58,816 bases of DNA from an uncultured virus (IMG/VR IMGVR_UViG_3300030329_003231). Lineage: Duplodnaviria > Heunggongvirae > Uroviricota > Caudoviricetes. Position numbers and translations under genes: made by a program. Shown one piece after another: positions 1 to 58,816 of the stretch. Every line of letters starts with the position of its first letter. The first letter of the stretch is position 1. The stretch lies in IMG/VR virus record IMGVR_UViG_3300030329_003231, one strand, 5' to 3'. Below the pieces are notes generated by a model. It made no database searches. It had not been told where the DNA came from and saw only the letters and a list, made by a program, of their open reading frames with translations.

Positions 1-1146
1 AACTTCAATAAGTCTATCCACTTTCTTCTTATTAACAAACTGACTGTTACCAACATACAATCCGTTACGATGAAGAGTGCATACATTAGGATTTTCCCTC
101 TCTGTACACAACTTATACTTATTAAATGCAGGGTGGCGAAGAAGATTGCCACTAATGATAGGACGATATTCAATTCCCTCCTCCTTTAATTTACCTTTAA
201 GAATAGGAGTTAAACTTCCATCATGAGGAATGATAGGAAAGGAGAAACTACTATTTCCTTTTTGGAATTGAGGACAGTAATATTGATGTAAAGATGCTTT
301 AGCCTTCACCCACCAATGAGCAAAGTTATCTCTACGAATAGCAATATTTTTATCCAATTTCTTCATCTGGGAGAGACCTAAAACCGCACATATCTCATGA
401 TTACGAAGATTAAATCCTTCTGTCATGAATAAAAATGCGGGATCAACATCTGGATTCTCAGCAGAATACTTTTTAAATAATTCAGGAGAGGCTTCACGAG
501 CCATACCATGACTTCTCTTCATACGCATCAACTGATATAGATCACTATTATTAGTACACACCATACCACCCTCAATAGTGGTTATATGATGCCCAAAATA
601 GAAACTAAAAGTAGACCCAACAGAATCTCTACCTCTCTTCCCATTAGGTCCTTCTACCCCATGTGATTCACACACATCTTCCATAATAAGAGCATTAGGA
701 AAGATCTCTTTAACCTTTTCTACATCCGATGAAAGACCAATAAGATGAGTAATAAAAACTGCTTTAATATCTGGATGCTGTTCTGCAATATATTTTAATT
801 CTTCTTCATCGAATGAATAATTATCAAGATTAATATCACAAAAAATAGGTTCTAAATTTGCTTGAATAACAGGTGCGATATTAGTGACCCATGTACATGC
901 AGGAACAAGAACTTTATCACCATCTTTCAACCCATAATGCTCCTTTATAGAAGAAACTAGTAATGTATTAGCAGTACTACCACTAGACACATACAACGAA
1001 TGCTTAACACCCAACCACTCTGACCATTTCTCTTCTAATTGACGAACCTTAGGACCATTAGTAAGTCTACTACTAGTCAAAATAAAGGCTGCCATCTTTA
1101 AACGGTCCTTCAAGGTAATGGTTTCTTCCATTAATGGCCAATACAT
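1..1146 (-). CDS. PLP-dependent DegT-family enzyme, ColD/DdhC-like NDP-4-keto-6-deoxyhexose 3-dehydratase (3' end runs off the window)
   Basis: Not in ORF track. Hand translation [11 protein letters not shown]...VSSGSTAN...VPACTWVTN...EDVCESHG...STFSFYFGHHITTIEGGMV; His sits at the usual PLP-Lys position. ATG overlaps the upstream TAA. Confidence 0.85.
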   Translation of the reverse strand, partial: MYWPLMEETITLKDRLKMAAFILTSSRLTNGPKVRQLEEKWSEWLGVKHSLYVSSGSTANTLLVSSIKEHYGLKDGDKVLVPACTWVTNIAPVIQANLEPIFCDINLDNYSFDEEELKYIAEQHPDIKAVFITHLIGLSSDVEKVKEIFPNALIMEDVCESHGVEGPNGKRGRDSVGSTFSFYFGHHITTIEGGMVCTNNSDLYQLMRMKRSHGMAREASPELFKKYSAENPDVDPAFLFMTEGFNLRNHEICAVLGLSQMKKLDKNIAIRRDNFAHWWVKAKASLHQYYCPQFQKGNSSFSFPIIPHDGSLTPILKGKLKEEGIEYRPIISGNLLRHPAFNKYKLCTERENPNVCTLHRNGLYVGNSQFVNKKKVDRLIEV

Positions 1147-2075
1147 TACTTTACCTCCAATTTGTAATAATCATAAGTGGAAGTAAGACCTTCCAACAAC
1201 CCATAAGTAGGGGTCCATCCCATGGAAAAAAGTTTTGAAGAGTCTAATAATCTCTTTGATACTCCTTCTGGTTTGGTAATATCCCATTCTATCTTACCAT
1301 CATATTCTACCACATCCGATATCATTTGTGCCACTTCTTTTATTGAATGATCCTCTCCTACCCCAATATTAATAGGTTCATTATCATTATAATTATTCAT
1401 TACAAATAATAATGCATCTGCCAGATCTTCAACATAGATAAATTCTCTTCGTGCATTTCCAGATCCCCAACAAATTACCTCAGAACTCCGAGTCTTCTTT
1501 GCTTTATGAAACTTTGTAATCAAAGCAGCCATTACATGTCCCTTAGACTCACTAAATTTATCCCTAGGACCATAAATGTTATTAGGTTGAACAGAAATAA
1601 AATTATCTCCACACTCTTTCTTATAGGCTTGACATAATTTTATCCCTGCAATCTTTGCAATACAATAAAATTCATTAGCAGGAGACAAATAATTAGAAAA
1701 TAATGATTCTTCCCTAATAGGTTGATCGCATTCCTGGGGATAGGTAGCAGCAGATCCTACAAATAAAAGTTTCTTTACCTTATAATTATGAGCATTCTTA
1801 ATAACATTACTTTGAATATCTAAATTGTCCTGTATATATCCAACAGGATTATGAATATTAGATTGAACTCCTCCACATGAAGCAGCACATAAAAAAACAT
1901 AATCAGGTCTTTCTTTTTCAAAAAAATCTTTAACCTGAGAAGAATCTCTTAAATCTACTTCACTACTTGTTTTAAGAATAAGGTTTCTATATCCTTCTTC
2001 TCCTAATCTCCGAACAACAGCAGATCCTAAAAGACCATTATGACCTGCCACATAGATCTTATCTTCAATCCTCAT
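1146..2075 (-). CDS. fcl: GDP-L-fucose synthase/ColC-like epimerase-reductase
   Basis: [19 protein letters not shown] (YxxxK), [15 protein letters not shown]; follows gmd. Start trimmed to MRIEDK. Confidence 0.85.
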
Positions 2076-3138
2076 AGGTGTAACTACTATATCCATTATC
2101 AATTAATAATTGCTCTTTCTTAGCAATCTTAATATCCTTTTCCACCATCTCTTCAATCATCTGCTCTACTGTAATCTCAGGCTTCCATCCCAATTCTTTC
2201 CTTGCCTTAGTAGAATCACCCAACAACGACTCCACTTCTGAATCACGGAAGTACCTAGGACTAACTCCCACTACTTTATTACCTGTATTAGTATCAATTC
2301 CAATCTCTTCTAAACCAGAACCTTCCCATACGATATTCATACCCAAGACCTTACCAGTCTTCTCTACAAATTCCCTAACAGTAATTTGCTTCTCAGTGGC
2401 AATTACATAGTCATCAGCATTATCTTGTTGGAGCATCATCCACATTGCCCTTACATAATCCTTAGCATGTCCCCAATCCCGTTTGGCATCCAGATTTCCA
2501 AGATATAAACACTTGATCATACCAAGATGAATCCTTGCCATAATTCTAGTAATCTTCCTAGTTACAAAGGTCTCTCCTCTACGAGGACTCTCATGATTAA
2601 AAAGAATACCTGAACAAGCAAAAATATTATAGGACTCACGATAGTTCTTGGTGATCCAATGACCATAAAGTTTTGCTACTCCATAAGGAGAACGAGGATA
2701 GAAAGGAGTCTTCTCTGTCTGTGGATTCTCCTGAACTAATCCATACATCTCTGATGAAGAAGCTTGATAAAACTTAGTCTTACCAATCAATCCCAGAGTT
2801 TTAATAGCTTCCAAAATACGAAGAACACCCACGGCATCTCCATTAGCAGTGTATTCTGGTGTCTCAAATGAAACTTTTACGTGACTTTGTGCTGCAATAT
2901 TATAAATCTCATCCGGTCTTATAGTATTAATAATATTAACTAAATTTGAGGAGTCAGTCAGATCTCCATAGTGCATAAAGAAGTTTTTATTCTTAGCAAA
3001 AATATGATCTACCCTATCAGTATTAAAAGAAGAACTCCTTCTTTTAAGACCATGAACTTGATATCCTTTTTCTAATAAAAATTCAGCAAGGTATGACCCA
3101 TCTTGACCGGTCACACCCGTTATTAACGCAGTTTTCAT
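2065..3138 (-). CDS. gmd: GDP-mannose 4,6-dehydratase
   Basis: [57 protein letters not shown]. Confidence 0.97.
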
Positions 3139-3158
3139 GTAGCTTACACTTTCACATT

Positions 3159-3187
3159 ATTATACAAAGAAAGGAGGTTGAGGTCAA
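3159..3187 (-). promoter_or_regulatory. sigma70-type promoter for the gmd-fcl-colD operon
   Basis: TTGACC-17 nt-TATAAT. Confidence 0.75.
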
Positions 3188-3193
3188 CCTCCT
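3166..3193 (-). terminator. intrinsic terminator overlapping the -35 element
   Basis: AGGAGGTTG/CAACCTCCT inverted repeat followed by TTCTTT on the minus strand. Confidence 0.7.
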
Positions 3194-3198
3194 GTTAC

Positions 3199-3456
3199 TC
3201 AGATAGTATTATATACAGGACTTCCTGGGAACTGCTTTCTAAGTTGTTGAACCACTTTATCCAATCTCTCAGAAGTTGGATCTCCTGCCACAACCCCTGC
3301 TGGAGCTGGTGCTGCTGGTTCATGTTGATGCTCTTTCAGTGTAGCAATCTCTGCTTGTAGTTTAACAATGTCTCCTACAATTGCTTTGAGTTTTGCTTCA
3401 ACTTCATTATCATATGCGGACATGTATGAACCGCTATCAGACTTTTTCCTTGCCAT
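3199..3456 (-). CDS. hypothetical coiled-coil protein
   Basis: 85-aa ORF preceded by a late-promoter-like motif. Confidence 0.7.
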   Translation of the reverse strand: MARKKSDSGSYMSAYDNEVEAKLKAIVGDIVKLQAEIATLKEHQHEPAAPAPAGVVAGDPTSERLDKVVQQLRKQFPGSPVYNTI

Positions 3457-3487
3457 TGTTTTTTTTAATAAAATAGAACTGTTGAGT

Positions 3488-3495
3488 TATTTATG
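3488..3495 (-). promoter_or_regulatory. T4-type (gp55) late promoter
   Basis: CATAAATA about 30 nt upstream of the ATG. Confidence 0.5.
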
Positions 3496-3567
3496 CCACC
3501 TATTGGACTTGAACCAACGACCTGAGCGTTACTAATGCCCTGCTCTACCAGACTGAGCTAAGATGGC
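3494..3567 (-). tRNA. tRNA-Thr, anticodon AGT (CCA not encoded)
   Basis: GCCATCT TA GCTC AGTCTGGTA GAGC A GGGCA TTAGTAA CGCTC AGGTC GTTGG TTCAAGT CCAAT AGGTGGC A: full cloverleaf, loop TT-AGT-AA, one A31-C39 mismatch. Confidence 0.88.
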
Positions 3568-3788
3568 TCATCCTTGACATAACAAGGAACTCCTTCTGGA
3601 TCTAACCATTTAGTATATTCAAAATCTTCAATAGCAGTAGTCATCTGCATTGCATTATCACATAGGTACATATCTCTGTACCTCTTAGTGTAATAATCCT
3701 CTTTTTGAATACGGAAATCTGGCTTACCATTTTCCAGAGTTCCTACTTCCACATAACGGTATGGATACCGTTCCATAATAATGTTCAT
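3558..3788 (-). CDS. conserved cyanophage hypothetical protein
   Basis: MERYPYRYVEVGTLENGKPDFRIQK...WLDPEGVPCY, recalled as a cyanomyovirus family. Confidence 0.75.
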   Translation of the reverse strand: MNIIMERYPYRYVEVGTLENGKPDFRIQKEDYYTKRYRDMYLCDNAMQMTTAIEDFEYTKWLDPEGVPCYVKDEPS

Positions 3789-3994
3789 GATACCTCCGCA
3801 AGATCTTGTCTAAGACATTCGATTATAAGACTATAATCAGATTCTGGATCTTCATCATTATATGATATCTCATCTTGATAATAACGTTTAATCTTCTTAT
3901 AAAGTTTTGGATCTTTTAAATCTAGAAAAATTTCTTTATTAGCAGCAGCCCGAAGGATGCCTATGTCTTTCTTAAACTTTGAAGTAAGCGTCAT
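3785..3994 (-). CDS. conserved cyanophage hypothetical protein
   Basis: 69-aa ORF directly after a promoter; ATGA overlap with the next gene. Confidence 0.75.
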   Translation of the reverse strand: MTLTSKFKKDIGILRAAANKEIFLDLKDPKLYKKIKRYYQDEISYNDEDPESDYSLIIECLRQDLAEVS

Positions 3995-4017
3995 TGCTTT
4001 GGTTAGTTGACTTTAAG

Positions 4018-4046
4018 ATTATAATGGAACGTGTAGCCTAAGTCAA
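4018..4046 (-). promoter_or_regulatory. sigma70-type promoter
   Basis: TTGACT-17 nt-TATAAT. Confidence 0.8.
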
Positions 4047-4054
4047 GTGGACAA

Positions 4055-4222
4055 TTATGTTTCTGCACTACCTCCTGTTGTATGCAGACGAATATATTCA
4101 TCGGATGGAACCAAAACTGCACTTACATCTCCATCCGTCACTGTGATCTTCTCCCCCTTTTCCACTCTTTTAATAACATTATCAGGATCTTTTGCATATT
4201 CCTCTATGGTTATAGTAGTCAT
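4055..4222 (-). CDS. Phd/YefM antitoxin-like small protein (55 aa)
   Basis: Not in track. MTTITIEEYAKDPDNVIKRVEKGEKITVTDGDVSAVLVPSDEY matches the Phd N-terminal pattern; ATGA overlap with talC. Confidence 0.6.
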   Translation of the reverse strand: MTTITIEEYAKDPDNVIKRVEKGEKITVTDGDVSAVLVPSDEYIRLHTTGGSAET

Positions 4223-4866
4223 AAGATACTTGCTGCATAATCCTTATCAAACTGATCTAATCCTTTATCAGTAAGAATATGATTATACATCTTCTCAAAG
4301 ACAGTTGGTGGCATCGTAACAATGTCAGCACCTACACTAAAACAATCAGCAACACTATGAACATCACGTAAAGACGCAGCAAGAACTTCTGTTCCTGTAA
4401 CCATTTGTTGCTGATATAAAGAAGAAATCTTTGCAATCAATTCCACTCCGTTAAAGGAATTGTCATCTACTCTTCCCACAAACGGTGAAACATATTTTGC
4501 ACCTGCCTTTGCAGAAAGTATTGCCTGAGAGACAGAAAATATCAAAGTAACATTAACTTTAATACCTTCCAAAGAAAGTTCTCTACATGCATCAAGACCA
4601 TCAGAAGTACAAGGAACTTTAATAGTTGCACACTTACCAAACTTCTTATGCAATCTCTTACCTTCAGAGATCATATTTTCCTTACTACCAATGACTTCCA
4701 TACTGATATCTTTAATACCAATATCTTTTAGTTCTTGATAAACTTCCTCATGCTTATGCCCACTTTTCCTAATAAGGGTGGGATTGGTGGTGAGACCGTC
4801 AATTAATCCGGTCTTAAAATGTTTACGAACGACATCTGTTTCAGCAGTGTCAAGAAAAATTTTCAT
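4219..4866 (-). CDS. talC: transaldolase (TalC/MipB family)
   Basis: KIFLDTA, GLTTNPTLI, TIKVP, NVTLIFS, YVSPFVGR, LAASLR. Confidence 0.97.
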   Translation of the reverse strand: MKIFLDTAETDVVRKHFKTGLIDGLTTNPTLIRKSGHKHEEVYQELKDIGIKDISMEVIGSKENMISEGKRLHKKFGKCATIKVPCTSDGLDACRELSLEGIKVNVTLIFSVSQAILSAKAGAKYVSPFVGRVDDNSFNGVELIAKISSLYQQQMVTGTEVLAASLRDVHSVADCFSVGADIVTMPPTVFEKMYNHILTDKGLDQFDKDYAASIL

Positions 4867-4893
4867 AGTGATTTAAATACCATTGTTATATAG

Positions 4894-5175
4894 TCACCCT
4901 TGCCAAATCATATCAGGCATAGGTTGTTGGCCAGGTCTCAATACAAATAAGAGTATAGCATACCCTATAAACCATATTATATTAAAAAGCCATGCTTGTC
5001 TAATCAAATATTTTCTTATACCCATAGAAATCATGACATTCTTAACGGCTTGAGGATCATCTTCACTACCTCTTGCTCTAAGTATCTGCTCTATAATCAC
5101 TGCAATGATTGAACCTATCACAAGGGGATAGAATACAAAATTTGCAAATGACATTATTGCTATAAGGAAAGTCAT
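4894..5175 (-). CDS. two-TM membrane protein, picocyanobacterial-like
   Basis: Two hydrophobic segments; C-terminal PDMIWQG. Confidence 0.7.
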   Translation of the reverse strand: MTFLIAIMSFANFVFYPLVIGSIIAVIIEQILRARGSEDDPQAVKNVMISMGIRKYLIRQAWLFNIIWFIGYAILLFVLRPGQQPMPDMIWQG

Positions 5176-5345
5176 AGTCTTTGAATACCTTTCTCTTTAT
5201 GAGTATGAGCTATACCAAGTTCATGCATCCTAGCATGTTCTGCTATTGGATCTCTAACGTCTTTACCTCCTGGTCCAAATGTGAACCAAAGACCTCCTCC
5301 CACGAGGAGAAAAAGAATTCCTATAATAATAAAAACTAAAATCAT
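5172..5345 (-). CDS. psbN: PsbN-like protein, divergent, with His-rich tail (57 aa)
   Basis: Not in track. MILVFIIIGILFLLVGGGLWFTFGPGGKDVRDPIAEHARMHELGIAHTH: TM helix plus FGPxxKxxRDPxxEH; ATGA overlaps at both ends. Confidence 0.65.
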   Translation of the reverse strand: MILVFIIIGILFLLVGGGLWFTFGPGGKDVRDPIAEHARMHELGIAHTHKEKGIQRL

Positions 5346-5590
5346 TTTTTTGTTGGATCGGGAAGAATAAATGGTGGTGCGTCATTACAAGAAGACGGAC
5401 CATAAGTTTCATACTCTCTATAACCACCCATCTTACCATTAGTTTTCATCAAAGCACTGGTAAAAGCAAGGAGCAGAAATATTGTTGGAGCACCTATAAT
5501 TAATGCTGCACCAAAAATATATCCTACTAAAAATTCTGGGATCGAATGATTACCCAGAAACTCATGGTTGTTGAGAAGAAAATCAATCAT
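5342..5590 (-). CDS. single-TM membrane protein, picocyanobacterial-like
   Basis: HSIPEFLVGYIFGAALIIGAPTIFLLLAF hydrophobic core. Confidence 0.7.
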   Translation of the reverse strand: MIDFLLNNHEFLGNHSIPEFLVGYIFGAALIIGAPTIFLLLAFTSALMKTNGKMGGYREYETYGPSSCNDAPPFILPDPTKK

Positions 5591-5913
5591 CTATCAAGTG
5601 CATCTAAGTTACCATGACGAACTGGTCTTTTTAACCTACTTTCTATCTCATTATAATCAACGGAAACAGGTTTATGATGTGCCATACCATCATGATTACC
5701 ATCGTTAGGAAGTTTACCTGTCATGAGATACTCAATAGTTTCTTTACATCCTCTAAGATAATGAAGTTGTTTATCAATCTTAACCCATTCCTCATGAGAA
5801 TCGGCAAGTTGAAATTGTTTACCTTCTAATTGCTCGGTTCTTTTAGTAAAGCGAGCTAAAAGTTGGTCATAGTTTTCAGTTTCTTTCACAATCAAGCTCC
5901 TATAAATTAACAT
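5587..5913 (-). CDS. hypothetical protein
   Basis: ORF coupled to the next gene; true start may be the GTG near 5889. Confidence 0.65.
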   Translation of the reverse strand: MLIYRSLIVKETENYDQLLARFTKRTEQLEGKQFQLADSHEEWVKIDKQLHYLRGCKETIEYLMTGKLPNDGNHDGMAHHKPVSVDYNEIESRLKRPVRHGNLDALDR

Positions 5914-6132
5914 ATAAAAAATGGTGACAAGAACATCAGTTGTTGATGTACGGATATTACTACCCCTATTGTCATCAGTACGGGAATCGCTACTAGTTTA
6001 ATCATCGTTTTACGTCGTGAGCACAACCATCGCCCTGATATTTATCAGTATTATAATACCCTCCTTTTGTCCCAAAGTAAAGGGTTGTCACTACAAAAGG
6101 TATGCAAATCACTATAAGAAAGTCTGCAAGGA

Positions 6133-6480
6133 TCATTTTCTAGATATTACCACATCTCCACCATCATCATCATCTTCTTCATCCTCTCCTTCCAACTCTA
6201 ATCTAAGTGCTTCTATTCTTGCTTGTAAATCTCTATATTCTTCCAAATCACATTCAGTTTTCTGCTCAAAATTAACACCTAATAATTTAGTACCCGGCTC
6301 CACATCCTTCATTTCAGGATGAACAGGTTTTATTACCTCAGTACTCCATTCACCTGTCAAGCGACCTGCATTAAAATCTCTCACTGGTCTAGAATTAGCA
6401 GCACTAACTATTAACCACACTGCACCTGCCAAAAGAGATATGGATACAACTACAAATAAAAGGGCAGATAAATCATCCAT
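6133..6480 (-). CDS. DUF2973-like membrane protein
   Basis: N-terminal TM, VHPEM motif, LLGVNF, coiled coil and acidic tail. Confidence 0.65.
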   Translation of the reverse strand: MDDLSALLFVVVSISLLAGAVWLIVSAANSRPVRDFNAGRLTGEWSTEVIKPVHPEMKDVEPGTKLLGVNFEQKTECDLEEYRDLQARIEALRLELEGEDEEDDDDGGDVVISRK

Positions 6481-6590
6481 TAGTCATCTTTATCCCTACT
6501 TCTCAATTCTTCATTTAACAAATAAAACCACACTACACCAAGTACCATAGCAATAGCAATTCTAATTGATCCCCAAGATGTATCAATCAT
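6480..6590 (-). CDS. 36-aa single-TM miniprotein
   Basis: Not in track. [41 protein letters not shown] overlaps on both sides. Confidence 0.55.
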   Translation of the reverse strand: MIDTSWGSIRIAIAMVLGVVWFYLLNEELRSRDKDD

Positions 6591-6763
6591 TATAACCTCA
6601 ATTTTAAATTAGAAGGTTGTACGATCTCTATCTTAAAAGGTTTTTCAAGAAGACTTTTAATATTCATATAAGCATACGCAGTAAACACCTGAGGGACTAT
6701 AAAAGCAATCATTGCCAGAGTCCAGAAAACATAATAATAATTTTCCTTACTCTGTGTTCTCAT
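6590..6763 (-). CDS. small single-TM protein
   Basis: [23 protein letters not shown]; start trimmed to the ATG overlapping the ndhI stop. Confidence 0.6.
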
Positions 6764-7317
6764 TTTTCTATCAACCAATCTATACCGACTCTGGGATCAT
6801 CTGCTGGTACTTCGTGGGGATCCATCTTCCCTTTTGGTAAGTAAGCCAACTCACGCATGGCCCTAACTGAGGGATCAGTTGTAACATTAGTGGGCAGTCG
6901 TCCAAGAGCGACATTATCAAAGTTGAGTGAGTGCCGATCAAATGCAGCCAGTTCATATTCCTCCGTCATGGATAAACAATTGGTTGGGCAATATTCTACA
7001 CAGTTCCCACAGAATATGCAAACCCCAAAGTCTATCGAATAGTTTCTTAATTCCTTTTTCTTTGCTTCTTTGTTAAATACCCAATCGACCACTGGGAGAT
7101 TTATTGGACATACTCTAACGCATACTTCACAAGCAATGCACTTATCAAGCTCGAAATGAATACGACCACGGTAACGTTCAGAAGGAATGAGTTTCTCATA
7201 AGGATATTGGATCGTTATAGGTCGTCTACCCATATGATCAAAGGTCACTTGTAACCCTTGTAGCATATATTTAGCAGTATCTTTTATCTCTTTAAGATAT
7301 TTAAATACTCTATTCAT
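6760..7317 (-). CDS. ndhI: NAD(P)H dehydrogenase (NDH-1) subunit I
   Basis: [20 protein letters not shown]; two 4Fe-4S motifs [12 protein letters not shown] and [12 protein letters not shown]. Confidence 0.96.
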
Positions 7318-7625
7318 ATCCTTGGGATGTATCCTTTTGCTTGTTGTACTAATGGTATTACATCACTTTCCACCTTATCAACAATCTTATCAACTATACT
7401 TATATCTATATCAGCAAAAGGTGGGATGATACCTAACAATCTTAATAATCCATCTACAAATAAGGCTAAACACAAACCTCCCAAAATCATACTAATGATA
7501 GTAGCAGTCTTATTATGCTTTGCCATCAATATCCTATCCGCCTCATGAGCCTCCGCAACAGCCGCAGCAATCATTGCGTCAACTTCTTCTTTATTATAAT
7601 ACTGTTGTGGATTAGGATAATCCAT
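7314..7625 (-). CDS. membrane protein, picocyanobacterial-like
   Basis: [34 protein letters not shown]; start trimmed to MDYPNP. Confidence 0.7.
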
Positions 7626-7818
7626 TTGGCGGATCTTTAATGTCAATTTTCATAGGTTCTCTAGCCTTATTGTATATATCCTCAGGGTTTCGATGCGTAG
7701 ACAAATATTCACATGCTCTGATATAAACCTCATCATCGGTCTTATCAGTGTCCTCATAAATCTTTTTTGTCTTCACCATATTTTCATAAAGTTTAGCATC
7801 GGTGTTGTAATTATCCAT
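7612..7818 (-). CDS. hypothetical protein
   Basis: 68-aa ORF within the co-directional gene array. Confidence 0.55.
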   Translation of the reverse strand: MDNYNTDAKLYENMVKTKKIYEDTDKTDDEVYIRACEYLSTHRNPEDIYNKAREPMKIDIKDPPNGLS

Positions 7819-7854
7819 AGTTGAAACTGAATTCGACAGTGGATAGAGATTTAC

Positions 7855-8109
7855 TTATCTAACCTCAAAATCTAATTTACGAACTTTTCTTTTACGTCTT
7901 TCTTCTTGAAACTGTAATTCTTGTGGAGAAAAGAGTGATTGTCTTTTAGATGGTTTACTATCTGATTGTAACATTATTACTTGGTCTAAGTCAACCGCTG
8001 ATATAGAATCTCCTTTAACGGTTGTCATATTGGGACAGCCACAGCATTTAGATTGCGTTTCATGGCTGGATAATTCTTTGTTACAACTCCTGCATCGTAC
8101 TACTAACAT
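7855..8109 (-). CDS. conserved cyanophage Zn-ribbon protein
   Basis: CRSC...CCGCPN; basic C-terminus RRKRKVRKLDFEVR. Confidence 0.75.
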   Translation of the reverse strand: MLVVRCRSCNKELSSHETQSKCCGCPNMTTVKGDSISAVDLDQVIMLQSDSKPSKRQSLFSPQELQFQEERRKRKVRKLDFEVR

Positions 8110-8140
8110 CTCTTTTCATCCTGTAAATCTCTATTCACCA

Positions 8141-9064
8141 CTAATATTTATAAAATTCCACTGTTTCTTGGAGTCCTTTATCGAATGATATGGTAGGAAT
8201 CCATCCAGTTCTCTGTGTAAGTTTAGAAAAATCAGTTCCATACCTTTTATCTACTCCAGGTCTCTCATTAGAAAAACCAATTAAACTATTAGGTTTATCT
8301 AATATATCTAAAATCTTTTTGGTTACCTGAATATTTTGTAATTCACATCCACCACCAATATTAAATTTCTCATTTAAAATATTGTGTTTATCTAAAGTCC
8401 AAATAGCATCACAATGATCATCTACATGTATCCAATCTCTTATTTGTTCACCCCCATCATGCATATAAGTTATTTCATTCCTCAATGCATTGGTAACAAC
8501 CTTAGGAATTAATTTTTCCTCATGTTGTCCTGGACCATAATTGTTTGAAGAGCTAGTGATAAGATAAGGAAGACCATAAGTATTATGCCAACTGGTTACA
8601 AAATGTTCTGCTGCTGCTTTAGTAGCAGAGTAAGGATTACGAGGATCATAAGGAGTTGTTTCCTTAAAAAGTTCTTCATCATCATAATCAAGAGAACCGT
8701 AAACTTCATCGGTAGAAATATGATGGAATTTCTCAACCTTAACTTGAAGACTAGCATTTAAAAGATTAATCGTTCCATTAATATTAGTACTAATAAAAGG
8801 ATTAGAATTTGTAATAGACTTGTCTACGTGACTTTCTGCTGCAAAGTGAAATACTTTATTTGGTTTAAACTTATTAAAAAGATAATTTACATGATCTTCA
8901 TTTCTGATATCACACCAAATAAAATGACAATGATCAGGAATATATTTTTCATTAGCAGCATAAGTTAAACTATCCAATACAATAACTTCATCATCAGTTA
9001 CCTTATGAAGGTAGTGAAGAAAATTACTGCCTATAAATCCTGCTCCGCCTGTTACTAATATCAT
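8141..9064 (-). CDS. rmlB: dTDP-glucose 4,6-dehydratase
   Basis: LVTGGAGFIGSN, HFAAESHVD, HISTDEVYG, PYSATKA, NNYGP, RDWIHVDDH. Confidence 0.93.
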   Translation of the reverse strand: MILVTGGAGFIGSNFLHYLHKVTDDEVIVLDSLTYAANEKYIPDHCHFIWCDIRNEDHVNYLFNKFKPNKVFHFAAESHVDKSITNSNPFISTNINGTINLLNASLQVKVEKFHHISTDEVYGSLDYDDEELFKETTPYDPRNPYSATKAAAEHFVTSWHNTYGLPYLITSSSNNYGPGQHEEKLIPKVVTNALRNEITYMHDGGEQIRDWIHVDDHCDAIWTLDKHNILNEKFNIGGGCELQNIQVTKKILDILDKPNSLIGFSNERPGVDKRYGTDFSKLTQRTGWIPTISFDKGLQETVEFYKY

Positions 9065-9078
9065 CTTATAAAATTTGC

Positions 9079-9121
9079 GGGACTTACACGGAGACGGGTG
9101 GTGGTGGTGTCTCCGATGCCC
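9079..9121 (-). other. GC-rich hairpin with (ACC)n loop upstream of rmlB
   Basis: CGGAGAC-ACCACCACCACCC-GTCTCCG perfect stem. Confidence 0.45.
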
Positions 9122-9126
9122 ATTAA

Positions 9127-9303
9127 TTAATCGTCTGGTTCTAATGAAATTATTTCTAATTCATTCTCATCTTCCAACTCAATCCATTCTTCAAACTCTT
9201 TATATATAGCATCTTTATTACCAATGGATTGTGCTGACTCTACTTTATCAATTGACCACTCACGAATATGAGCAACAATATCATCAGTCGAGTCCACCTT
9301 CAT
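9127..9303 (-). CDS. small acidic conserved hypothetical protein
   Basis: MKVDSTDDIVAHIREWSIDK...AIYKEFEEW; the track's longer ORF overlaps the next gene. Confidence 0.65.
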   Translation of the reverse strand: MKVDSTDDIVAHIREWSIDKVESAQSIGNKDAIYKEFEEWIELEDENELEIISLEPDD

Positions 9304-9751
9304 AATAGTCTTTTCTAAAGTACCGGGAGAGGATGTTACTATTGTAGTACTTTGGTGTTCCGTTGTCAAGGGATTCAGTGAGGACGTTGTTTGTAAAGAG
9401 CTGTCTCGTTTCTTCGTAGTTTGTTTTGCCAGCTGTGTGATGTAAGCTGAGGATAACTCGGCTAAAACACGATCTGCCCAATCGTTGAATCTCTTCTTTA
9501 AGTTCCGGACAAGACCCATAATACTTCTTCCAATCAGATTCAGATTTTACTTTTCTTTTTTTACCTCGCGGAGTTCTAAACTTCCAGAAATACTTACGCC
9601 CGATGTACTTCCTTCCTGTTTGAACATTAGTAATACAGTAGACGAAACCGAAGAAATTGTCAATATCAGCAGTAGTAAAAGTTGTACCCTTATATGTCCA
9701 GGGGTTCTCATAAGTTCCTTCACCCACTGTGGTCTTTGGGGTGGTTTCCAC
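9284..9751 (-). CDS. GIY-YIG-like T4-superfamily protein
   Basis: GFVYCITN...KYIGRK...WKKYYGS...YEE...YN motifs. Confidence 0.75.
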   Translation of the reverse strand: METTPKTTVGEGTYENPWTYKGTTFTTADIDNFFGFVYCITNVQTGRKYIGRKYFWKFRTPRGKKRKVKSESDWKKYYGSCPELKEEIQRLGRSCFSRVILSLHHTAGKTNYEETRQLFTNNVLTESLDNGTPKYYNSNILSRYFRKDYYEGGLD

Positions 9752-9775
9752 TTTCCAATCTTTATAGTCATATTC

Positions 9776-10273
9776 TTATTTAGTTTGAATCTTAAATGCT
9801 AAACTCAGTCTCATAGGACAAATCTGATAAGAAAATGAATACCCCTTATGCATAATCCTTCCAGGAAAAATCACTAATCTATTCTGTAAAGGATGAATAA
9901 CGGTTGGTGAATTTGGTGATGTCATAATTTCAGTAAACCCACCCCACCCATACTCATAGTGTTGTACATACAACAATGCAGTTAAATCACATCCATCCTG
10001 ATGAAATGATCCCTCTCTTCCATACCATTGTCCATTAAAATATACTCTTTCTAATTTATAATCACCATCTAACTCGTCCTTAACTTTATTAAACAAATAA
10101 GAATTAAAAAACTCATCATGAGACACCTCTCTGATTAGAAATGGTAGATGATTACTCTTTCTAATATCAGTTTGTTGTATCTTCCATTCCTGACAACTAG
10201 TCTCACCTATAACCTTCTTAAGATCTATTGGATCTAAAAAATTATCAATAATTTTTATTGGGAAGTCATGCAT
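9776..10273 (-). CDS. 2OG-Fe(II) oxygenase (prolyl hydroxylase-like)
   Basis: HQD...GG.T...NRLVIFPG..MH...RLSLAF. Confidence 0.85.
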   Translation of the reverse strand: MHDFPIKIIDNFLDPIDLKKVIGETSCQEWKIQQTDIRKSNHLPFLIREVSHDEFFNSYLFNKVKDELDGDYKLERVYFNGQWYGREGSFHQDGCDLTALLYVQHYEYGWGGFTEIMTSPNSPTVIHPLQNRLVIFPGRIMHKGYSFSYQICPMRLSLAFKIQTK

Positions 10274-10982
10274 GGGTTTTCTTTTTTAACATCTCCCACA
10301 CGTCTTTATAACCATCTACCTGAAATGCATATCCCATATGGTTTTCGGCAATAGCAATGGCTAATGGATAATCATTTCCATTTTCATCCATTCTATCACC
10401 AAAGAAACGTATATTATCCCCTTCCTTAAAATCTCTTAATATCTGACTCTTATCAGCCCCTTTAAGAGATATATCCACACCTGTCTCACCACCTACAAAA
10501 GCATATAAATCGGGGAATCTGTCATTAAATCTTCCAGCAATATCTACTCTTTCCTCCCTTTCTTTATCCCATTTCTTATATACATCTCTTTCTTCAAAGG
10601 TAGCACCCCTTCCCAAAATACTAAAATTCACACATCCTGGTCTCTTTTCTATATGAGTACCCGTCTTAATGGGAAATACACTATAATCTAATTCATCTTG
10701 TAAGAATCTCCGTGCCTCATCAGGAAGTTCCCATGGCGTTCTATAAACATTCTTCTCCCCTTCATAAACATCATTACCAGCACAATTATATACCCTCTGA
10801 GAGGCATTAAACAGACCCTCACCTATCTGTTCTATGGTCTTCTCCCTATTACTTCCTGTAACCAGATAAACATCATTCTTATGAGCAAAATCAAGAAAGT
10901 ACTCATGAAAATCAGGATCAATTTTTCTCCTACTAGGAGTTAATGTCCCATCAATATCAAAAATAAATTTTAAATTTTCCAT
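10266..10982 (-). CDS. HAD-IIB phosphomannomutase/phosphoglucomutase (eukaryote-type PMM family)
   Basis: FDIDGTLTPSR, LVTGS, IEKRPGCVNFSILGR, GGETGVDIS, FFGD...GNDYP. Confidence 0.85.
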   Translation of the reverse strand: MENLKFIFDIDGTLTPSRRKIDPDFHEYFLDFAHKNDVYLVTGSNREKTIEQIGEGLFNASQRVYNCAGNDVYEGEKNVYRTPWELPDEARRFLQDELDYSVFPIKTGTHIEKRPGCVNFSILGRGATFEERDVYKKWDKEREERVDIAGRFNDRFPDLYAFVGGETGVDISLKGADKSQILRDFKEGDNIRFFGDRMDENGNDYPLAIAIAENHMGYAFQVDGYKDVWEMLKKKTHA

Positions 10983-13351
10983 ATATTTTTACAATATTCT
11001 CTTATAGAACGATCTGATGAGAAGAATCCTGATCTTGCGATGTTAATGCAGGACATCTTATTCCATATCTTCCGATCTCTCCATGCACTACTTACTCTAT
11101 CCTGTGCATCAAGATAATCAGAAAAATCGGCAAAGACACAGAAAGGATCATGATTCATAAGATTATCTACCAAAGGTTTAAAGTATTCTTTATCTCCTTG
11201 ACTAAAATGTCCACCCTTAATAAGGTTTATTACATCCCATAATTCAGAACTCATATGACTCTTTGGATCATATCCTTTCTGCCATAATTCTGCTATGCCT
11301 TTCTCATCATGTCCAAAGAGGAAAAAGTTTTCCTCTCCTACCAAATCCCGTATCTCTACATTAGCACCATCAAGAGTTCCAATAGTTAAAGCACCATTCA
11401 TCTGGAACTTCATATTACCTGTACCTGATGCTTCTTTACCAGCAGTAGAAATTTGTTCTGACAGATCAGCAGCAGGATATACTTTCTCTCCTAACTTCAC
11501 ACTATAATTTGGTAAGAAAATTACTCTTAACTTACCATCCATATCAGGATCATTATTAACCACCTCTGCTATATGGCAAATAAATTGTATTATCATCTTT
11601 GCCATATAATATCCAGGTGCTGCTTTACCTCCAAAAATAACAGTACGTGGAACGTAATCTCCACCATTCTTAATCCTAATATATTGATAAACAATCCATA
11701 AAGCCAAAAGATGTTGTCTCTTATATTCATGTATCCTTTTAACCTGCACATCAAACATACTAGAAGGATCTACTGATATACCCAAATTATCAAAGATATA
11801 GGTAGCCAGATGATGCTTCCCAAGTACTTTTGCTTCACCCAGTTTATCTACAAGAGAAGGATCAAATTTATTCTCTAACAAGTGAAGAGAATCCATATTA
11901 GTAATCCACTCTGTTCCAACATATTCATCAAGAACTTCTGCAAGAGCTGGATTGCAGGATGCTACCCACCTTCTGGGAGTAACGCCATTAGTTACATTCG
12001 TAAACTTATGTGGCCATAAATCATAGAATTCTGGCATCAATTGAGTCTTAACTAATTCAGAATGTAATGCTGCAACTCCATTAACATGATGAGAACCCAC
12101 AGTAGCAAGGTGGGCCATACGCACCGACTTATTACCATGTTCATCAATGATAGACATCTTCTCTAACATAGAATCATCACCGGGATATTGAAGTCTTACT
12201 ACCTGTAAGAACCGACGATTAATCTCATAGATAATCTCCATGTGTCGAGGGAGAAGAGTCTTAAACAATTTAAGATCCCATTTCTCTAATGCTTCTGGTA
12301 AAAGCGTATGATTAGTATAAGCAATAGATTGATGTGTTATTTCCCATGCCTGATCCCATTCTATATGCCGTTCATCAACCAGAAGTCTCATCAACTCTGC
12401 TACTGCGATAGAAGGATGAGTATCATTTAATTGTACTTGCCAATGTTCAGAGAATTGCTCTATGGGAACCTCCATTCTATCCAAACTATTAAGCATATCC
12501 TGTAAAGAAGCACTTACAAAGAAGTGTTGCTGCTTTAATCTTAGTATCTTACCTTGGTCTGTACCATCATTAGGATACAATACCTTAGAGATAGTCTCGG
12601 AAGATACACTCTGCTCTACTGATCCCAAGTAATCACCAATATTAAAGGCATAAAAATCAAATGTTTCCGTAGCATCTGCTCTCCATAATCTTAATCTATT
12701 ACAAGAATTAACTCTATATCCCAACTGTAATACATCATAGGGAACCGCCACTACTTGTTCATCAGGAACCCATCTTACTCTATAATTACCTCTATCTGAC
12801 ACATAATTTTCTACTCTCCCACCAAATCCTACAAAGACAGACTCATCTGGTTGACACAGTTCCCATGGCCATTCTCCATGTAACCAATTATCAGTGATTT
12901 CTATTTGTTGATTATCTTTGATTAACTGCTTAAAAATTCCATACTTATATCTTATACCATAACCAGTAGCAGGTACTTTAAGACTGGCTAGGGACTCCAT
13001 ATAACACGCTGCAAGGCGACCTAATCCACCATTACCTAGTCCAGGTTCTTCTGCTACATCTAATATTTGCTCTAATGAATAATCATATTCAGACAATGCT
13101 TTAACTGCCTCATCCCTTATACCCAAACCAATAAGATTATTATTAAGTTGTGGACCAATTAAAAATTCGGCGGAAAGGTAGGCTACTTCTCTCTTCGGAT
13201 GGCGAGGAAGATCCAACCAATAAGTCATCATCTGATCTCTTACAGCATAACTCAGTGCCATATAAAAATCATGAGGTGTCGCAATTTCAGGACGTTTTCC
13301 TAATGTATAAAAAAGACGCTCCTTAATACCATTATAAAGATTATTTTTCAT
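10970..13351 (-). CDS. glgP: glycogen/alpha-glucan phosphorylase (GT35)
   Basis: GLGNGGLGRLAAC, LNDTHP, YTNHTLLPEALE, NGVTPRRW, KRIHEYKRQ, PLP site EASGTGNMKF, GFFSSDRSI; 793 aa, intact. Confidence 0.97.
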   Translation of the reverse strand: MKNNLYNGIKERLFYTLGKRPEIATPHDFYMALSYAVRDQMMTYWLDLPRHPKREVAYLSAEFLIGPQLNNNLIGLGIRDEAVKALSEYDYSLEQILDVAEEPGLGNGGLGRLAACYMESLASLKVPATGYGIRYKYGIFKQLIKDNQQIEITDNWLHGEWPWELCQPDESVFVGFGGRVENYVSDRGNYRVRWVPDEQVVAVPYDVLQLGYRVNSCNRLRLWRADATETFDFYAFNIGDYLGSVEQSVSSETISKVLYPNDGTDQGKILRLKQQHFFVSASLQDMLNSLDRMEVPIEQFSEHWQVQLNDTHPSIAVAELMRLLVDERHIEWDQAWEITHQSIAYTNHTLLPEALEKWDLKLFKTLLPRHMEIIYEINRRFLQVVRLQYPGDDSMLEKMSIIDEHGNKSVRMAHLATVGSHHVNGVAALHSELVKTQLMPEFYDLWPHKFTNVTNGVTPRRWVASCNPALAEVLDEYVGTEWITNMDSLHLLENKFDPSLVDKLGEAKVLGKHHLATYIFDNLGISVDPSSMFDVQVKRIHEYKRQHLLALWIVYQYIRIKNGGDYVPRTVIFGGKAAPGYYMAKMIIQFICHIAEVVNNDPDMDGKLRVIFLPNYSVKLGEKVYPAADLSEQISTAGKEASGTGNMKFQMNGALTIGTLDGANVEIRDLVGEENFFLFGHDEKGIAELWQKGYDPKSHMSSELWDVINLIKGGHFSQGDKEYFKPLVDNLMNHDPFCVFADFSDYLDAQDRVSSAWRDRKIWNKMSCINIARSGFFSSDRSIREYCKNIWKI

Positions 13352-13470
13352 TATCCCCCTATAAGTTTGTCATAATCATCGGCAGCATCTAAAATTGCTC
13401 TTTTCATATCTTCGATATCCCATTCTATTTCCTCAGAGTTTGAATCCTGAGAAGGTGTCTTTTTTGACAT
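13351..13470 (-). CDS. 39-aa acidic hypothetical protein
   Basis: MSKKTPSQDSNSEEIEWDIEDMKRAILDAADDYDKLIGG; overlaps the nrdB end and is TAATG-coupled to glgP. Confidence 0.45.
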   Translation of the reverse strand: MSKKTPSQDSNSEEIEWDIEDMKRAILDAADDYDKLIGG

Positions 13471-14593
13471 CTTGTTTGATTCCTCCGACGACATAGCTTT
13501 CTACCTCCGTTTCTTGTGGTGCTACTTGAAGTCCTTTTGACGAAATCCAATGTTCAGTCCAAGGTAATGGATTATTTTTCAATGGAATATCATACTGAGG
13601 TTTCAAACCGATAGACCTAAGGCGACGATTTGCAATCCACTCAACATACTGATGAAGAAGTCTATCATTTAATCCTATCATACTTTCATCTTTAAACAAA
13701 TAATCCGCCCATTTCTTCTCTTCATTTACACATAAATCAAACATCTTATATGTCCACTCTTCTTCTTCCTTACAAATCTCTACCATATCAGGATCATCAC
13801 CCTTCTTCCAGTTATTTAATATATTTTGCGTGAGGGCGAGATGTTGATTTTCATCTCTGGCGATAAGGGATATAATTTTTGCTGACCCTTCCATAAGCTT
13901 GTTTTCACCAAATGCAAAGGAGCAAGCGAAAGAGACATAAAAGCGAATACCTTCAAGAATGTTAACATTTGCAACTGCCCTGTATAAGTGTTTTTTTAAA
14001 TCTTTAAGTGTCCATGCTGCGGAAGGGGATCCCTGTGAACTTGCTTTCCATTGACTACTCGTACCCCACTCTTGTGCATAGTTAATAAAATCATCATAAG
14101 ATTTGGTAACACTTGCAGCACGTTCCAGAATTTTTTCATCAGTAAGAATAGTATCAAATACTTCAGAAGGATCTGAGTATACATTCTTAACAATATAAGT
14201 ATAAGATCTACTATGAATCATCTCCATAAAAGACCAACACTCCATACATGCTTCTAACTCAGGTAAAGAACAATAAGGAATGAATGCCATACCAGGTGCT
14301 CTACCTTGAACAGAGTCAAGCATAGTCTGATACTTCAAATTAGAAGTAAAGATATGCTTCTGTGCGGGACGTAATGATTGAAAATCTCCACGATCTTTCT
14401 GTAAAGATACCTCCTCTGGTCTCCAAAAATAACCCAGTTGTTGTTTAGTTAAATTTTCAAATTGAGGATACTTATAAGAATCATAGCGTTGAATACCTAA
14501 AGGCTTACCAAAAAACATAGGTTGTTTCTTAGTATCAACCTCATCGGTATTAAATACCGTCATTCCTTTTATTTTAGATTGCACAGGACTCAC
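13433..14593 (-). CDS. nrdB: ribonucleotide reductase class Ia, beta subunit
   Basis: FWRPEE, LDSVQGR, EMIHSRSY, EGIRFY, RDENQH, QVAPQETE; start uncertain (14593 or 14563). Confidence 0.97.
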   Translation of the reverse strand: MSPVQSKIKGMTVFNTDEVDTKKQPMFFGKPLGIQRYDSYKYPQFENLTKQQLGYFWRPEEVSLQKDRGDFQSLRPAQKHIFTSNLKYQTMLDSVQGRAPGMAFIPYCSLPELEACMECWSFMEMIHSRSYTYIVKNVYSDPSEVFDTILTDEKILERAASVTKSYDDFINYAQEWGTSSQWKASSQGSPSAAWTLKDLKKHLYRAVANVNILEGIRFYVSFACSFAFGENKLMEGSAKIISLIARDENQHLALTQNILNNWKKGDDPDMVEICKEEEEWTYKMFDLCVNEEKKWADYLFKDESMIGLNDRLLHQYVEWIANRRLRSIGLKPQYDIPLKNNPLPWTEHWISSKGLQVAPQETEVESYVVGGIKQDVKKDTFSGFKL

Positions 14594-16919
14594 ATTCACT
14601 TTCCTCAACATTACTTAATTCATCTAATAATTGATTTAATTTAGTTTTACCTTGTATACCGACCTCCCCTGCTTCATCATGCCAACCAATAGGATGTGCA
14701 GGTTCATCTTCATCATGTTTATTATCATATGTATTTTGATAATAAGATGTCTTCCATCCATACTTATAAGTTGTAAGAAGATCTTGTGCCATAACACTGG
14801 TAGGAACCTCAGATCCTTCATAATTTTCTGGATTATAAGACCAATTTCCAGAAATTGCTTGATCAAAGAATTTCTGCATTACTGCTACAACATTAATATA
14901 CCCTCTATTGCTAGGCATGTCCCATAATAAAGTATAGTTATTCTTTAAAGAACCATAGGAGGGAACAATTTGCTTAAGAGGTCCTTTCTTTGATTTCTTA
15001 ACGGACAAGTATCCACGAGGAGGTTCGATTCCATTGGTAGCGTTTGACACAACGGAACTGCTCTCCGAAGGCATTTGTGCGGACAATGTTGAGTGCCGTA
15101 AACCGTGCTCCAAGATAGATGCTCTAAGAGATTCCCAATCATGTTGAAGTTCCTGCTTACTAATGTCATCGACATCACTCTTATATGTATCAATTGGCAG
15201 AATACCATCAGCATATTTGGTTCTTCCAAAGTCTTCACACCATCCTTTCTCCTTCGCAATCTCATTAGATGCCTTCAAAAGATAATACTGGAATGATTCT
15301 GAAAGACCATGAACAGCATCCCATGCCTCCTGTGAATCATAATTAAATCCAAGTTTAGCAAGATAATGTGCAAGACCAATAAACCCTACTCCAAGGGATC
15401 TACGTGCCTTTGTAGCACGTTCTGCTGCTAGGACAGGATAATGTTGATAATCAATTAATTCTTCCAATGCACGAACCGATAAATCACATAGTTCTTCTAA
15501 TTCTTTATCTGATCTTACCATACCCACATTAATAGCAGATAAGATACATAAAGCTATTTCCCCTGTACGATCATCAATATGTTGAAGAGGATAAGTGGGA
15601 AGAGTAATTTCCTGACAAAGATTACTCATCTCAACCTTATCTTTGAAAGATGAATGCTCGTTACAATGATCTATATTCATGATATAGATACGACCAGTCT
15701 CTGCTCTTTCCTTTAATAAATCAAGAATTAATTCTTGTGCTCCAATTGTTGACTTGGGGACTGATTCATCTGATTCGTAACGAATATATAAGTCATCAAA
15801 CTGATCGGTCCCAAAACTCTCATACAAACCAGGAACATCATGAGGGGAAAAAAGCGTGATTTCCTTATCCTGGATAAAACGCTCATAGAATAACTTACTT
15901 AACTGGATGGAGTAGTCGAGTTTTCTGACTCTGTTGTCTTCGGTTCCTTTGTTGTTTTTGAGGACGAGGATGTCTCTGATCTCTTGGTGCCAGATAGGAA
16001 AATGGACAGTTGCCGATCCACCTCTGATACCGTTTTGAGTACAGCATCTGACAGTGCTCTCAAATTTTTTGAGGAAGGGGACCACGCCTGTGTGCTGTAC
16101 TTCTCCTCCCCTGATTTTGCTGTTGATTCCTCTGATTCTCCCCGCGTTAATACCGATACCAGCCCTCTGTGCGACGTATTTGCCAATAGCCATATCAGAG
16201 CTAAAGATACTATCGAGGGTGTCATCAATATCAACCAAAACGCAAGATGCAAATTGACGAATAGGGGTCCGTACTCCTGCCATGATCGGCGTTGGGATGT
16301 TGATTCTGTGTCTACTTGTTGCGTCGTAGTATCGTCTGACATAATTAAGCCTCTTTTCTTTGGGATATTCTGCGAAGATCGTCAATGCGATCATCATGTA
16401 CATAAACTGTGGAGTTTCGTATACACCGCCTCCACTACGGTCTTGTACCAAATATTTATCGACTACTTGGCGAAGTCCTGCATAAGTAAACAAAAAGTCA
16501 CGATCATGATCGATCCAACTATTTACTTTATCAATTTCCTCTTTCGAGTACTTACTAAATATGTCTTTATCATAAACCTCACCACTTGTACAAGTCAGGA
16601 TGTGGGTTTCCAAATGAGGAAGATCTCTCATCTTTCCATACAAGCTTTTTCTTAAAGCAAAAAGTAATAATCTAGCTGCCACAAATTGATAATTAGGATG
16701 CTCTAAATCAATAAGATCACTAGCACTACGAATAAGAATCTCTTGAATCTGTTCCGTAGTAATACCATCATAAAACTGAATACCAGACTTCATCTCTACT
16801 TGACTAGCAGAGACCCCTGCAAGGTCCTTGGTTGCCTCTTCAACCATTCTATGCATCTTTTCTAGGTCGAGAGGTTCAATACTCCCATTTCTCTTGTGGA
16901 CTTTGATGCCGTTGCTCAT
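14574..16919 (-). CDS. nrdA: ribonucleotide reductase class Ia, alpha subunit
   Basis: ATP cone, TPIMAG, QFASCVL, SNLCQEI, C-terminal CESC. Confidence 0.98.
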   Translation of the reverse strand: MSNGIKVHKRNGSIEPLDLEKMHRMVEEATKDLAGVSASQVEMKSGIQFYDGITTEQIQEILIRSASDLIDLEHPNYQFVAARLLLFALRKSLYGKMRDLPHLETHILTCTSGEVYDKDIFSKYSKEEIDKVNSWIDHDRDFLFTYAGLRQVVDKYLVQDRSGGGVYETPQFMYMMIALTIFAEYPKEKRLNYVRRYYDATSRHRINIPTPIMAGVRTPIRQFASCVLVDIDDTLDSIFSSDMAIGKYVAQRAGIGINAGRIRGINSKIRGGEVQHTGVVPFLKKFESTVRCCTQNGIRGGSATVHFPIWHQEIRDILVLKNNKGTEDNRVRKLDYSIQLSKLFYERFIQDKEITLFSPHDVPGLYESFGTDQFDDLYIRYESDESVPKSTIGAQELILDLLKERAETGRIYIMNIDHCNEHSSFKDKVEMSNLCQEITLPTYPLQHIDDRTGEIALCILSAINVGMVRSDKELEELCDLSVRALEELIDYQHYPVLAAERATKARRSLGVGFIGLAHYLAKLGFNYDSQEAWDAVHGLSESFQYYLLKASNEIAKEKGWCEDFGRTKYADGILPIDTYKSDVDDISKQELQHDWESLRASILEHGLRHSTLSAQMPSESSSVVSNATNGIEPPRGYLSVKKSKKGPLKQIVPSYGSLKNNYTLLWDMPSNRGYINVVAVMQKFFDQAISGNWSYNPENYEGSEVPTSVMAQDLLTTYKYGWKTSYYQNTYDNKHDEDEPAHPIGWHDEAGEVGIQGKTKLNQLLDELSNVEESECESCAI

Positions 16920-17887
16920 ATTCGTTTCCAGGTATTAAATTTAAGTTTTGCTTCTAGTCCATTATATATGTTTGATTCTACCACAGACTGAACATCATGA
17001 CCAGCTAGTACCATATCATTTATGTCCTTTTCATGGATATTTGATGGCCATATAACAACTGACTCACCTCTGTCGATGGTATTTGAGATTCTTGTTGTAA
17101 TCTCCTTACTCCTCGGCTCGTTATCATAAACCCAAGTAGGACTGCTAATACCCCACTTCCCAACATCACCGTCTGCACCGCAGAGTGCAATGCTATTGCG
17201 AATGAACGTGCTGTCGAATGGTCCTTCTGTAATATAGACTGGAGCTCCTCTTCTGATTTGATCCAATCCGTAGATCTTTGGTGCGTCATCATTAATCATC
17301 ACTGTAATATATTTAACCTTGCTAGGACCAAGGGATCTTCCCTGAAATCCAACAAAGGTATTCTTATAGAACAAAGGAATAATAATCCTCGGTTCATCAT
17401 ATTTTACACTATCAAACGTCTGTTTTTGAGAGTTTGACCATGCTTTAAATTTATCCGTATAATAAAATTTATCTGGGTTTAATTTCCTGTTTTCTAGATA
17501 CTTCTTAGCAGCAGAATTCTCTGATGCCTTAGGTAAATCTAATTTAGGTTTAAACTTAGGTGGTTCAAAAGTAAACTTTGGTTCTTCAACAACAAAATTT
17601 CTTCCACCAGAATGTCCTTCCTTAAATTTCTCCATAGTATATTGTTTTTGGAGAACAGGATCTATCTGTTTAAGAAAATTATTAAAAGACATCGAGGCAC
17701 CACAATTATGGCACCTAAAATTTACATTAGAATTAATTGCATAAAAATATCCCCTAGTCTTACTCTTACTCTTTTTTGAATCACCGCAAATAGGACAACG
17801 AAAATTGTATAAATCTGCTTTGACTCTTTTAAATTTAAGTAAACGAGAGGAAACTAACCCAACATATTTGGAATCCACCAAATCCAT
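16916..17887 (-). CDS. gp61: DNA primase (T4 gp61-like)
   Basis: CPICGDS...CHNCG zinc finger, EGPFDS, YDNEPR, KDIND. Confidence 0.95.
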   Translation of the reverse strand: MDLVDSKYVGLVSSRLLKFKRVKADLYNFRCPICGDSKKSKSKTRGYFYAINSNVNFRCHNCGASMSFNNFLKQIDPVLQKQYTMEKFKEGHSGGRNFVVEEPKFTFEPPKFKPKLDLPKASENSAAKKYLENRKLNPDKFYYTDKFKAWSNSQKQTFDSVKYDEPRIIIPLFYKNTFVGFQGRSLGPSKVKYITVMINDDAPKIYGLDQIRRGAPVYITEGPFDSTFIRNSIALCGADGDVGKWGISSPTWVYDNEPRSKEITTRISNTIDRGESVVIWPSNIHEKDINDMVLAGHDVQSVVESNIYNGLEAKLKFNTWKRI

Positions 17888-17896
17888 TACAAAATT

Positions 17897-18274
17897 TTAT
17901 TTTGTTCTTTCTATTATAGTCGGGGATGAGGATTGCGTCAACAAAGAACCTACCACCCTCTGTCCAATTGGACTTACAACAAAACTTATAATAGCAATTG
18001 CACCAGCAATTGTCCACATTTTTTTCTCCATTACACGGAGTCTATCATCTACCTTGCGAATATCTCTCTCACATCCTGCTTTAATCTCCGCACTCTGACG
18101 GTTGATCTCTCGATGAACCGATTCCACTTTCTCAAATAATACTGCATCTATCCTGTCCTGTTTGTCTAATTTTTCATCATGGACAGCAAGCATCTGTCCC
18201 ATCTTAATAGAGTTCTCACTCAGGGTATCAATTACTTTTTCAAGTCTTTCTATTACAGCGTCGTTAACTCTCAC
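17897..18274 (-). CDS. coiled-coil protein with C-terminal TM, conserved next to primase
   Basis: LAVHDEKL coiled coil plus WTIAGAIAIISFVV. Confidence 0.75.
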   Translation of the reverse strand: MRVNDAVIERLEKVIDTLSENSIKMGQMLAVHDEKLDKQDRIDAVLFEKVESVHREINRQSAEIKAGCERDIRKVDDRLRVMEKKMWTIAGAIAIISFVVSPIGQRVVGSLLTQSSSPTIIERTK

Positions 18275-18485
18275 TTCTCGTCTTCCAATTCTTTCTTATA
18301 CCCTTAGTCCAAATATATCGTGGTCTCTTTCTCTTTTCTACCTTACCTATTACTGGATCGAATCCGGCGGTTGGTCCTTTTGCATTTGCTTTATTACTAA
18401 AACCAGGTTTACCGGGTACACTACCCGTTGTCATCATCTGTTCCCTTATCAGGCTTACTATCCAATCCAGTTTCTTCTTTTCCAT
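18264..18485 (-). CDS. small basic hypothetical protein
   Basis: 73 aa; LIRE followed by Gly/Pro-rich and basic segments. Confidence 0.65.
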   Translation of the reverse strand: MEKKKLDWIVSLIREQMMTTGSVPGKPGFSNKANAKGPTAGFDPVIGKVEKRKRPRYIWTKGIRKNWKTRSES

Positions 18486-18858
18486 TGTAAATCTTATAGA
18501 GTTCTGAAAGGCAATAAAGATCTACTTGTACATCATGTATATCCGATTTAGGATACTCAGGCAATTTACCTAAGAATATAACAAAGGTTTTCATTGCTGG
18601 CCATAAATCAGGTTCTATTTTATAGAACAGCATTGGAGTACAAGCATCACCAAAAATATTATAAAGAATAATGAAATGATTTAAAAGAAGATGAGTCTTT
18701 AATTGACCCGTATTCTTATACCGTTTCAATAACCTTTTAATATATTTAAAATGATTAAGATCTTTGTCAAAATCTTCTTTGGTTACTGCTTGCGGATTTT
18801 CATAATTTTTAATAGCAAAGAGGGGAAAATTCCCCTCATTCAATTCATGAAAAAGCAT
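18421..18858 (-). CDS. conserved T4-like hypothetical protein
   Basis: AIKNYENPQ...FKYIKRLL...LLLNHFIILYNIFG. Confidence 0.8.
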   Translation of the reverse strand: MLFHELNEGNFPLFAIKNYENPQAVTKEDFDKDLNHFKYIKRLLKRYKNTGQLKTHLLLNHFIILYNIFGDACTPMLFYKIEPDLWPAMKTFVIFLGKLPEYPKSDIHDVQVDLYCLSELYKIYNGKEETGLDSKPDKGTDDDNG

Positions 18859-18876
18859 ATCATATTAAGCGACGAA

Positions 18877-19926
18877 TTAAGAAACCGTTGGATAAACAGG
18901 TTGGTTACCAGTTGTAATTCCAGACATTGCGACTAGAATCTCTTTCTTAACACGGTAGTTACCTGCGTTATCATAGTAGGTTTGAACTCCAACCCAACCA
19001 GCACCAGTCTCATACTGACCACCATCAGCAGCAGTGGCACCATTATCAGAAACACCAAAGACTTTCTTATGGTTTCCGCCATAATATCTCTGGATATCTA
19101 GTTCATCATCAGTGCTAATACCAGCAGTTACTCCCGCATCCACTTGAGCCCAATTCATATTTTCAAACATTAATCCAGCACCCGCAGAAATTGCTTGGGA
19201 AATAGTGGATCCCAATGTGATACCGGTACTACCCAAGGAAGTGATGACGTAACCGGTACCGGTTCCACCAGTACCTATCCTAACAATAGCCCCCACATCT
19301 ATTCCTGGAAGAGCTTGATTACCGCCATTAACATAGACTGTATAACCAGCACCAGGAGAAGCATGGTTAGCAGTAACCATCGCTGTACCAATAGAAACAA
19401 TTGTTAAATTATTACCGTCATTTACAATTGTATCACCAATTTGAATTATATCCTCTCCCCACAATGCAAATGCAGGATAATCGGCATTATTGGGTTTTTG
19501 GAGAGCTATAATACTAGTTCCTATACCAACATTAGTAGTGGCAGCTCCAATAAAAGTAGTTTGATTCGACGGATCCTCTCTATTAACATCAGAATCCATG
19601 CTGTACCATGGTTGGAGAGTTGTATACTGAGGTAACTCACTTATCTGGTAAGAAGTATCAGCAATAGCAGCACCACTAAGTCCCATCGTCGAAGCAATGG
19701 TGAGTGTAGTAGTGGAAGCAATACCTACAATGGCAGCATCACCAAAATAAGTTCCTGAATCGGTTGTCATACCAATTCTTATTACATCTCCAGTCTTCGC
19801 ATACCCCGGAGTACCGAAACTAGATCCCGTTCCAGTAATAGTTAAAGTATCATAATCCAGTGATACTACACCCGCACCACTCTCACCAAGTGCGCTCACA
19901 TTGTCGTTATTTCCCCAGAGTGCCAT
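18877..19926 (-). CDS. probable virion structural protein
   Basis: MALWGNND start, Gly/Thr-rich beta content, C-terminal GWVGV...RVKKEILVAM; perfect late promoter upstream. Confidence 0.75.
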   Translation of the reverse strand: MALWGNNDNVSALGESGAGVVSLDYDTLTITGTGSSFGTPGYAKTGDVIRIGMTTDSGTYFGDAAIVGIASTTTLTIASTMGLSGAAIADTSYQISELPQYTTLQPWYSMDSDVNREDPSNQTTFIGAATTNVGIGTSIIALQKPNNADYPAFALWGEDIIQIGDTIVNDGNNLTIVSIGTAMVTANHASPGAGYTVYVNGGNQALPGIDVGAIVRIGTGGTGTGYVITSLGSTGITLGSTISQAISAGAGLMFENMNWAQVDAGVTAGISTDDELDIQRYYGGNHKKVFGVSDNGATAADGGQYETGAGWVGVQTYYDNAGNYRVKKEILVAMSGITTGNQPVYPTVS

Positions 19927-19960
19927 GTCGTTTTTTCCGTAGAATTTCTGTGCTAATGAA

Positions 19961-19968
19961 TATTTATA
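19961..19968 (-). promoter_or_regulatory. T4 late promoter
   Basis: Perfect TATAAATA. Confidence 0.75.
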
Positions 19969-19979
19969 GAACTATGATC

Positions 19980-20183
19980 TTAGAGATATGCCTTAGATAT
20001 GTTAGTTGCAAACCCTATGACAGTCGTGCCAGCGGCTAATACTGCAGCTGCACCTATCACCCATTTCTCTACAACTTTCAGTCTTTCGCGTAGTTCTTCT
20101 TGTTTTTCTTCAAGTCTTTCTATTTTTAATTGCATCACAGTAATACGTGTCTCCTGTGAGGCATCCAGTCCTAAATCTGCCAT
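19980..20183 (-). CDS. small coiled-coil plus TM protein
   Basis: KIERLEEKQEELRERL plus WVIGAAAVLAAG. Confidence 0.7.
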   Translation of the reverse strand: MADLGLDASQETRITVMQLKIERLEEKQEELRERLKVVEKWVIGAAAVLAAGTTVIGFATNISKAYL

Positions 20184-20209
20184 ACTATTAAATTATGAAG
20201 TTGTTTTAT

Positions 20210-21499
20210 TTAGTCGTAAATCTTCTTACCCGATCTAATACGACCTTTTCCGCGTTTGTCGTAGAATCGGACACCTTTCTTTTTGGTGTCAATATACTGG
20301 GCATCTTTTTCTTTACGATCCTTAATTTTTTTCTCCAACCTATCTTTGGCTGCTTGTGAACTTGCCATAAAAGATTTAAAATCTCCTTCCTGAAGTGCAG
20401 GTTTATCGTGTTTTTCTTTACTACCAATCTTCTTCTTTAATTTCTCATAATCTTTTACATAACTTTCAGGAACATACTCCTGTGCCAACATCTGATAAGG
20501 AGCTTTGGGTCTTTTCTTTTCCCTTTGCTTCTCTCTCGCTTCTCTATCCCTGCGAGCAGCAGATACCATAGCATCAATAACCTTTGAAGCAGCACCTTTA
20601 TTATCTTTAAGGCGGCTAACTTTCATTTCATTCACCCCCGCTACGGTTCCTTTTAAATCTTTCTTAAAAAGACCTTTAAACCTTTTATCAATAGCGGTTC
20701 TATCCTTCCTACTCACATTAGGACTAGGAGTAATTTCTTCAGATGCAAATGCTTTCTTCATCACATCCAATTTTAGATGTGGTGGTAGACTCGCTTCTGC
20801 TTCTTTTCTTTTCTTCTCTGCATCCTTCTTTCTTTTCTTTGTATCAATAACCTCTATCTCAGGTTTCCAATCTTCTTTTTTTAATTCAGGATGAAACTTA
20901 ATATGAATATTCTTAGCATCCTTAGCACATGTTTTCCCATCAATTTCTACTTCAACAGGGTATGCTTTATATTTGTCATACCAATATGCTACATCATAAC
21001 TACCATCCTTATTCACCTGAGTAAGTAATCCCCTTTCATGTTTATTACTATCCGCCTTCAAAACATTATTAACACCAGTCTTAAGAGTTAAATCTACTTT
21101 ACCATTCTCAACAGATTCTTTTTGATACTTCTTATACTTCTTATCAGTACCAGGTTTGTAATGAGGATGGTCACCTTTCTTTTTCATAGACCACATCAAC
21201 TTAAACATATCAGCAGTCTTTTCCTTCTTGGTTTTACTACCAGGAAGTCCTTTGAATCTACCATCATCTAGTGCTCTTTTGAAGGCAGCGGCAGTTCCAC
21301 CAATCTTTGACTTAGGTTTCCAAGGTTTTGTTTTTTCTTTCTCTGCCTTGGTATGACCCCATCCAGGAGGTGATACTTCCTGAATATCCTGTGCAAAATC
21401 CTTAGCCGCCTTTTTACTAATACCCCTCTTCTTTCTCTCCTCTGGATTAGACAAGAGATATCCAAAAAATCTTTGTTGCTTTTTAGAGACGGCTGGCAT
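20210..21499 (-). CDS. Lys-rich modular protein, putative head-internal polyprotein
   Basis: N-terminal MPAVSKKQQRFFG; basic modules separated by IQE, QKE, SEE, VNE, AQE, VPE and LQE motifs. Confidence 0.7.
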   Translation of the reverse strand: MPAVSKKQQRFFGYLLSNPEERKKRGISKKAAKDFAQDIQEVSPPGWGHTKAEKEKTKPWKPKSKIGGTAAAFKRALDDGRFKGLPGSKTKKEKTADMFKLMWSMKKKGDHPHYKPGTDKKYKKYQKESVENGKVDLTLKTGVNNVLKADSNKHERGLLTQVNKDGSYDVAYWYDKYKAYPVEVEIDGKTCAKDAKNIHIKFHPELKKEDWKPEIEVIDTKKRKKDAEKKRKEAEASLPPHLKLDVMKKAFASEEITPSPNVSRKDRTAIDKRFKGLFKKDLKGTVAGVNEMKVSRLKDNKGAASKVIDAMVSAARRDREAREKQREKKRPKAPYQMLAQEYVPESYVKDYEKLKKKIGSKEKHDKPALQEGDFKSFMASSQAAKDRLEKKIKDRKEKDAQYIDTKKKGVRFYDKRGKGRIRSGKKIYD

Positions 21500-21794
21500 T
21501 CTCAGATCCTCCTATATTACAGGAAATATCAGAATCACAATTTTCAGATCCTCCCGTAGCAATTTCATATATCTTCTGGTGCATAGTCTTCTCCTTTTCT
21601 ATTTCATCACTCTCATCCGGATTATCAGTAAACCAATCGGCTATTTCTTCTTCTGGACGAGGATTATCAGTAGCAATCGGCATACTATCTAAAGGATTCG
21701 AGGAAGGAGGAGGTATTAATGGTCCAGTTGAACCATCATTTTCTACAAACCACTCATGAGGGTCAACCCCAAGATCATTAACTAATGTCATCAT
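21483..21794 (-). CDS. acidic hypothetical protein
   Basis: 103-aa ORF coupled to both neighbours. Confidence 0.65.
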   Translation of the reverse strand: MMTLVNDLGVDPHEWFVENDGSTGPLIPPPSSNPLDSMPIATDNPRPEEEIADWFTDNPDESDEIEKEKTMHQKIYEIATGGSENCDSDISCNIGGSENASRL

Positions 21795-23665
21795 GTTCCC
21801 AATCCACGACCTTTCTGATAGTTATCTTCACTACCATATCTTGCTACTACATTAGCATAATCTTGTGGATTTTTGTATCCCGCTTTCTTTGCTCTAGCAG
21901 CAAATGCTTTGTTCTTCTCTACTTGTCTCTTTTGACGTTCTGCAGCAGCCTTTTTCTTGTCTGCCTCAGTGGGTTTATCTCGCTTCGGGTCATAGATAGC
22001 ACCCTTACCGTGCTTTTTTATGATGCTTTTCCTCACTAATTCCAGTGCTCTGTCTCTTGATTCTTGTGCGATTACATTTGCTTGAGCATCAGTATTAGTT
22101 CCGCCATTCTCTTCTTTCTTTTTCATAGACTGAGATCTACGTCTTAACTGAAGTTTCTGACGATCTAACATTAACTGCTTTCTTTGAAGCACTTGCTCAC
22201 GAGATTTAAGATCTTCAAATACTTCTTTATTCTTCTCATCATTAATTACATGCTCATGAAACATTCCTTCGATAATCTCCAAAGAAGAAACGGGAATATT
22301 CTTAATAATTTTATTAGAGAACATTACATCATAATGAGTAACCTGTCCATCTTCATCAAGAGTGTGCATTTCTTTAATACATCTTCCCATACCATACTCT
22401 TCATGCTTCACCTTAGATGCACAGTTATGCCCTTTCTTTTTCTTCTTAGCACCTTCACTTACAGTATGATGACTCTCACCACATTCTATGCAAGGATCTT
22501 GTCCGCAATCACACTCACATTCGGTTGCTTCACTGATTTCCTTTGCACGTTTTTTTAGTGCTTTGGCCCTATCTGCATTTGCTTCTCTCTTTTCAAGCTC
22601 AAATACTGCCTTCTCCTGTGCCTTTAATTGAGCATCCGTTGCTTCACCAACAACCTTCTTAACATCCCTCGCAAACTTAACAGCAGTCTTCACACCAGAC
22701 TTAACACCTGATGCAAATTCCCTAGCACGTTTCTCTGGTACTCTACCCTTTGCTCTGGCAGCCTTATGACGCTCCATACCTTTCTTGTATGCAGTACGTA
22801 TTTTATCTGCTAAACCTGCCTTAGATGGTTTCTTAGCAGGTTGAGTCCTTTTAACCTTAGCAACTGCCTTAACTACCTTCTTAGCAACTGGTTTTTTGGG
22901 TGCCGCAGGTTTTGCTGGTGCTGCTGGTTTCTTAGGAGCAGCTGGTTTTGCTGGTGCTGCTGGTTTCTTTGGTGCTACTTTCTTTTTAGCAGCAGGTTTG
23001 TCATCATAAACTGTAACATCAGTTTCTTTCTTCGCATATGAAGGAGCATACTCTCCTTTCTTTGCTTTTCTTCTTGCAGCATCTGCCTTATCAACTTCTG
23101 CTTTTACTTGAGGAAACTTCTTTGCCCTGACAGTAGCACGTCTTGCTGCTCTTTCTTCATTAAGTTGTACAGCCCCACCATCAACAAAGTCAACAAATGC
23201 TTCAAGTCCAATCTCTTCAATCAGTTGATCTATTCCTTCTTCATTAATACCTTCTTCATAGAAATAATCAACAGCAGATAATATTTGAGGATCAACTTCT
23301 ACTGCTTCAATTAATTCCCCACCCATTTGCTCAACGGCTTCGGGTAATTTAGGATTAATTTTAATTTTATTTTTAATACCCTTTACTTCTTTGACCTTTT
23401 TCTCTGCTTGTTTCTCATCTTTAAATGCTGGACCGGCTACCGCAGAAGGATCTCCATACTCTGCAATAAATTCTTCTCTCCAATTAGAAAAAGTTTCCTT
23501 AGTGGCTTTAATCTTTGCAGAATTACCAGTAGGTTTATAGTTAGTAGGGGTAGGACCACCTATCTCTTCCCATCTCTTTATATCCGCTTCTGTCTCTGCC
23601 TTCTTGACATTAGCAATTTGATCGAGATAGACCTTAGAAAGGTCATTTAAAGGATTTGACGACAT
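21791..23665 (-). CDS. modular protein with a histone H1-like PAK region and Cys/His modules, putative head-internal polyprotein
   Basis: KKPAAPAKPAAP repeats; CECDCGQDPCIECGESHH; HNCASKVKHEEYG module; LNE, VGE, ISE, VSE, VFE and AQE junctions. Confidence 0.7.
   Translation of the reverse strand: MSSNPLNDLSKVYLDQIANVKKAETEADIKRWEEIGGPTPTNYKPTGNSAKIKATKETFSNWREEFIAEYGDPSAVAGPAFKDEKQAEKKVKEVKGIKNKIKINPKLPEAVEQMGGELIEAVEVDPQILSAVDYFYEEGINEEGIDQLIEEIGLEAFVDFVDGGAVQLNEERAARRATVRAKKFPQVKAEVDKADAARRKAKKGEYAPSYAKKETDVTVYDDKPAAKKKVAPKKPAAPAKPAAPKKPAAPAKPAAPKKPVAKKVVKAVAKVKRTQPAKKPSKAGLADKIRTAYKKGMERHKAARAKGRVPEKRAREFASGVKSGVKTAVKFARDVKKVVGEATDAQLKAQEKAVFELEKREANADRAKALKKRAKEISEATECECDCGQDPCIECGESHHTVSEGAKKKKKGHNCASKVKHEEYGMGRCIKEMHTLDEDGQVTHYDVMFSNKIIKNIPVSSLEIIEGMFHEHVINDEKNKEVFEDLKSREQVLQRKQLMLDRQKLQLRRRSQSMKKKEENGGTNTDAQANVIAQESRDRALELVRKSIIKKHGKGAIYDPKRDKPTEADKKKAAAERQKRQVEKNKAFAARAKKAGYKNPQDYANVVARYGSEDNYQKGRGLGT
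22898..22969 (-). repeat. 2 x 36-nt coding tandem repeat (KKPAAPAKPAAP)
   Basis: Direct repeat visible in both DNA and protein. Confidence 0.85.
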
Positions 23666-23667
23666 GA

Positions 23668-24921
23668 TTACTTCTTAGCCTTTTTAGCCTTATACTTATT
23701 TATGAAATTCCTAATGCTTTCTTGCCCTGGAACCATTGATTGAGCATACTCTCTATATGAATCTGTTCCAAATTCTCTCTTACTAGCCTCGACACCATAC
23801 TTACCAGTCTTTGATGCAGGTTTTACTGCTTCCATTACATCTCTAATCCATGATTTAAACATATTATCCTGTTCGGTAACACAAATCAAGTAGTTTGTAC
23901 CTCTACGAAGGATTCTACCTACTAAACCAGTGTTTAAGTTCTCTACAATGTCCCCAATATTAAAAATTTTCTTGGTTACATAGTGTTCACGTAAAGTTTG
24001 TTGATCATAACGAGGAGCAATTTGCCAATCCGCAAAGTCTTCTTTGACTTTTGCTGCTGCTTTGATCTTCATACCCTGTCTAACAGCACTAAACAGTGCC
24101 ATTGCATCACCATCATTGATTCCTTTGGGTAATCCTCTCTTAAATGCATTAAAATCATCATCTACAACTGCTTTTCTTTGCTTAGATGCAGAAACTCCTT
24201 CAATACCCGTGGCATCTTCCTCTCTTGGACCAGCAGAAATGGTACGAATGAGGTCAAAATCATACAATTGCCCATTATATTTCTGTGCGAGGTTCTCAAA
24301 CTCACCTTGTCTGTCTGCTCCTACAATAATATTAATATTTTTGTACCCTTCTTCTGATGCAGCAACCAAAACATCAAAAATTGACTTCATTTCAGGGTCA
24401 TTAATGATCTGTTCCTTATGTTTAGGGAACATTTTCCTCATATATGATACCTTCATGTCAGGATCAAGAGGATTCTTCTTATTATCTTGTGTTCTTGAAG
24501 GATAAATCTTTAAATCTCCACCAACAGATGCTTTTTCTGCTGCACTTATAAGTTTTTCATGACCAACAGTAGGAGGATTGAAGCGACCAAAGGCAAGAGT
24601 TAATGTACCACCATCCCCTTTCTTTCCTTCTGGTTCTGGTTTTGCTTTTGCTCTTGGTTTTGGTGCTGGTTTTCTCTGTAATGGAGAACCTGCAAGGTCA
24701 TCATCTCTCCGACGGCGACCCATGATCTGTGCGGGAGACTCATCCCGTGCAGGAGTCTTCTTACTAGTAAATTTTAACTTACCTTTCTCAGTAACCGCCA
24801 CCAATTTCCCACGGGAATCAAACCAGGACCCGTGACCATCACTCTTGAGGTTAAGTTTCTTCGCTTGCGCGGACGCTTGCGACGCTCCTGCCTCTGTTAG
24901 GAATTGTAAAAGATTCTTCAT
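23668..24921 (-). CDS. cytidylyltransferase-like (HIGH) nucleotidyltransferase
   Basis: FGRFNPPTVGH, VGADR, SASKQR; N-terminal MKNLLQFLTE. Confidence 0.85.
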   Translation of the reverse strand: MKNLLQFLTEAGASQASAQAKKLNLKSDGHGSWFDSRGKLVAVTEKGKLKFTSKKTPARDESPAQIMGRRRRDDDLAGSPLQRKPAPKPRAKAKPEPEGKKGDGGTLTLAFGRFNPPTVGHEKLISAAEKASVGGDLKIYPSRTQDNKKNPLDPDMKVSYMRKMFPKHKEQIINDPEMKSIFDVLVAASEEGYKNINIIVGADRQGEFENLAQKYNGQLYDFDLIRTISAGPREEDATGIEGVSASKQRKAVVDDDFNAFKRGLPKGINDGDAMALFSAVRQGMKIKAAAKVKEDFADWQIAPRYDQQTLREHYVTKKIFNIGDIVENLNTGLVGRILRRGTNYLICVTEQDNMFKSWIRDVMEAVKPASKTGKYGVEASKREFGTDSYREYAQSMVPGQESIRNFINKYKAKKAKK

Positions 24922-24926
24922 ACCTA

Positions 24927-24934
24927 TATTTAGT
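24927..24934 (-). promoter_or_regulatory. late promoter
   Basis: ACTAAATA 5 nt upstream of the ATG. Confidence 0.55.
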
Positions 24935-24942
24935 GTCTTTTA

Positions 24943-26673
24943 TTAGTACACCTTTACATGTAGACCACCAATAAATTTAGATTTTAATTTATTAGATTGT
25001 CCCATTCCACTCTGTTCCATTAATTCTCTTTCTTCTTTGTTTAAACCCGATCCAAGTCCAATAGAAGCAGCAGCATTATAAAGATGTTGGACTACCCTTC
25101 TCTTTACCGTTTCATTCCTAATATTATTAATTGATATAGAAATTTCAGATGCTATTAATTTATCTTTTAAAAACCCAACATTATTACCTATGGAACTATC
25201 AGATCTCATATCAGGTATATTATCCCCATTGACCTCCATCCAAATATCATTCATATAAGAAACTATTTCATTATATTGTTCAGGAGTAAATTTAATTGGT
25301 TGACTAATAAACATATCACCTGTTGTTAAAGGCAACTGTTCTTGATGTTTTTTCTTTATCTTATTTAAATCAGCAATTCCTTGAGATGATGTTCCAGATA
25401 TGATCTTAGTAAAAGCCCCTCCACCCAAAGATCCCATTTTTGCCAATGCTGTTGGTTTGATATTTGGTCCTTTTGTTTGAGTATATTCCAATTCTAATTG
25501 TTTCTTATTAGCATTATACTTAATTCTAATATGTTTTTCTGATCCGGGAACCACCTTTCCTATGTTTCCAAACATTTGAGATTGAGCATTCCTAGCATTT
25601 ACTCCTTTCTTCAATTCAACAGTTTCTAAAGTGAAGTTAATTTTCATATCCCTATTACCCTTAGTCAATTCAATGGTAGGATTACGGGTCCTCCCAAAAG
25701 ATATTCTTTCAACAAACTGATCACTATTCATTAAAGTATAATGAAGAAATTTAGGATCGGCTTTAGTCTTCTTAAGAGAAATGGGGATAATATCTTTTTT
25801 ATCATATTGCTTAATTAAAAAATTATTTAATAATGGAACACTTGCTTTTCCACTCTCAGCCGCAACTTGATTAAAATGACGTAAAGATCTAGCACCCTGG
25901 GGGGTTATAATCCAAATATCGGCAGGATTCCATTTATCCGGTTGAAGTCCCGTTTTAGCAGCCAAATAAACCCTATAAGGATCTATTGCATTTCCTGTTC
26001 CAAAAATCTTATCATTGAAAATTTTTCCATTACTGGGAATAGGTAATCTAGAAACTAATACTTCAGCCGTTGCACTCGCACTATCCAACCAAGTATCTTG
26101 CTTATCGGAAATCTGTCTGGAAAATATTTTTAAATTCTTTCTTACAGTAGCATTAGTAAGAGAATACTTTCCAATGGTTGCAATTCGGGGTCTAACTGCT
26201 CTTAAAACACTAGGTTTAAAATCATCCCCATCAGAAACATCAGCATGAGTTGCTCTCTTACCATAAATTAATCTATATGCCAAACAAAACTGAACTAATA
26301 TCTCACTATAAACTTCAGTATCACGACCACCAACCTTAGCAACATTCGATGCCTTAGATTCTTTTACATTTTCTTTCCATAATTCCGTTATCTTTACTGT
26401 ACCTCCATTAACCACAGGCATCTCAGAATTTTTAGAATTTAAAAAAGAAATAACTTCACGACTAGTGGTACACTTAGCCATGTCAGCAACTAATTTTTTC
26501 TGTTGCCCAACCGATTTAAACCCTATAATAACTGAACCTTTATCCCCCTTCGCACCTTTTCTAAATGGAGTCTTATCCCTAATCATTGACACAAAGGAAG
26601 GCCAATATTTCAAATCCCCAGTTTTATGGGTCTTCGCTAAATCAGGAGATGACCCCATTTTTAGTGCAGCCAT
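24943..26673 (-). CDS. large hypothetical protein, possible PD-(D/E)xK nuclease
   Basis: DKWNPADIW...IIPISLKK motif spacing. Confidence 0.55.
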   Translation of the reverse strand: MAALKMGSSPDLAKTHKTGDLKYWPSFVSMIRDKTPFRKGAKGDKGSVIIGFKSVGQQKKLVADMAKCTTSREVISFLNSKNSEMPVVNGGTVKITELWKENVKESKASNVAKVGGRDTEVYSEILVQFCLAYRLIYGKRATHADVSDGDDFKPSVLRAVRPRIATIGKYSLTNATVRKNLKIFSRQISDKQDTWLDSASATAEVLVSRLPIPSNGKIFNDKIFGTGNAIDPYRVYLAAKTGLQPDKWNPADIWIITPQGARSLRHFNQVAAESGKASVPLLNNFLIKQYDKKDIIPISLKKTKADPKFLHYTLMNSDQFVERISFGRTRNPTIELTKGNRDMKINFTLETVELKKGVNARNAQSQMFGNIGKVVPGSEKHIRIKYNANKKQLELEYTQTKGPNIKPTALAKMGSLGGGAFTKIISGTSSQGIADLNKIKKKHQEQLPLTTGDMFISQPIKFTPEQYNEIVSYMNDIWMEVNGDNIPDMRSDSSIGNNVGFLKDKLIASEISISINNIRNETVKRRVVQHLYNAAASIGLGSGLNKEERELMEQSGMGQSNKLKSKFIGGLHVKVY

Positions 26674-26886
26674 CTAACTTTTGAAGTAGTGATCTATAAC
26701 TTCAACTTGGTCATGGTAACGAGCAATCTTATCCAACTCTACTTGGATTGCCTCAGTAATATCGGAGTGCTCTCCAATACCCGCAGGATGCTCTAAGTAA
26801 ACATTAACATTTGCTCGATGCTTTGCAATTTCACCTTGTGCATGAGCTTTAACAGCTGCAATTAATTGTTCTCTCATGTGTAACAT
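26674..26886 (-). CDS. conserved phage hypothetical protein
   Basis: ANVNVYLEHPAGIGEHSDI. Confidence 0.8.
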   Translation of the reverse strand: MLHMREQLIAAVKAHAQGEIAKHRANVNVYLEHPAGIGEHSDITEAIQVELDKIARYHDQVEVIDHYFKS

Positions 26887-26922
26887 AAATCACTCTCCAT
26901 ATTATAGCATACTACGTGATAT

Positions 26923-28134
26923 TTATCTCACGTTAGCAGCATACCACCTTTCAAACTCTTCTCTACGCTTATCACCTCTTGGTGGCATAGGAGTTCTTTC
27001 TCCAGGAACCCTCTTATTCCTTTTCCTTTCTTCTTCTTCACCCTTTTCTGGGTTACGTTGGTAACCTTCCTCAAATTCCATCCAATAATCTTCTTTGGTT
27101 ACTACCCAATTAGCAAGAACATGATTTACTGCTTCTTCATCTGCACCTTCATTAATAAAGAAATTAGCTAGTGCCTGAATATCAGCACCTTCTTTCTTCA
27201 TTGACGCAAAAGTCTGAGCAAGGTTTGCTTGTCTCTTAGTACGAGTATCAAACTTATCAGGATGGTCATCAACATACTTAGCAAATTTCTGAACGGGCAT
27301 GTCATGTGCTTTTGCTTTCCTAGTGAATGCACCCGGACGCTTTACTGCACCTTGAATCCATTTCTTGTCCTCTTCCATATCGAAAGGAACAACCTTAAAC
27401 TTAACTCCCCCTACCTCATGAAGATCAGTTAGTGCATCAGCAACTACATCCCAAAGAACTTCTTCTTTATTATGAAGAGGATCATAAACTCTCTTTGCCT
27501 TTTCACTCTTCTTACCTTCTTTCTCAGTGGTAGATCCCTTAGCATGTTCCCAAGGATGACCTGCTCTCTGAGCATCACGCTTCATCTTATAGCGTTCCCA
27601 CTTGGAATACCTTTCATCTTCATCTGCTTTCTTATTCTTACCATGCATCCTATCATAGGTAGCATCATCAGTAGCTTTCTTTGCCCTATCCTTATCGATA
27701 ACTGCTGCTACTTGTAAAGGAGTGTCTTTATGCTTCTCTTGAAGATCTTCTTCATTCATGTGAGATGCTTTTTTATAAAGAGGTTCACCAGTCTTTACAT
27801 TCTTCTTATCTCTATCTTGCCATGCTTTGGTGTTCCCTGCTTTATCAGCATTAGTTAAAGTGTAAGCTTCTTTCTTTACCTCACCTTTTTCATATCCCTT
27901 TCCATCACCATCATCATCCCACCAACGCTTTGCCTTCTTCTTACCATTCTTCCCATTATCATCTCCATTCTTACCATTACCATTTTTACCATTACCATTT
28001 TTATTAGGAGATCCAAAAAGATCATCGTCTTTTTTACGATCCTCTTCTTCCTTCTCAGGAGACTCGTCTTTTTTAGCTTCAGAATAGATGAGCTTATATG
28101 CGTCTTCTAATCCAGTAAAATTTTTGGAATCCAT
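26923..28134 (-). CDS. charged modular protein, putative head-internal polyprotein
   Basis: Leader MDSKNFTGLEDAYKLIYSE; NGK repeats; KKWIQGAVKRPGAF module; many xxE junctions. Confidence 0.7.
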   Translation of the reverse strand: MDSKNFTGLEDAYKLIYSEAKKDESPEKEEEDRKKDDDLFGSPNKNGNGKNGNGKNGDDNGKNGKKKAKRWWDDDGDGKGYEKGEVKKEAYTLTNADKAGNTKAWQDRDKKNVKTGEPLYKKASHMNEEDLQEKHKDTPLQVAAVIDKDRAKKATDDATYDRMHGKNKKADEDERYSKWERYKMKRDAQRAGHPWEHAKGSTTEKEGKKSEKAKRVYDPLHNKEEVLWDVVADALTDLHEVGGVKFKVVPFDMEEDKKWIQGAVKRPGAFTRKAKAHDMPVQKFAKYVDDHPDKFDTRTKRQANLAQTFASMKKEGADIQALANFFINEGADEEAVNHVLANWVVTKEDYWMEFEEGYQRNPEKGEEEERKRNKRVPGERTPMPPRGDKRREEFERWYAANVR

Positions 28135-28155
28135 TGCTCAAAACACTTTTTCTTT

Positions 28156-28163
28156 TATTTAGT
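28156..28163 (-). promoter_or_regulatory. late promoter
   Basis: ACTAAATA about 20 nt upstream of the ATG. Confidence 0.55.
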
Positions 28164-28168
28164 CTATA

Positions 28169-28576
28169 TCACAAGTCTCCATCCTTACGATTCTCAGATT
28201 TATGAACATCAAACTCTCCTCCTGGATAACGTGCCTTTAATTTTTCTACATTCATCTCAATGATCTCATCAAAGGTCGTATCAAGTGCCATACATGCCTG
28301 AGCAATATACCAACAAATATCTCCTAGTTCACGTTTGAGATGAAATACATTATCCTTATTATAAGGTTTACCTTGAAGAATAATTTTCTTTACCACTTCT
28401 GTAAACTCACCTGCCTCCGCAGTTAATCCAAGAGCCGCAGTAAGAAGATGAGAGATATCACAATCATCTTCTACTTCCAGTTCAGTTATCCTTTTAAGGA
28501 GCATTGCAAAATCCTTACTAGGTTCACTAGTAACTCCATCAACGAAATCCAAATACTTTGCGGTGTCTACTGTCAT
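28169..28576 (-). CDS. mazG: MazG-like nucleotide pyrophosphohydrolase
   Basis: GLTAEAGEFTEVVKK, RELGDICWY, NVEKLKARYP. Confidence 0.93.
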   Translation of the reverse strand: MTVDTAKYLDFVDGVTSEPSKDFAMLLKRITELEVEDDCDISHLLTAALGLTAEAGEFTEVVKKIILQGKPYNKDNVFHLKRELGDICWYIAQACMALDTTFDEIIEMNVEKLKARYPGGEFDVHKSENRKDGDL

Positions 28577-28851
28577 TTGTCTCTTCTTAAATCATCTCTA
28601 AAAATTTGTTGATCAACCTTCGTAGATTGAGTATCACTAACTGTCACTTCTTCCTGTGGATGTGGAACCTCATAAGTGATATGTTCTTCGGTTTCAAAGA
28701 TTTCTTCTGGATTACCCTTACATCTTTTAACTCTTCTAACAGTATGCTCATCAGCACCTACTCCTTTTCGGACAGTTCTGCCCAGAACTTCATACTCTAA
28801 ATATGAAGTATTTTCTGGTTCCACATACGGAACAAATTTCTTTTCTTTCAT
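28573..28851 (-). CDS. hypothetical protein
   Basis: 92-aa ORF with ATGA overlaps. Confidence 0.65.
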   Translation of the reverse strand: MKEKKFVPYVEPENTSYLEYEVLGRTVRKGVGADEHTVRRVKRCKGNPEEIFETEEHITYEVPHPQEEVTVSDTQSTKVDQQIFRDDLRRDK

Positions 28852-29117
28852 AGTTCTAATTGTTGTAATTCACTTTGTGATAAAATTTTCTGTCCTTTTA
28901 ATTGAGGATCCGCTGGTAATACCTCCGCCTCAACATTAACAGTTGTTGGGGGAAGTGGTTTAGGTGGATCTATTCTTTTATAAGTTAATTTTTGAACATC
29001 CTTATTCAACTCAATAAGTTCTTGTGCATGTTTTTCCCATCCACAATCACAATACTGTTGTCCTTTTTCATCAAAGACCCGATAAAAAACTTTATCATGA
29101 ATATATTTTTTATCCAT
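28848..29117 (-). CDS. hypothetical protein
   Basis: 89-aa ORF containing YCDCGWE. Confidence 0.65.
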   Translation of the reverse strand: MDKKYIHDKVFYRVFDEKGQQYCDCGWEKHAQELIELNKDVQKLTYKRIDPPKPLPPTTVNVEAEVLPADPQLKGQKILSQSELQQLEL

Positions 29118-29119
29118 AA

Positions 29120-30493
29120 TTAGAATTTAAAATCACTAAAAGATTTTTTGGGTTCTTGTTTATGAGTATACTCTTCTTCTTGTCCACTGTCAACGATATC
29201 TTCCTGAGCACTCTGTTCACAATCATATAATCTCATCTTTGCACGATCAATTCCTACAATGAACCTTTTATTGATTGTAGGATCATTATAACGATTCTTT
29301 AATTGCTTAACTACTATCTGTCCGAGTGGTTCCAATTCATCCGTAGAAATAAGGGCGAACATAAGATCAGCAGTAGCAGGGAGTCCAAAAGATTCACTGG
29401 TGTCAGTAAGTTCAACATCACTACTACCGTAACCACTCCTAGTAGTTTGAGTGGCAGAGACGATAGGAAGATTGGCTTCCACTGCCAATCCGCGAAGTTC
29501 TTCTGCAATTGCTTTAATGTAGGAATAAGAGTTGACTGTTGAGTTTCCACGGTATCTAGATGATGCACAAATGTTTAAGTAGTCAATGAATATTATATCA
29601 GGTTTGAATGACTTTTTCAAGGCAAGTTCCTGAAGTAATGCTTTAAAATGCCCACTGTGTGCCGATGCAGTAGGGTATTCTTTAATTATAAGAGTTCCTT
29701 GAGTCTTCTTTGCTAAATCGGTTACCTTACCCTCATACATGACCTTAGGAAGATCTGTTATATCTTGTATTGGGATATTAAGTAAATTAGCATCGATCCT
29801 CTCCGCAATCTTTTCCTCTGCCATTTCGAGAGTGATGTAGAGGACGTTCTTTCCCTGGAGCAAAGCTGAGCTTGCCACATGACACATGAATAAAGACTTT
29901 CCAACACCTGTGCCAGCAAGAGCAATGTTGAGAGTCTTATTCGGTAAACCCCCTTTCGTAATTTTGTTGAAGTATTCAAGATCAAATTCGATCTTGTCTT
30001 CCTTCCTGTGGTACGATTCATACCTTTCTTCATAATCAATTAAGTAATCATGTCCAATGTGCGTATCGAAAGATACTGCAAGAGCATCGGATAAAATATT
30101 AGGAATGGCATCTCTATCTTTTTCTTCATCCTTTCCATCCGCAAGTTGAATAGATTCCATCAATGCTAAGTATATAGCACGATCTCTACACCATTTTTCT
30201 GTTGTATTAACTAACCAATTAAATTCCGAAGGATCATCCTCCAAATAACTAATAAGTTTAGTAATCTCCTGAAAAGAAGTATCATTTATATCTTGACGTT
30301 TTTCCGTCTCAATACATAATACTTCTTTGGTTGCTGGTTCATTATATTCTCCAACAAACTTTGCAATCTCTTCAAAGACAACCTTTTGATTATAATCCTC
30401 AAAATAATCAGCCTTTATAAAAGGAAGTACTTTACGGACATATTCTTCATTATATAAAAGGTTTCTAAGAATTAGAAACTCAACCTTGTCCAT
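29120..30493 (-). CDS. gp41: replicative helicase (T4 gp41)
   Basis: AGTGVGKS, IDYLN, SATQT, SESFGLPATAD, KNRY; start trimmed to MDKVEF. Confidence 0.96.
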   Translation of the reverse strand: MDKVEFLILRNLLYNEEYVRKVLPFIKADYFEDYNQKVVFEEIAKFVGEYNEPATKEVLCIETEKRQDINDTSFQEITKLISYLEDDPSEFNWLVNTTEKWCRDRAIYLALMESIQLADGKDEEKDRDAIPNILSDALAVSFDTHIGHDYLIDYEERYESYHRKEDKIEFDLEYFNKITKGGLPNKTLNIALAGTGVGKSLFMCHVASSALLQGKNVLYITLEMAEEKIAERIDANLLNIPIQDITDLPKVMYEGKVTDLAKKTQGTLIIKEYPTASAHSGHFKALLQELALKKSFKPDIIFIDYLNICASSRYRGNSTVNSYSYIKAIAEELRGLAVEANLPIVSATQTTRSGYGSSDVELTDTSESFGLPATADLMFALISTDELEPLGQIVVKQLKNRYNDPTINKRFIVGIDRAKMRLYDCEQSAQEDIVDSGQEEEYTHKQEPKKSFSDFKF

Positions 30494-31487
30494 AACTAAA
30501 TTCCTTCTTTGCAGTCTCATCTAAAGCCTGCATTACCTCAGGAGTAAAATATTCTTCAGGGCTAGCAAGTATCTGTTTGGCATAAATCTTCTTACCGTTT
30601 ATCTCATATCTACCCGCTACATTCTTCCAGAGTCCACCAATCTCTCCCAGTTCCAAAAGACCATAGTACCTATCAAGACCACGTTCATCATAATAAAGAC
30701 GTATCTCAACTTGTTTATTCTCTTTACTTAAACGCGACTTTGCTGTCTTAGCTTTGATAATGTTTCCGATGACTTCCTTTCCATCCTTCTCCTTTTTCTT
30801 TCCGAGATAAATGATTGTACTCGCTGCGTACTTGAGTCCACTACCTCCTCCCATTTCTTTAGTTGGAACATAAGCTCCGATGACATCATACGTGTGATTT
30901 GTGACAATGAGCGCGACATTTGCTTGTGCTAGTTTAAGTGTTAACATTCTAAACGCACCTTTGACCAGTTGGGATTTAGTCATATCCCGAACTTGTTTAT
31001 CATCAAGTGCGTCTCTAATCTCTTTTTCTGTTGAGAGCATTCCCAGTGAGTCTAACACAAACATGCACGGCTTGCGTTCCTCTATGGGCATCTGAAGATA
31101 TTTATCAACTGCTTTAAGTGCCTTCGATCTAAACTCCTCAATAGTAACTACATTAACAACGACAGTACGATTTAAATCAACCCCACGAGATTCAAGTAAT
31201 CCTTTATTAACAGCGGATTCCGTATCAAAATACAGACAATAACCATCAGGATTAGAATCAAGGAAGTTCTTAACCACTGCGAGCGAGAAAAAAGTTTTGC
31301 CAGTACTAGACTCGCCAGCAATGGCAGTAATCTTATTAGAAGATACGCCGCCAAAAATGGAACCGCTAACCAGTCCGTTAAAGATGTACGAACCGGTGTC
31401 GATGTATCTTTCTTCTCCGTCAATGTCTGCTGCGAGTTGGGTGAAGTCATCTCCAATCTCTTTTACAATATCTTTAAGAAAATCCAT
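30480..31487 (-). CDS. uvsX: RecA-like recombinase
   Basis: AGESSTGKT, FDTE, LDSLG, MGGGSG. Confidence 0.95.
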   Translation of the reverse strand: MDFLKDIVKEIGDDFTQLAADIDGEERYIDTGSYIFNGLVSGSIFGGVSSNKITAIAGESSTGKTFFSLAVVKNFLDSNPDGYCLYFDTESAVNKGLLESRGVDLNRTVVVNVVTIEEFRSKALKAVDKYLQMPIEERKPCMFVLDSLGMLSTEKEIRDALDDKQVRDMTKSQLVKGAFRMLTLKLAQANVALIVTNHTYDVIGAYVPTKEMGGGSGLKYAASTIIYLGKKKEKDGKEVIGNIIKAKTAKSRLSKENKQVEIRLYYDERGLDRYYGLLELGEIGGLWKNVAGRYEINGKKIYAKQILASPEEYFTPEVMQALDETAKKEFSYGQG

Positions 31488-31489
31488 TA

Positions 31490-32275
31490 TTAAAATATTC
31501 TAACGTTAGTTGCCAATCTTAATCTCTTTAATAATACTATATGATACCATGTTAAGTCAATCTGTCCACGTTGTAATCCTTGTTTAGCAGAACTAGGATA
31601 AGCATGATGATTATTATGCCATCCTTCACCAAATGTAAGTGCTGCTACCCACTTATTATTACGGGAACTATCCTCAGTATCATATGCTCTTGTACCCCAT
31701 GCATGAGTGGCAGAATTAACTAACCATGTTACATGATATACGAGAACTAATCTTAAAAATATACCCCACAATACATAAGACCATCCACCTAAAAGATAAA
31801 GAGTAAGACCTAAGGGAACTTGTAAGAAAAGAAAATATTTATCTAACCATATAAAATAAGGATCCTTTCTCATATCACCAGCATACCTACGAACTCTTTT
31901 CTCACCAGGTACTCTAACAAACATCCATCCAATATGACTCCACCAAATTCCTCTCTTGGCATTATGAGGATCAAGTGCTTTATCAGAATGTTTATGGTGT
32001 TGTCTATGTAAACCTACCCATGTAACAGGTCCATACTCTGCACTTAATGCTCCACATGTAGCAAAGAATCTTGCCAACCATTGAGGAACTTTAAATGATC
32101 TATGTGATAATAATCTATGATACCCTAGAGTGACACCAAGACATGCTGTAACCCAATACAGAATAAGAAGAGTTGCTACTGCTCCTCCACTCCAAAACTG
32201 AGGAAGCAATGCAACTCCTGCAAGAATATGTATTACTAACATGAATAATATAGTTGGCCACTTAATGTTAGTCAA
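31490..32275 (-). CDS. desC: delta-9 acyl-lipid desaturase (viral FAD)
   Basis: His boxes HRLLSH, HRQHH, GEGWHNNHH; TM helices. Confidence 0.93.
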   Translation of the reverse strand: MTNIKWPTILFMLVIHILAGVALLPQFWSGGAVATLLILYWVTACLGVTLGYHRLLSHRSFKVPQWLARFFATCGALSAEYGPVTWVGLHRQHHKHSDKALDPHNAKRGIWWSHIGWMFVRVPGEKRVRRYAGDMRKDPYFIWLDKYFLFLQVPLGLTLYLLGGWSYVLWGIFLRLVLVYHVTWLVNSATHAWGTRAYDTEDSSRNNKWVAALTFGEGWHNNHHAYPSSAKQGLQRGQIDLTWYHIVLLKRLRLATNVRIF

Positions 32276-32730
32276 ATTCCTAATAATTTACGCTGACGTT
32301 CAAAGTAATCATGAAGAATCCAGGAACTACTATTCATCTTATCTTCACCACCGATACCAAATTTAAACTCTACTCGTGGATCATCACCATATCCCTTAAT
32401 TTCAGGAGTATTAGTTTGAACTCTATCCCCACCATTACAGAAAATAACTTTTTCAGAAATTTCTAAACACTTAGCAATAGCACCACAAGCAGACTCATCA
32501 GAATCATCCCAAGAAATAACAGCATCTACCATACTTAAATGGCGAACAATATCAGCTCTCTCTGTAAAACATTGAAAATACTGTCCTTTCTTACGCTTTA
32601 ACCAAGGATCTCCATTAAGTCCAACTACCAGATAATTAGAAAGATCCTTTGCTCTTTTAAAATATGATATATGTCCACTGTGGATGGGATCGAATCCACC
32701 AGTAACAAGACTAACTTTATCAAAAATCAT
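32272..32730 (-). CDS. cytidylyl/adenylyltransferase (RfaE/TagD-like)
   Basis: TGGFDPIHSGH, NGGDR, NSSS. Confidence 0.85.
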   Translation of the reverse strand: MIFDKVSLVTGGFDPIHSGHISYFKRAKDLSNYLVVGLNGDPWLKRKKGQYFQCFTERADIVRHLSMVDAVISWDDSDESACGAIAKCLEISEKVIFCNGGDRVQTNTPEIKGYGDDPRVEFKFGIGGEDKMNSSSWILHDYFERQRKLLGI

Positions 32731-32900
32731 TAGATTGTCATTCCTCTTTCTTCCCGTAAAATTTTCTTATATGGACCATCGGGATTAAGATCTCTAACCT
32801 CCTTAACCTCTTTTAAAAGATGATATAATCTAGCATCTCCACCCAATGCCAAAGCACTAACTATTGTCGCTAAATCTTTGTCGTCGATAGGTAAGTCCAT
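32730..32900 (-). CDS. 56-aa hypothetical protein
   Basis: Not in track. MDLPIDDKDLATIVSALALGGDARLY...; fills the gap exactly. Confidence 0.65.
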   Translation of the reverse strand: MDLPIDDKDLATIVSALALGGDARLYHLLKEVKEVRDLNPDGPYKKILREERGMTI

Positions 32901-35390
32901 CTAAGTAAAAAAGAGTTCTAGGTTTACAGTTTTTTCAACATTCCACCCAATTGCATCCAAAATGATTTTGAGTGGTTCCAGAAATGCTTTTTCAAATTGT
33001 AAGTCATAATCCACATACTTGTCAAGACCAATCTCACGCGGAAAATCCTGAATAAACGAAATAATATTCTCGTGAATAATATTAGGTTTTTTCAGGTAGC
33101 AAAACTTAATCTTTTCGCCATTCTGGATCAGCGAGTACTTATTATCTAACTTATGTTTCTTAACATAATGGTTATACAATAATGCACCCCGTATATGTAT
33201 AGGAGTTCCTTTGGCATAAATTGTAGAATGTGCCTTATACTTCTCTACATTAGACGCAGAACGAGGAAAAGCAATATCTTCTGGTTGTAATGACTTAAAT
33301 TCCTTACGAGAATTATCAATAAAATCAATTACCTCCTCTTCTGTACCATTCATCATTATCTTTAATGCATCCTTAATCATAGTACGACAGGGTGCAGGGG
33401 TAGAAGACTTGACTGCCTCAATCCCCATCATCTTTAATTTGGGTTCTTCATATCTAACTCCTTCACTATCCCACACATTTAAAATATATCTTTTCTTTGC
33501 AGTCCAAATACCACGATCAGCAATATTCTCCCGCTTCATTTGCATTTTTTGGTCATAGGCGTTGACATACCCGGCCAATTCTTCGTAAGAACTTTCAATA
33601 TAAGGCTCGAATTCATTTTCACACACCTTGTTAAGGAACCCAACAACGCCCTCACTAGTTTTCTCTCTCCCCTTGTATACAGCCTCAACCAAAGGACCCA
33701 CATGCAAGTAAATACTATCAGTATCAGAAGCAATAACATAATCTTCACCCTCCGTTTTCAAAATCTTGTTCATCTTCTGGTTCATTTTATTCTCTATCCA
33801 CCGAATAGAGACTTGTCCAGACAAAGTAATTGCCTCAGCATTTGCTAATTTATAATAGCGGAAGTACTGATTGCCGATAGCACCATAAGCAGAATTAAGA
33901 GATATCTTCTTTGCCATCTGGATATTGTTGCACCGTGCAATCTCCTTCTCCAATTTCTTAGAAGGTTTATTCTCATACTCCTGTTTTGCTTGTAACATCC
34001 TCTTCTTGAAGACGACACGATCCCCATACATCTTGTCCATAAGTTCAGGAAGGAACCCACGTACATCCTTCCTATATTGCGCTCCATTCGCACAAACTGC
34101 GAAATCTCCATTAATATCAATCTCCTTATTTAAAATCCTCTCAACGCTCGCGCCGGGGCATCTAGCCTCCCTGAGTGTTTCCGGGGAGATGTTATATTGC
34201 ATGATAAGATGAGGGTAGAGGCTGTTAAGATCAAAACTAACAACCCAATCATACCGTCCCGCTTTCGGTTCTTTAACATAGGCACCTGCATACTTTTCGT
34301 TCTTTTGTGATCTATTCTTAGGAGGAATAACAATATTCCTTTTCTTCAAATAGTTATAAATGATAGTGTCCCACATTCGTACCTGATAGAACACATCACT
34401 ATAATTGACCTTAGCATCATACGCCATTGTAAGAGCAAGTTCAATCAACTTCATCTTGTCTTCCAATCGGTCAACAAGTTCTACATCAATTATATTATAT
34501 TCTATAAACTTCTGCCAACCCTTTGTGTAAAAATCTTTAAATGTGTCGAATTCACTATGGTCTAATTTCTTCTGCCCTAGTTCAACACTGGCAATGTAAT
34601 CCAACCTATATGACTCTTGTGCTTTATAAGTAAACTTCTTATAAAGATCAAGATAATCAAGTTGCGTTACACCTCCAACATCGAAAGTAGTATGCTTACG
34701 ACCATTAATATACAATTCTCCTTCACTTACAAGTCCCCAAGGAGAAAACCTCTTCATCAGTTTCTCACCAAGGGAATAATTAAGTCTCTTACAAATATAT
34801 GGAATATCATACAATTGAATGTTCCATCCAGTAATTACATCTGGAACATCCTGCATCCAATAATTAATGAACGATGTTAAAAGTTCATACTCTGTTGGAC
34901 AATGATAATAAGTTACATCCTTCCTATTATTCTCAAAGGGTTTACTTCCCCAAGTAACGATCTGCTTAGTTGTATAGTCTTGGATTGTGATTGCCAGAAT
35001 CTCTTCGACGCACGATTCAACATCAGGGAAACCTTGCTCAGACGCAACCTCAATATCCAAAGTAACAAGCTTAATTTTAGATATGTCAAACTTGATCTCA
35101 TCCTGAGGATATTTCTCTGATATGTATTGGTAAATATACCTGTCATTCCCATAAATCTCAAACCCTTCAACATCTTCATACTTCTTATAGAAGTCTCTAC
35201 AATCTCTAACCGTTCCTGGATTAATTGCTTCAACGCTTTCTCCACTCAACGTTTTATATTTAGCCTTTTTTTTAGATTTAACGAATAAAGTAGGGAAAAA
35301 TTCATCCCGATGCTCATATCTTTTCCCATTCTCAACACCACGAACCAGAAACTGATTCCCGATCAATTGAACATTAGTATAAAATTTCAT
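32901..35390 (-). CDS. gp43: family B DNA polymerase (T4 gp43)
   Basis: DIE exonuclease motif, SFDLNSLYP, KISLNSAYG, SDTDS, KKRY. Confidence 0.98.
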   Translation of the reverse strand: MKFYTNVQLIGNQFLVRGVENGKRYEHRDEFFPTLFVKSKKKAKYKTLSGESVEAINPGTVRDCRDFYKKYEDVEGFEIYGNDRYIYQYISEKYPQDEIKFDISKIKLVTLDIEVASEQGFPDVESCVEEILAITIQDYTTKQIVTWGSKPFENNRKDVTYYHCPTEYELLTSFINYWMQDVPDVITGWNIQLYDIPYICKRLNYSLGEKLMKRFSPWGLVSEGELYINGRKHTTFDVGGVTQLDYLDLYKKFTYKAQESYRLDYIASVELGQKKLDHSEFDTFKDFYTKGWQKFIEYNIIDVELVDRLEDKMKLIELALTMAYDAKVNYSDVFYQVRMWDTIIYNYLKKRNIVIPPKNRSQKNEKYAGAYVKEPKAGRYDWVVSFDLNSLYPHLIMQYNISPETLREARCPGASVERILNKEIDINGDFAVCANGAQYRKDVRGFLPELMDKMYGDRVVFKKRMLQAKQEYENKPSKKLEKEIARCNNIQMAKKISLNSAYGAIGNQYFRYYKLANAEAITLSGQVSIRWIENKMNQKMNKILKTEGEDYVIASDTDSIYLHVGPLVEAVYKGREKTSEGVVGFLNKVCENEFEPYIESSYEELAGYVNAYDQKMQMKRENIADRGIWTAKKRYILNVWDSEGVRYEEPKLKMMGIEAVKSSTPAPCRTMIKDALKIMMNGTEEEVIDFIDNSRKEFKSLQPEDIAFPRSASNVEKYKAHSTIYAKGTPIHIRGALLYNHYVKKHKLDNKYSLIQNGEKIKFCYLKKPNIIHENIISFIQDFPREIGLDKYVDYDLQFEKAFLEPLKIILDAIGWNVEKTVNLELFFT

Positions 35391-35572
35391 TCTGTCAAAT
35401 CTCTACATGGTTCGGGACCATACCATTGGGTTCCTTCACATCCATGTTCATTCCACCACCAAGGAAATGTTTCCTTAGTAGAAATCTGTGCTGCTCTATT
35501 AATCTCAGTGTAATCATCTACTTGATAGGGTACTACTGGAATTGAAATAGAAGCAATTAAAAAAGGAATCAT
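35387..35572 (-). CDS. small hypothetical protein
   Basis: 61 aa with a Trp/Cys-rich C-terminus; ATGA overlaps. Confidence 0.55.
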   Translation of the reverse strand: MIPFLIASISIPVVPYQVDDYTEINRAAQISTKETFPWWWNEHGCEGTQWYGPEPCRDLTE

Positions 35573-35841
35573 TCTAAAAGATCTAAGTACTTTTCAAGGA
35601 TAGTTGGAGAAGGTTCTGCCAATGTAAGTATTTTATCAGATCCCATCATAAATGTGGTATCCCTTGTGACACTTGTTAAAAAGGGCTCTAAAACAGTTTG
35701 ACCTGTCTCAGTATTAATAACAAATGGATTAAGAAGTTTACAATCAGGCTCTCCAATATCAGCAGAACCTACTTCCTCAATCTCACTTATCAGATACTGA
35801 TGATTTGTCAGTGCTAGTACCTTTATTATCTTGTCGGCCAT
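35569..35841 (-). CDS. conserved cyanophage hypothetical protein
   Basis: DIGEPDCKLLNPF...SDKILTLAEP. Confidence 0.75.
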   Translation of the reverse strand: MADKIIKVLALTNHQYLISEIEEVGSADIGEPDCKLLNPFVINTETGQTVLEPFLTSVTRDTTFMMGSDKILTLAEPSPTILEKYLDLLE

Positions 35842-36166
35842 AGTTCAATACATCCTCTAAATACATTTTCTTTAATTTATCTATGGGGTCAACCATAGTG
35901 ATCAACCAATCAGCAGTCATTGGTATAACTTCATCTTTCGCTAGTGCCATCCAAGGAAAAAGTGAAACCTCTAATCCTGCTTTTTGTGGACCTGTATCCT
36001 CTTTCATTTCGTGGGGATTTTTCAAAGTCACTACACAAGGTTTCTTTAAAAAATATCCTACCACTCTTTTCGGTCTATCTATATCACCTTCTGTTCCAGC
36101 TGTCATTTCACTTATATCAGCAATGACATCTTCTCCTGATTTGAGTAGTAATAACTTAACTGTCAT
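35783..36166 (-). CDS. conserved cyanophage hypothetical protein
   Basis: KLLLLKSGEDVIADI...PW...DWLITMVDP. Confidence 0.8.
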   Translation of the reverse strand: MTVKLLLLKSGEDVIADISEMTAGTEGDIDRPKRVVGYFLKKPCVVTLKNPHEMKEDTGPQKAGLEVSLFPWMALAKDEVIPMTADWLITMVDPIDKLKKMYLEDVLNYGRQDNKGTSTDKSSVSDK

Positions 36167-36184
36167 TTTACTTCCGTAATATTT

Positions 36185-36383
36185 GGGTGGGAGGTTGGAT
36201 TAATGTATACCAACAAGTACAGGGCATTGCTACATTAGTAGATTTTTACTGTACTATCTGAGACCCGACTGGTAAGTCGATTCTGGTTTTCAACCAGCAG
36301 CACCACCTGTGTCTCATCACCTTAACTAGCCTTATGCCAGCAAGTTTGTTCAGTCACTCCCGTGTCGAACCCGTCGATTCAAC
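36185..36383 (-). ncRNA. structured RNA, probably the manA motif
   Basis: Closing stem GGGAG/CTCCC; helices CTGGC/GCTAG, GAGAC/GTCTC, CTGGTT/AACCAG, CGACT/AGTCG, GTACAG/CTGTAC, TTGG/CCAA; core ACAGGTGGTGCTGC recalled from manA; own promoter upstream. Confidence 0.7.
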
Positions 36384-36389
36384 AAAAAA

Positions 36390-36418
36390 ATTATAACATA
36401 AAAAAGGAGGGGATGCAA
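36390..36418 (-). promoter_or_regulatory. sigma70-type promoter for the ncRNA
   Basis: TTGCAT-17 nt-TATAAT. Confidence 0.7.
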
Positions 36419-36426
36419 CCCCTCCT
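36400..36426 (-). terminator. intrinsic terminator after hsp20
   Basis: AGGAGGGG/CCCCTCCT stem plus T run. Confidence 0.75.
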
Positions 36427-36449
36427 ATCCATCTCGAACTCATCTCTAT

Positions 36450-36881
36450 TTAGAGATAGTCTTTACGAGCATGATGATCCGGAACTATTTTGCCCAGTTC
36501 TACTACCAGTAGTCCGTCATTGAATCGTACATCTCGTATTTCGGTATCATCTGTGAGTGACCAGATCCTAGTGAAAGACCGCTGGGCCAGTCCTTTATGG
36601 ACAAATTCTCCAACATCTTTTGATTCTTCTTTTTTGCCTTCCACATATAGTTTTCCAAACTCCGTATAGACTCGTACTTCATTTTTCTTGAAGCCGGCAA
36701 GCGCGATCTCCAACCTCGATTCGACATTATTTACTTGGACAATATTATAAGGGGGATAGTTGGAAGAAGTGTCGAGATCCCAGAAACGATTTAAATAATC
36801 GTCCATTCCAATACTGTTCTTACTAATCTTATCCAGTAAAGCTGGAAGATTTTCGGCATGATACCTGGCTAGTGTGCCCAT
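36450..36881 (-). CDS. hsp20: small heat shock protein
   Basis: YPPYNI, EIALAGF, GLAQRSF, DGLL. Confidence 0.95.
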   Translation of the reverse strand: MGTLARYHAENLPALLDKISKNSIGMDDYLNRFWDLDTSSNYPPYNIVQVNNVESRLEIALAGFKKNEVRVYTEFGKLYVEGKKEESKDVGEFVHKGLAQRSFTRIWSLTDDTEIRDVRFNDGLLVVELGKIVPDHHARKDYL

Positions 36882-36943
36882 GATAGTAGCTCCTTTTCTA
36901 AGCGAGTGTGTGTTGTGTGAACCCTTTCGGCGTTCACTACTAA

Positions 36944-37081
36944 TTATACACGATCTCTTAAAAAGCGAGGTGATGATTGCCGTCTTAATTTCTTCGGTTT
37001 CCTACCATGAAGATGGGTAAGATAGAAATTTGAATAGTTAACGATCACTAAAAGGATTAATAATATAGTATTAACCGTCAT
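36944..37081 (-). CDS. possible 45-aa TM plus basic-tail miniprotein
   Basis: MTVNTILLILLVIVNYSNFYLTHLHGRKPKKLRR...; ATGA overlap with the regA stop. Confidence 0.4.
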   Translation of the reverse strand: MTVNTILLILLVIVNYSNFYLTHLHGRKPKKLRRQSSPRFLRDRV

Positions 37082-37512
37082 TCTTCTTGAGGTTTCCCTT
37101 TCTTACCAATGTTATACTTTTGCTCTAAAATCCAATCTCCCTTATCTTTATAAGAAAGAACTTTGATTTGATTGAGTGGAGCAATATCAGAAACACATTC
37201 TGATTTTACTACTGCTATGAGACCCCAATCAGCAAGGAGACGAGCAATACGATTCCGACGCTGAACATCGTTAGAAGTAAGGTTAGCGTGTTTGCCATCA
37301 AGAGCGAATAACTCCTTAAAATGCACGATATAATATCTACCCTGCTTATGCAGAATATGGCAACTTTGGTAAAGTTTCTTTTCTTTTCTTGACGCTACAC
37401 CAATTCTTGTTAAGGTTTCCCTAACTTTAAGAAAGTCATCGGGTTCATTAAGAGTAACCTCTACCATTTGGTCTTGTGACCACTTGACTTCAGGTTCTAC
37501 CGTAGTAGTCAT
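37078..37512 (-). CDS. regA: translational repressor RegA
   Basis: DDFLKVRETLTRIGVAS, LYQSCHILHKQGRYYIVHFKELF. Confidence 0.97.
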   Translation of the reverse strand: MTTTVEPEVKWSQDQMVEVTLNEPDDFLKVRETLTRIGVASRKEKKLYQSCHILHKQGRYYIVHFKELFALDGKHANLTSNDVQRRNRIARLLADWGLIAVVKSECVSDIAPLNQIKVLSYKDKGDWILEQKYNIGKKGKPQEE

Positions 37513-37889
37513 TTGGATCCTCCAGTTTCAAGTCGTTGTTTAATAAATTTGATTTGTTCAGGGGTTAATATTTTCAAAGCATTTGCTGCTTTTTCGTTAC
37601 TATAACCATAGTATTGTTTGATGATTTCGAGGTCCGTGACTTTATCCTTACGGAGCCAGGGAGAAAATCTCTTCTTTTTCCTAAGTGTATTTAGATAAAA
37701 ACTATATTGCATATCTTTATCCAGAAACGAATATTTATTCATCTCATTGGCAAACATTATGCAATCCAAATGACCTGATAAACAACGATTAATAATATAA
37801 GGAGGATAATCTTTTACCACAGAAGGATCTTCCTCAATAAGATTATTCTTATTAAAGTTAATAGAATTAAGCCAATCCTTCAATTCCAT
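37509..37889 (-). CDS. gp62: clamp loader small subunit (T4 gp62)
   Basis: YPPYIINRCLS, YYGYSNEKA; located between gp44 and regA. Confidence 0.9.
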   Translation of the reverse strand: MELKDWLNSINFNKNNLIEEDPSVVKDYPPYIINRCLSGHLDCIMFANEMNKYSFLDKDMQYSFYLNTLRKKKRFSPWLRKDKVTDLEIIKQYYGYSNEKAANALKILTPEQIKFIKQRLETGGSK

Positions 37890-38721
37890 AATTAAAAAGT
37901 AAAAGTTCCTTTCTTTCTTTTTGGTCTCTCATATATTCACCAACAGAACGCATTGTATAAGTTAAATCAAACTCCGCCGCATTCCAGTTTTTGAATCTAT
38001 CTTTGACCAACTGATCTGAATTATAACTGATAAGCATAGGAATGTCATGCTCATCACAAACCTTTGCAAACTCATCATGATTAAATCCTTTATGCATAGA
38101 TCCACTTTTACCATAAAGATTATCCTTAATATCATAAGGAGGATCCAAATACATGAATATCCCATCATGCATATTAGTGGTCATCAAATGTTCATAAGAA
38201 TATCCATTAATATGCCAATGAGAAATTAATTCTGAGTATCCCCTTAACTTCTCAATCCCTCTCATTGAGAAATTAGAAATAGATGCTTGTTGTGAAAAGG
38301 AAGAACTCTCTGTTAATCCACTAAACGAACACTTATTAACAATATAAAATGCTGCGGCTCTTTCTATACCATCAAGACCAGTTTTATTAATTGCCTCCTT
38401 AGATTCCAGAAAAAGTTCTTTTGCTGATACGGGATCAGGATGAGTAGACTTATAATCCTGTAATTTCTTTGTCAATTCCTCTCCAAAGGTTTGTAACTGA
38501 ACCCAGAAATTTATCAAGGGTTCATAGAGATCATTAACTGTAATCTTTAAGTGAGGATACTTCTTTGTTATATGAAGTGCTACACTTCCTCCACCAAGAA
38601 ACGGTTCCCTAAACTCCACATAGTTACGAAGGTCAGGAAAATAAGGATCCATTTTATTACAAGCACGAGACTTGCCACCAGGATAACGAAGAGGTGTCTT
38701 ATAACCTTTCAAAGATTTCAT
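37867..38721 (-). CDS. dam: DNA adenine methyltransferase (D12 class)
   Basis: LRYPGGKS, EPFLGGGSV, YLDPPY. Confidence 0.92.
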   Translation of the reverse strand: MKSLKGYKTPLRYPGGKSRACNKMDPYFPDLRNYVEFREPFLGGGSVALHITKKYPHLKITVNDLYEPLINFWVQLQTFGEELTKKLQDYKSTHPDPVSAKELFLESKEAINKTGLDGIERAAAFYIVNKCSFSGLTESSSFSQQASISNFSMRGIEKLRGYSELISHWHINGYSYEHLMTTNMHDGIFMYLDPPYDIKDNLYGKSGSMHKGFNHDEFAKVCDEHDIPMLISYNSDQLVKDRFKNWNAAEFDLTYTMRSVGEYMRDQKERKELLLFNYGIEGLA

Positions 38722-38795
38722 TTCTTTTTAAATATACCTAACTGAACTAATACAAACATTGTGATTGCAGTCCAAAATATAATATACCACATAAT

Positions 38796-38987
38796 TTATT
38801 TGTTTGGTGTAGGACGAGGATTGGTACGTCTATTAATAAGTGAAATAAATCTATCAGCAGCAAATGTACCACCTACGCATACTTCTATTTCATCATCATC
38901 TAACCAATTTTCCGTACCATCTTTCTTAGTATGTGCCAGTGCTACTGTTAGATCATCAATAATTTTTTGAGTTAATTTCATTACCAA
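38796..38987 (-). CDS. hypothetical protein
   Basis: 63 aa; EVCVGGTFAADRFISLIN. Confidence 0.65.
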   Translation of the reverse strand: MVMKLTQKIIDDLTVALAHTKKDGTENWLDDDEIEVCVGGTFAADRFISLINRRTNPRPTPNK

Positions 38988-39205
38988 TCAGGATAGTGAT
39001 TTATATTTCCAAGATATTGATAGATTAAATCCAATCCAAATACAAATGTCTCTCCATTTTCATCTTGAAGATAGAAAGGCATATTAGGATACATTCTCCG
39101 TGCAGTATAATATTGACTCACAACTGCATAGTCATCATCAATCCATCTTTCCTTTTCTAATTCTTCTTCGGTCATATTCTTTGAGGAGGATCTGTGGGAT
39201 ACCAA
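38981..39205 (-). CDS. hypothetical protein
   Basis: ORF in the array; true start probably MTEEEL. Confidence 0.6.
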   Translation of the reverse strand: MVSHRSSSKNMTEEELEKERWIDDDYAVVSQYYTARRMYPNMPFYLQDENGETFVFGLDLIYQYLGNINHYPDW

Positions 39206-39462
39206 CGACCATCTTCATCATATTCATCATATTCATGTTGATATTCATGATCAGGAAGCATCATAGGATGGCGACGATAAGGCATACCAAAATCAATCAC
39301 TAGCGGAGCATCTAATACCTTCTCAAAACTTTCTGCCATTCTACGGAATCCACTTCCAACCAAAATCTGGCCAGCACATACTGCAACCGTAGCAGTACCC
39401 CAGAAGATATAATACCATCTAGATTTAACTTGTGCTCTTAATTTTTCTTTTTTCTTATTCAT
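39172..39462 (-). CDS. single-TM hypothetical protein
   Basis: WYYIFWGTATVAVCAGQILVG. Confidence 0.7.
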   Translation of the reverse strand: MNKKKEKLRAQVKSRWYYIFWGTATVAVCAGQILVGSGFRRMAESFEKVLDAPLVIDFGMPYRRHPMMLPDHEYQHEYDEYDEDGRWYPTDPPQRI

Positions 39463-39704
39463 GCTGGATGTTCACATTGTTCAGTAAGTCTTGCACCAAC
39501 AGGACCATCATCAGAATAAACTTCTAACTTATGGATGTTGATAGAATCCTTTTCAAATATTGTAACATTAACCTTACCATCTTTGCAAGATATCTTTACA
39601 GTTCCATTACAAGACCAGTCCTCAGGCTCATTATAAAACTTATAAACTGGATAAGGGTCACGAGTGGGAGTGTGTGCTACAACTCTATAATAATTTTCAG
39701 TCAT
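39459..39704 (-). CDS. hypothetical protein
   Basis: 81-aa ORF with ATGA overlaps. Confidence 0.6.
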   Translation of the reverse strand: MTENYYRVVAHTPTRDPYPVYKFYNEPEDWSCNGTVKISCKDGKVNVTIFEKDSINIHKLEVYSDDGPVGARLTEQCEHPA

Positions 39705-39841
39705 TTTGGTAATTTACGATTAAAGTTCCAGTAGTCAAATTTCATATACAATCTGTATATTCCCATTAAAGTTCTTTTAATAAACTCATCGAGATAAATG
39801 AGGGAAATAAAAAAACAATCTTCTAAACTGGGTTTTTTCAT
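39701..39841 (-). CDS. 46-aa hypothetical protein
   Basis: Not in track. MKKPSLEDCFFISLIYLDEFIKR...; ATGA overlaps. Confidence 0.45.
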   Translation of the reverse strand: MKKPSLEDCFFISLIYLDEFIKRTLMGIYRLYMKFDYWNFNRKLPK

Positions 39842-39956
39842 TTTAACCTATCCATTATAGCATACACACTAATAAAAACAGAAGCGAGTCCACTCATAAT
39901 CAATATTATTCCTAGAACGCCAAAACAATCTAGTTTAAATGGTGCATACTTCTTCT

Positions 39957-40901
39957 TCACTTAAATTCACATTCTACCATTATCTCTGTTAAACATGCAA
40001 GTAAATTTATTTCTTGGTCTGCGACGAATGCGATCTGATACTGATACTTAGCAATAATAAGAACGGCGGGAGGAATAGAACTAGGGACCAAGGAATCATA
40101 AAGAACATCGTAGATACGACGCAGTAAAACAGCAGGATCATTGTCCAAGTTATTGACACACCATTTACGTACTTCCGGAAAGTTTTTCGTTTTGAGGTTT
40201 TTAACGAGATCATTTACCTTTACATCAGAGAAATGGGCGAGAATTCCACTGTCAATTTTCCCCCCGACAGAATATCTTTGACATTCGTTGAGGATCCTCC
40301 TCCAATCAGGGAAGTGTTTGTTGATAAGTTGAATGAGCACATTCTTATCACTTTCAATCCGTTCTCCGTCCACAATGGATAACAATCGTTTGAAGAATTC
40401 TGCTTGCAGTATAGGTTTTTGTTTTGCATTTACTGAAAATTCAACGACTGCACAACGGGAATGGAGGGGTTCGATGATTTTGTTTTTGTAATTGCAGGTA
40501 AAAATAAATCGGCAGTTTCCTGAGAATTCCTCAATACTCGCTCTAAGAAGGAGTTGTACGTCGGGAGTGGTATTGTCTGCTTCGTCGATGATGATGACTT
40601 TATGCTTCGACTCGCTGCTAAGAGAGACTGTAGATGCGAAGTTCTTTGCATTGTTTCTGACGGTATCGAGGAACCGTCCTTCGTCTGATCCGTTGATGAC
40701 ATAAACATCTACTCCTAATTGATTACATAATGCTTTTGCAACTGTTGTCTTACCACATCCAGCAGGACCGGCAAGAAGAAGATTTGGTACTTCCCCTTTA
40801 TCTAGGAAGTCAAGAAAAGTCTTTTTAGTAGATTCTGGAAGAATACAATCTTCAATTGTCTTAGGTCGATATTTTTCAACCCAAAGAAATTCATCCCTCA
40901 T
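39957..40901 (-). CDS. gp44: clamp loader large subunit (T4 gp44)
   Basis: WVEKYRP, GPAGCGKT, IIDEAD, SRC. Confidence 0.96.
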   Translation of the reverse strand: MRDEFLWVEKYRPKTIEDCILPESTKKTFLDFLDKGEVPNLLLAGPAGCGKTTVAKALCNQLGVDVYVINGSDEGRFLDTVRNNAKNFASTVSLSSESKHKVIIIDEADNTTPDVQLLLRASIEEFSGNCRFIFTCNYKNKIIEPLHSRCAVVEFSVNAKQKPILQAEFFKRLLSIVDGERIESDKNVLIQLINKHFPDWRRILNECQRYSVGGKIDSGILAHFSDVKVNDLVKNLKTKNFPEVRKWCVNNLDNDPAVLLRRIYDVLYDSLVPSSIPPAVLIIAKYQYQIAFVADQEINLLACLTEIMVECEFK

Positions 40902-41145
40902 AATTTCTCAATCTCACATAATAAGGTGCAAGAGAGTGGGTACTGAAATTAGGCTTCGGCATAATCCCCCTCTCCAAATTCAACTCTTGAAGTAACCCAT
41001 CCTTCAACAATATCTGTACATACTCTACACCTGATTCCAACAAACGTACAGCCTCATCTTGAGCATCAGTCCAATCCTCATATTCTACTTCTGAAATGGA
41101 AGTATGAGGATATTCATCATCTAATGCACATACTTTATACATCAA
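40891..41145 (-). CDS. hypothetical protein
   Basis: 84-aa ORF between gp45 and gp44. Confidence 0.6.
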   Translation of the reverse strand: MMYKVCALDDEYPHTSISEVEYEDWTDAQDEAVRLLESGVEYVQILLKDGLLQELNLERGIMPKPNFSTHSLAPYYVRLRNYEG

Positions 41146-41813
41146 CCAAATGTTGAATCAGGTTCTAATGCAATGTAATATGTCAAATCATAATTTTTAC
41201 TCCTAAATCGAGAAAGAAGTTTTTGAGATACTACTACATTATAAGTTCCTGGAAGAATCTTAATATTCTCCACCTTAAAATTAAACATAAATGTAGATTC
41301 TGTTTCTCCAACTGTAATAGCAAAACTATTAGAAGTATCATTCTTCTTATCTCTTACTAACAGTTTAACAACACCATTCTCTCCCACCACAGATAGATCA
41401 GGAAGTTGATATATTCCTGCTGCTTTAAGCAATTTATCCAACTGTTGTGTACTTAAATCAAAAGTAACATCCTCACTAGGCAACTCTATTGCTTTCTCTG
41501 GTGGAGTAATAATGACATTAGGATCAGCAAAGAAATACTTTGATCTCATCTTCCCTTCTTTAATCACTACATGATTATCGTTAGAAAAATCAAATTCAGG
41601 TATACTTGGTTTATGTAATTCTATTCCATTAATAAACTGACTGAGATCATAGATACCAAAATCCTTTGGGATATCTTCCTGTATCGTGGCTTCAGCAAGA
41701 ATATTCTTCATCACACTAATGGTGCGAAGTTTATTCCCTTCCTTAAAAAGAATAGACTGATTAATCTCTTTAAAGTTCTTTAATAAATTGATTGTAGTCT
41801 CAGAAAGTTTCAT
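41142..41813 (-). CDS. gp45: sliding clamp (T4 gp45)
   Basis: MKLSETTINLLKNFKEINQSI, FGIYDL, YYIALEPDS. Confidence 0.93.
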   Translation of the reverse strand: MKLSETTINLLKNFKEINQSILFKEGNKLRTISVMKNILAEATIQEDIPKDFGIYDLSQFINGIELHKPSIPEFDFSNDNHVVIKEGKMRSKYFFADPNVIITPPEKAIELPSEDVTFDLSTQQLDKLLKAAGIYQLPDLSVVGENGVVKLLVRDKKNDTSNSFAITVGETESTFMFNFKVENIKILPGTYNVVVSQKLLSRFRSKNYDLTYYIALEPDSTFG

Positions 41814-42531
41814 AACCATGTTGTGTAGTATCTTCTTGTGTTTGACCACTGAAGTAATAAAGGAGTAAGCAATAATGCATTGCTTTTAGTATATCACGTT
41901 TTGCCTGTCCTCGCTTATCATACCTACTTAAATACTTGATTGCATTAGAACGGCAAAAAGATTCCGCATCACCAACGGATTGGATAAGATCAAGTGTCTG
42001 GACGTTGTTGTTTTTGGAAGTATAGTGTCCACTATAAGTTGAGGCAACATAATCTTTAAGATCTTTGATACCTTTATCTTCTTCATACTTATGTGACCTA
42101 GTTAAATCAGGTTGAGGTTTTGTAGATGATCCCATAGAATCAAGAGCAAAATCAACTGCACTGGCATAATACTTCGGATCATCATATTGTGTTCCCGCAA
42201 GACCACTAAAATTAATATGATCCTCTCCCATCCCACCAGGAAAGGGAGTTCCAAAATTAAGAGTATCGGAACCCGCAGGAGTAGTATCTACACCAAAGGT
42301 AACAACATCCTTACCATAATCACCCAAATTTATATTTAAAGTATCTGCTGCACCGACACCATCACTTGTAAAAGTAATAGTGTCAGAGGACTCTCCTCCA
42401 AGAGTAGTAATTGGATCATATTCATCACTCTCTAAGGGAGTTACTTTAGTATCTTTTTTATTCATAATTGGGTATTCCTCATCAAGTTTGCCATTAAGTA
42501 CATCGTGCAATAAACTCCATGCGTTAATCAT
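41800..42531 (-). CDS. DUF3310-domain protein with a long disordered N-terminal extension
   Basis: C-terminal TYSGHY...FCRSNAIKYLSRY...DILKAMHY; start near MINAWS. Confidence 0.75.
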   Translation of the reverse strand: MINAWSLLHDVLNGKLDEEYPIMNKKDTKVTPLESDEYDPITTLGGESSDTITFTSDGVGAADTLNINLGDYGKDVVTFGVDTTPAGSDTLNFGTPFPGGMGEDHINFSGLAGTQYDDPKYYASAVDFALDSMGSSTKPQPDLTRSHKYEEDKGIKDLKDYVASTYSGHYTSKNNNVQTLDLIQSVGDAESFCRSNAIKYLSRYDKRGQAKRDILKAMHYCLLLYYFSGQTQEDTTQHGYETF

Positions 42532-42535
42532 AATA

Positions 42536-43633
42536 TCATTCCTCTTTATTGTCAATGGGAAGTTGAACTGTTGCATCTACCTTATCATATAGTTCAAGGA
42601 ATGCCTGTTTAGTCTCATCATCAAACCTGTTTACACAAACTTGAATAGACTTCATCTTATCCTTAAAGATAGAATAAGCACGAACTATATGAACTAATCT
42701 ACGAGTACTAATGATCTCTTCGATACCTCCATCATAGAATGTTTTACGAATAATATCACCCCAATCTACAAGTCTCTTGACAAAATCAGTATCTGTCACT
42801 CCCAATTGGGAAGCCACTCCACCAAGAATTCTTTGCTCTATCTTAGGTGATGGATAATCCTGCTCAAAGGTTACAGGGAATCTTTCTAAAAAGGCTTCAT
42901 TAAGAACATTAGTTCCTATAAATCTTCCATCATCAGATCCTTTTCCTTTGGTATTAGCAGTGGCCACTACATTAAATCCCTTTGCAGGAGAAACAAACCT
43001 ACCAATCTTTTTAAGAAAAATTCCTTTTCCTTCAAGAATAGGTTGTAAGCAAAGAATCTTATTGGATGCCAAATCTACCTCATCTAAAAGGAGGACAGCT
43101 CCCCTTTCCAGTGCTTCAATAACTGGTCCATTATGCCATACAGTGTTACCGTCAATAAGGCGAAACCCACCAATAAGGTCGTCTTCGTCGGTTTCGATTG
43201 TGATGTTGACACGAATTAATTCTCTTCCTAGTTGAGCACACGCTTGTTCGACACCAAACGTTTTACCATTACCAGAAAGTCCAGTTATAAATGTAGGATA
43301 AAACTGCTTTGTTTTAAGAATAGTTTTAATGTCATTAAAATGACCAAACCTTACAAAGGTGTCATCCTTTTCAGGGACTAAATTTTGTTGTACTTGAGGT
43401 TCAGCAGCAGGAGCACTGAAAGATTTTTCAATATTTTCAACTGCTTTTGTTGTTACTTCTAAATTCCATTTACCTCTTCCCACATTAAACTCTTTCAGTT
43501 TCTTAGTGACGGTCTGGTAAGCAATATCATTCATTGCACAAAACCCACGGATATCAGCAGCAGTAAACTCTGTTCCATAGGCATTTCTTAGACCCTCGAT
43601 GATTTCTTCACGAGTCATTTTAATTTCAAACAT
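42536..43633 (-). CDS. cobS: CobS/MoxR-like AAA+ ATPase
   Basis: GLSGNGKT, LLLDEVD, ATANTKG, LNEAFLERF. Confidence 0.93.
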   Translation of the reverse strand: MFEIKMTREEIIEGLRNAYGTEFTAADIRGFCAMNDIAYQTVTKKLKEFNVGRGKWNLEVTTKAVENIEKSFSAPAAEPQVQQNLVPEKDDTFVRFGHFNDIKTILKTKQFYPTFITGLSGNGKTFGVEQACAQLGRELIRVNITIETDEDDLIGGFRLIDGNTVWHNGPVIEALERGAVLLLDEVDLASNKILCLQPILEGKGIFLKKIGRFVSPAKGFNVVATANTKGKGSDDGRFIGTNVLNEAFLERFPVTFEQDYPSPKIEQRILGGVASQLGVTDTDFVKRLVDWGDIIRKTFYDGGIEEIISTRRLVHIVRAYSIFKDKMKSIQVCVNRFDDETKQAFLELYDKVDATVQLPIDNKEE

Positions 43634-43707
43634 AATGTGGGATTCGTTTCAATGACCTTATTATAAAGGACATAGAGACAATTTATTTATCCCAGTGGAC
43701 ACTTATT

Positions 43708-43941
43708 TTATTGGTTGTATTTTTTTATACTCTGTTCCCATTCCTTCAATGATGAAGAGCAATCAGGTGGTTCAGGATCTTTATATCCTTTCATCTTCTT
43801 CCACTTGTTATATAAAGCACCCATCATCCACGATTGAGCAAGGCTTCTACTTCCGTTCTCTAAGAGATCTAACTCATACCTACTAGAAGTGTACCCTTTG
43901 TACTCTTCTCTCCAATTGGAATCATCATAATTTTTGTTCAT
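43708..43941 (-). CDS. conserved cyanophage hypothetical protein
   Basis: YDDSNWREE...LLENG...SWMMGAL. Confidence 0.7.
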   Translation of the reverse strand: MNKNYDDSNWREEYKGYTSSRYELDLLENGSRSLAQSWMMGALYNKWKKMKGYKDPEPPDCSSSLKEWEQSIKKYNQ

Positions 43942-44437
43942 AGGTAAATGTCTTTCCTTTAATTTTTGTATCACCTTGTGGTGAGGATCTTCCTGGTCTA
44001 AATTTACCAGCTTTAACTCTTTTATCTTTACCTAATCCACCTTTTCTCGTTGCTGTTAGTGTACCAGTTTTTTTAGTCTGTGTCAAAACAGCATCTTGAC
44101 CATACTTCTTCCCCAGTGCTTTTATTACTTTCTTAAACTTTCTTTTACCTTTTTTACCAGAGGTGACAACATGACTTCTTTCTTTAACTTTCTTTTCATC
44201 CTTTGTTCCAGGATTCTCAGTCCATCTTCCTGTTACCTTAGTAGCACCAGGAAGACCTCTACCTTTAATGTCACGATCTAATTGCTTAGCCCGTGCTTTG
44301 TTCTCTGCCTTGGATTTGTCACCACGACTTCCAGAGAGGATTGCCATCCCTCCTTTATCAGACTTAGATTTAATACGGCTTAAACTGCTCTCCTCTAACT
44401 GAGAACATTCTACCATAAATTCTTGAAATGTCTTCAT
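43925..44437 (-). CDS. basic protein with a T4-type capsid-targeting leader (putative internal head protein)
   Basis: N-terminal MKTFQEFMVE versus the T4 CTS MKTYQEFIAE; very Lys/Arg-rich body. Confidence 0.7.
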   Translation of the reverse strand: MKTFQEFMVECSQLEESSLSRIKSKSDKGGMAILSGSRGDKSKAENKARAKQLDRDIKGRGLPGATKVTGRWTENPGTKDEKKVKERSHVVTSGKKGKRKFKKVIKALGKKYGQDAVLTQTKKTGTLTATRKGGLGKDKRVKAGKFRPGRSSPQGDTKIKGKTFTYEQKL

Positions 44438-44458
44438 CGCTTGTGACAGTTAGTTAAC

Positions 44459-44821
44459 TTATTCGTTAGGACCGTATCCTTCAAGGGTTTGTAAGAACAT
44501 ATTAGTATTAAAATCTGGATTCTCAACTAGGAATTCATCCAAATCAACCCATTGAACACACTTGTCACAAACTGCAACAGGTTGATCAGTTCCTGTTCTT
44601 CCAGAAGTTCCACACTTTGATCCACTGATACATCCCTGAACCTTTCCATCCTTACATCTAAATGCTGAACCATCTCTTGTCCATTCAGGGAAATCACCAA
44701 CAGGATTAGATCCTAGTAAAGCATTTTTAGATACTTCAGATCCTCCTCCAAGATTACTAAGAATTCCTCCACCAACTACACCAACTGCAACAGCAATGGC
44801 TAGTTTAACCTTATTGTTCAT
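44459..44821 (-). CDS. exported or membrane-anchored Cys-containing protein
   Basis: Signal/anchor KLAIAVAVGVVGG; five Cys. Confidence 0.65.
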   Translation of the reverse strand: MNNKVKLAIAVAVGVVGGGILSNLGGGSEVSKNALLGSNPVGDFPEWTRDGSAFRCKDGKVQGCISGSKCGTSGRTGTDQPVAVCDKCVQWVDLDEFLVENPDFNTNMFLQTLEGYGPNE

Positions 44822-44843
44822 TTAATTATTACGTCTGTCTTAT

Positions 44844-44975
44844 TTATTCTTCTTCCTCTTCTACCACAGACTTATAATAAGCCAATCTTTTCCTAAGAAT
44901 CAAAACTTCCTCACGAAGTTCTGCGTTCTCCTCTTCCAACACTTCTATGTGTTCTTGATAAATGATTACGCTCAT
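44844..44975 (-). CDS. 43-aa coiled-coil protein
   Basis: Not in track. MSVIIYQEHIEVLEEENAELREEVLILRKRL... Confidence 0.5.
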   Translation of the reverse strand: MSVIIYQEHIEVLEEENAELREEVLILRKRLAYYKSVVEEEEE

Positions 44976-44983
44976 AAAACTAT

Positions 44984-45187
44984 TTAAGCAGTTAAGGTTT
45001 CCTTAATGTCCTTTTCTTTACGTTTCTTCCAATCATTATACATTTCTCCATATAACATTCCCTCATGAGATCTAATCTCACCACCTTCTAAAAGTTCTCT
45101 TTGTCTTTCTGACAATTCACCATCTTTCATTTTTAAGTATTCAGATTCCCAATTAGGGATATCTTTAATCCATTCTTTAGTCATCAT
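44984..45187 (-). CDS. hypothetical protein, paralog-like to 43708..43941
   Basis: NWESEY...RELLEGG...GEMYNDWKK resembles NWREEY...LDLLENG...GALYNKWKK. Confidence 0.65.
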   Translation of the reverse strand: MMTKEWIKDIPNWESEYLKMKDGELSERQRELLEGGEIRSHEGMLYGEMYNDWKKRKEKDIKETLTA

Positions 45188-45350
45188 GATCATCATAAGG
45201 GTCAATTAATTCTTTACCAGGAGGACCAAAGGTTAAATAGATCCCATAAATTACTCCCCCAAAAAGAAGAACAAGAGCCACAGCAATTACTTGTTTCTCA
45301 GGGGTTAATCCTGGAAAATTTCCATGAGGAATAAGATTAGAAAACATCAT
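45177..45350 (-). CDS. psbN: PsbN (photosystem biogenesis factor), 57 aa
   Basis: Not in track. ...VIAVALVLLFGGVIYGIYLTFGPPGKELIDPYDDHDD is a canonical PsbN C-terminus; ATGA overlap. Confidence 0.85.
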   Translation of the reverse strand: MMFSNLIPHGNFPGLTPEKQVIAVALVLLFGGVIYGIYLTFGPPGKELIDPYDDHDD

Positions 45351-47515
45351 ACCACCAACTCTACGAATTCGCCAAGAACTTTCTTATTTAGTTTCTTGGT
45401 TTTAAGAGATTTAACAAATGCTCTTTTAATTTGTGCTTTGGTTGCATCTTCAACCACATCAAATTCAGCATCCTGAGAAAGTGCTGAGGAAGACATTCCA
45501 ATGTAAGCATCATATGCAGAGTTCTTAATAACAAAACTCTTATTCTTTCTCCAATCATTTATTATTCTATCATACTCTTTACTTGGTGTATATCCATAAT
45601 GTGCATCATTATAATAGAGTCTTATAAAACTCTTGGCATCCCTAGATTGAAGAACTCTAATACCAATAAAATTAATTGTAGGAAATCTATCTTTTAAATT
45701 AGTAAGAAGAGTTCCAGTATAATCATGCCACTGCCATCCAAACTTATAAGTCTTACCTACCTTACGATCTCTTAAGAAACATCTATCAGGATTTATATTT
45801 CTTGATCCCATATAAGGTTCATCTTCCCAATGACGTTGTACTTCTTTATGATAAGGAAGTTGATGTGCCTCACCATCAGTCAATATAATACATTGAGTTT
45901 TTTCTACTCCATTGTCTTTTTGAAATTTAGGTAGGAGTTCATGAAGAGAAACAATTGCCTCATTTAAAGGAGTTCCTGAAAGACAAAGACGCTGTGGATA
46001 GCGAAAGAATACCTGACCATTAGTAAAGGTCTCCGCCACTCTCCAAATATTCTTCATTTGATATTCTAATGTTTTTCCATTTACTTTATGAGTAAAAAGA
46101 TTCATTAAATTAAATCTATTATCAACTACTAGGTTTCCTTCTTTTGGTTCATAATGAAAAGGTAAATTTCCTTCATATTCACGATCTCTACACCATTCAC
46201 AAGTAAAAGCATAAACCTCAAACGGAATCTGAACTTTCTTACAGAACCAAATTAAATTATAAAGTTGCTTTAAGGTATCCTGCAACACAAACTGCATGGA
46301 ACCAGACCAATCTAATATAAAAACTAATCCATGATTCTTTCCATCAGGAAGAATGGTTACTTTTCTAAAAAGATCCTCACTGAATTTATAATTTTGAAGC
46401 TTCGTTGTATCGAGAACCCCAGTACGACTAGTAGCAGAACGAGCATACGCACTAGCTGCTTTTTTACACTCAAATTCTTTGACCAGGTAATTGACTTCTT
46501 TTTGAGCATCTCTTTTAAACTGTACAAAGTCTGAATCAGATTGGGCAAAAAGATCCCTCGGATCCATCCCTTCATAATCCTTACACATATTAGTAAAGGC
46601 TACTTCACTCTGCTCCCAATGCTCTTGAATATAGGTATGAACCTCTTCGTTAGAAGCAATTATAGTATCAAGATTAACCTTAGGAACTTCTACATATACA
46701 TTCTCTACTCCGCTGGTATTAACTAGATCCTTTAATTTAGTTTCTAAAGAATCCACAGTTTGAACTTCTATGTTATCTACAGTAGAACCAGAATCAACCA
46801 CCCGATCAATAGAAGGAACACTATCGCCCCTATCTTCCACATCAGCACTGCTATCAGTGTCAGGAATGGAATCATCAATATCCCCAGTCCTATCAATGCC
46901 GAGATCCCCAGAATCTTCACTGTCGTTCTCAAAATCCAACTTAGCTTGTTGTTGCTGTTCCAGGGACTCTTCCTTCTCCTGCTTGCAGAAATTATATAAC
47001 GCTTCTGCTGCTGCGATGGTTTGAGTAAAGGTTTCGGCATTAGAAATTAAATCGATAATCTCCTTTTCAGGAGTTGAAAAAGATAGATCAAGGAACGCAC
47101 CAATCTTGAAATGTAGATTAGCCCGATCAGCAAGATTAAAACTACTAATATCTTCACCATCTAGTTCAAAGAAATCTTGATCATACAACTCATTATATCC
47201 ACAACGGAAACTTTTGGCAAGACCTTGATACTTACGCTTCATCAATTTCTCAATCCTAGCATCCTCCACAACATTCATAAACTGATGAGGAATATTCTCA
47301 GGAGGATCTTGATCAGGTGTGAAAAGTGCATGTCCTACTTCATGACCTACAAGCATATCATAGACTGCATTGCTTGCTTTCTCCCATAGAGGAAGGATCA
47401 ACACTCTGGTGTGGACATTAAACTGAGCAGTCTCCACTTGCTTATGCTCTACTACAATGTCCTCAGTAGCAAGCAACTTCGCTAGTTGAGATTTGACTTC
47501 TTGCTGTACTGCCAT
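45347..47515 (-). CDS. zincin plus vWA domain protein (CobT-like partner of CobS)
   Basis: HEVGH, NVVEDARIE, MIDAS motif DWSGS, GTPL, LTDGE; start trimmed to MAVQQE. Confidence 0.88.
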   Translation of the reverse strand: MAVQQEVKSQLAKLLATEDIVVEHKQVETAQFNVHTRVLILPLWEKASNAVYDMLVGHEVGHALFTPDQDPPENIPHQFMNVVEDARIEKLMKRKYQGLAKSFRCGYNELYDQDFFELDGEDISSFNLADRANLHFKIGAFLDLSFSTPEKEIIDLISNAETFTQTIAAAEALYNFCKQEKEESLEQQQQAKLDFENDSEDSGDLGIDRTGDIDDSIPDTDSSADVEDRGDSVPSIDRVVDSGSTVDNIEVQTVDSLETKLKDLVNTSGVENVYVEVPKVNLDTIIASNEEVHTYIQEHWEQSEVAFTNMCKDYEGMDPRDLFAQSDSDFVQFKRDAQKEVNYLVKEFECKKAASAYARSATSRTGVLDTTKLQNYKFSEDLFRKVTILPDGKNHGLVFILDWSGSMQFVLQDTLKQLYNLIWFCKKVQIPFEVYAFTCEWCRDREYEGNLPFHYEPKEGNLVVDNRFNLMNLFTHKVNGKTLEYQMKNIWRVAETFTNGQVFFRYPQRLCLSGTPLNEAIVSLHELLPKFQKDNGVEKTQCIILTDGEAHQLPYHKEVQRHWEDEPYMGSRNINPDRCFLRDRKVGKTYKFGWQWHDYTGTLLTNLKDRFPTINFIGIRVLQSRDAKSFIRLYYNDAHYGYTPSKEYDRIINDWRKNKSFVIKNSAYDAYIGMSSSALSQDAEFDVVEDATKAQIKRAFVKSLKTKKLNKKVLGEFVELVV

Positions 47516-47693
47516 GTTTGTTTTCTTTTTGTATGTACCCATAATACGACGAAATCCGCCTCTTGGACGGATTCAGTAGACACTTTATCAAGTGTCTGCG
47601 TCTTTCTCTGGCACTTCGGAGTGCCTGTGGTTTCAGCTTTCTCTTCGGTGGTTTACCCGAATTATGCTGCCAGTTCGGGATAGAATTGCTCAA
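47463..47693 (-). CDS. small basic conserved cyanophage protein
   Basis: PNWQHNSGKPPKRKLKPQALR; overlaps both neighbours. Confidence 0.5.
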   Translation of the reverse strand: MSNSIPNWQHNSGKPPKRKLKPQALRSARERRRHLIKCLLNPSKRRISSYYGYIQKENKHGSTARSQISTSEVACY

Positions 47694-48288
47694 TGTCCTG
47701 TTTATAGAAGTGTATAAGAGTATCTATAAGTTGAGGAGTTTTCTCCAACTTATTCCCCTCATCAGGGGCTACTGCATACTCTACATCATCCGTAAACTCT
47801 AAGTCAATTCCTACTATGCCACTTAACCAACTGACAAAATCCTCACCAAATCCATCCTCAAATTTCCATATATGAGTATCAGATCTAAGGAAATCTATTT
47901 GAGGTCTGAACCAATTAAGAGACTGTCTATAAGGGATACTTTTAAGTACATATAAAAAACTATTTTTATCCTCCACTCCTTCCTGTGCTTTATCGCCACA
48001 AAATCTCTTTATATAAATGGAAGCAGAAATGAATCTATCAATAGGATTCCTTACGATGGAAAAATGAGGAATATCTTTTACATCCAAATATTTCATATAA
48101 TGATCTCGATGATAGTGAGCAACCTCAAACCCATTAACAATAGACATTATACCTTTTCCATTATCAAGATGAGCATCATTCCATTTAAAATCATTCTGAG
48201 AAAGATTTGCTTCTACAAACCTACCAGCAGTTCGGGGAATATGTGCAAAGAAAACTCTTTTACCTGATGAATGTTTAAAGGTAGGCAT
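47662..48288 (-). CDS. sulfotransferase family 2 protein
   Basis: HIPRTAG (5'PSB), RNPIDRFISA (3'PB), FRPQ. Confidence 0.8.
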   Translation of the reverse strand: MPTFKHSSGKRVFFAHIPRTAGRFVEANLSQNDFKWNDAHLDNGKGIMSIVNGFEVAHYHRDHYMKYLDVKDIPHFSIVRNPIDRFISASIYIKRFCGDKAQEGVEDKNSFLYVLKSIPYRQSLNWFRPQIDFLRSDTHIWKFEDGFGEDFVSWLSGIVGIDLEFTDDVEYAVAPDEGNKLEKTPQLIDTLIHFYKQDIEQFYPELAA

Positions 48289-48905
48289 TAAGAAAAACTA
48301 AACAAAAATTCATTAACTAAACGTTGTGCCTTATCTTTACCAAATTTACCAGCTAAGTATCCGGCCACAGGATCTAGTTTAGTCATATAAGTATCAAACT
48401 CCTTATAAACAGAGTAATCTGTTCCCGTAGGTTTATCTAATTCTACCATCTCCTTATACTTGGTCAAGTATTTTTTAAACATATCCAGATGTTCATTTAC
48501 TTCTGCCATAGTACAATAAGCCACATAGATATTTTCTGAGAAATGATTACCTGGTTCAAAGAACCTGATATCACCCTCAAACTTTGGTAATCCATCTACC
48601 TTATAAGGATAATTCTCTTTTGGATGTTGAAAATCAAATACAATAATAACTTTCTTATCAAAGAATCCCATCAAATCCATGCCAAAACAGGGAAGGTTAC
48701 TTCCCGTCTTAGGATAAATTATATTATTATAGATACAGGACTTATCACTATAAATTTCAACTTCCCGTGATTTAATTATATAAGAATTATGAAATAACTG
48801 AGCAACCAGAGTAGTATCTTTACTCTTCCAATATCCCCACCTCAAAATCTTATTCATCGGAAAGATGTCAAAGAGAGCTGCTTTATAGTCTGACCACAGA
48901 TTCAT
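48288..48905 (-). CDS. pebS: phycoerythrobilin synthase (ferredoxin-dependent bilin reductase)
   Basis: YPKTGSNLPCFGMDLM, VIIVFDFQHP, RFFEPGNHFS, FDTYMTKLDPV. Confidence 0.92.
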   Translation of the reverse strand: MNLWSDYKAALFDIFPMNKILRWGYWKSKDTTLVAQLFHNSYIIKSREVEIYSDKSCIYNNIIYPKTGSNLPCFGMDLMGFFDKKVIIVFDFQHPKENYPYKVDGLPKFEGDIRFFEPGNHFSENIYVAYCTMAEVNEHLDMFKKYLTKYKEMVELDKPTGTDYSVYKEFDTYMTKLDPVAGYLAGKFGKDKAQRLVNEFLFSFS

Positions 48906-49582
48906 ATGTCAGGATAAAATTTTTCAATCTCCTCTCTATAAAGTTTTCTCACATTCTCCAAGAGTTTAAGAGTTGGTTTTAATTTCCGACCTTCATCAGG
49001 TTGTCCCCAATATTGAGTATCTTCTTTCATCTTCACTTCCACTCCGATTATCTCACTTAACCACTCAGAGAAATTGTCTTTAAATCCATCCTCAAATCTC
49101 CATATATGAGTCTTATCTGAAAGATAATCTAATTGAGATCTATACCAATTCTTGGATTCGTCAAAAGGAAAATTTCTTAACATAGGATAAAAATAATTCT
49201 CATCCTCCATTAACTCCTGACATTCTTTAAGACTTTCTTCCGTATATTCTCCTGTATCATTTGCCATTCCATATATTCTATTAATATAAATGGATGCAGA
49301 AATAAACCTTTTAAGAGGATTTCTTATAATGGATACATGAGGTATACCTTCACAATCCAAATATTTTTCATAATAGGATCTATGAAAATGTCCTAATTCT
49401 ATTTCACCTTCTGGTCCGTCAACGGACTCAAACATCCTTTCTATTCCAAACTTCTCCCAATCATCACACCATTCAAATTCATTATTAACAATCAAGTTAG
49501 TCTCTACAAATCTTCCTGCGGTTCTAGGAATATGAATAAAAAGAAATCTTTTACCCGTAGGTATATGTCTAAATGTAGCCAT
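48902..49582 (-). CDS. sulfotransferase family 2 protein
   Basis: HIPRTAG, RNPLKRFISA. Confidence 0.8.
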   Translation of the reverse strand: MATFRHIPTGKRFLFIHIPRTAGRFVETNLIVNNEFEWCDDWEKFGIERMFESVDGPEGEIELGHFHRSYYEKYLDCEGIPHVSIIRNPLKRFISASIYINRIYGMANDTGEYTEESLKECQELMEDENYFYPMLRNFPFDESKNWYRSQLDYLSDKTHIWRFEDGFKDNFSEWLSEIIGVEVKMKEDTQYWGQPDEGRKLKPTLKLLENVRKLYREEIEKFYPDI

Positions 49583-50212
49583 TTATTTTAATTCTGGATA
49601 GAGTTGCTCAATATCTTCCAAGCAAAACCTTCTAATATTGTGAATCAATTTATCAGTTTTGTCAAGTTTAAATCCTTCATAATCATTAGTAGCATAATTC
49701 ACATAAGGATCTATTTCAAAAGGAACTCCCAGTTTTTCACTTACCCAATAACCAAAGTCTGTACCCAATCCTTTTTCAAATTTCCATAGATGAGTCTTTT
49801 CAGTTAGGAAATCCACCTGCGGTCTCCACCAACTCAAAGTTTCCGATTGAGGAAAATTCTTTATAATAGATACCATCTCATCATAATCTTCCAATCTCTC
49901 TTGCACCTGACGACCATAAACCGTAATCAAATAGGTCGATGCTGAAAAGAATTTATCAATAGGATTTCTAATAACAGCAATTTGTTCTATTCCTTCTATG
50001 TCACAATGCTTCTCATATAAATCTCGATGAAAATGTGCTATCTCACAATCATCTATGAATGAATGTTGGTAATGAGGTATCCCATAATAATCTATTGGTT
50101 CTACTGCCCATCCATTCTTCTCTAAATTTACTTCTATAAATCTCCCACCAGTTCTAGGTATATGAACAAAAAGAAATCTTTTACCTGACTCATGTTTATA
50201 GGTTGCCATCAA
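49583..50212 (-). CDS. sulfotransferase family 2 protein
   Basis: HIPRTGG, RNPIDKFFSA, WRPQ. Confidence 0.8.
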   Translation of the reverse strand: MMATYKHESGKRFLFVHIPRTGGRFIEVNLEKNGWAVEPIDYYGIPHYQHSFIDDCEIAHFHRDLYEKHCDIEGIEQIAVIRNPIDKFFSASTYLITVYGRQVQERLEDYDEMVSIIKNFPQSETLSWWRPQVDFLTEKTHLWKFEKGLGTDFGYWVSEKLGVPFEIDPYVNYATNDYEGFKLDKTDKLIHNIRRFCLEDIEQLYPELK

Positions 50213-51921
50213 TCAACCATCCTACTAAATCCTTTCACCTTCTCAAACTTTATCATGCTTTCAAATTTATCTTCCATTCCTGTCTTATGAGATATGACAA
50301 AAATATTTGCATCCTTAATAACATACCTAATAATTTTAAGGAACTCTTCTGTTCCCATACCATCTAATGAACTATCAAACACCTCATCCATTATAAGAAG
50401 ATTGGTATTAACGGAATTCTTCATTCTAGCAACTTCTCTCCATGTAAACAAGAGTGCTAGATCGATCCGCATTTTCTCACCTTCCGAAAAAGAAGCATAA
50501 GAAAAATCCTCATGAATAGGGGACTGTACGGTTTCGTTAAATTCCTCATCAAGAGTAAAGTTAATGTAGAAGTCCATCATCTGTAGATAACGGTTTACTT
50601 GCTGATTTATCAGCGGTAGATACTTCTTGATGATTTTAGATTTAACTCCACCGTCTTTAAGTAAACTATACGCAAAATCGTGATAGTTTATAGTGTCCTT
50701 CCGTGAAGATAAGTCGTCGTATGTAGTTGTTAAATTGTCCTTGAAGGTTGCTAACTTGTCATGCTCAGTATTTCTGTTTGCAAGTTGTTCGGTAATTCTT
50801 TGAATTTCCGATTCCAGATCCCTGATTTGGCGTTGACACCCAGAGATGCGAGTATTGTTTTTAGAAATGCCATGCGTTAGTTGAGTAATCTCCTTTGATA
50901 GGGCAGTGAATTGATGCTCTCGCTCTTCTTCGTTTTTAATTGCCTCCTCTAGTTCTTTATAACCAGATTGCAACTCTTTTGCTTTATTTTGAGCATCCTT
51001 AATCCTATTTATTCTAAACTCCTCTTCGATGTCCTGATCGCATGTGGGACAAACCGTATTGTCGGTAAAAAATTTATGCTCTTTTGTAATAGTAGATACC
51101 TTATTAGAAATCTTACCTTTTAATCCTCCTAAGGTACGTAGTTTCTCAGTAGCACCTGTTACCTTTTCTTGCTTCTTTATCAAATCCGAGATGTCACATT
51201 CCTTAATAGTATTCATCTCCATATGAGTAGCTACTTCTACTTCTAATTCTTTAATTTTTCCATTCTTATCTTCAATATCTTCTTTTCCACGAGATTCTAT
51301 CTCATTGATAAAATCTTCTTGCATTCGTACCTTATCAGTAAGAGACTCTTTCTTTAAAGATAAGGTTTTAATTTCTTCCCTCAACACACGAATCTTATCT
51401 TTAATCAAATTATTCATAGAAGAGAAAATCTTAATATCCAATAGATCTTCAATAACTTCTCTCCTATTAGAAGCAGACAATTGCATGAATGGCACAAATG
51501 TACTAGAACCTAAAATAACGATTTGAGTAAAAGATTTATAGTTCATCTTCAACACATTCTGTTCCAACCATTTCTGCTGATCATTAGCAGATGAAAATTG
51601 ATCTAGTACGGTACCATTACGATGAATCTCAAAACTATTAGGTTTTATTCCCCTTATAACTTTCCACTCAGTTGATCCCGTCGAAAATTCCACCTCAACC
51701 TTACAATCCTTTTCATTAACAGTATTAACTAACTGACCCTTACTAATCTTACGAAATGGTTTATTAAAAAGACTAAACGTTAATGCATCTAAAACTGTAC
51801 TTTTTCCCGCACCATTAGTTCCCACAATTAATGTGGTATCCTTTTGTGTTAAATCTATCTCAATATAGTGATTACCAGTAGATAGAAAATTCTTCCACCG
51901 TATTTTCTCAAATATAATCAT
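50209..51921 (-). CDS. gp46: recombination endonuclease subunit (gp46, Rad50-like)
   Basis: GTNGAGKS, CPTC hook, FSEGEK, LIMDEVFD, ISH. Confidence 0.96.
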   Translation of the reverse strand: MIIFEKIRWKNFLSTGNHYIEIDLTQKDTTLIVGTNGAGKSTVLDALTFSLFNKPFRKISKGQLVNTVNEKDCKVEVEFSTGSTEWKVIRGIKPNSFEIHRNGTVLDQFSSANDQQKWLEQNVLKMNYKSFTQIVILGSSTFVPFMQLSASNRREVIEDLLDIKIFSSMNNLIKDKIRVLREEIKTLSLKKESLTDKVRMQEDFINEIESRGKEDIEDKNGKIKELEVEVATHMEMNTIKECDISDLIKKQEKVTGATEKLRTLGGLKGKISNKVSTITKEHKFFTDNTVCPTCDQDIEEEFRINRIKDAQNKAKELQSGYKELEEAIKNEEEREHQFTALSKEITQLTHGISKNNTRISGCQRQIRDLESEIQRITEQLANRNTEHDKLATFKDNLTTTYDDLSSRKDTINYHDFAYSLLKDGGVKSKIIKKYLPLINQQVNRYLQMMDFYINFTLDEEFNETVQSPIHEDFSYASFSEGEKMRIDLALLFTWREVARMKNSVNTNLLIMDEVFDSSLDGMGTEEFLKIIRYVIKDANIFVISHKTGMEDKFESMIKFEKVKGFSRMVD

Positions 51922-52180
51922 TACTTAGAGGCGGAGGAATAACAATGTCATCAGGAGTAATAACTGTATAGTTATATCCATGCATTTCACATGTTTTAAT
52001 CATTATAGCATCTTCAACTTCCATAACATGCATTTCAGGATAATTATCCTCTTCTAATTGCATAGCAAATCTCATCGCATCATCTTCTTCCTCAAACAAA
52101 TAAAGTATTTGATCCCCATCCTCATCTGTTACTGAGTAAGCTCCTTCTCTTTCTTTTCCCGCAATAGTTAGAATAAACAT
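51908..52180 (-). CDS. conserved cyanophage hypothetical protein
   Basis: EGAYSV...LFEEEDDAMRFA...VIPP. Confidence 0.75.
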   Translation of the reverse strand: MFILTIAGKEREGAYSVTDEDGDQILYLFEEEDDAMRFAMQLEEDNYPEMHVMEVEDAIMIKTCEMHGYNYTVITPDDIVIPPPLSNDYI

Positions 52181-53220
52181 TAAACCAACTCACATGCCTC
52201 TTGATAAGTATGTTGCATTATCTTTTGAATACGAGATTTATCTAAATCTATTTCTGCCTCCTCAATATACCTATTAAGAATGGACATAGTATCCTCAGAT
52301 TCAAATGCTTCAAATTCCTTACTTTCTTGAAAATCAAAATTCTCAACTACTTTAAGTTCTGCCACATTGGAAGAATAAAGCTTATCTACGAATTTTTCAA
52401 ATTGTTTAAGATTAGATTTTTTACGAACAATTAATTTTACAATCTTATCTTCATATTGTCTAGTATCAAAAGTCTGATAGGGAGTATCCTCATAATAAAT
52501 TTTAGAAAAAATACTATAAGGATTATTAACGGGAGTATGTTCTAAGGTCTCGGTATCAAATAAATGAAATCCTCTTTGATCTCCTATATCATTCCAAAAC
52601 ATCTCATAAGGATTTCCCAAATAATAAATGTTCTCTTGATTTGATCTCGTATGAAAATGACCTGAATATACCTTCTTAAATTTACCAAAAGGTTTATAAT
52701 CAAAACCATGTTCCATTATCACATATTCATTTACCTTAAATCCTTTTAATTCAAGATGTCCCATACACACAGGAGAAGTTGATTTTTTAATCATCCTCAA
52801 AGTTTGTGCTTCATTCTCCTTATTAATCCAAGGTACAAGAAGAATACTTAAATTATCTACTCGTATAGAAGTAGTTTCTGAATAAATTTTTACATTATCA
52901 TATTCACGCAATAATAAATCAATTGCATTTATATCATTTGTATTCTTATAATAAGCAGTATGATTACCAACAATAGTATGAACTTCACATCCCATTTCTT
53001 TAAGACGATCAAAGTAATGATCCTTTGACCAAGCTAGGGCAGAAAAATCGATACCTTTACGACTGTCGAATGTGTCACCCATATCGATAATCGTAGTAAT
53101 CCCCTCCTTCTCCAAGGTAGGAAAGAAAATATCCTCATAAAACTTTAAGAAATAATCATGGAATAGTTTAGAATTTTTACGAGCACCAAAGTGCTGATCT
53201 GTAATTATTGCTATTTTCAT
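52180..53220 (-). CDS. gp47: recombination endonuclease subunit (gp47, Mre11-like)
   Basis: TDQHFG, GDTFD, GNH, GHLE, SGHFH. Confidence 0.95.
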   Translation of the reverse strand: MKIAIITDQHFGARKNSKLFHDYFLKFYEDIFFPTLEKEGITTIIDMGDTFDSRKGIDFSALAWSKDHYFDRLKEMGCEVHTIVGNHTAYYKNTNDINAIDLLLREYDNVKIYSETTSIRVDNLSILLVPWINKENEAQTLRMIKKSTSPVCMGHLELKGFKVNEYVIMEHGFDYKPFGKFKKVYSGHFHTRSNQENIYYLGNPYEMFWNDIGDQRGFHLFDTETLEHTPVNNPYSIFSKIYYEDTPYQTFDTRQYEDKIVKLIVRKKSNLKQFEKFVDKLYSSNVAELKVVENFDFQESKEFEAFESEDTMSILNRYIEEAEIDLDKSRIQKIMQHTYQEACELV

Positions 53221-53753
53221 TCTCTGTTTATTACTAAATTACCAGATAAAGTTATACGAGTATCCTTAAATCTATGTTTAGGAACATGATGCATTAGATA
53301 TGCAGGGAAAGCAACAAAGGTTCCTTCTTTAGGTCTAATCATTTTCGCAGTATCCGTAAAAACAAGAGGAGGATAATACCATTTTGATTTCACAAAATAT
53401 GCAAAACTAAAATCATAAGGTTTATGACAATGAGATTGTGCATGGTCCCCCCTCTCATATACATTTGCCCAGAAATTTTTACATATTAACCTAGGTCTAC
53501 CCCCACCTGACATAGAACCGGGCTTAAAATATTTTTCTATTTCCTCCCTAATAAATGATTTAAGATTTCTAAACGTAATGTTATTTGGCTCCCAATCCCA
53601 CTCAGTATGAATAGATGCTTTTACATTACTATTATCCTGAGGTATAGGATTACAAACTTTTAATAAAGATAAAACTTCACTTTTTACTTTATCAGCAAAT
53701 TGATATTCACCTTTAATAATATCTGCCTTATGTTTAACAGAAATTATTTCCAT
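53217..53753 (-). CDS. putative 2OG-Fe(II) oxygenase (TIGR02466-like)
   Basis: WANVY..HCH..FSFAYF..FPAYLMHHV..RITLSGN. Confidence 0.8.
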   Translation of the reverse strand: MEIISVKHKADIIKGEYQFADKVKSEVLSLLKVCNPIPQDNSNVKASIHTEWDWEPNNITFRNLKSFIREEIEKYFKPGSMSGGGRPRLICKNFWANVYERGDHAQSHCHKPYDFSFAYFVKSKWYYPPLVFTDTAKMIRPKEGTFVAFPAYLMHHVPKHRFKDTRITLSGNLVINRE

Positions 53754-54302
53754 TCAGCCACGCAATTTAGAATGAACATTATCCTTGATCTGATTATAAT
53801 CGGAATAAGTTGATCCGTCAATCTGATTATTATCATCAAATACTTCTGAATAACCAGACTTTTCAAGAATTTTATTCTTAATTTCTAATTGTCGTTTTTC
53901 TCTTTGTATTCTGCGGAGAAACGCATAATGAATGATCTGCGTAAAGTAAGCAAAAGGATTTTTGGATTTCTCAGGATCAAAATTATGTATGTACTGAACG
54001 CAATTTTCGATTCCATCGGATATCATGTCCTCCTTGAACATGTAATTAACAAAGTTTGGTTTAAATGATAAATGGTTAGCAATCTTTAAAAAACAATCTC
54101 CAATATAGCGAGGAATAACAGGTTTAGTATCCCATGCCTTAGATCTATCTTCTTTTAAAGGTTCTCTACCATACTTTTGAATAAAAGTAATTTCAACATC
54201 GTCTCTATACTTTACTAATGCAGTAAGAAACTCTTTATTATTCACATAGTGCTCAGACCTTTTTGTCCGCCTCGCCATAGTTCTACCTGCAGCTATTGCC
54301 AT
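53754..54302 (-). CDS. gp55: late-transcription sigma factor (T4 gp55)
   Basis: HYVNNKEF, MISDGIENC, NPFAYFTQI. Confidence 0.95.
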   Translation of the reverse strand: MAIAAGRTMARRTKRSEHYVNNKEFLTALVKYRDDVEITFIQKYGREPLKEDRSKAWDTKPVIPRYIGDCFLKIANHLSFKPNFVNYMFKEDMISDGIENCVQYIHNFDPEKSKNPFAYFTQIIHYAFLRRIQREKRQLEIKNKILEKSGYSEVFDDNNQIDGSTYSDYNQIKDNVHSKLRG

Positions 54303-54405
54303 AAGTCTTTATCACTACTATGTAGATAGTATAACATTTCTTAGTAGACTTGACAAGTTTAGATTATACTATTACAATACCTTTGTAGGGTTTCTGGGAC
54401 AGGGG

Positions 54406-54813
54406 CTAACTATTAGTATTATCTTTTTTAAATAATTTTTCTAAGGAATCTCTGGTTTCATCTACTGTTCCAAGATATCCCATTCTTCTATTAATCTTTA
54501 AATTATTTTTTCTATCACTTTCAGTATCTTTTAAATATCTTTTATACATCGTAATCATTTCTAGATCAGCAGATTCAGATAGAGTCAAAATATTATCTAT
54601 ATTAATAATAAACATATCTTCTCTACTGGTTTTTAACCAGGGTTCTACTTTATATCCGACTATTCCACTTTTTCCTTTAATTTCTCCTATAATAATTGGA
54701 TGATGAATAATTAACAGAGTTCTATCTTCTTCTTCCGAAGCAGCAACCTTAGCAAATATTTCTTCGCCAGATTTAAATTTTATTGTTGCATAGAAATCAT
54801 CTTCGATTGACAT
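54406..54813 (-). CDS. conserved cyanophage hypothetical protein
   Basis: ATIKFKSGEEIFAKV...EPWLK...MGYL; located between uvsW and gp55. Confidence 0.8.
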   Translation of the reverse strand: MSIEDDFYATIKFKSGEEIFAKVAASEEEDRTLLIIHHPIIIGEIKGKSGIVGYKVEPWLKTSREDMFIINIDNILTLSESADLEMITMYKRYLKDTESDRKNNLKINRRMGYLGTVDETRDSLEKLFKKDNTNS

Positions 54814-54816
54814 GGT

Positions 54817-56295
54817 TTATTTTCCTTTTAATTGTATAGTGATTATTTCATAATTAAAATTCTCTTCATTGTAAATTTTAATTCTTTCAATAAAATGATT
54901 GAGGGTGTAATTTCTCCTTGATTTGTAAGTACAATCATCGGATATATCATAGAGGATCGCTTTTACTTTGTTTGATCCTTTTCTAAGAACTCGTCCAATA
55001 CTTTGCAAGTTGCGAATGCGTGATTTACTTGGAGAAGCAAAGATAACATTATGGAGATTTTTAATATTGATACCAGTTGAGAATGTACCGTAGGAGGCAA
55101 CGATGATTGCATTATTCTCTTTTTCAGTAATCTCTCGAACTAGTTCTCTTTCTTCAGCATCAACACCACCGTGAACAAAGAATACTTTTCGATCAGTTTG
55201 TTTATTTGTATTTATTAAATCATATAATACTGCTCCATGTGTTTCTACTCTACTGTATAATATCAGACTGTTTCCTTTTAAATCTAATGCCAAATTTTTT
55301 ATAAAGTTATTTCTTTGTTCATGGGTAATTAAATATTCTATTTCATCATGATAAGTTTCAAATTTCTGTTCAGAATGTTTTAATACAATACATTGAATAT
55401 CTAATTGAGAAAGATGCCCTTGTCTCATTAATTCTTCTGTTTTTGTAACCTTGTATGATGGTCCAAAGAGTCCTTCTAACACCCACTTGTGCGTCTGTGT
55501 GCCGTCTAATGTTCCAGTAAAACCAAATCTATACTTAGCATGATGTAATTTTGTCATTATAGATACTAAGGACTTACTTTTAAATAAGTGAGCCTCATCT
55601 CCTATAACTACATTATAGTCTTCAAAGAAAGATCTTTCTAATTTATAAACAGATTGCCATGTAGTAATAGTAACGGGATATTCATTTGTTCTTTCTTTAC
55701 CTCCATATATACGGTGACAGTATGACTCAGAATGCCAACCATAGTCTTCAAAATCTTTATACATCTGCTCTACAAGAGATGTCGTGGGAACGACTAAGAG
55801 TATTTTTTGTTTCTTCGCTACATAATATCTTACAAGAGCGTATATCATCAAAGATTTGCCTGAGGCAGTGGGTGATATCAATAATTTTCTATTATGTTTT
55901 AAGGCATCGTATACTCCCTCAATTTGGTATTTTCTTGGAGTTTGACGACAAATAGATTTCATATAGTCTTTGACACCTTCAAATGATATTCCTTCATTAA
56001 TTTCAAAGGGAGCACCATAGTATTCATTATCTACAAATTTATAACTATAATCTTTTCTCTCACAAAAAGAAACAATACGATCTAACAAACCCACATAGAT
56101 TCGTTTAGATCGAAGATCAAATAAATGTATTTCGCCATTCCAATTCCTGTTCCTATATTGAGGCATGAACTTTGCACCCTCAACTTGGAAAGTAAAATAA
56201 TCCCTTAACTCATACTCGATATGAGGTTCTGAATCAATTCTTAAAAAGACTTCATTCGCTTTGGATATAATAAGATTGGCTGAAGTGTCAATCAC
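54817..56295 (-). CDS. uvsW: SF2 helicase UvsW
   Basis: PTASGKS, DEAH, TGT, QSIGRVLR. Confidence 0.96.
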   Translation of the reverse strand: MIDTSANLIISKANEVFLRIDSEPHIEYELRDYFTFQVEGAKFMPQYRNRNWNGEIHLFDLRSKRIYVGLLDRIVSFCERKDYSYKFVDNEYYGAPFEINEGISFEGVKDYMKSICRQTPRKYQIEGVYDALKHNRKLLISPTASGKSLMIYALVRYYVAKKQKILLVVPTTSLVEQMYKDFEDYGWHSESYCHRIYGGKERTNEYPVTITTWQSVYKLERSFFEDYNVVIGDEAHLFKSKSLVSIMTKLHHAKYRFGFTGTLDGTQTHKWVLEGLFGPSYKVTKTEELMRQGHLSQLDIQCIVLKHSEQKFETYHDEIEYLITHEQRNNFIKNLALDLKGNSLILYSRVETHGAVLYDLINTNKQTDRKVFFVHGGVDAEERELVREITEKENNAIIVASYGTFSTGINIKNLHNVIFASPSKSRIRNLQSIGRVLRKGSNKVKAILYDISDDCTYKSRRNYTLNHFIERIKIYNEENFNYEIITIQLKGK

Positions 56296-56341
56296 CTACT
56301 CCATGCATCTATTAATATTTATTAAGGATTGTCAACCTTTA

Positions 56342-56899
56342 TTATTTGTTTACTGAATTAAAACTAACAACTATTCTTCCATCCATTTTATTAATAACAT
56401 TATCATTTCCATGTCTTAACCAACTAGGAAACAAGACTAACTGACAATTCTTAACAGGAATCCAATGATATTCATAATTGTATGGAGTAAGATCCTTTCT
56501 TGGAGTAAAATATACATATGGATTGGGATTATGAAAATATAGTTTATCATCTTCTGCTACATTAATATACAAAGCACCAGAAATATCACATCCAGCATGT
56601 GAGTGTTGTTTTAATTTACTTCCAGAATTCTGAATATTAGACCATATATCTAATATCTTACTGGGGAAATTACCACATGTTTCATTATATTCATCTAATG
56701 CAGACTGAATACGATCTTGAATCTTTTTATCCACAAACTTGGGAGATTTTCTATGGGTAGAATAACCTTCACCAATAATAGATTCATGGGGATGGTGATC
56801 AATTTTCTTAATACGATCCCATAATTGGAGTCTTTCTTTAGAAGTTATAAAATCAACTTTACTTCCTATAGGAGTTGGAAATAGAGGTACAATATTCAT
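56342..56899 (-). CDS. putative 2OG-Fe(II) oxygenase (TIGR02466-like)
   Basis: WSN..HSH..ISGALY..FPSWLRH..RIVVSFN. Confidence 0.8.
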   Translation of the reverse strand: MNIVPLFPTPIGSKVDFITSKERLQLWDRIKKIDHHPHESIIGEGYSTHRKSPKFVDKKIQDRIQSALDEYNETCGNFPSKILDIWSNIQNSGSKLKQHSHAGCDISGALYINVAEDDKLYFHNPNPYVYFTPRKDLTPYNYEYHWIPVKNCQLVLFPSWLRHGNDNVINKMDGRIVVSFNSVNK

Positions 56900-57333
56900 C
56901 CTAATCCCGAATTAAATCTCATAAACTCAATTGCATTCTTAATTTGATATGTCCTATTCTGTATCACTTTAAGAATGCTTTCAATATATGTAAGCATTGT
57001 ATCATAATAATCTATCTTTAGAGAGGTATTGGACAGTTTCTCATCTGCATCCAAATACTTCTGCATGGTATCCTTATCTCTTATCTTCTTCGGAAAAGGA
57101 TTCTCTACATATACTTCTGGATCTGCTTTCCCACTAAAATACTCATACCGTTCATGACGGATATTCTTCCTTTGTTGCTCTGCTTTTTTTCTTAAAAGGA
57201 ATATAGTATTATATAATTCAAAATATTTTGCATGGAGAGAGGGGATATTTAATGACTCTTCGTGTAGATTATCACGATCTATTTTGGAATCTTTTTCCCA
57301 CATCTCTTGAAGCACTTCAAGAGTTATATTCAT
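56896..57333 (-). CDS. uvsY: recombination mediator UvsY
   Basis: WEKDSKID, IPSLHAKY, YQIKNAIEF; synteny. Confidence 0.9.
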   Translation of the reverse strand: MNITLEVLQEMWEKDSKIDRDNLHEESLNIPSLHAKYFELYNTIFLLRKKAEQQRKNIRHERYEYFSGKADPEVYVENPFPKKIRDKDTMQKYLDADEKLSNTSLKIDYYDTMLTYIESILKVIQNRTYQIKNAIEFMRFNSGLG

Positions 57334-57336
57334 AAA

Positions 57337-57741
57337 TTAATTTTTCTTAATAAATTTTTTACTAAATTCTGATTCATCATAATCCTGTTTCCTAATCAAT
57401 GTTTTACGAAATTCTGGGTCATCATAATCAATTCCTTCTACATAATGGGGTGAATTTTTACTCATTGTTTTACGTCTTTGACTTTTTCCCCATCGAGGTG
57501 GATTATCAGGACATTTATACTGAGGAATACGACACTTTATAAACATCAAACACCCACATAATTTACACTGTTTAGTCAGATTTATAAAGTTTGGACAAGA
57601 TTGACATATTCTATATCTTTCTCGACTGTCTATGGCACATCCTAAATTTTCCTCCCACCACGCAAGAGTATCACTGGGATTTTGGAGTTGATGCCATAAA
57701 AGAGGAACTCCGTCATTATCAGGGGTTTCGGTCTCATACAC
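57337..57741 (-). CDS. Cys-rich hypothetical protein (DUF6171-like)
   Basis: RYRICQSCP...CKLCGCLM..K......CP....W. Confidence 0.7.
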   Translation of the reverse strand: MYETETPDNDGVPLLWHQLQNPSDTLAWWEENLGCAIDSRERYRICQSCPNFINLTKQCKLCGCLMFIKCRIPQYKCPDNPPRWGKSQRRKTMSKNSPHYVEGIDYDDPEFRKTLIRKQDYDESEFSKKFIKKN

Positions 57742-57750
57742 TATTATACA

Positions 57751-58335
57751 TTATAATGGATTATTTTCCAAATCGGTTATCTCGTAAATAGTATACTTAA
57801 AACTTACGTCTGCTGTAAAGTACTCGATATCTGTATCAGTTGCATCGAAAGTGACAGTTGAAAGAGAATAAGGGAAGAGATCATTGAATACTACCTGAAA
57901 TTTAGGGACAAGATTGCTACTTAATATTTGAAGTGTTCCATCAGAATATATTTCTTGGGGTGCTAATTGACCATAGTTAGTAGCAATATTTTCTTCACCT
58001 TCTTTTTCTAAATCATAAAATTCTTTTAGACTTTCTGGAAAACCTAATCCACGAATCCAATTCTGAATTTGCATATAATTTGTAAGGTCTTCATCAACTA
58101 AGAAACGAAGACTTAAATCACCAAACTGTATTTTATCACCAGGTGTTGGAATATTTTTTAAATAAGTAGGTTGTTCTGCTACCCCCAAATCCAATGAAGG
58201 AATATTTGCTTCATTACAAAAGAAAGCAACAGCAGGACTTCTTTTCAATGCAAATTTGAACCCAACAGGAGATAAAAAATTCCTATTTTCAATGGGATTC
58301 TTAGATGATCTAACAGGTCTTTTTCTAGTAGGCAT
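57751..58335 (-). CDS. gp3: tail completion/tube terminator protein (T4 gp3-like)
   Basis: NFLSPVGF, FLVDEDLTNY, SDGTL, FKYT. Confidence 0.85.
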   Translation of the reverse strand: MPTRKRPVRSSKNPIENRNFLSPVGFKFALKRSPAVAFFCNEANIPSLDLGVAEQPTYLKNIPTPGDKIQFGDLSLRFLVDEDLTNYMQIQNWIRGLGFPESLKEFYDLEKEGEENIATNYGQLAPQEIYSDGTLQILSSNLVPKFQVVFNDLFPYSLSTVTFDATDTDIEYFTADVSFKYTIYEITDLENNPL

Positions 58336-58484
58336 TACTCATCTCTAGACATTTGTTCTTCCAATTTTGCTTTGGCAGCTTTTACACCAGCAAGTCTCTC
58401 TTCCAGAGTATCTTCCCAACGTGTATACATTTTTAGTTTCCATTTTTGACGGTCTTCTCGACTCATCTTATTTTTACAGAACAT
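58335..58484 (-). CDS. 49-aa coiled-coil hypothetical protein
   Basis: Not in track. MFCKNKMSRE...LEERLAGVKAAKAKLEEQM; AAGGAG upstream. Confidence 0.6.
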   Translation of the reverse strand: MFCKNKMSREDRQKWKLKMYTRWEDTLEERLAGVKAAKAKLEEQMSRDE

Positions 58485-58502
58485 GGTAGAAAGCAGGTCT
58501 CC

Positions 58503-58814
58503 TTATTTATTTATGGTTCGTTGAGTAAAATCAATCCCTTCCATATGATCATACTCATGTTGAAATACTCTGGCACTAAATCCTTCTAATTTCCTTTTAA
58601 AAATATTTTTCCCTTCATCCTCATACTTTACAATGATTGAATCTGGTCGAGGTATTTTTAGAAATAAATCTGGATAGGATAAACACCCTTCTTCCATTAC
58701 AACTTGATTCTTTGATTCTTTTATAATTTTAGGATTAAAACAAGTTATAGTTTCTTGTGATTCTATATCTGTCATCATTACAAATGCTCTTTCGTTTATA
58801 CCTATTTGGTTAGC
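58503..58814 (-). CDS. def: peptide deformylase (5' end outside the window)
   Basis: ANQIG, EGCLS, QHEYDHMEG; ends soon after motif III. Confidence 0.92.
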   Translation of the reverse strand, partial: ANQIGINERAFVMMTDIESQETITCFNPKIIKESKNQVVMEEGCLSYPDLFLKIPRPDSIIVKYEDEGKNIFKRKLEGFSARVFQHEYDHMEGIDFTQRTINK

Positions 58815-58816
58815 AG

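Follow-up and report, generated by a model that had tools for sequence, protein, structure and literature searches.

A conserved alpha-glucan phosphorylase gene, glgP, as a probable auxiliary metabolic gene of T4-like cyanophages

The DNA analysed here, a stretch of 58,816 nt (the window), belongs unmistakably to a T4-like cyanomyovirus. It carries on its minus strand a glgP gene (10970..13351) that probably serves as a working auxiliary metabolic gene, turning glycogen into glucose-1-phosphate for nucleotide and sugar-nucleotide supply, with the adjoining mutase gene (10266..10982, minus strand) as an optional addition. Both genes are intact, phage-borne and under purifying selection. On these points, and in the region not being chimeric, the overall interpretation in the first-pass annotation was upheld; its idea of a module was too strong, and the position after nrdB belongs to a minority of loci. 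The T4-like cyanophage core genes found around the pair are gp61, gp41, uvsX, gp43, regA, gp62, gp44, gp45, gp46, gp47 and talC, and such core genes flank glgP in 80/80 related loci examined as well. That glgP sits with genes for replication and nucleotide supply is consistent with a part in providing precursors.

The predicted 793-aa product can be assigned decisively to the GT35 alpha-glucan phosphorylase family, with 1030.4 bits against PF00343 (cut-off 27; profile positions 2-713 of 713), 1128.9 bits against NCBIfam TIGR02093 (cut-off 552.9) and an E value of 9e-280 against phrog_23782 (PHROG 23782). It scores below the E. coli-type GlgP/MalP equivalog cut-offs (NF011562, 875.5 against 1546 bits; NF011561, 892.9 against 1273 bits). 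In an alignment to rabbit muscle phosphorylase, on which the residue offset between the two enzymes was checked, K648 of the phage protein corresponds to the PLP lysine, and the glycine loop (G108-L110), H348, N455, K538/R539/Y543/K544 and E640/S642/G643/T644 (E640-T644) also match. The rabbit counterparts are the PLP-binding lysine K680 and the phosphate- and glucosyl-site residues K568, R569, Y573, K574, H377, N484 and E672-T676. The catalytic residues are invariant in 56/56 distinct phage copies, and the intact, fully equipped enzyme described at first reading was thus borne out by both profiles and alignment. Judged by its family, GlgP would cleave host glycogen or maltodextrin to glucose-1-phosphate; maltodextrins are a possible substrate in place of glycogen because the protein has the length of E. 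coli MalP. That enzyme (PDB 1e4o, 1l5v; 796-797 aa) shares the minimal form without regulatory ends and aligns over 18-792 to 24-793, yet its score is lower (765 bits, where the cyanobacterial type reaches about 1000).

The phage enzyme had been called N-terminally shorter than host enzymes, which is correct against cyanobacterial-type GlgPs and incorrect against E. coli MalP, and the C-terminus proved to be shortened too. None of the phage GlgPs, which measure 791-803 aa in 62/64 complete ORFs, has the extensions that the nearest cellular relatives bear at both ends, and the C-terminus is 16-26 residues longer in 66/73 cellular relatives. Nostoc GlgP has 22 more N-terminal and 19 more C-terminal residues than the phage protein, and for PDB chain 9wvu the surplus is 31 and 22. 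The cyanobacterial GlgPs compared (Synechocystis GlgP1 and GlgP2, Nostoc, Acaryochloris, 9wvu) are of the same GT35 family with the same catalytic residues (1015 bits against 9wvu), whereas at 843-875 aa the cellular proteins of this type have an N-terminal extension and a C-terminal regulatory peptide, both of which are missing from the phage form. According to published work on the cyanobacterial enzymes, this C-terminal peptide is regulatory, GlgP1 has a redox switch at Cys837/Cys842, and removal of the C-terminal region from Synechocystis GlgP1 lowers activity to the level of the reduced enzyme (bioRxiv 10.1101/2022.11.21.517384, PMC12892837). Since the phage GlgP is without the C-terminal peptide that mediates redox control of at least one cyanobacterial GlgP, it would act outside that host control; as deletion of the GlgP1 tail lowers activity, loss of the tail need not give a more active phage enzyme.

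The 26 phage GlgPs included in a phylogeny all fall together in a single clade (SH-aLRT 100), whose sister clade holds the Nostoc and Acaryochloris copies together with beta- and gamma-proteobacterial ones, in a cellular sampling that was without Prochlorococcus or marine Synechococcus. The best identity of a cellular protein to phage GlgP was 52-58% (53% for the best cluster representative), and a plasmid search returned Nostoc and Acaryochloris plasmid GlgPs at 55-56%. A scan of genome contigs for exact 8-residue words of phage GlgP found only Proteobacteria, a few others and one mis-binned phage contig; being blind to picocyanobacterial GlgPs, such a scan says nothing about them.

Close relatives of GlgP are encoded on 226 IMG/VR viral stretches, 80 of which were kept (73-100% identical), and the exact protein occurs on 42 contigs from five sources. 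Chimeric assembly at the glgP borders, a concern raised at first reading, was excluded by these IMG/VR stretches and by independent contigs that bridge both junctions, among them a 3754-nt contig of run X2 that spans 9731-13484 with one mismatch. The G+C content of the region equals that of its flanks and host-like base composition is absent, and dN/dS ranges from 0.065 to 0.121 for GlgP and from 0.061 to 0.121 for the mutase. That glgP has no function in infection, as a passenger or a product of misassembly, is scarcely credible given the bridging contigs, the unremarkable base composition, a dN/dS near 0.1, the invariant catalytic residues and the recurrence on 226 stretches at three conserved positions. 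Nothing was found in favour of this view; the presence of glgP does vary among close relatives, as seen in a GlgP-less joint (10974->13352) in run X3 at a depth of 2.6.

In the window, glgP lies directly downstream of the ribonucleotide reductase genes nrdA (14574..16919, minus strand; large subunit with ATP cone; PF02867, PF00317, PF03477) and nrdB (13433..14611, minus strand; small subunit; PF00268, 196 bits), as had been reported, and likewise overlaps the mutase gene by 13 nt, so that the ATG of the mutase falls within the final codons of glgP. The ORFs from gp61 to segE abut or overlap, and no terminator-like sites were found between them on the minus strand in a promoter and terminator scan whose site counts were at the level of shuffled sequence. 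The gene that normally adjoins nrdB in related phages is that for a SegE-type GIY-YIG endonuclease (9284..9751, minus strand; PF19835, 184 bits). Its being a special companion of glgP was considered and rejected, as it is the gene that follows nrdB in 49/60 unselected loci.

The search of IMG/VR for this synteny placed glgP on T4-like stretches as expected, but the position after nrdB is that of a minority. Three genome positions are used by phage glgP: mostly the island between regA and gp43, less often the site after nrdB, as here, and in a few cases a site like that in the cultured phage S-SCSM2R. The gene directly upstream is regA in 53/80 loci and nrdB in 14/65. The regA-gp43 island, which also carries purS and purM, contains in the window (35783..37512, minus strand) only regA, hsp20, a manA RNA (36184-36384) and DUF6561, and lacks glgP although it is the home of that gene in most other phages.

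Comparison across loci also showed that "module", the term first applied to glgP and the mutase gene, is too strong, because the mutase follows GlgP in only 18/56 assessable loci (against 2/69 regA islands without GlgP) and the histories of the two genes are discordant. In two loci (L050/L051) GlgP is 87% identical and the mutase 61%, while in a third (L063) the values are 81% and 84%, and mutase presence requires at least 10 changes on the GlgP tree. Viewed from the mutase side, GlgP lies upstream in 8/80 loci and is absent from the DNA available in 72/80; most copies stand in the regA and nrdB islands unaccompanied by GlgP, following regA directly in 27 of the 80 and nrdB in 19, and 60 unselected nrdB loci included six with the mutase only and none with both genes. 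The two genes are separate movable cassettes that share two hot spots (regA|hsp20 and nrdB|segE), not a fixed operon, and they travel together often, not usually. Enrichment of the mutase beside glgP is nevertheless marked in the regA context, where it adjoins GlgP in 16/42 loci against 2/69 GlgP-less islands (Fisher p 1.7e-6, for samples that were drawn differently and are phylogenetically related). The difference in the nrdB context (5/19 with GlgP, one of the five 4.7 kb away, against 6/58) was not significant (p 0.13).

The 238-aa mutase matches the phosphomannomutase profile PF03332 (75.2 bits, cut-off 22.4; positions 5-204 of 221) and solved eukaryotic-type phosphomannomutases (E 1e-25 to 1e-17, the best spanning residues 3-230), and reaches 40.0 bits against the NCBIfam HAD-SF-IIB model TIGR01484 (cut-off 41.8). 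With eukaryotic-type enzymes (PDB 8b5v, 5ue7, 2i54; human PMM1/PMM2) and the HAD-type alpha-phosphoglucomutase of Lactococcus lactis (4bnd) it shares the HAD-IIB core, four motifs and three arginines over a full-length alignment, yet is only about 30% identical to them. Of 78 distinct copies, 77-78 retain residues D9, D11, S44, K178, D196 and D204 and the arginines R114, R125 and R132. The arginines belong to the sugar-phosphate site and the other residues to HAD motifs I-IV (DxDGT with its nucleophile and its acid/base Asp, then Ser/Thr, Lys and an acidic pair). There were 3643 metagenomic relatives at E<=1e-5, the best 120 of which are all at least 61% identical, and the mutase forms a phage-specific clade.

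Which hexose the mutase prefers is not decided by sequence, and two readings of it deserve comparable, limited credence. One possibility is a true phosphomannomutase, supplying mannose-1-phosphate for sugars derived from GDP-mannose; glgP would then be its neighbour only through shared hot spots, and GlgP would work with the host phosphoglucomutase. Phosphomannomutases are the best matches (the Lactococcus alpha-phosphoglucomutase reaches only 1e-5 against 1e-25), and the window carries gmd (GDP-mannose 4,6-dehydratase; 2065..3138, minus strand; TIGR01472, 570.8 bits, cut-off 415), followed by Fcl-like reductase (1146-2102) and DegT aminotransferase (1-1146) genes. The frequent absence of GlgP from mutase loci and the discordant identities point the same way, as does the manA RNA that often adjoins the mutase. 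However, eukaryotic-type phosphomannomutases also turn over glucose phosphates, the mutase is enriched about 20-fold beside GlgP in the regA island, and the codon overlap of the two genes in the window recurs in two other loci (L036 and L083). Dependence of the mutase on a phage gmd was considered and rejected, as neither of the two complete isolates that carry the mutase, S-SSM7 and P-TIM68, has a gmd scoring above the cut-off or a nucleotidyltransferase, and the many isolates with gmd are missing from the mutase matches.

The other reading, equally tentative, is a two-enzyme bypass unregulated by the host, in which the tail-less GlgP would escape redox control and the mutase would be an alpha-phosphoglucomutase of HAD type, unrelated to the alpha-D-phosphohexomutase-type phosphoglucomutase of the host, so that glycogen would be converted to glucose-6-phosphate in light or dark. 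Were this true, the host carbon store, and not ongoing photosynthesis, would be a principal supplier of the ribose and NADPH that phages in the ocean use to make DNA. Within the favoured account of glgP as a working auxiliary gene, the mutase is best regarded as an optional helper that may act on glucose phosphates.

Under that account, glgP would be co-produced with the replication and nucleotide-supply genes as a minimal PLP-dependent alpha-1,4-glucan phosphorylase, and with phosphate its product would convert host glycogen, or maltodextrin ends, to glucose-1-phosphate. Conversion to glucose-6-phosphate would fall to the host phosphoglucomutase or, in about one third of these phages including the present one, to the phage HAD-type mutase. 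Glucose-6-phosphate could then enter the oxidative pentose phosphate route, helped by phage talC here (transaldolase; 4219..4866, minus strand; PF00923, 182.8 bits; phrog_440) and by zwf and talC in S-SCSM2R, and the ribose-5-phosphate and NADPH formed would feed the neighbouring ribonucleotide reductase. The glucose-6-phosphate dehydrogenase gene zwf was not found in the window by profile searches or in five GlgP-bearing fragments, a weak absence because the fragments are only 20-35% complete.

NDP-sugars may be a side stream of this supply. That they are its main destination, with glucose-1-phosphate going to dTDP- or UDP-glucose and their derivatives for modification of the host surface or virion and not to the pentose phosphate pathway, seems rather unlikely. 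An RmlB-like NDP-sugar 4,6-dehydratase (8141..9064, minus strand; TIGR01181, 360.1 bits, just below the cut-off of 365.1) is encoded 1.2 kb downstream on the same strand, and in related loci it is again found behind segE; the glgP of S-SCSM2R is set among glycosyltransferase and KdsA/KdsB genes. In most phages, on the other hand, glgP is part of the replication module and has purS and purM, not sugar genes, as neighbours. Profile searches for a nucleotidyltransferase (PF00483) that could take glucose-1-phosphate, or mannose-1-phosphate, into the RmlB-like and Gmd pathways found none in the window, in the complete S-SCSM2R genome, or in five uninformative fragments that are 20-35% complete, one of them the 43.9-kb sister contig.

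The diversion of host carbon to the pentose phosphate pathway is an established trait of cyanophages; talC, zwf, gnd and cp12 follow the same logic as that proposed for GlgP, directing host carbon to dNTP synthesis. To our knowledge the described cyanophage carbon-metabolism genes all act after glucose-6-phosphate, whereas a phage phosphorylase would give access to the glycogen reserve, one or two steps upstream. This bears on infections at night or at depth, on the diversion of fixed carbon in infected Prochlorococcus and Synechococcus, and on the movement of auxiliary genes, glgP being found at three positions that are always islands beside replication genes. According to a review reporting Waldbauer et al. 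2019 (PMC10452541), host glycogen phosphorylase continues to be made through infection by S-SM1 and is one of the proteins for which homologues in phages or viral metagenome fragments are listed.

The gene had been flagged as absent from the standard cyanophage auxiliary set. Literature searches indeed returned no paper describing it as such, but it is already present in databases, as PHROG 23782 and as ORF260 of S-SCSM2R, and its relatives are annotated by JGI as "starch phosphorylase". Cyanophage glgP is common in uncultured ocean phages and almost undescribed in the literature, with S-SCSM2R as the one cultured carrier, through which the question can now be taken to bench experiments. ORF260 ("carbohydrate phosphorylase", PQ898602) of this T4-like cyanomyovirus belongs to the same viral clade (72% identical, 791 aa, the same trimmed ends), but it lies after a peroxiredoxin gene and before a GT24-like gene and KdsB/KdsA, in a genome with no mutase gene anywhere. 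In the searched passages of the paper on S-SCSM2R (PMC12801897), ORF260 is not discussed and "phosphorylase" refers to another enzyme.

Two further ORFs border the pair on the minus strand. A 39-codon ORF (13351..13470), with coding-type substitutions and conserved in three related loci (L006, L016, L026), overlaps the 3' end of nrdB out of frame and shares one base of its stop with the glgP ATG. A 165-aa 2OG-Fe(II) oxygenase-like ORF (9776..10273; weak PF13640 and NF052475 matches; phrog_274) shares 8 nt with the 3' end of the mutase gene.

Every long ORF of the window lies on the minus strand, and the gene content combines a T4-like cyanomyovirus core (gp61 primase, nrdA, nrdB, gp41 helicase, uvsX, gp43 polymerase, regA, gp62, gp44, gp45, gp46, gp47 and uvsY) with typical cyanophage auxiliary genes (talC, hsp20, bilin reductase, cobS and mazG). 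ORF calls bore out the two ORFs described in the first-pass annotation, glgP at 10970-13351(-), encoding 793 aa, and the mutase gene at 10266-10982(-), encoding 238 aa, with a 13-nt overlap that places the mutase ATG within the final glgP codons. A purine run resembling a Shine-Dalgarno sequence lies upstream of the glgP ATG, and the G+C content of the region (0.35-0.37) is the same as that of its flanks. Between nrdB and glgP, a 39-codon ORF (13351-13470(-)) starts within the last 38 nt of nrdB in a different frame, and its stop has one base in common with the glgP ATG. This ORF is kept with coding-type substitutions in three related loci (L006, L016 and L026) and is missing in three others (L013, L042 and L046), in which the nrdB stop and the glgP start overlap directly.

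Family profiles and residue alignment agreed with the earlier description of an intact glycogen phosphorylase carrying catalytic and PLP motifs. GlgP matched Pfam PF00343 end to end (1030 bits) and NCBIfam TIGR02093 at 1128.9 bits (cut-off 552.9), and it fell under the NCBIfam equivalog cut-offs of enterobacterial GlgP and of MalP. Alignment to rabbit muscle phosphorylase showed that the PLP lysine K648, the glycine loop, H348, N455, K538/R539/Y543/K544 and E640-T644 are kept, and the aligned catalytic and PLP positions were invariant in all 56 distinct phage copies. Pairwise dN/dS against six phage relatives was 0.065-0.121, with dS near saturation. The mutase matched Pfam PF03332 (75.2 bits, cut-off 22.4) and, over nearly its full length, solved eukaryotic-type phosphomannomutases (E 1e-25 to 1e-17), whereas the match to the Lactococcus HAD-type alpha-phosphoglucomutase was weaker (1e-5). 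Of 78 distinct copies, 77-78 retain its four HAD motifs and three sugar-phosphate-site arginines, and dN/dS is 0.061-0.121; these sequence features are compatible with either a mannose- or a glucose-phosphate preference and do not decide between them.

A chimeric assembly at the glgP borders would have undermined these observations, but the locus is not a chimera. Close GlgP relatives occurred on 226 IMG/VR stretches, 80 of which (73-100% identical) were retained, and records of the identical protein come from 42 contigs of five sources. The longest recorded contig of the window's lineage measures 120,816 bp. A single 3754-nt contig of sequencing run X2, a run other than the flagged possible source, equals window 9731-13484 with one mismatch, spanning a 165-aa ORF, the mutase gene, glgP and the end of nrdB. 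Contigs from run X3, which belongs to a different study, cover 9731-11563 and 12939-13462. An additional low-depth X3 contig (2.6) joins position 10974, in the start region of the mutase gene, to 13352, immediately 5' of glgP, with 5 other letters between, so that the mutase gene is kept and glgP is exactly absent; this joint is a natural variant without exactly the glgP ORF. The observation of the two genes is real and of ordinary quality. One further locus, L084 (PBPX01000015.1, an 8.3-kb contig filed in an 'Actinomycetota' MAG), carries gp62-regA-GlgP-hsp20-DUF6561-gp43 and is a T4-like cyanophage fragment mis-placed in a bacterial MAG.

The claim that glgP is not a standard cyanophage auxiliary gene held up, as our literature search yielded no description of a glycogen phosphorylase from a cyanophage. 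A review names glycogen phosphorylase as one of the host proteins that have homologues in phages or in fragments of viral metagenomes (PMC10452541), and the portions consulted of the paper on Synechococcus phage S-SCSM2R (PQ898602), the only cultured carrier, which encodes GlgP as ORF260, do not discuss this ORF (PMC12801897). PHROGs labels both the GlgP and the mutase families 'unknown function'. Altogether, the phosphorylase is a widespread and essentially undescribed cyanophage auxiliary gene.

Annotation of the 80 GlgP loci, by tblastn with the window proteins and Pfam on cluster representatives, revealed three architectures. The majority, type A, has the order gp45-gp44-(dam)-gp62-regA-GlgP-[purS]-[manA RNA]-[mutase]-hsp20-[purM]-DUF6561-gp43, with regA directly 5' of GlgP in 53/80 loci (median overlap 13 nt). 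Type B, the window's own, reads gp61-nrdA-nrdB-GlgP-[mutase]-segE, and type C comprises two loci (L080 and L082) syntenic with S-SCSM2R. The search of IMG/VR suggested in the first-pass annotation did recover GlgP-bearing relatives, but nrdB was directly 5' of GlgP in only 14 of the 65 loci with enough upstream DNA, and the regA position predominated. The window's own regA-gp43 island contains only hsp20, DUF6561 and, between them, a full-length manA RNA (36184-36384(-); RF01745, 172.5 bits), which in related loci often lies just 5' of the mutase gene or after segE.

The SegE-type GIY-YIG endonuclease gene segE (9284-9751(-)) is the immediate 3' neighbour of nrdB in 49 of 60 cyanophage loci drawn without selection; glgP and the mutase gene insert between the two, so this hot spot adjoins a homing-endonuclease-type gene. 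A 130-aa ORF (9127-9519(-)) overlaps the 3' part of segE in a different frame, and many related loci match it by tblastn at 55-77%, which may mean either that it is a second gene or that DNA conservation is merely echoed in this frame. Elsewhere, L080 (11677-14217) and six other GlgP loci, on S-SCSM2R-like and further viral contigs, encode near glgP a glycine cleavage P-protein of 846 aa (PF02347, 524 bits), which is unusual as a phage metabolic gene. A 375-aa ORF upstream of gp62-regA (L030:948-2075 and six other loci) has a weak match to DruA of Druantia (E 4.8e-7, 29.7 bits, cut-off 27).

The proposal that glgP and the mutase form a two-gene glycogen mobilisation module was only partly supported. 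The mutase gene lay 3' of GlgP in 18 of the 56 loci with at least 900 nt of downstream DNA, at a distance of up to 1.2 kb in 17 and of up to 30 nt in 6; by type, it accompanied GlgP in 16/42 type A and 5/19 type B loci, one of the five being 4.7 kb off. For comparison, 80 regA loci were drawn from at least 600 matches regardless of glgP or mutase, and of the 71 closed islands, 67 lacked the two genes, 2 carried just the mutase, 1 just GlgP and 1 the pair. The mutase gene was therefore present in 16/42 regA islands with GlgP vs 2/69 without (odds ratio near 20, Fisher p 1.7e-6, for samples drawn differently and with related members), and the two genes are joined more often than chance in this island. 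Also in favour of an association, the presence of the mutase switches at least 10 times along the GlgP tree. The corresponding enrichment in type B was not significant (p 0.13), and 60 assessable nrdB loci comprised 52 with neither gene, 6 with the mutase only, 2 with GlgP only and none with both. Against a fixed module, GlgP was upstream in only 8 of 80 mutase loci, two of which are the window's own lineage; the mutase gene directly followed regA in 27 and nrdB in 19. The divergence of the two proteins is discordant (L050/L051, GlgP 87% but mutase 61%; L063, GlgP 81% but mutase 84%). Given the many mutase loci without GlgP, this discordance and the glgP-less X3 joint, the genes are separate cassettes that share two common hot spots, each dispensable for the other, yet enriched together in the regA island.

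A GlgP tree of 89 rows (IQ-TREE quick search, LG+G4, rooted on Enterobacter GlgP) included 26 phage copies spanning the three types, every second cellular locus of 800-920 aa, four plasmid-borne copies and 28 representatives of 780-880 aa. All 26 phage rows, including S-SCSM2R and the contig filed in the 'Actinomycetota' MAG, grouped in a single clade (SH-aLRT 100) whose stem is long (0.63). Its sister group (joint support 97) comprises plasmid copies from Nostoc and Acaryochloris, copies from beta- and gammaproteobacteria, and Aureibacter. Among the cellular relatives compared, which include no Prochlorococcus or marine Synechococcus GlgP, the best had 52-58% identity (950-1025 bits), and the PDB chain 9wvu fell in the same band (1014.8 bits). 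The single phage clade, the nesting of type B among type A copies and at least 5 changes of genome context (FastTree, 54 rows) suggest that the gene was acquired once, long ago, and has since moved between islands.

Complete phage GlgP ORFs measured 791-803 aa in 62 of 64 cases, and in the remaining two (813 and 830 aa) the start was probably called too far upstream. The suggestion that the phage enzyme is N-terminally shorter than host enzymes held in comparison with Nostoc GlgP (843 aa as annotated; +22 N, +19 C), 9wvu (855 aa; +31 N, +22 C) and rabbit muscle phosphorylase (+22 N), but not with E. coli MalP (only +6 N and +2 C); Acaryochloris GlgP has 875 aa. Most cellular relatives begin at least 18 residues earlier, a figure overestimated by longest-ORF calls, and 66/73 run 16-26 residues beyond the phage C-terminus. 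In the parts consulted of two sources, a C-terminal regulatory peptide is described as a hallmark of cyanobacterial GlgP, with a Cys837/Cys842 redox switch in Synechocystis GlgP1, whose activity fell when the C-terminal region was deleted (bioRxiv 10.1101/2022.11.21.517384; PMC12892837). Lacking this region, the phage form is predicted to be independent of C-terminal redox control, though not necessarily more active.

The use of the product was considered from gene content. The window encodes an RmlB-like dehydratase (just under cut-off), a true gmd, an Fcl-like gene and a DegT aminotransferase, as well as talC, and neither a nucleotidyltransferase nor zwf was found in it. The S-SCSM2R genome has zwf and talC, with neither a nucleotidyltransferase nor the mutase found. 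In the two complete mutase-bearing isolates, S-SSM7 and P-TIM68, no gmd scored over its cut-off and neither a nucleotidyltransferase nor zwf was found, and the many gmd-bearing isolates are without the mutase. Nucleotide supply is suggested by the other cargo of the regA-gp43 island (purS and purM) and by the nrdAB neighbourhood. Together, these observations favour a route in which glycogen would yield G1P, then G6P, and feed the pentose phosphate pathway, while a side stream would supply NDP-sugars. Near talC, a 55-aa ORF just upstream (4055-4222(-)) has a sub-threshold Phd/YefM antitoxin match (25.2 bits vs 29.8), and a tRNA-Thr (AGT) lies between talC and gmd at 3494-3567(-).
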